Source: Culicoidibacterales bacterium (lineage in GTDB: Bacteria > Bacillota_I > Bacilli_A > Culicoidibacterales > Culicoidibacteraceae). Taken from it: DNA of 24,000 nucleotides. Location of the stretch: contig JBOFTV010000088.1 in the NCBI GenBank assembly GCA_051652245.1, positions 15,969 through 39,968 on the forward strand, in the 5' to 3' direction. Below the pieces are notes generated by a model. It was given only the letters and a program-made list of their open reading frames with translations, was not told the origin of the DNA and searched no databases. How positions within the stretch are numbered: position 1 is the stretch's first letter; every line of letters begins with the position of its first letter. This document shows, in pieces, positions 1 through 24,000 of this stretch. The position numbers were made by a program, and so were the translations under genes.

Positions 1-806
1 ATTTGCACGGGAATCGGTTGATCATTTACAACAACTTTGGTGATTTTTTTGATCCCATGCCGATAAAGTGCATTTACATGATCCTCAACTGTATAATTAT
101 CTGTTTCACCAGCTTCCGTCATAATATTACTAATATAAACAACATCTGCCCGCTTATTATTAGCAATTGCTTGTGCTACTTCAGGCACAATTACATTTGG
201 CAAAACACTTGTATACAAGCTTCCAGGCCCTAAAACAATAACATCTGCTGCCTGAATTGCTTCAATTACCCCCGGAGAAGTACGCACCTCTGCTTCATAA
301 AAAATTTCAGTCAGCGGACTAGTGAGCGACGAAAAATTTGATTCTCCCTCTACCAGTGTTCCATCAAGGCAACGACCACACAAAATTTGTGCTTTATTTG
401 ACAGTGGGAAGACCGTTCCATTAACATTGAGCATTTGTGCTGTTTTTTTGACCGCTAGGTTGAAATCACCATTATATATTTGTGTCATTGCTGCCAAAAT
501 CAAATTCCCCACTGGGTGTCCCTTTAAATAACTTTCCTCCTCTGGTGTATCACCTTGAAAACGAAATTGCAGTAATTGTTGTAGTTGTTCTGGCGAGTTA
601 CTTAGTGCAACAATTACGTTCCTAATATCACCTGGGGGGGGGATTTGTAACTCTTCACGCAGGACACCAGAACTCCCTCCACTATCTGCCACTGTTACGA
701 TTGCCGTTATCATTACGGGAAATGATTTAAGCCCCCTAAGGAACGTTGAAAGGCCTGTTCCTCCACCTATTGCAACTATTTTAGGCTGCTTACCAATATA
801 TTGCAT
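1..806 (-). CDS. yvcK: YvcK/CofD-family (UPF0052) gluconeogenesis/cell-shape factor; N-terminal part only, the C-terminus lies beyond the left edge
   Basis: Absent from the ORF track because it is open at the window edge. Hand translation of the minus strand from ATG 806..804 gives MQYIGKQPKIVAIGGGTGLSTFLRGLKSFPVMITAIVTVADSGGSSGVLREELQIPPPGDIRNVIVAL...LGPGSLYTSVLPN. This contains the GGGTGLS, TVADxGGSSG and PPGDIRN motifs of YvcK. AGGAGG lies 7 nt upstream of the ATG. The gene sits directly downstream of rapZ, as in the conserved rapZ(yvcJ)-yvcK-whiA cluster. Confidence 0.85.
   Translation of the reverse strand, partial: MQYIGKQPKIVAIGGGTGLSTFLRGLKSFPVMITAIVTVADSGGSSGVLREELQIPPPGDIRNVIVALSNSPEQLQQLLQFRFQGDTPEEESYLKGHPVGNLILAAMTQIYNGDFNLAVKKTAQMLNVNGTVFPLSNKAQILCGRCLDGTLVEGESNFSSLTSPLTEIFYEAEVRTSPGVIEAIQAADVIVLGPGSLYTSVLPNVIVPEVAQAIANNKRADVVYISNIMTEAGETDNYTVEDHVNALYRHGIKKITKVVVNDQPIPVQ
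634..642. repeat. G9 (C9 on the coding strand) homopolymer inside yvcK
   Basis: ctGGGGGGGGGat at 634-642 encodes the conserved PPP of IPPPGDIRN as CCC CCC CCA. This is the longest G/C homopolymer I saw in this AT-rich window. Confidence 0.9.
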
Positions 807-832
807 CGCTACTCCTCCTATACGTATAACAC

Positions 833-1741
833 TTATTTATTTTGCTCAAATCGCTTGATAACTTCGGCTTTATTTTTCTCCATATCACGGTGCTGCACAA
901 AACAGATGTATTTCTTTTTAAAATCCTGATAGAATTTTTCGGCAAATGCAACAGAGCGATGTTGACCACCCGTACAGCCAAATGCTATAACAAAATTGTT
1001 CCTTTTGTCCTTTTTATATTTACTTAGGAGGAAGGTCAAATAATTCATTGTTTTTTCATATAGTTCTACGCCTTCCGCACCTTCTAAAACAAAATCATAC
1101 ACAAGAGCATCTTTTCCTGTTTTAAGCCGCATTGTTTCGTCATAGAATGGATTAGGTAAGTAGCGGACATCTAAAACAAAGTCGGCATCAAGTGGAATAC
1201 CATGCTTAAAACCAAATGACATAAACATCACATTAAAAATACCTAGTTCGTTTGCTTCATTAAATAATGCTGTCAACCTAAGTGTCAATTCTTTCATATT
1301 AAGTTGTGAAGTATCAACAATGACATCGGCATTTTGCTTTAATTTTTGCATTAGCTGTCTTTCTTTTACAACCGCTTCCGCAAGCGTTGCTGTTGCCGAT
1401 GCTAGCGGATGCTTCCTTCTTGTTTCACGATAACGACCTAATAAAACATTATCTTCGGCATCAAGAAACAATAATTCTATTTGATATTTTTTTTCATTTC
1501 TCTGATCTTTTAATTCATTGTATGCCGTTTGAATATTATTAACTGAATGATACTTAATATCAAAGATGAAGCCAATCTTTTTAGGAGTGGCTTCATCTTG
1601 TTTTTCAACTAAATCAACGACTAATGAAATAAATGTTGGTGGCATATTATCAATGCACATGTACCCTAGATCTTCTAACGCACTTTGTGTTGTTGTCTTC
1701 CCTGCCCCACTCATACCGCATACTAATAGTACTTTAAGCAT
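833..1741 (-). CDS. rapZ: RNase adapter / P-loop NTPase RapZ (YvcJ)
   Basis: ORF 833..1756. Walker A motif GMSGAGKTT near the N-terminus and C-terminal GCTGGQHRSV motif typical of RapZ. I prefer the ATG at 1741 (MLKVLLVCG...) because GGAG lies 9 nt upstream; the ATGs at 1756 and 1750 lack a usable SD. It overlaps the Nudix stop by 8 nt. Confidence 0.9.
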   Translation of the reverse strand: MLKVLLVCGMSGAGKTTTQSALEDLGYMCIDNMPPTFISLVVDLVEKQDEATPKKIGFIFDIKYHSVNNIQTAYNELKDQRNEKKYQIELLFLDAEDNVLLGRYRETRRKHPLASATATLAEAVVKERQLMQKLKQNADVIVDTSQLNMKELTLRLTALFNEANELGIFNVMFMSFGFKHGIPLDADFVLDVRYLPNPFYDETMRLKTGKDALVYDFVLEGAEGVELYEKTMNYLTFLLSKYKKDKRNNFVIAFGCTGGQHRSVAFAEKFYQDFKKKYICFVQHRDMEKNKAEVIKRFEQNK

Positions 1742-2228
1742 GATTTTCATCTCCATCTATCTTATAAGATATTAGTTCTTTATAATTATTTTGATAATCA
1801 AAACTTGCATGTTTTAACTTTATTGGCATTTCTGCTTTGATTTCTACCAGTAATTTTTGTAATAATATTTTGTCCCCGCTGAACATTGGTAAATCCTCTA
1901 TTTCATCGATATTTTTCCAAGCCAAAATTCCTTCTGGCGTTCTATTTAATAACGTTCCTTTAAATTTGGTTGCAAAAAAAGCATATAGCTGTAGGCCTTT
2001 AATATTACAACTGCTATCAATATTAGCATCAGTCCGTATTTTTGAAATTGATGCTAATATTGGTTCTACTATTAGTCCTGTTTCTTCTTCAAATTCTCGT
2101 TTTGCTGTTTCATACAATGTTTCTGAATTTTCTTGTTTACCACCTGGACCAACATAGTATTTTCTTGTGTTTTTATATAAAAACAATATTTTTTCTTCAT
2201 GGATTAAATATGTAATGGCAACATTCAT
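1734..2228 (-). CDS. Nudix-family hydrolase
   Basis: 164-aa ORF with a clear Nudix box GGKQENSETLYETAKREFEEETGL (Gx5Ex7REUxEExGU). GAGGGA SD upstream. Lies 24 nt downstream of the S1 gene, so it is probably co-transcribed. Confidence 0.8.
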   Translation of the reverse strand: MNVAITYLIHEEKILFLYKNTRKYYVGPGGKQENSETLYETAKREFEEETGLIVEPILASISKIRTDANIDSSCNIKGLQLYAFFATKFKGTLLNRTPEGILAWKNIDEIEDLPMFSGDKILLQKLLVEIKAEMPIKLKHASFDYQNNYKELISYKIDGDENHA

Positions 2229-2252
2229 TTTTCTTCCCTCAATTTTCTTTGC

Positions 2253-3647
2253 TTATCTAGAGTCATCATTTCCTAGAGCTGCTTGAAAAATGCTTTTTAA
2301 TGAGTTATCTTCATTTTTAATTTCATTTTCAACACGCGTGCGGTATTCATCTAATTGTTTTTGTTCTTCTGCACGAATTATCGATGCCTGGCTTACTACA
2401 ACACGTCGTCTACTTGGATTTAATTCAGTAATTTGTACTTCCAATGTTTGTCCTTCTTTAAAGTTATCAGATAACTCTTGATTTTCTTCCAAGAGTGTCT
2501 CACGTTTATAAAACATTGCATCGACATATTGGATTAAATTAACCCATAAATGATTACGTTCAATTCGCTTAACTTTTACATTAACAATATCACCTACGTG
2601 ATGTGTTTCCCACAGTGTATCCCACGGATCAGCTTCAAGCTTCTTAATTGATAACGATAGTTTCCTTTTATCCGCGTCAATCATAATGATTTTGACTTTT
2701 ACTGCTTCATTTTCGGAGATGATATCTTTGAAATTTACGTATGTATCAAATGAAACTTCACTTTTGTGAAGTAGCCCTTCAACACCTGGTAATACTTCGA
2801 CAAATGCACCAATTTCAATGATTTTCTTAATTTTTGCATCCACAACATCACCCGCTTTATATGTTGCCATAAATTGCTCCCATGGTGTTGGTAATAGTGC
2901 TTTAATTGATGCAATAAATTGATTATCCTTACGTATTTCTTTAATCATTACTTCAACTGTTTGACCAATTGTATAAATTGCTTCTAGTTCGGCAATTTGT
3001 AAATATGAGACTTCTTTACGAGGGACAAAACCACGAATCATGTCTTCGTATTGTACTTCCAACCCTGCCCCAACAATAGAAGTAATCTTCGTTTCTATTG
3101 TTTTATTTACTTCAAGTGTTGCCAGTGTTTCTACTCGTTTTTGTTTGTATGCCTGATCAACAAGCTTTCTTGCTGAAACAATAATTTGTTGTCTTTTCTC
3201 ATCTATATCAGTAATGACAACATCAAATGCTTGATCAACGTAATTTTTAGGCTCCGCACCCTTAATACCAATTTGTGATACGGGCATAAAGAAAGTGAAC
3301 ATGCCTTTATGCTCTAATCCACCACGATTAAAGCGTTCAAATTCTAATGAAATTACTGCCTGCTCTTTCATTTTCTCTTTGTACTCTTCCATTAATACTT
3401 CTTTTTCAAAGGGTAATCTTGATAATAAGACTTGCTCATCACTAACAAATGTAATCATTGTTTTGATCTCATCTCCAACTTTTACTGTTTCTCTAAAATC
3501 GGATACCTGTTCAAAGCTATAGTGTTGCTTATCTATTTTGGCATCACATGATGCACCAACATCCATGTAAATAACATCTTTATCTACACCAATAACTGTT
3601 CCTATAATTCTTTCCCCGACTTTAAATGTTTTGATTTCTAATTCCAT
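2253..3647 (-). CDS. rpsA: Ribosomal protein S1-like protein with multiple S1 RNA-binding domains
   Basis: 464-aa ORF with repeated S1/OB-fold signatures (G..v.G.V...........GfV/GllH.se). These recur about every 85 aa, e.g. GERIIGTVIGVDKDVIYMDVG, IETKITSIVGAGLEVQY..IRGFVPRKEVS, DAKIKKIIEIGAFVEVLPGVEGLLHKSEVS, NVKVKRIERNHLWVNL. Confidence 0.8.
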   Translation of the reverse strand: MELEIKTFKVGERIIGTVIGVDKDVIYMDVGASCDAKIDKQHYSFEQVSDFRETVKVGDEIKTMITFVSDEQVLLSRLPFEKEVLMEEYKEKMKEQAVISLEFERFNRGGLEHKGMFTFFMPVSQIGIKGAEPKNYVDQAFDVVITDIDEKRQQIIVSARKLVDQAYKQKRVETLATLEVNKTIETKITSIVGAGLEVQYEDMIRGFVPRKEVSYLQIAELEAIYTIGQTVEVMIKEIRKDNQFIASIKALLPTPWEQFMATYKAGDVVDAKIKKIIEIGAFVEVLPGVEGLLHKSEVSFDTYVNFKDIISENEAVKVKIIMIDADKRKLSLSIKKLEADPWDTLWETHHVGDIVNVKVKRIERNHLWVNLIQYVDAMFYKRETLLEENQELSDNFKEGQTLEVQITELNPSRRRVVVSQASIIRAEEQKQLDEYRTRVENEIKNEDNSLKSIFQAALGNDDSR

Positions 3648-3693
3648 AATGCGCCTCCGTTATACTTTCTTGTTTTTTAAAAAACTTGCGTCT

Positions 3694-3722
3694 ATTATAC
3701 CAATTATAGCGCTTTTTTGCAA
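3694..3722 (-). promoter_or_regulatory. Sigma-A type promoter for the rpsA-nudix-rapZ-yvcK genes
   Basis: Minus strand reads TTGCAA-17 nt-TATAAT, with TGG immediately upstream of the -10 (extended -10). It lies about 45 nt upstream of the S1 start. Confidence 0.6.
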
Positions 3723-3744
3723 TAGAACGCCGATAAGATTCCAC

Positions 3745-5037
3745 TTATTCGTATTTTGCAACACCATCAGTTATTGTGTTGGCATCAATTACACACTTTT
3801 TCACCTTTTTATCTGGTAATTCATACATTATCTCAAGCATCATTGTCTCAATGATACTTCTTAACCCCCTTGCACCCAGTTTCTTTTGATAGGCAAGTGC
3901 TGCAATTTCTTTAAGTGCTGACTTTGTAAATTCAAGTTCTACTTCATCCATCTTAAATAATGCTTTATATTGCTTAACTAGAGCATTTTTTGGTTTAGTT
4001 AAAATGGCTAACAGTGCTTTTTCATCTAAGGCATCAAGCTGGCAAATAAGAGGTAGCCGCCCTACTAATTCTGGTATGATACCATAGTGAATAATATCTT
4101 CTGGCAATACTTCTACACTTTTATTGGTTGTTGACGCTTTATGCGTAAAACCAATGCCTTCACTGTCTTTTTGTCGTTTTTTCTGTACTGTTTGTAAATT
4201 AGCAAAAGCGCCTCCACAGATGAACAGAATATTTTTTGTATCTAATTGCAGGAATTCTTGATTTGGATGCTTTCGTCCGCCTTGTGGTGGCACATTGGAA
4301 ATCGTTCCTTCAATAATTTTAAGCAGCGCCTGTTGAACCCCTTCACCCGATACATCGCGCGTAATTGAAGTGTTTTCCGATTTACGAGCAATTTTATCAA
4401 TTTCGTCAATATAAATTATGCCCTGCTGAGCTCGCTCAATATCATAATCAGCAGATTGGATTAGCTTTAACAAAATATTTTCAACATCTTCGCCCACATA
4501 ACCCGCTTCTGTTAATGTTGTTGCATCAGCAATAGCAAAGGGAACATCTAAGTATTTTGCTAAAGTTTGTGCAAGTAGCGTCTTTCCACTTCCCGAATCT
4601 CCTAGTAGCAGAATATTACTTTTCTCAATTTCAACTTCGTTACTTGCATATTTATTAAGCTCATTGTACTTTAGCCTTTTATAGTGATTGTAAACCGCCA
4701 CTGCTAGTGTCTTTTTAGCTTTATCTTGGCCAATAACATATTGATTTAAGTAGGTATTAATCTTTTTAGGAGTTTTCATTTTAATATTTATTGGTTTTGG
4801 TTTTGGACTTTGATTATTTACTTCCATCACCATTGCCTCGTCATCTAAATCAACGCCTAGCACTGATTCGACCCACTGCTCAACTTCATCGTCTGATAAG
4901 TTTACCGGAGCATGATTTTTGATGATTTCTTCGATACAGCCAAAGCAAACATCGCCCTCAGTTGCTTTAATTAGTGGTCCCACTTCTTTATCGCTCAACC
5001 CACAAATTGTACATATTTTAGTTTTTTTACCACGCAT
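3745..5037 (-). CDS. clpX: ATP-dependent Clp protease ATP-binding subunit ClpX
   Basis: N-terminal C4 zinc-binding domain (CTICG...CFGC). Walker [19 protein letters not shown] and Walker [14 protein letters not shown]-like loop (GIGF), sensor motifs and GARGLRSI near the C-terminus. Lies downstream of tig, the classical arrangement. Confidence 0.95.
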
Positions 5038-5080
5038 ATTTTATGCTCCTATCAATTAAATTATCCTAGCTTAATTTTGG

Positions 5081-5127
5081 AAAAAAAACCTTAACTTTTG
5101 TTCAACATATTGCTCAACTCATTAAGG
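5081..5127 (-). terminator. Possible weak terminator/attenuator between tig and clpX
   Basis: Minus-strand RNA is AAGCCUUAA-(27-nt loop)-UUAAGGUUU followed by a run of U (8 T in total). The large loop makes it weak, so read-through into clpX is plausible. Confidence 0.35.
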
Positions 5128-5137
5128 CTTCTAGCGA

Positions 5138-6409
5138 TTACTTTATATTTTCAATTAAAAATTGAATTGCTTTTTCCATTTTTAAATCTTCCGCTAAATT
5201 TGGCACAAGCGCTTTTAATTCTGTTGCTTCCATTTGATACATCCCCGCTAATTCAGCGATTTTAACGTCAACATCAACATCAGTTACTTCAATGTTTTCT
5301 GCCGCAACTACTGCTTCAAGTGCCAACGATTCTTTAATCTGTTTTGTTGCATCCGGTGTCATTTGTTCACGTAAAGCTTCTTCTTTTGTTCCTGTTAATT
5401 CGTAATACTTAGGTAAATCAATTCCTTGACCTGACAACTGTTGACCAAAATTTTCAAGCATCTTGTCAACTTGCATTGCTACCATTTCTTTTGGTAAATC
5501 AACTGTTAAGTTTTCAACTAATTGTCCTAAAACATCACTTTTAATTTTTGCTTCTGCATCCGCTGCTTTTTGTTTTGTTAATTTTTCGGAAACGTGTTCA
5601 ACTAGTTCTACTTCTTTTTTAACTTTTTCTAGTTCTAATTTAGCGATGAGGTCCTCTGTTAATTCAGGTAAAATTTTTGTTTTAACTTCATGGACTGTAA
5701 CTTTGAATACGGCTTCTGCCCCCGCTAAATCTTCTGAGTGATATTGCTCTGGGAAAGTTACTGTTACATCAACTACATCCCCCGCTTTTGTCCCAACAAG
5801 TTGTTGTTCAAATCCGGGAATAAAGCTATTACTTCCCAAGACTAGTGAATGATTCTCACCTTTTCCACCATCAAATGCAACACCGTCTTTAAATCCTTCA
5901 AAGTCGATTACAGCTGTATCACCATCAACCGCAGCATCTTCTTTTAATTCCATTTCTGAAAAGCGATCCACCATTGAATTAATCTCCGCTTTAATATCTT
6001 CTTTTGTTACTGTTGTCTCTGCTTTTTCTACCGTTAGTCCTTTGTATTGTCCAAGTGTTACTTCTGGTTTAGTTGCAACAGTTATCTTGATTGTTAATTC
6101 TTTACCTGGCTCAAATTTTTCTAAATCTACTGATGGGTAAGCCACTGGATTTACCTCTGGATTATTTTCAAGTGCCTGACGGTAAACAACCGTGATAACT
6201 TCATCTAATGCATCTTGATACAAACTCTCTTTACCATATTTCTTTTCAAAAATTGCTTGTGGTACTTTACCTTTTCTAAATCCTGGCACTGAAACCTCAG
6301 CCGAAACTTTCTTATATGCTTTTGCAACCGCTTCTTCAAATTGCTCTGGTGTAACCTCAATGATAAGTTCCGTGTAATTTCCTTCTAGTTTATTAATTGT
6401 TGTACTCAT
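5138..6409 (-). CDS. tig: Trigger factor (ribosome-associated PPIase chaperone)
   Basis: 423-aa ORF. The N-terminal ribosome-binding signature GFRKGKVP is present. Central FKBP-type PPIase region (DFEGFKDGVAFDGGKGENHSLVLGSNSFIPGFEQQLVG). Acidic helical C-terminal domain. GGAGG SD upstream. Confidence 0.93.
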   Translation of the reverse strand: MSTTINKLEGNYTELIIEVTPEQFEEAVAKAYKKVSAEVSVPGFRKGKVPQAIFEKKYGKESLYQDALDEVITVVYRQALENNPEVNPVAYPSVDLEKFEPGKELTIKITVATKPEVTLGQYKGLTVEKAETTVTKEDIKAEINSMVDRFSEMELKEDAAVDGDTAVIDFEGFKDGVAFDGGKGENHSLVLGSNSFIPGFEQQLVGTKAGDVVDVTVTFPEQYHSEDLAGAEAVFKVTVHEVKTKILPELTEDLIAKLELEKVKKEVELVEHVSEKLTKQKAADAEAKIKSDVLGQLVENLTVDLPKEMVAMQVDKMLENFGQQLSGQGIDLPKYYELTGTKEEALREQMTPDATKQIKESLALEAVVAAENIEVTDVDVDVKIAELAGMYQMEATELKALVPNLAEDLKMEKAIQFLIENIK

Positions 6410-6433
6410 TTTATAATAACCTCCATTTAATTT

Positions 6434-6472
6434 TTATGTGCATAATTATCCTGATAATTGATACGCACATAA
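6434..6472 (-). promoter_or_regulatory. Imperfect palindrome/hairpin in the tig 5' leader
   Basis: TTATGTGC (6434-6441) pairs with GCACATAA (6465-6472). An inner AATTA/TAATT stem is also present. It lies between the predicted tig promoter and the tig RBS. Confidence 0.4.
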
Positions 6473-6514
6473 AACGTATTCAAGTCATCCTATATTTTTA
6501 CACTATACCCTAAT

Positions 6515-6543
6515 ATGATAGTAGAATATACCCTATTTGTCAA
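6515..6543 (-). promoter_or_regulatory. Sigma-A type promoter for tig
   Basis: Minus strand reads TTGACA-17 nt-TATCAT. It lies about 100 nt upstream of the tig ATG. Confidence 0.6.
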
Positions 6544-6593
6544 GCATTAGCTACATTTTGTCCCCTTTTTTCTTTTTAAAAAAGTCTCTCGCT

Positions 6594-6671
6594 TTAATTA
6601 CAATTTCCACCCTCGTCCGTAAATAAATCTTCCAAAATGAATCTAAATATCTTTTTTATAATTTTACTCAT
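6594..6671 (-). CDS. Hypothetical 25-aa small ORF (MSKIIKKIFRFILEDLFTDEGGNCN)
   Basis: Found by hand; it is below the ORF-track size cutoff. ATG at 6671 is preceded by GAGGGGGG with a 7-nt spacer. A TATAAT on the minus strand (6744-6749) could drive it. There is no homology evidence. Confidence 0.2.
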   Translation of the reverse strand: MSKIIKKIFRFILEDLFTDEGGNCN

Positions 6672-6789
6672 TTTATCGCCCCCTCATCTATACTTTCGCA
6701 ATTTTTCTTTGTTTTATTCGATGTTTTTTGCTTGTAATATGATATTATAGTAGGATACCCAATAATTTTACACGTTTAGGAGGCGTTTT

Positions 6790-8451
6790 ATGATAAAAAT
6801 ATTAATTTCGGCATTTGTATTGATGCTTACATTAAATAATACTATTCCTTCCTCTGTGGGAGGAACAAATAGCCAAACTCTTCAACCCGATGTAGTCAAT
6901 AGCACACCATTACCTCAAGAGGTCAAAGTTGATGGCCAACTGACTTACGTTGGTGATGCAACAACAGTTAGTTCTAGTGCTTCACCCGAGGCATCAGAAG
7001 TTGCCTCCAGCAAAGTTATTCCTACAATCATCCCTAATCCTGAACCAGAAACTGAACCATTAAGCGACCAACCCCAAATCCAAGATGCTCAAAAACCAGT
7101 ACCTGGGGTGGAAAGTCAACCTGATAAAGTGCCTAGTGACGCTACAAGTTCAGTGACACAAAATTATCAATTTGCCTATTCAAATGAAAGTAATGCCTGC
7201 ACTACAATGCCTTTATACAATTATAAAACATTAAAAGCACATAGTTATATTGATTGTCTTGGTTACTTGATGGAATACCTTGGTGATAACCCTGATTTTG
7301 CGTTTTATGATGTAAGATTCCAAGGCTCAATCTACGCTGTTAGGAAAACTGATATCGCAACCCTATATCGAGCAACAGATATCAAAAGTATGCCGTATTA
7401 CATCAATGATGGTGGCTATGTTACGCACTATATCGAGAGAAACCCTGTGAAAGAAGAGCCCCCAATCTACATATCTAAATTGGGCTACGCTCCCTCATGG
7501 ATGATCCCGGGTCAGAAGTATTTTAGTTTTGATGGCATCTATTTTCAAACTGATATCGCCAAATTAGGTAAATATGATAATGCCGAAGGCAGCATCAATG
7601 AATCCTTACCATACTATGACTACTATCTCTATCTTCCCCTTCGAAGTCAGACAACCTACACGGGAGAACAACTCTCACGCGCTTTCAGATATTTTTATGA
7701 TAGCAGCTCTTACAAAAACAAAACTTCAAAGATGATTAATAGCGGTCCCGCTTTTACAGAAATACAAAATAATTTTGGCACAAATGCACTTCTTGTAATG
7801 GCAATGGGTGTCCATGAAAGTGCCTATGGAACTAGTCAATTTGCTATTGAGCGAAATAATTTATTTGGTGTTGGTGCTGTCGATACTGATCCAAGTCTGG
7901 CAGCAAAGTTCGACAGTATTGCTGCTGGCATTACCGAACAAGGTAACTTTCTTTCTTGGGTTTATGCTGATGCCGATTATCCAACAGGCCTCAATTACTA
8001 TGGTTCTCACTTGGGGAATAAATCATCAGGCATGAATGTCAAATATGCCTCTGATCCGTTTTGGGGTGAAAAAATTGCAAGAACAATGGCAAGTTTTGAC
8101 CGCTATCTAGGTGAAAAAGATTATCGAAATAGCGATATTGCCATCGTTAAACAGGGAGCAACCGTCTATTGGCAAGAGAATGGTATCCAAAAAGCCCATA
8201 CATATAAACAGAGCACTAGCACCCAAGATAACATGTACCCTGTGGTCCTCGAAAAAAGTGCATTGTGGAACACAATTGCCATGGAACCATCCTACAATGC
8301 AAACAAGGTTGTAGGCCCCCGCTATCCAGAAGGTGGTAAATATAATCGCCGTTACAAAGGTTTTGTCAACAGCAACCAATTAATTATTATCTACCAAAAT
8401 AAAAAATTCCCAAATTTAACCCCATTGCCGGAAGTTAGCTTCTATTCTTAA
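6790..8451 (+). CDS. Secreted cell-wall hydrolase with a GH73 (mannosyl-glycoprotein endo-beta-N-acetylglucosaminidase) domain
   Basis: Hydrophobic N-terminal signal sequence (MIKILISAFVLMLTLNNT...). A Pro/Glu/Ser/Thr-rich linker follows. GH73 motifs are present: ALLVMAMGVHESAYGTSQFAIERNNLFGVGA (catalytic Glu in HES..G, NNLFG) and YASDPFWGEKIA. AGGAGG SD lies 6 nt upstream. Confidence 0.75.
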   Translation: MIKILISAFVLMLTLNNTIPSSVGGTNSQTLQPDVVNSTPLPQEVKVDGQLTYVGDATTVSSSASPEASEVASSKVIPTIIPNPEPETEPLSDQPQIQDAQKPVPGVESQPDKVPSDATSSVTQNYQFAYSNESNACTTMPLYNYKTLKAHSYIDCLGYLMEYLGDNPDFAFYDVRFQGSIYAVRKTDIATLYRATDIKSMPYYINDGGYVTHYIERNPVKEEPPIYISKLGYAPSWMIPGQKYFSFDGIYFQTDIAKLGKYDNAEGSINESLPYYDYYLYLPLRSQTTYTGEQLSRAFRYFYDSSSYKNKTSKMINSGPAFTEIQNNFGTNALLVMAMGVHESAYGTSQFAIERNNLFGVGAVDTDPSLAAKFDSIAAGITEQGNFLSWVYADADYPTGLNYYGSHLGNKSSGMNVKYASDPFWGEKIARTMASFDRYLGEKDYRNSDIAIVKQGATVYWQENGIQKAHTYKQSTSTQDNMYPVVLEKSALWNTIAMEPSYNANKVVGPRYPEGGKYNRRYKGFVNSNQLIIIYQNKKFPNLTPLPEVSFYS

Positions 8452-8453
8452 AT

Positions 8454-8505
8454 AATCGGACAAAAATAGTGAGCTAGAGTATAACTATTTTTGTCCGATT
8501 TTAAG
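8454..8505 (+). terminator. Rho-independent terminator of the GH73 gene
   Basis: A 16-bp perfect stem: AATCGGACAAAAATAG (8454-8469) pairs with CTATTTTTGTCCGATT (8485-8500). A T-rich tract follows. Confidence 0.8.
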
Positions 8506-8560
8506 TTTTTATTGTATAATAGGAGATGTATTTTTAAATTATTAGATAGGAGTTTTAATT

Positions 8561-8968
8561 ATGCTACAGCAAATCAAACAATCGATTCAAAATAAACTGC
8601 GCTACGCCCATGGATATGATAATTTGAATCGTTTTTTATTATATGTCCTTCTTGTTCTATCAATTGGGAGTATTTTTTTCAATAATTTTTATTCGTTCAT
8701 TGGATATTTTATTCTTTTCCCGATTATCGTGTTTCGTTTTTTTTCAAAAAATTATCGGAAGCGGACGACTGAAAACCAGGTTTATTTACGTGCCAAAAGA
8801 ACTTTAACTAAGCCTGTTATTAATTTGTTTCAGTATCTCGTTGATTTACCTAAGTTTAAGTATTTTAACTGCCCCACTTGTCGAGCTACGATTAGAATTC
8901 CACGCAAAAAGGGGCAAGTTAATATCACTTGCCCTAAATGTAAATCACAATTTTTGGGTAAAAGTTAG
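8561..8968 (+). CDS. Small membrane protein with a C-terminal C4 zinc-ribbon
   Basis: 135-aa ORF. Two hydrophobic segments (FLLYVLLVLSIGSIFF, FIGYFILFPIIVFRFF). A basic linker precedes CPTC-x18-CPKC (NCPTCRATIRIPRKKGQVNITCPKCKSQF). TAGGAG SD and a TATAAT box lie upstream. Confidence 0.5.
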   Translation: MLQQIKQSIQNKLRYAHGYDNLNRFLLYVLLVLSIGSIFFNNFYSFIGYFILFPIIVFRFFSKNYRKRTTENQVYLRAKRTLTKPVINLFQYLVDLPKFKYFNCPTCRATIRIPRKKGQVNITCPKCKSQFLGKS

Positions 8969-8997
8969 TGAGCTGTAGGATTACAGCTCACTTTTTT
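8967..8997. terminator. Terminator hairpin shared by the convergent zinc-ribbon gene and tspO
   Basis: An 11-bp perfect stem: AGTGAGCTGTA (8967-8977) pairs with TACAGCTCACT (8982-8992), with loop GGAT. T6 follows on the plus strand. It lies exactly between the two stop codons. Confidence 0.8.
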
Positions 8998-9471
8998 CTA
9001 GTTTAGCATTAGGATGGCGTACGTTAACACCGTTGCAAAGCTGACCCATAAAAAATATGGTCCCATTAGCCACATGACAACTGGGCGGGCTTTAAGCATT
9101 GTTAATTGCAACATGACCAATAATAGCCACAAAATTGTAATATCAATTGCAGCAAGCAAATTATTTTGCCCGATGAAAAATATTGGTGACCAGATAAAAT
9201 TTAGCAGAAATTGCAAGCTAAATAACCAAATTGCCATTTTCTTATTTGCTGTGCTATCCATTGTTAAAATTAGATAAAAACTAATTCCCATAAGCAGATA
9301 CAGTACGGTCCATACAGGACCAAATAAAAATGCTGGTGGTGCAAAAGGCGGCAATATAAGTACTTTATAGTACATTTTTGCACTTACTGCAAAAATCCCT
9401 CCCAATAAACCACATCCCCAGACACCAATTGTGCAGAGCCAAAACTTTTTGTCACTTAATATTTTCTTCAT
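8998..9471 (-). CDS. tspO: Tryptophan-rich sensory protein TspO (MBR family)
   Basis: Five hydrophobic helices and Trp-rich motifs (PPFAPPAFLFGPVWTVLYLLMG, WSPIFF, WLLLV, PYFLWVSFATVL) are typical of TspO. I prefer the start MKKILSDKK at 9471 (GGAAGGGG SD 9 nt upstream) over the 9531 start of the ORF track. Confidence 0.8.
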   Translation of the reverse strand: MKKILSDKKFWLCTIGVWGCGLLGGIFAVSAKMYYKVLILPPFAPPAFLFGPVWTVLYLLMGISFYLILTMDSTANKKMAIWLFSLQFLLNFIWSPIFFIGQNNLLAAIDITILWLLLVMLQLTMLKARPVVMWLMGPYFLWVSFATVLTYAILMLN

Positions 9472-9538
9472 AAAAAAAATCCCCTTCCTTTTTATATTGT
9501 TAACTTTAGCAAAATTGCCCGACCTTTGCAAGGTTTTA

Positions 9539-9569
9539 TGGTAGAATCCCCTTATTTTTATGGTATACT
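9539..9569 (+). promoter_or_regulatory. Two tandem extended -10 promoter elements upstream of the aldo/keto reductase gene
   Basis: TTTTATGGTAGAAT (TGGTAGAAT at 9539-9547) and TTTTTATGGTATACT (TGGTATACT at 9561-9569) are near-duplicate TGnTAnAnT boxes 22 bp apart. The second lies about 33 nt upstream of the ATG. Confidence 0.4.
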
Positions 9570-9601
9570 TAGCTTATTAAAAATAAATGGAGGTTATTAT
9601 T

Positions 9602-10555
9602 ATGAAATATCGTCAAGTTGGTCACTCGGGGCTGCGTGTTAGTGAAATTACATTGGGTAGTTGGCTTACCTATGGTAAAAGCGTTGCTGACAATACTGCT
9701 GAACAAATTATTGCACGCGCTATTGAATTAGGCATCAATTCATTTGATTGTGCTGATGTTTATGAACTTGGTGCAGCAGAGCGTGTTCTTGGAAAGTCCC
9801 TTGCTCCTTACACACGTAGTGACTTTGTGATTTCTACTAAGGTTTTTTGGCCTATGAGTGCTAATATTAATGATCGCGGGTTGTCGCGGAAGCATATTAT
9901 GGAGAGTATTGATAAAAGCTTGGAGCGCCTACAAATGAATTATGTTGATATTTATTATTGCCATCGCTATGATCAAAGTACGCCTTTAGAAGAAACACTT
10001 GAAGCTTTAAATGATATTATTAGAATTGGTAAAGCATTATATGTTGGTGTTAGCATGTGGAGTGGTGATCAATTACTCCATGCCAAAGAAATTATTACCC
10101 GTCGTGGATTTAGTCAAATCATTGTTAATCAACCACCCTATAATTTAATTAATCGCGACATCGAAGCATATGATATGCCCGTTTCCTCTCGCTTAGGAAT
10201 TGGTCAAATGGTTTATTCTCCCCTTGCTCAAGGCATTTTAACTGGTAAATATAATACCGGTATTCCAAGTGATAGTCGGATGGCAAATCCAGCTATTTCT
10301 GGGACAATGAAAGATGACTTTACTAATAAAATAGCATTGGCACGACAGTATCAAGTCATTGCCGATTCACTTGAGATTCCCTTGGCACAGCTGTCCCTTT
10401 CTTGGATTTTATCACATAAAGAAGTTGCCTCTTGTATCATTGGAGCAACTTCCGTTCAACAGCTCGAAGAAAATGTTTTAGGCATCCATTTTACTTGTAC
10501 ACCCGGAATACTAGAGCAGCTTAATAAAGTTTTTAATCACCATTCAGCAATATAA
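9602..10555 (+). CDS. Aldo/keto reductase (Kv-beta/YhdN-like NADPH oxidoreductase)
   Basis: N-terminal MKYRQVGHSGLRVSEITLGSW signature. Catalytic-tetrad context is present (DCADVYE..., STKVFWPM, YYCHRYD). C-terminal IIGATSVQQLEEN motif. GGAGG lies 8 nt upstream of ATG 9602; the ORF-track start at 9587 has no SD. Confidence 0.85.
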   Translation: MKYRQVGHSGLRVSEITLGSWLTYGKSVADNTAEQIIARAIELGINSFDCADVYELGAAERVLGKSLAPYTRSDFVISTKVFWPMSANINDRGLSRKHIMESIDKSLERLQMNYVDIYYCHRYDQSTPLEETLEALNDIIRIGKALYVGVSMWSGDQLLHAKEIITRRGFSQIIVNQPPYNLINRDIEAYDMPVSSRLGIGQMVYSPLAQGILTGKYNTGIPSDSRMANPAISGTMKDDFTNKIALARQYQVIADSLEIPLAQLSLSWILSHKEVASCIIGATSVQQLEENVLGIHFTCTPGILEQLNKVFNHHSAI

Positions 10556-10556
10556 T

Positions 10557-10601
10557 CAAAAAAAAGCGTTTCTGCCTCAAAATTGGCAGAAACGCTTTTT
10601 T
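10557..10601. terminator. Bidirectional rho-independent terminator between the convergent AKR and znuA genes
   Basis: GCGTTTCTGCC (10566-10576) pairs with GGCAGAAACGC (10585-10595), with an 8-nt loop. It is flanked by an A-run on the left and a T-run on the right. Confidence 0.85.
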
Positions 10602-10602
10602 A

Positions 10603-11847
10603 TTATGCTGTTGTATTTTGACCTTTGGCAAGTGATTCAAGGTTTTTCTCCATCAAAGTAAAATAATCTGTGGCAACTGTTACAGTTTCAATGTTGTGTA
10701 GTGTCAGCTCTTGAAGTTTATGTTGACCCTTTAGAACATTTATTGCACTATTTGCTTGAATATTTTCTTCTGTATAGATAAATTTGATGTTATTTTTTCC
10801 GATGTATTCATCTAGACTAATTAATGATGTTTGTGTACTCTCACTGTGGTCTGCAGTATCAGTTATGCCCCTCTGCTCTAACCCATAGCGATTTGTTAGA
10901 TAGATGTATGCAGCATGTGATACGACTAATTTATTCTGTGTTTTTGTACTTAGTGTTGTGCTGTATTTTTTGTCTAGTGCTGCAAGCTTCGTCTTTAGCC
11001 CTTTACTGTTAGCCTCAAATTTACTTTTTGCTTCTGGTTTTAATTCTATTAGCGCCCCTGCTATTGCTTCTGATAATTCTTGAGCTAGAATTGGGTCAAG
11101 CCAAATATGTGGATCTAATGATTCTTTGAGCGTACTACCATGGTCATCACTCCCCCCATGATCATCGATATCTAATTTTTCTGGTTCTGATTGTCCTACT
11201 ATATTATTGCTTGTATCTATTTGTTTTGCCATTATTTGTGCTCCAGCATATTTCGACTCCAAAACGAGATCAATTTCTGCCCCTGCAAGTCCAGGTATTT
11301 GTTTAAATTCTGTTTCATTTTCTAATTTAATAAACCATTGAATTGTCTGATATGCTGTTTTCCCCAAATCACGGGCTTTAATTTTTACGATATCTTTTGT
11401 ATGATAATGTTCTTCAATACCTTCTAGGTGCATTGTTATTGGGTGGGTGTGATCATGGCTACTATGGTCTTCTTTTTCCTCACCATGATCGTGGTCATCC
11501 CCTTGAGATGCAACCATTTTAATATTTTGAGCAACATTGAATGTTTTAATTTTATTATTTACTTGCTGAATTTTGCTGCCAATACTGACATAGTCACCTG
11601 CTTCAATATTGATAAAAGCATCTGCTTCTGTAACAACTGCTGCATCAGTTTGTGTTAATTCAAAGTGATGTGGATTTCCCGTTAATGAGAAGACAACTTC
11701 TACTTCATCAGCTCCAATTGTTTCAATAAACTGTTTTAATGCATTCGATGTTGTTACAATTTGAATTTTTCCATTACTTTTTTGGGGCGTGCAAGCCACC
11801 ATTGTGATGGCGAGTAGCGTTAAGATTAACATTTTTCCAATTTTCAT
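10603..11847 (-). CDS. znuA: Zinc ABC transporter substrate-binding lipoprotein (cluster A-I, ZnuA/AdcA type) with an enlarged His-rich loop
   Basis: Lipoprotein signal MKIGKMLILTLLAITMVAC (lipobox MVAC). The three-His zinc-type ligand pattern is present (NPHHFELT, DPHIWLDP, VVSHAAY). His-rich tracts DDHDHGEEKEDHSSHDHTHP and DDHGGSDDHGS are present. AAGAGGAAA SD precedes ATG 11847. The longer ORF-track start (11934) overlaps rrf2 and lacks an SD. Confidence 0.85.
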   Translation of the reverse strand: MKIGKMLILTLLAITMVACTPQKSNGKIQIVTTSNALKQFIETIGADEVEVVFSLTGNPHHFELTQTDAAVVTEADAFINIEAGDYVSIGSKIQQVNNKIKTFNVAQNIKMVASQGDDHDHGEEKEDHSSHDHTHPITMHLEGIEEHYHTKDIVKIKARDLGKTAYQTIQWFIKLENETEFKQIPGLAGAEIDLVLESKYAGAQIMAKQIDTSNNIVGQSEPEKLDIDDHGGSDDHGSTLKESLDPHIWLDPILAQELSEAIAGALIELKPEAKSKFEANSKGLKTKLAALDKKYSTTLSTKTQNKLVVSHAAYIYLTNRYGLEQRGITDTADHSESTQTSLISLDEYIGKNNIKFIYTEENIQANSAINVLKGQHKLQELTLHNIETVTVATDYFTLMEKNLESLAKGQNTTA

Positions 11848-11930
11848 TTTATTTCCTCTTTTCCAAAATTTATTAAGCAGATAATAAAGATACCTTTTAT
11901 CTTCTATTGACATTAAATAAATGCAATACC

Positions 11931-12314
11931 TCAATGTATTGCATCTTTTAGTGTTTTCGTTGATAGGTAAGCTTCCATTTGTTCTTCGTATTCCCTCATA
12001 ATAGCATCAATTTTACAGCTATTAGCTTTATCTTCACAACCTTTAAACAGCGGAATTTGCCCTTCAATTGCTTGAATGATTGCCAAAAAATTAATTTGAT
12101 CGGGCTTTTTAGCTAAGCTATAACCACCCAAAGCTCCCGGTGATGATTCAACTAATCCTGATTTTGTCAGTTTTGTTAAAATCTTTGAAAGATACGTTGG
12201 TGATATGTCTTGATATTTTGCTAGTTCTTGGACACCTTTTTTTGCTTTATCTGGTACCTTTGCTAGTTCTAGCATTGTATGTAGGGCATAATTTGTTGCT
12301 TTTGAGTAATTCAT
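11931..12314 (-). CDS. Rrf2-family (BadM/IscR/CymR-like) winged-helix transcriptional regulator
   Basis: 127-aa ORF. The N-terminus MNYSKATNYALHTMLELA...ELAKYQDISPTYLSKILTKLTKSGLVESSPGALGGYSLAK is the canonical Rrf2 HTH signature. There are only two Cys (GCEDKANSC), not the 3-Cys Fe-S pattern of IscR/NsrR. GGAGGAG SD upstream. Confidence 0.85.
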   Translation of the reverse strand: MNYSKATNYALHTMLELAKVPDKAKKGVQELAKYQDISPTYLSKILTKLTKSGLVESSPGALGGYSLAKKPDQINFLAIIQAIEGQIPLFKGCEDKANSCKIDAIMREYEEQMEAYLSTKTLKDAIH

Positions 12315-12337
12315 GATTTATCTCCTCCAAAAGTAGA

Positions 12338-12360
12338 TTGTAGAGTTACTATGTCTATTA
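12338..12360 (-). promoter_or_regulatory. Candidate operator at the rrf2 promoter/+1 region, related to the znuCB operator
   Basis: Minus strand TAATAGACATAGTAACTCTACAA matches the znuCB palindrome TTATAGACAAATACAGTCTATAA at 16 of 23 positions. The half-site spacing is the same (ATAGAC-N7-xTCTAx). It overlaps the 3' end of the -10 box. Confidence 0.35.
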
Positions 12361-12385
12361 TACTGCTTATGTTAGCTTCTGTCAA
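12357..12385 (-). promoter_or_regulatory. Consensus sigma-A promoter for rrf2(-znuA)
   Basis: Minus strand reads TTGACA-17 nt-TATAAT, with both hexamers perfect. It lies about 40 nt upstream of the rrf2 ATG. Confidence 0.7.
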
Positions 12386-12424
12386 TTTTAATATTTTTCT
12401 ACTATCCACTAATTACTTTTTTTT

Positions 12425-12468
12425 AAAAAAAAAGGCGGAAATTATTTTTTCAAGTAACAATTTTCGCC
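12425..12468 (-). terminator. Rho-independent terminator of the PTS-patB operon
   Basis: Minus-strand GGCGAAAATT pairs with AATTTCCGCC (10 bp, one mismatch), followed by T9. It lies immediately after the patB stop. Confidence 0.7.
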
Positions 12469-12473
12469 TTTTC

Positions 12474-13661
12474 CTATATTAGTTTTAAGTAGACTGCTCT
12501 TATTGCATCCAATCCAATTATTATTTTTGCGTGTGGGGCAGCAATATTTAATCGCAAGTAGTTTCCACTGCTATGCAGGTATGTACTCCCCCCCATTATT
12601 GCAACCTTTTCTGCTAATAACATTTTTTGAATTTCCTGCTCACTTGTCCCAAATTTTTCGATATCAAGCCAGATAAAATATGTTGCTTCCGGTTGAATAA
12701 ATGTGAGCGGGAGTTCATTATCAATAATATATTTTTCAATTATAGTATGTGTTTTTTGTAAATATTCCTTCATTTGATCAAGCCAAATTTTACCATGATC
12801 ATATGCTGCCACTGTAGCAATTAACCCTAGTGTTGACGCTGATGATAGACAGTCAATTTTCCTTAGGATATGCAGGTACCGTTGCTGTAATGCTTGATTC
12901 GGTAAAATCATATACGCACAAATTAATCCCGCTGTATTAAAAGTCTTACTCGCGCTTGTAATTAAGGCGATTTTCTGGTCCATCTTATATTCTGCTGCAT
13001 ATTTACTAATCGGAATATGGACGTTCGGTTGGTAGACAAAATCCATATGAATTTCGTCGCTAATAATGAAAATATCGTTTTGTTGACATATTTTTAATAT
13101 TTCTTTGATTGTTTCTGCTTTAAAGACGATTCCGGTCGGATTATGTGGGTTACAAAATAAGAAAACCTTTGTTTCTTTTTGTTGACAGAGTTTTTCAAAA
13201 GCCCTTAAGTCAATCCCATTGTCCTTGCCAATATGCCAGTATTTTTGGGGATATTCTAGTCCCGCTAATAAGGCTGTGAACCCATCATATGATGGGTTGT
13301 TAACAATAACTGTCGGTTTAACTTCGCCTTGTTGACCTAACATTGATAGGACTGTTTTGATCATGTACATCACTGTTGGACCATAGACGATATCTTCAAT
13401 TTCAATGTCGGTTGTAAACTCCGTTTTAAACCACTTTTTAATGGCTGGTGCAAATGTGCTATTGTTCCAGCGCGTATAACCGAAAATTTGATGTTTTAGG
13501 CGATTTTCTAGTGCTTTTGTGATTGCGGGCGCTGTGTTAAAATCACTATCTGATATTGTAAAGGGGGTTAGGTCTTTTTGACCAAAGCGGTCGTAGACGA
13601 AGTCCCACTGGGTGCAGTCTGTTCCCTTTCGTTTTATTATTTGATCAAAGTTATACTTCAT
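12474..13661 (-). CDS. patB: PLP-dependent aminotransferase class I/II, MalY/PatB-type cystathionine beta-lyase (C-S lyase)
   Basis: 395-aa ORF. It begins MKYNFDQIIKRKGTDCTQWDF..., the N-terminus typical of MalY/PatB. The PLP-lysine motif SASKTFN is present, as are NPHNPTG and SDEIHMDFVY. GGAGG SD lies 8 nt upstream, 14 nt after the PTS stop. Confidence 0.8.
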   Translation of the reverse strand: MKYNFDQIIKRKGTDCTQWDFVYDRFGQKDLTPFTISDSDFNTAPAITKALENRLKHQIFGYTRWNNSTFAPAIKKWFKTEFTTDIEIEDIVYGPTVMYMIKTVLSMLGQQGEVKPTVIVNNPSYDGFTALLAGLEYPQKYWHIGKDNGIDLRAFEKLCQQKETKVFLFCNPHNPTGIVFKAETIKEILKICQQNDIFIISDEIHMDFVYQPNVHIPISKYAAEYKMDQKIALITSASKTFNTAGLICAYMILPNQALQQRYLHILRKIDCLSSASTLGLIATVAAYDHGKIWLDQMKEYLQKTHTIIEKYIIDNELPLTFIQPEATYFIWLDIEKFGTSEQEIQKMLLAEKVAIMGGSTYLHSSGNYLRLNIAAPHAKIIIGLDAIRAVYLKLI

Positions 13662-13675
13662 TTGATATTCCTCCG

Positions 13676-15223
13676 TTAAAGTTGCTTTTCCATTTCTAGT
13701 CTAACAGATGCTACTTGTGGTCCAATTATTACTTGGATATTTGTTTTATCTAGAACCATAACACCGATTGCACCATTTTTCTTGAGTGCTTTTTCATCGA
13801 TTATTGCTGTATCTTTTAAGACCATTCTTAATCTTGTAATACAGTTGTCAATTACTTCGATATTTTGGCGTCCTCCTAGAGCTGTAATTAAATTATGAGC
13901 CTGATCACTAATTTCTAGCTTAACTACTATACCTTGATCTTCACCCTCCAAAAAGTCGTCACTTTCACGTCCAATTATTGGGAGATTCCATGTTAAAATA
14001 ACAAATTTGAAAATAAAATAGTAGAGCGCAAACCAAACTACTCCCACAACTGGCACAAGATACCATTTAGTTGCTGTCCCCTGTAAAATACCAAAAACAA
14101 TAAAATCGATGATATTTCCATCAGTATTTCCAATTGTGACTTGGAGCAGTCCCATGACCATAAATCCTAGCCCCGTTAACACCGCATGAATACCATAAAG
14201 GACGGGTGAAATAAATAAGAATAGGAATTCTATTGGTTCGGTAATCCCCGCCACAACACAGGCAATTACACCCGAAATTAACATTCCTTTGACTAAATGG
14301 CGTCTTTTTTCATCAACTGTGTGGTACATTGCAAGGGCTGCTGCTGGTAGACCAAACAGGAATGATGGCATCTTTCCTTGCGATAAAAATTGCGTTGCTG
14401 TTGGACTAAATGGTGTTCCACATTCTAGTTGCGCATAGTAGATATTTAGCGCCCCTGATATTGGAACAGCGCAAACCTCTTCTGTTCCTCCCGCTTCAGT
14501 AAAACGAATCATTGCCACTAAGATGTGGTGAAGTCCAAAGGGCAATAGCAGTCTTTCTCCCGCACCAAATACGAACGGGCCAAATGGACCAGCTCCTAAA
14601 ATAACATTACCCACACTATTAATTAATCCGGCAAAAATGGGCCAAATGAAAGGAATCATTAAACCGACAATTGCAGCGCAGACACTCGTAATAATTGGGA
14701 CGAACCTTGGTCCACCAAAAAATGATAGTGAATCCGGTAATTTTATTGTATAAAATTTCATATGGAGTTGTGCGGTAATGATCCCGATGATGATTCCACC
14801 TAATACTCCTGTATCAAGGGATTGAATACCTAAAATCATTGCTTGACCTGAATGCTTCATCATTTCAGGGGGTGCAAGCTGCATTGATTCTCTAAGATAA
14901 AAATTGGTAATCATATGCATGACCATGTAGCCAACAAAACCACTAAATGCTGCCACACCTTTTTCTTGGCGTGCTAGTCCAAGGGGAATGGCAATGGCAA
15001 ACATAATTGGGAGATAGGTAAACGCAAATGCTCCTAATGTTGAAATAAAACTAAAAAATGTTTGTAAAATTGGGTTCCCTAAAAATGGAAGCAACTCAAT
15101 GGTTGGATCACTTGTAAAAGAGCTCCCTACTCCTAATAAAATTCCCATGAATGCTAATAGCGATACTGGGAGCATAAATGTCTTTCCTAGTCCTTGAAAA
15201 AATTCCCAAAATTTTTGTTTCAT
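13676..15223 (-). CDS. PTS system EIICB component, glucose/maltose (PtsG/MalX) family; no EIIA domain
   Basis: 515-aa polytopic membrane protein with the Glc-family EIIC motif GITEPIEFLF. The C-terminal EIIB domain carries the phospho-Cys motif NCITRLRMVLKD. GGAGG SD upstream. Confidence 0.88.
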   Translation of the reverse strand: MKQKFWEFFQGLGKTFMLPVSLLAFMGILLGVGSSFTSDPTIELLPFLGNPILQTFFSFISTLGAFAFTYLPIMFAIAIPLGLARQEKGVAAFSGFVGYMVMHMITNFYLRESMQLAPPEMMKHSGQAMILGIQSLDTGVLGGIIIGIITAQLHMKFYTIKLPDSLSFFGGPRFVPIITSVCAAIVGLMIPFIWPIFAGLINSVGNVILGAGPFGPFVFGAGERLLLPFGLHHILVAMIRFTEAGGTEEVCAVPISGALNIYYAQLECGTPFSPTATQFLSQGKMPSFLFGLPAAALAMYHTVDEKRRHLVKGMLISGVIACVVAGITEPIEFLFLFISPVLYGIHAVLTGLGFMVMGLLQVTIGNTDGNIIDFIVFGILQGTATKWYLVPVVGVVWFALYYFIFKFVILTWNLPIIGRESDDFLEGEDQGIVVKLEISDQAHNLITALGGRQNIEVIDNCITRLRMVLKDTAIIDEKALKKNGAIGVMVLDKTNIQVIIGPQVASVRLEMEKQL

Positions 15224-15275
15224 AATAATTTCCTCCTAAAATTTGTTTAATTTTCGGCCATATTTTCAGCTAAAT

Positions 15276-15308
15276 ATGTTGGTCATGCCCTAATTATGGT
15301 AACACCCC
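15276..15308 (-). promoter_or_regulatory. Second RAT-like antiterminator target between the antiterminator gene and the PTS gene
   Basis: Minus strand GGGGTGTTACCATAATTAGGGCATGACCAACAT parallels RAT1 in this window (GGCTTGTTACCTTAATTTGAAGGGCAATACCTAAAAT). They share TGTTACC..TAATT..AGGGCA..ACC. Only a weak AU-rich 7-bp hairpin (CAUAUUU/AAAUAUG) with no U-tract follows it. Confidence 0.45.
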
Positions 15309-15314
15309 AATTTA

Positions 15315-16136
15315 TTATAGTATTCGCTGATAGTGTAAAATTAAATACGCATGCTCTTTAAGTGGAATGAGACATTCATATTTAATTTCAACATGCCTAA
15401 TCACTTGTTGCACAAATTCGGCAATTCGTGGATATGATTTAATCACTAAACTTGTTAGTTCATCGGGTTGTTCTTCTACCATCTGCTTGCGTACAACACG
15501 CTGGGCAAAGAAATTTAAATGGGTCATTAAACGGAGGTAATCCAACGATTCTTCATCAAACACGATCGCAAATTCTTGTTGTGTTTGATGCAAAATATCA
15601 TGGACTAATTGTGTTGTATCTAGTGTTGTTAGCATATCGGGTGTATTACTCGCATTAACAATATGCAAAGCAATGAACCCCGCTTCTTCTATGGGGAGTT
15701 CCCACTGCAATTCATCATAAATGATTTTCAATGCGGAAATGCCAATTGAAAATTCTTTTTTGTAGAGTATTTTAATTTCACGAATTAACGGATTTTGAAA
15801 AATAATATTCTGTTCTGCCCTTTTGGCGGCAAAACTAAGATGATCTGTTAGGAGCACATAAAGGAGCTCATCCAGTTTTCGACCCAATTTTTCTTGGGCA
15901 AAATTAATTATCTTCTCCGTCACATCAAAATATTTGACACTTTCTTTTTCAAGAATCGTGGCAATTTTACTGCCTACTTCCGAAGATCTCAGCGTATAGA
16001 CTTTCTCAATTAATTCTTCGTTAAGGCGTTCGCCCTTCTTTTGATCAAATCCAATTCCTTTTCCCATAATCAAGGATTCTGCACCATCAATAAAACTAGA
16101 AACAACATTATTATTAATGACTTTATTTATCCGCAA
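15315..16136 (-). CDS. BglG/LicT/GlcT-family PRD-containing transcriptional antiterminator
   Basis: 273-aa ORF. The N-terminal CAT RNA-binding domain (MRINKVINNNVVSSFIDGAESLIMGKGIGF) is followed by two PRD modules (conserved His contexts LTDHLSFA, ALHIVNA, LMTHLNFF, LILHYQRI). The start is TTG, with GGAGG 6 nt upstream. Confidence 0.88.
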   Translation of the reverse strand: MRINKVINNNVVSSFIDGAESLIMGKGIGFDQKKGERLNEELIEKVYTLRSSEVGSKIATILEKESVKYFDVTEKIINFAQEKLGRKLDELLYVLLTDHLSFAAKRAEQNIIFQNPLIREIKILYKKEFSIGISALKIIYDELQWELPIEEAGFIALHIVNASNTPDMLTTLDTTQLVHDILHQTQQEFAIVFDEESLDYLRLMTHLNFFAQRVVRKQMVEEQPDELTSLVIKSYPRIAEFVQQVIRHVEIKYECLIPLKEHAYLILHYQRIL

Positions 16137-16165
16137 ATCAGCACCTCCTCACTTTATCTTTTCAT

Positions 16166-16228
16166 GAAAAAAAGACAATACCTAAAAACAACTAATCCCC
16201 GTGCGATGACCGTTTATTTTAGGTATTG
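16166..16228 (-). terminator. Conditional rho-independent terminator overlapping RAT1
   Basis: Minus-strand CAATACCTAAAA (16217-16228) pairs perfectly (12 bp) with TTTTAGGTATTG (16176-16187). TC-T7 follows. The 5' arm is the 3' half of RAT1, which is the classical antitermination layout. Confidence 0.8.
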
Positions 16229-16252
16229 CCCTTCAAATTAAGGTAACAAGCC
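16216..16252 (-). promoter_or_regulatory. RAT (ribonucleic antiterminator) element upstream of the antiterminator gene
   Basis: Minus strand GGCTTGTTACCTTAATTTGAAGGGCAATACCTAAAAT matches the LicT/SacY-type RAT core (GGxTTGTTAC...GGCAAxACCTAAA). Confidence 0.8.
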
Positions 16253-16274
16253 TTATTATTTACTTTACACCTTG

Positions 16275-16303
16275 ATTATACATTAATTTTGAATGGTTGA
16301 CAA
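16275..16303 (-). promoter_or_regulatory. Sigma-A type promoter of the antiterminator-PTS-patB operon
   Basis: Minus strand reads TTGTCA-17 nt-TATAAT. It lies about 25 nt upstream of RAT1. Confidence 0.6.
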
Positions 16304-16319
16304 TTATTTTTTCAAAAAA

Positions 16320-16333
16320 ATATAGCGGTTACA
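16320..16333 (-). promoter_or_regulatory. cre-like (CcpA catabolite-responsive element) sequence upstream of the PTS operon promoter
   Basis: Minus strand TGTAACCGCTATAT matches the cre consensus TGWAANCGNTNWCA at all but the last two positions. It is flanked by an 11-nt direct repeat, TTTGAAAAAAT. Confidence 0.3.
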
Positions 16334-16468
16334 TTTTTTCAAACTATGTCTCGTTTACTATTAGTGTATAGCAAAAAGCGATTAACCCTATTCACATAGA
16401 GTCAACTCGCTTTTTTTAAAAAAAATATATAAGTGCCTAGGGTTATATTTTGGGTGGGAATTAAAAGC

Positions 16469-17968
16469 TTACGCTTTATTAAAAATTGCTGTATATTTAT
16501 TAATTAAATATTCCGTATAATATTTACTATTAAACGCTTCTCCCGTTGTATCTCGTATTAATTCCTTCGGTGTCTTCGCTTTTCCATACTGATGAATATT
16601 TTCCGCCAAAAATGCTGTAATTGGTGTCAAATCGCCCTCTAGCAAACAAAAATCAACATCTACGGATTTTAGCATTGTTTGATAAAACTGTGCACTATAT
16701 GCCGAACCGAGCGCATATGTTGGGAAATAGCCGAACAAACCTTGTGACCAGTGGATATCTTGTAACATGCCTTCTCCCAGTGTTTGTGGCGTAATTCCTA
16801 AATATTCCACCATCTTCTGATTCCACGCTTCGGGTAATTGCTCCACCGTAATTTCATCATTGAAAATCATCTTCTCCAAATCATAACGCACCATAATATG
16901 TAATGGATACGTCAACTCATCAGCCTCAACGCGAATAAAAGATGGTGAGACTGCGTTAATATGCAAAATAAAATCATCCAAACTAACCAGCCCATACTCA
17001 TTTGGAAAAAAAGCTTGTAGCACTGGATAAATTGGCTTCCAAAAACTCTTTGTCCGTCCAATAATATTTTCATAAAAACGGGATTGCGACTCGTGAATGC
17101 CCATGGAAACGCCCGTACCTAAAGGCGTTTGTGTCAGTTCTTCGGCTATATTCAATTCATAGACAGCATGTCCAAATTCATGGAGGACACTAAAAATACT
17201 TGAACAAATATCCGTTAAATCGTACCTTGTTGTAATCCTAGCATCATCGTTACTAAAAGACATACTAAATGGATGTGCACTTTCATCAAGTTTTCCCCGT
17301 TGAAAATCATAGCCCGCATAACTTGCTAAAAATCTCATAAATTCCATCTGCTTCTCTTTCGGAAAATATCCCGCTCCAATTTTAGCATCTTTAATTGCCT
17401 GCATTTCCTCATTTTTCAATAGTATCTGTAAAAAAGGAACAAGCTTTTCTTTGACATCAGCAAAGAAACCATCTAATTCGCTCACCGTTAAATTTGGTTC
17501 ATAATCATCTAATAGTGCATTGTATTTATTGCCCTCATAACCTTGATAATTGATGTATTTCTTTTGAAAATTGATTACTTCTTGTAGTGTTGGTGCAAAA
17601 ATGCTAAAATCATTTGCATTTCTTGCTTCAATCCATTTGCCATGGCTTACTATTAGTAATTGATTATAGCTTGCGTATTCAGCTACAGGGATTTTGGTCA
17701 GCTTTTTAACATCTCGTAGCAGTACTTCCACCATCTTTTGCTGATTACTTGTTAGCTCTGTGCCTTGTGCTTCCACAAGCATCTCTTCTAAGCCACTTTG
17801 TGTCATTTCCTCGTGATAAATGCGTGCCAATGTTTCTAGTGTATTACCAATTTTAGCTAGCGATTTTGATGGTGCACCTGTTTCCATATCGTAAGCAATT
17901 ATATTTTCAGCATGCTTGAGCGCATTTAGTCTATCCATTTTCTGTTTTAAATTGTTCCAGTCAATCAT
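16469..17968 (-). CDS. M32-family zinc carboxypeptidase (thermostable carboxypeptidase Taq-like)
   Basis: 499-aa ORF with the family M32 signatures: DESAHPF, the HEXXH zinc site HEFGHAVYE, GIHESQSRFYEN, IRVEADELTYPLHI and DIHWSQGLFGYFPTY. Confidence 0.88.
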   Translation of the reverse strand: MIDWNNLKQKMDRLNALKHAENIIAYDMETGAPSKSLAKIGNTLETLARIYHEEMTQSGLEEMLVEAQGTELTSNQQKMVEVLLRDVKKLTKIPVAEYASYNQLLIVSHGKWIEARNANDFSIFAPTLQEVINFQKKYINYQGYEGNKYNALLDDYEPNLTVSELDGFFADVKEKLVPFLQILLKNEEMQAIKDAKIGAGYFPKEKQMEFMRFLASYAGYDFQRGKLDESAHPFSMSFSNDDARITTRYDLTDICSSIFSVLHEFGHAVYELNIAEELTQTPLGTGVSMGIHESQSRFYENIIGRTKSFWKPIYPVLQAFFPNEYGLVSLDDFILHINAVSPSFIRVEADELTYPLHIMVRYDLEKMIFNDEITVEQLPEAWNQKMVEYLGITPQTLGEGMLQDIHWSQGLFGYFPTYALGSAYSAQFYQTMLKSVDVDFCLLEGDLTPITAFLAENIHQYGKAKTPKELIRDTTGEAFNSKYYTEYLINKYTAIFNKA

Positions 17969-18056
17969 TTCGATCAGCCCTTTCTTCTTTAATGTCTGCC
18001 CTTATTATACCCGATTTTAGCTTAAAAAAAAAGGGGGCCACCCATTTCTTCACATG

Positions 18057-18908
18057 TTAATCATACTTGAATTTCGGCAATAATCTGAGGAGTAAAACCA
18101 CTAGAAAAGTGACTCCCAACAGCATTGCGACCACACCGCTTGCCGGTAGAACTAGATAATATGATGCAATAAAGCCAATAAACATTGTTAGCTCACTAAT
18201 AATAATTGACCAAACAATCGTTTGCTTAAAACTATTAGTAAAGGGCATTACAATCATAACCGGTAAATTCATTAATGCGGACACAAGTAGAACGCCGACA
18301 AATTTTGTTGAACTGGCGATAATTAATGCCAGCATAATAAAGAAAAATGTATTGATATAGCCTTCTTTGACCCCCTTTGTTTTAGCAAAAACTGAATCAA
18401 AAGTTGTCATTAACAGAATTCGATAAAATTTCACCATGAACAATACGGAGGCAACAACAATACCCACAATTAAAAGCACATCGACTGTTGTTAAGGTCAC
18501 GATATTACCAAATAAATAATCGGATAAATCCGTTTTAATTTTTGAGAGCTCATACATCACGATTGCTGACCCGAGGCTGAAAGTCATAACAAATGAGAGC
18601 GCTATTTCTTTTGAACTACTAAATTTGCTATTGATGTAACTGATCATTAATGCTGTTGCTACAGCAAATAGCATTACCGTGTAGACGGGCGAAAATCCAA
18701 CGGGCAAAATTCCAAGTCCAATTAATAGGACCGTAAAGGTACTCGCTGAAAATGACACATGACCTATTGTATCAGGGATTAGACTTGCCCTTTTAGCCAC
18801 AACAAAGACACCAAAAAGTGGACTAATAAAAGCAATTAGCAAGCCAGCAATATAGGCATTCTGCATAAAACTATACCTGAAAATGGCTTCAATTAAACTT
18901 AATTTCAT
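18057..18908 (-). CDS. znuB: Zinc/metal ABC transporter permease (ZnuB/AdcB, ABC-3 family)
   Basis: Polytopic membrane protein starting MKLSLIEAIFRYSFMQNAYIAGLL, typical of ABC-3 permeases. ATG 18908 overlaps the znuC TGA in an ATGA junction, which indicates translational coupling. The ORF-track start at 18935 lies inside znuC. Confidence 0.85.
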   Translation of the reverse strand: MKLSLIEAIFRYSFMQNAYIAGLLIAFISPLFGVFVVAKRASLIPDTIGHVSFSASTFTVLLIGLGILPVGFSPVYTVMLFAVATALMISYINSKFSSSKEIALSFVMTFSLGSAIVMYELSKIKTDLSDYLFGNIVTLTTVDVLLIVGIVVASVLFMVKFYRILLMTTFDSVFAKTKGVKEGYINTFFFIMLALIIASSTKFVGVLLVSALMNLPVMIVMPFTNSFKQTIVWSIIISELTMFIGFIASYYLVLPASGVVAMLLGVTFLVVLLLRLLPKFKYD

Positions 18909-19606
18909 ACTATTTCCGCCCCTTCCGGTTCGCAAAATAGGCAGTGATTATTATGCCAGTGGCGATATTCTGTTTGATTGCCATCAAAGGCAATCCCATG
19001 ACTTAGCTCGATAACACGCGTTGCCTCTTTTGTTAGAAAATGAGTATCATGCGTTACCATGATAATTGTTTTTCCCATTTTGTGTAGTTTAGCAACGAGT
19101 TCATAGAAACTTTTACTCGCTGCCATATCTAAGCCAACCGTTGGTTCATCCAAAATAAGAACCTCCGGATCACTTAACAGGGCGCGAGCAATAAATACGC
19201 GCTGCTGCTGTCCACCTGATAGCTTAAGTACTGAGCGATGAGCAAATTCTGACATCCCTACAACCTCTAGACTATAATTAACCATCTCCGCTGTCACCTT
19301 AGTCTTCAGTCCCATTGAAACAACTTCACGCACACTTACGGGAATAGCAATATTAATATGTGAAGCGCGTTGGGCAACATAACCAATTTTCGACCATTGC
19401 GAAAATTGGTGAACGCCAATATCTTCAATTTTAATGCTCCCACTTAGTGGCTTAACCAAACCCAATAGGCATTTAATGAATGTTGATTTCCCTGATCCAT
19501 TTGGACCAAGCAATAAAATATATTCTCCCTTTTCTATCGTAACCGACATATTAGAAAAAATTTGCTGCGTTCCGTATCCAAATGTGACATCTTTAAACAC
19601 AAACAT
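18905..19606 (-). CDS. znuC: Zinc/metal ABC transporter ATP-binding protein (ZnuC/AdcC)
   Basis: Walker A GPNGSGKST, ABC signature LSGGQQQRVFIARAL, Walker B LILDEPTVGLD and H-loop VTHD are all present. The C-terminal tail is His/Cys-rich (YRHWHNNHCLFCEPEG). GAGGGG SD upstream. Confidence 0.88.
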   Translation of the reverse strand: MFVFKDVTFGYGTQQIFSNMSVTIEKGEYILLLGPNGSGKSTFIKCLLGLVKPLSGSIKIEDIGVHQFSQWSKIGYVAQRASHINIAIPVSVREVVSMGLKTKVTAEMVNYSLEVVGMSEFAHRSVLKLSGGQQQRVFIARALLSDPEVLILDEPTVGLDMAASKSFYELVAKLHKMGKTIIMVTHDTHFLTKEATRVIELSHGIAFDGNQTEYRHWHNNHCLFCEPEGAEIV

Positions 19607-19653
19607 TTTATCCCCTCAACTTTCTTTCCTTACTATTGTAAGTTCCTTTTCTA

Positions 19654-19682
19654 ATTATAGACTGTATTTGTCTATAAGTCAA
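19654..19682 (-). promoter_or_regulatory. Sigma-A type promoter of znuCB
   Basis: Minus strand reads TTGACT-17 nt-TATAAT. It lies about 45 nt upstream of the znuC ATG. Confidence 0.7.
19655..19677. promoter_or_regulatory. Perfect palindromic operator filling the znuCB promoter spacer
   Basis: TTATAGAC-N7-GTCTATAA is an 8-bp perfect inverted repeat. It spans the region from the -35 edge to inside the -10 hexamer. It does not match the Zur (TCGTAATnATTACGA) or AdcR (TTAACnnGTTAA) consensus. Confidence 0.55.
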
Positions 19683-19696
19683 AATAAAACTTGATT

Positions 19697-20398
19697 TTAG
19701 TCAACAATTTCTGATTCCTCAGCAATAATTCCGTCCTCTAGTTCAATGAAATCATCTTCAGCCTCCGATTCCCCTTTTTGCTTTGGTGCTTTTCTATTTT
19801 GCTTGTAAGCATTTGCTAAATCTAAAATTGCTGACCATGCTTCATTTTTTCCCCATGTATTTTCTGCTGATGTTGGTACTAATATTATTCCATCACCTGT
19901 GGTAATGCCTAGTGTCTGTTGGACAACTTTCATATGGGCGGGAAGCTTATTTTTTCCAACTTTATCGGCTTTTGTGCAAAGTACAATCATTGGAATTTCA
20001 TAGTAGCGCAGGAACTCAAACATCTGAATATCATCCTGCGTTGGTTTATGACGGACATCAATCAACAAACAAACGCCCGCACATTGTGACCGTTTTTCAA
20101 AATACATGCTAATCATTTTTGAAAAAGCATCTTTTTGCTTTTTGGGAACTTTTGCATAGCCGTAGCCAGGGACATCGACAAACATTAGTTGGTCATCTAA
20201 TTTATAGAAATTCAGTGTTTGTGTTTTACCTGGTCTTTGGGAAAAGTAGGCCAGCTTTTTACGGCCCACAAGCATATTAATTAATGACGATTTACCCACA
20301 TTTGAGCGACCAGAAAACACGATTTCAGGTAAATCAGAATGAGGAAATTGTTCCTCGTAGACTGCTGTTCTTAAATATTCGGCATTTTTAATTTTCAC
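19697..20398 (-). CDS. engB: Ribosome-biogenesis GTPase EngB/YsxC (YihA)
   Basis: G1 motif GRSNVGKSSLIN, G3 motif DVPGYG and G4 motif TKADK are present. I prefer the GTG start at 20398 (MKIKNAEYL..., AAAGGAAG SD 9 nt upstream). The TTG at 20425 in the ORF track lies inside the lon terminator. An acidic tail of about 35 aa is unusual for EngB. Confidence 0.85.
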   Translation of the reverse strand: MKIKNAEYLRTAVYEEQFPHSDLPEIVFSGRSNVGKSSLINMLVGRKKLAYFSQRPGKTQTLNFYKLDDQLMFVDVPGYGYAKVPKKQKDAFSKMISMYFEKRSQCAGVCLLIDVRHKPTQDDIQMFEFLRYYEIPMIVLCTKADKVGKNKLPAHMKVVQQTLGITTGDGIILVPTSAENTWGKNEAWSAILDLANAYKQNRKAPKQKGESEAEDDFIELEDGIIAEESEIVD

Positions 20399-20422
20399 TT
20401 TATTTAACTTCCTTTTTTTCGG

Positions 20423-20449
20423 CAAAAAATTGCTCCAGAAGGAGCAATT
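20423..20449 (-). terminator. Rho-independent terminator/attenuator after lon
   Basis: Minus-strand AATTGCTCC-TTCT-GGAGCAATT (9-bp perfect stem) is followed by TTTT. It starts about 11 nt after the lon stop. Confidence 0.65.
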
Positions 20450-20460
20450 AATTTACATTA

Positions 20461-22800
20461 TTATCTTTTTGGTAGTGGTGTATCGCTATTGTTAAATGCA
20501 ATTGGGAGAATATCAGCAAGTGTTTTTGCTGGTAAAATCGTCAATGATTCTTTGACTGTTTGTGGAATATCATCAATATCTTTGATATTTTCTGCGGGAA
20601 TAATAATTGTTTTGAGGCCAGAACGATGAGCGGCCATCGCTTTTTCCTTAAGTCCACCAATTGGTAAGACGTTTCCTCTTAATGTTATTTCTCCAGTCAT
20701 CCCAACCGTTCGTTCAACTTCTGTATTTGTTAAAACCGAAATAACTGCTGTTGCAATCGTAACACCTGCTGAGGGGCCATCTTTGGGTACGGCACCTTCT
20801 GGAAAGTGAATATGAATCGTATTTTTATCAAATAATGCCATATCTATTTTCAAGTTTTCGGCCTGTGATTTAACATAACTAATCGCAATCATTGCTGATT
20901 CTTTCATGACATCACCAAGTTTTCCCGTTAATACTAGATTCTCTTTTCCCGGATAAATACTTACCTCAACTGGTAACACATCGCCACCAAATGATGTATA
21001 GGCAAGCCCCGAAACAACGCCTACTTGATTTTCCTTGTCAATTGTTGTGTACCGATATTTAGGTTTTCCGAGGTACTCTTCTAATTGCTCTTCGGTTACA
21101 CGGAATGTTTGTGTCATATCATCACTAAATTTTGCAGCAACTTTTCGACAAATTTTAGCAATTTCTCTTTCTAGTCCACGAACACCCGCTTCACGCGCAT
21201 ACTTTTTAATCATTGTTTTAATAGTTTGCTCTTCTATAATTAAGTTCTCCGGTGTCAAACCTGATGCTAAAAACTGTTTAGGCATAAGATATTTAAGTGC
21301 GATTGCTAATTTTTCTTCTTCCGTATAACTCCCTAATTCGATCACTTCCATGCGATCATAGAGTGGCTCGGGAATACCTGAAAAATAGTTTGCCGTCATA
21401 ATAAATAAGACATTTGATAAATCAACTTCTTCTTCAATATAATGATCAGAAAAATGTGTGTTTTGCTCTGGATCAAGCACTTCTAATAATGCTGAGACGG
21501 GGTCGCCGCGGAAATCACTTGCCATTTTATCAATTTCATCTAAGAGGAAGACGGGATTCATCGTTTTTGCCTTCTTCAGTGACTGAATTATTTTCCCGGG
21601 CATTGCACCAATATAGGTTTTTCGATGACCACGAATTTCGGCTTCATCACGGACACCACCAAGAGCGATTTTAACATACTCGCGTCCCATTGAACGGGCA
21701 ACTGATTTTGCCAATGATGTTTTCCCAACTCCTGGAGGACCGACTAAGCAAATCATTGCACCCGTTGTTTTACCGGTTAACTTCTTCACGGCTAAAAACT
21801 CTAAAATTCTTTTCTTAACCTCATCTAGCCCATAATGATCTTCATTTAAAATAGCCTCTGCTGTTTTAATTGTGAAATCGTCAGCACTCATTTCTGACCA
21901 AGGAATTGCTAGCATCCAATCAATATAGTTGCGAATAACGCCACTTTCTGCTGATGCTGTTGGAACCATCTCAAAACGACCAAGCTCTTCAATTAATTTA
22001 TCCTTAATTGCATCAGGGGCCTTTAATTTCTCAACTTGGACACGTAAATCATCGGCATCTTTGTCTTTTGAATTTTTATCGCCTAATTCTTCACGAATAA
22101 CCCGAAGCTTTTCACGAAGGTAGTACTCCTTTTGCGTCGCATCAAATGACTCACGTACTTCTTTTTCGATTTTCTCTTCAATTTGAACAATTTCCACTTC
22201 TGTATGTAAATCTTTAATAATCATTAAGAGTCGTGAATTTGTTTCCAAGGCATTGAGATACTCTTGTTTTCGTTCAATACTAATTGGCATACTATTGGCA
22301 ATAACATCAGAAAAAGCGGCAGCTGTGTAACCATGAGATAGTGCATCCGCTAGGCGTGAAACCCCTTTACCATTTGACTTAATGTACTGTTCAACACTTT
22401 CAATCGCTGTTCTTAGCAGGGCATACTCTTCTTTTTCATCTCTGCTGCTCTCTTGCTGCTTTTCAATTTCGACCACATAGGCTGTATCCGTGGCTAACAC
22501 CTCATGCACCATCGCACGTGTTTGCACATCAAAAATCAAGCGATAGCTCCCTTTTTGCAGTGGTGTTGACACCTTAATGCGCGCAACCGCCCCCATTGGA
22601 TAAAGCTCATTGAGATCAGCTTCATCTTTTAATGGATCTTTTTGGCTAACAATATAAATGTACCCATCATACTCCTCCATTGCTAGCTGAATTGCGGCAA
22701 CAGATTTTTCTCTTCCAACATCAATTTTCAATTCATTATTTGGAAGAGGAATAAAACCACGTGTAACTATCATTGGCAATTTTTGCATATATTTTTCCAT
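20461..22800 (-). CDS. lon: ATP-dependent Lon protease (LonA type)
   Basis: N-terminal LON substrate-binding domain (LPMIVTRGFIPLPNNELKIDVGR). AAA+ Walker A GPPGVGKTS and Walker B FLLDEIDKM. The protease domain has the catalytic Ser in PKDGPSAG and Lys in GGLKEKAMAA. I prefer ATG 22800 (MEKYMQKLP...; GAGGGA SD 8 nt upstream) over the 22839 start. Confidence 0.95.
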   Translation of the reverse strand: MEKYMQKLPMIVTRGFIPLPNNELKIDVGREKSVAAIQLAMEEYDGYIYIVSQKDPLKDEADLNELYPMGAVARIKVSTPLQKGSYRLIFDVQTRAMVHEVLATDTAYVVEIEKQQESSRDEKEEYALLRTAIESVEQYIKSNGKGVSRLADALSHGYTAAAFSDVIANSMPISIERKQEYLNALETNSRLLMIIKDLHTEVEIVQIEEKIEKEVRESFDATQKEYYLREKLRVIREELGDKNSKDKDADDLRVQVEKLKAPDAIKDKLIEELGRFEMVPTASAESGVIRNYIDWMLAIPWSEMSADDFTIKTAEAILNEDHYGLDEVKKRILEFLAVKKLTGKTTGAMICLVGPPGVGKTSLAKSVARSMGREYVKIALGGVRDEAEIRGHRKTYIGAMPGKIIQSLKKAKTMNPVFLLDEIDKMASDFRGDPVSALLEVLDPEQNTHFSDHYIEEEVDLSNVLFIMTANYFSGIPEPLYDRMEVIELGSYTEEEKLAIALKYLMPKQFLASGLTPENLIIEEQTIKTMIKKYAREAGVRGLEREIAKICRKVAAKFSDDMTQTFRVTEEQLEEYLGKPKYRYTTIDKENQVGVVSGLAYTSFGGDVLPVEVSIYPGKENLVLTGKLGDVMKESAMIAISYVKSQAENLKIDMALFDKNTIHIHFPEGAVPKDGPSAGVTIATAVISVLTNTEVERTVGMTGEITLRGNVLPIGGLKEKAMAAHRSGLKTIIIPAENIKDIDDIPQTVKESLTILPAKTLADILPIAFNNSDTPLPKR

Positions 22801-22900
22801 GTTCATTTCCCTCATTCTCCGTAAAAGATGATTTACCATTTTCTTTTAATCTAAAAAAGGTGGCTACACTTTTATTCGTAATTTTTTTATTTATGTTACT

Positions 22901-22909
22901 ATTATAGCA
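22901..22909 (-). promoter_or_regulatory. Extended -10 promoter element upstream of lon
   Basis: Minus strand reads TGCTATAAT (TGnTATAAT). It lies about 100 nt upstream of the lon ATG. No good -35 hexamer is present. Confidence 0.5.
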
Positions 22910-22945
22910 CACTTTTTTGATTTGAGAGCAGGAACGCACTATTTT

Positions 22946-22972
22946 TTAGCACTTTGTCGTCGAGATTGCTAT
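22946..22972. promoter_or_regulatory. CIRCE-like inverted repeat (possible HrcA operator) upstream of lon
   Basis: TTAGCACTT-N9-GATTGCTAT is compared with the CIRCE consensus TTAGCACTC-N9-GAGTGCTAA. It matches 8/9 and 7/9 positions with the exact 9-nt spacer. It lies about 39 nt upstream of the TGCTATAAT box. Confidence 0.35.
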
Positions 22973-22983
22973 TTTAATCAGTT

Positions 22984-23085
22984 TTATTTTTTTTCTTTTT
23001 GTAATTCTTGTAAAAAGCCGGTGCTGATTACGACAATACCGCTGAAAATTAAAATCGTGACTCTGACTTTTCCCATACCTGTCAT
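22984..23085 (-). CDS. Hypothetical 33-aa single-pass hydrophobic peptide (MTGMGKVRVTILIFSGIVVISTGFLQELQKEKK)
   Basis: Found by hand; it is below the ORF-track cutoff. It starts 62 nt downstream of the deaminase-like gene stop on the same strand. It has one TM-like segment and a charged C-terminal tail. The SD is poor (GGTG about 13 nt upstream), so confidence is low. Confidence 0.2.
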   Translation of the reverse strand: MTGMGKVRVTILIFSGIVVISTGFLQELQKEKK

Positions 23086-23147
23086 TGGTGCAACTGCCCA
23101 CCAAAAAGAGGCGGAAAGTTTCAGGTTGAGCTGTATTTGCGTTCACT

Positions 23148-24000
23148 TTATGCCTTAATAAACGACTGCTCAAGTGAGGATTTCCTTAAGTATTCTAGAT
23201 AGCGATATACATCCTCTTCTTCATAGCCAATATCTTTTAATGCGGAAAACACAAGCGAGTATTCATTATTTAGATTTGTTTGAAAGATGGCGCTATCATC
23301 TGTATTGATTGAAATCGGAATATTTACTGCACGCTTTTCTAATCCATGTGCATTAAATTTTGTAAAAGGCAAATCCCGATATTTGTCTGCAATTGAAATC
23401 TTTAAATTTGAGGTTGGATTCACTTCTATCGATATTCCTAAATCTGCTATTTTCCTCATTAATATTATTTGCACCATTTTTACTGATTTTATGTATGCAT
23501 CGTCAATAGTTTTTATGATTGGATTTGCTCCTACTTTCTTATAGTGACTGTCATAATGATACTGCCAATATAGTTTACAGGCATCTTTATTTTCCCTAGC
23601 TTCTCTCACTCTTTTACTTGTTACGTCCTTTTGTTCATATTTTAGCGTGGGAACATACTCCATTTTCTCGAGATATGATTCTGGTTGCTCCTCCCGTAAA
23701 TACATACTTGTATTATAAGTATAGAGATTTGGTACGGATACTTTTGCGGCCTCTCCTTGCTTTTCACATTGATTATATTGCACATAAAAATTATTTATGT
23801 AAATATTATATTGATTTTCCAAATAAGAAAGCACTTCAGGATTTATTTCTCTACTATTTCTGATTAAATCGTGCATCCACACAATATCATCTAGATATTC
23901 CTGATATGTTGAAAATATCATACTCCGCTTCTTTGAAAAATATGTCTCAATGTCAGTTCCAAGTGCCAAAGCATGTCCTAACCTATCACCATGCTTAAAT
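23148..24000 (-). CDS. Adenosine/AMP-deaminase-fold (amidohydrolase superfamily) protein; C-terminal ~283 aa only, the gene continues beyond the right edge
   Basis: The ORF-track 'start' (TTG at 23969) is an artefact. The frame stays open to position 24000 and reads ...FKHGDRLGHALALGTD. The ADA motifs appear in order: DRLGHA (beta-6 'RxGHG' strand), EVNPTSNL ('EVCPxSN' strand) and ISINTDDSAIF...NEY ('SxNTDDP' zinc/catalytic Asp strand). The upstream HxH and HAGE motifs would lie outside the window. Confidence 0.75.
   Translation of the reverse strand, partial: FKHGDRLGHALALGTDIETYFSKKRSMIFSTYQEYLDDIVWMHDLIRNSREINPEVLSYLENQYNIYINNFYVQYNQCEKQGEAAKVSVPNLYTYNTSMYLREEQPESYLEKMEYVPTLKYEQKDVTSKRVREARENKDACKLYWQYHYDSHYKKVGANPIIKTIDDAYIKSVKMVQIILMRKIADLGISIEVNPTSNLKISIADKYRDLPFTKFNAHGLEKRAVNIPISINTDDSAIFQTNLNNEYSLVFSALKDIGYEEEDVYRYLEYLRKSSLEQSFIKA

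Follow-up and report, generated by a model that had tools for sequence, protein, structure and literature searches.

The window, by which we mean the whole stretch of 24,000 nucleotides analysed here from a Culicoidibacterales bacterium, carries clpX, trigger factor, a zinc ABC transporter, a PTS/antiterminator pair, an M32 carboxypeptidase, engB and lon, all of them housekeeping genes, alongside one gene of a different kind at its right-hand end. That gene is read on the minus strand and, as the first-pass annotation of this DNA had stated, its frame remains open to the window edge, with 283 sense codons followed by TAA over positions 23148-23999. The three adenosine deaminase motifs that the same annotation had named (DRLGHA, NPTSN and SINTDD) are all present in the translation, where GDRLGHALALG occupies residues 4-14 of the fragment, IEVNPTSN residues 191-198 and ISINTDDSAIFQTNLNNEY residues 229-247. 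The wide gap that it had described between the GH and NPTSN strands is also real, with 185 residues between the two motifs, and the intervening segment corresponds to residues 15-185 of the fragment (~170 residues). The features that the following discussion relies upon are listed here, with residue numbers referring to the full-length protein described below unless stated otherwise.

20461..22806, minus strand: lon, 781 aa, MGL5043140.1 (100% identical to P0020, named endopeptidase La); downstream neighbour of rdrB
22973..23147, minus strand: spacer between the rdrB stop codon and the lon promoter, dissimilar in sequence to the spacer between FTHFS and lon in the closest relative
23148..24000, minus strand: 3' end of the gene assigned to rdrB, encoding residues 651-933 of MGL5043141.1, plus TAA at 23148-23150
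23295..23306, minus strand: NTDD, residues 882-885; the two conserved active-site Asp residues of adenosine deaminases
23406..23420, minus strand: NPTSN, residues 844-848; barrel strand after insertion 3, NP[TS]SN in all aligned RdrBs
23445..23957, minus strand: segment assigned to RdrB insertion 3 from profile, E. coli RdrB alignment, AF2 model and Foldseek
23973..23975, minus strand: codon of His659 (His9 of the fragment), the last zinc-binding His; equivalent to E. coli RdrB H530 in the alignment with 8fnv_A

Pfam A_deaminase matches the fragment with an E-value of 9e-12, but the match is confined to residues 180-282, the last ~100, and the intervening segment is therefore foreign to ordinary adenosine deaminases. 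This bears out the earlier claim that the insertion is without a counterpart in housekeeping deaminases, the models of which match those last ~100 residues only. The NCBIfam model for RdrB (NF041744) matches the fragment at E=6e-30 and its best stretch, profile positions 537-684, spans the insertion, with the PADLOC RdrB models giving 1.3e-18 and 7e-15. When solved structures were searched with the fragment sequence, the E. coli RdrB chains 8FNV/8FNW were the sole matches. The fragment is collinear with residues 523-781 of the E. coli chain, such that GDRLGH lies opposite residues 525-530, His9 opposite H530 and the inserted segment opposite residues 531 to ~700. The zinc tetrad of the E. coli protein is formed by H152/H154/H498/H530, H530 being the final catalytic histidine, and E501 is its catalytic glutamate (PMC9994260). 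Three insertions specific to RdrB were described in the cryo-EM study of RADAR, and in E. coli the dodecameric shell owes its three-fold interface to the third of them (PMC9994260).

The predicted structure leads in the same direction. An AF2 model of the fragment, built from 20 aligned homologues, has a mean pLDDT of 75.7 and shows the insertion as mostly helical, with means over 10-residue blocks of 85-97 across residues 21-70 and 88-94 across residues 131-180. Foldseek comparison of this model with the PDB returned eight matches with E-values of at most 4e-6, every one of them an RdrB chain, and the next match had an E-value of 2.8. The TMq to the RdrB chains is 0.66-0.73 over the whole fragment. 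Taken together, the profile match, the alignment with the E. coli protein and the fold match across the segment identify it, on the level of sequence and predicted structure, as RdrB insertion 3. A note of caution concerns the Glu triplet E595-E597 of E. coli insertion 3, which was the target of a triple charge-reversal mutant (PMC9994260). This triplet is not recognisably kept in the protein studied here, where by residue counting its counterpart would be Q81-G82-E83 of the fragment, within a stretch of low confidence, and so dodecamer formation in this case would be an extrapolation.

An exhaustive search of 1.84 billion representatives recovered the complete protein (P0145), which is 933 aa long and is 100% identical to the fragment over its residues 651-933. 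It is deposited as GenBank MGL5043141.1 under locus tag ACRC6X_08630, a "hypothetical protein" from a Culicoidibacterales MAG, and it shares a 44,043-nt contig with Lon, its accession being the next after MGL5043140.1; the gene runs ~1950 nt past the window edge. Recovery of the full open reading frame had been suggested in the first-pass annotation, which had also considered a dead enzyme, and what was recovered carries the N-terminal HxH and the HVGE motif. The catalytic residues are found in NHMHLG (H193, H195), YHVGEE (H627, E630) and DRLGHA (H659), with NPTSN and NTDD (D884, D885) also in place, and they are invariant across 21 aligned full-length RdrBs. Only H659 and D884/D885 of this catalytic set lie inside the window. 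Given that an intact 933-aa frame ends in the C-terminus seen in the window, the rdrB gene is itself intact. As judged from the sequence architecture, the N-terminal extension/insertion 1 and insertion 2 are accommodated in the 192 residues before HxH and the 431 residues between HxH and HVGE, and Pfam finds no domain in P0145 besides A_deaminase (residues 830-932), and no CARF.

A pseudogene or split gene had been suspected at one stage from a series of short matches, and this was dropped since the intact 933-aa protein exists. The matches in question, 19 in number, distant and 276-485 aa in length, came from a word-indexed search of a database of 5.8 billion proteins. That search missed the 100% identical P0145 and all of the full-length RdrBs, so absence from its results does not equate to absence from the collection.

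Scores against the curated model also need careful interpretation. P0145 scores 141 bits on NF041744 and does not reach the curated equivalog cutoff of 800, and RdrBs that adjoin RdrA genes in S. sanguinis, Carnobacterium, Erysipelothrix and Vagococcus score between 107 and 153 bits on the same model. Even the RdrBs of validated RADAR systems are only 24-28% identical among themselves (PMC9994260). We suggest that the 800-bit cutoff reflects the clade on which the model was trained and is no boundary of the family, and a score below it may be what lies behind the "hypothetical protein" label at NCBI.

The setting of the gene was examined by comparison with the lon loci of related genomes. In the closest relative found, the Lon of which is 86% identical, the order is FTHFS-lon-engB-ABC-ABC and rdrB is absent. 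Relatives with a 75% identical Lon also lack it, and have either a pur operon, FTHFS and a 307-aa protein gene ahead of lon, or small genes including Imm11 and then lon. The lon loci of these relatives lack rdrB, which is thus an accessory gene at this position. Alignment of the spacer with L085 and L086 shows the lon promoter region to be conserved, with similarity ending at ~22972, ~175 nt short of the rdrB stop, and on this alignment the spacer at 22973-23147 is likely to represent the right-hand edge of an accessory segment. It had been proposed earlier that the AT-richness of the gene pointed to an acquired island. The fragment is indeed lower in GC (0.326) than lon (0.386), engB (0.372) and the window mean (0.360). 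However, the genes of the window span 0.287-0.405 and the GC3 of the fragment, 0.275, is mid-range, so composition alone marks no island here. What survives of that proposal is the part that the comparison supports, namely that rdrB is missing at the lon site of the relatives. In the rdrB-lon spacer a terminator/promoter scan revealed no terminator-like site, Rfam gave no match and the RNA fold z-score was -0.36; no terminator, promoter or accessory gene bearing on the expression of rdrB was identified.

Several observations on the neighbouring genes were made along the way. Upstream of lon, at 22946-22972, lies a CIRCE-like inverted repeat with three mismatches to the CIRCE (HrcA operator) consensus, which we take to be TTAGCACTC-N9-GAGTGCTAA. 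It is the sole match in the window, was matched in 0 of 100 shuffles, and adjoins a TGcTATAAT -10 box at 22901-22909. The repeat is also present in L085 and L086, and this conservation suggests that lon may be under a predicted HrcA-type heat-shock control in the lineage. The engB/ysxC frame at 19697-20425 (minus strand) looks intact, scoring 212 bits on TIGR03598 over profile positions 1-185 of 186, and yet the GenBank accessions pass directly from that of the ABC ATPase (ending in 139) to that of Lon (ending in 140), leaving no number for it; engB may be either annotated as a pseudogene or missed in GenBank. In one related lineage an Imm11 immunity-protein gene lies upstream of lon together with small unknown frames (L087 1332-1661, L088 1188-1613), and in another a 1012-aa ABC/FtsX transporter gene stands between lon and engB (L089 12540-15578).

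No relative more than 55% identical to P0145 was found among the 1.84 billion representatives, and the 55% relative (P0146) comes from the same sequencing run as the relative with the 86% identical Lon, although on a different short contig; a 74-aa stub of a frame upstream of its rdrB (L091) gave no match. Scanning a single genome for each species returned 440 relatives, none above 43% identity, and the best 80 of these 440 (L005-L084) have full-length frames of 753-1061 aa with a median of 871. A metagenome scan with the full-length alignment returned relatives at 23-43% identity only, and one with the fragment alone found no relative. Nearest among the genome relatives are Carnobacterium sp. 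TMP28 (L030) and Streptococcus sanguinis, each 43% identical over the fragment. The Carnobacterium RdrB, whose match to NF041744 spans positions 19-845 of 850, aligns with P0145 end to end over ~930 residues at 37% identity (E=4e-172). A RADAR system of C. iners (A 879 aa, B 852 aa) is included in the published catalogue (Table S1, PMC9994260). RdrBs of this Carnobacterium (L030; C. iners), S. sanguinis and S. suis type are collinear with P0145 and share its catalytic motifs and its insertion 3. P0145 is ~80 residues longer than the nearest genome relatives (933 vs 852 or 836) and, unlike those of Carnobacterium and Streptococcus, comes from the class Culicoidibacteria.

In these relatives the gene is found with a partner. 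The frame directly upstream of rdrB matches the structure of the S. suis RdrA heptamer (8FNU) at 2.9e-107 in S. sanguinis and at 1.6e-54 in Carnobacterium sp. TMP28, so that both loci place an RdrA of the S. suis type immediately ahead of the deaminase. An RdrA profile was built iteratively from the S. sanguinis partner and applied to the loci for which 2.8 kb or more of DNA ahead of rdrB was available. With it we found an RdrA-like frame upstream on the same strand at 72 of the 73 such loci from genomes and 27 of the 28 from metagenomes, 99 of 101 together. The invariant columns of the RdrA alignment include a Walker A motif of the G-E-R-G-S-G-K-T type and a DDLD Walker B. When a profile of 14 RdrAs was run against the 5.8-billion-protein database by the word-indexed route there were 48 matches, none of them from Culicoidibacterales, a miss that carries little weight as the same kind of search also missed the 100% identical RdrB.

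Considering these findings together, we think it highly probable that the fragment makes up the last 283 residues of an RdrB, intact at 933 aa, which is the deaminase effector of the RADAR anti-phage system. An RdrB-like nucleotide-deaminating effector was one of the options raised in the first-pass annotation, and it is the one favoured by the RdrB profiles, the fold, the 933-aa architecture and the complete set of catalytic residues. The accompanying suggestion of an undescribed variant finds no support, and the protein, though divergent and unannotated, belongs to a defence family already described and represents no new kind of system. It resembles E. coli RdrB (8FNV/8FNW/8HR7), with the same His tetrad and Glu, insertion 3 likewise placed after the last catalytic His, and a predicted fold for the fragment that superposes on the E. 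coli protein with a TMq of ~0.7. The two are nonetheless only ~20% identical; phmmer aligns residues 582-916 alone, and homology in the N-terminal part is detectable only transitively, via the Firmicute relatives.

If P0145 behaves as its E. coli counterpart does, its three insertions would assemble it into a hollow dodecamer, with insertion 3 supplying the three-fold contacts of the shell. A heptameric AAA+/KAP-type ATPase of ~800-950 aa, RdrA, would be expected directly upstream, at ~26-28.5 kb in extended window coordinates, and by analogy with E. coli it may dock over each RdrB active site. We infer the presence of rdrA on the Culicoidibacterales contig and, likewise, the oligomeric assembly, substrate and defence activity of P0145. 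For the E. coli system the dodecameric RdrB shell, the deamination of ATP and dATP, with ATP being turned into ITP by EcRdrB, and protection against phage have all been shown, and phage defence has also been shown for the RADAR systems of S. suis and C. rodentium (PMC9994260).

The partner is the point on which other readings of an intact deaminase turn. One could suppose an orphan, left without an adjacent RdrA as the remnant of a rearrangement, or an RdrB that serves another module such as a dITP-sensing effector of the KomBC type. A detectable RdrA is lacking at 2 of the 101 related loci, rdrB is split or degraded at some, RADAR-like modules have been found associated with KomBC (Kongming preprint), and our RdrA profile search returned no protein from the contig of P0145. 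Against this, rdrA lies upstream on the same strand in 99 of the 101, every catalytic residue is kept in the 933-aa frame, the failed search says little given what else it missed, and nothing resembling KomBC lies downstream of rdrB, where the neighbour is lon; we consider such a reading unlikely. A variant of it, in which RdrB is coupled to a non-canonical partner or to an extra upstream module (a dITP-sensing effector, for example) and the deaminase is a signal generator, draws on the deep branching of P0145, its ~80 extra residues and its origin in the little-studied class Culicoidibacteria, and we regard this as distinctly unlikely. KomA of the Kongming system is itself a defence protein of the adenosine deaminase family which produces deoxyinosine nucleotides and acts as the signal generator for KomBC. 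The identity of P0145 with KomA was considered and ruled out by architecture: the HxH of KomA is at residues 15-17 (mutant KomA H15A-H17A), with no N-terminal extension (Kongming preprint). P0145, by comparison, has its HxH at 193-195 and carries the RdrB insertions, which set it apart from the short KomA as that protein has been described. The komB/komC context of KomA is not encountered either, there being no KomBC in the window and lon being the downstream neighbour.

Other deaminases with which the protein might be confused differ more clearly from it. Cad1, a CARF-adenosine deaminase switched on by type III CRISPR cyclic oligoadenylate, is also an effector of adenosine deaminase fold and likewise turns ATP into ITP (bioRxiv 10.1101/2024.12.12.628194). 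The PADLOC CARF_ADA model does match weakly, at 3e-5 for the fragment and 2.7e-8 for the full protein. That match, however, pairs residues 830-899 with positions 486-555 in a profile of 605 positions, which is the deaminase core only, and it is outscored by far by the RdrB models. In Cad1 a CARF sensor forms the N-terminal part and the RdrB insertions are absent, whereas Pfam detects neither CARF nor any other sensor domain in P0145, the significant Foldseek matches are to RdrB only, and the window is without a CRISPR-like array. The Cad1-like option offered in the first-pass annotation is thus already refuted by the domain architecture, and we give it next to no credence. The possibility of a long housekeeping adenosine or AMP deaminase of purine salvage might be entertained in view of the matches of Pfam A_deaminase and several Add equivalog models to the last ~100 residues, and of the purine-synthesis genes found upstream of lon in relatives. 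The Add models, however, reach only 22-50 bits against cutoffs of 216-530 (TIGR01430 50 vs 216; others 24-45 vs 412-530), and the protein has 933 aa with RdrB-specific insertions compared with the compact ~330-aa barrel of Add. Moreover, its gene is missing at the lon locus of relatives with an 86% or 75% identical Lon, and its homologues pair with RdrA and not with salvage genes. Architecture and gene context have already refuted this reading, the probability of which is negligible. A further question concerns what an RdrB acts upon, as the editing of adenosines in host and phage transcripts, rather than the deamination of free nucleotides, was the first mechanism proposed for RADAR in an earlier report (as described in PMC9994260). 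No strong evidence for RNA editing was found in that later study (PMC9994260), and P0145 has the same His tetrad and Glu as EcRdrB; an RNA-editing role seems to us very improbable.

The assignment of P0145 as an RdrB would add a RADAR system to Culicoidibacteria, a class known mostly from metagenomes, through a gene deposited as a hypothetical protein. Beyond this gap in annotation, the biology of the RADAR RdrB has already been described. There is a practical side to the gap, in that the curated RdrB model gives the Bacillota clade ~140 bits against a cutoff of 800, and the Firmicute partners often escape the RdrA models entirely even though they match S. suis RdrA at 1e-54 to 1e-107. As the curated models for both components under-detect the Bacillota clade, automated censuses of defence systems probably undercount RADAR in Bacillota. 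Three upstream proteins illustrate the RdrA side: those at L030 5663-8317, L013 5618-8164 and L020 5716-8289 are matched by neither the NCBIfam nor the PADLOC RdrA models, and all three are recovered by our locally built profile.

The loci of the relatives offer some further observations. At three of them rdrB is split into two frames after an RdrA-like gene (L001 8777-11392, L002 8629-11458 and L003 5505-8334). In L002 the N-terminal frame shows homology to RdrB residues 1-400 (E=2e-57) and has retained HFHL, and in L001 it has only weak similarity to RdrB and is without the HxH[LF] motif. Many representatives of 440-535 aa may likewise derive from split rdrB genes, and the short matches of the indexed search are in part split rdrB genes, with others probably ended by the ends of contigs. 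Directly upstream of rdrA, and on the same strand, a family of ~420-490 aa with a weak TPR signal occurs at 18 loci (for example L041 4134-5558 and L029 3967-5289), and a family of 607-710 aa without a Pfam match occurs at nine (for example L060 3635-5482 and L002 3553-5670). Both are found mostly in loci of the Lachnospiraceae type, and each might represent a third component in some RADAR subtype or simply a conserved neighbour. In the Erysipelothrix and Erysipelotrichaceae loci the R subunit of a type I restriction system is encoded immediately ahead of rdrA (L013 2147-5305, L019 2480-5590), which places these loci in a defence-island setting.
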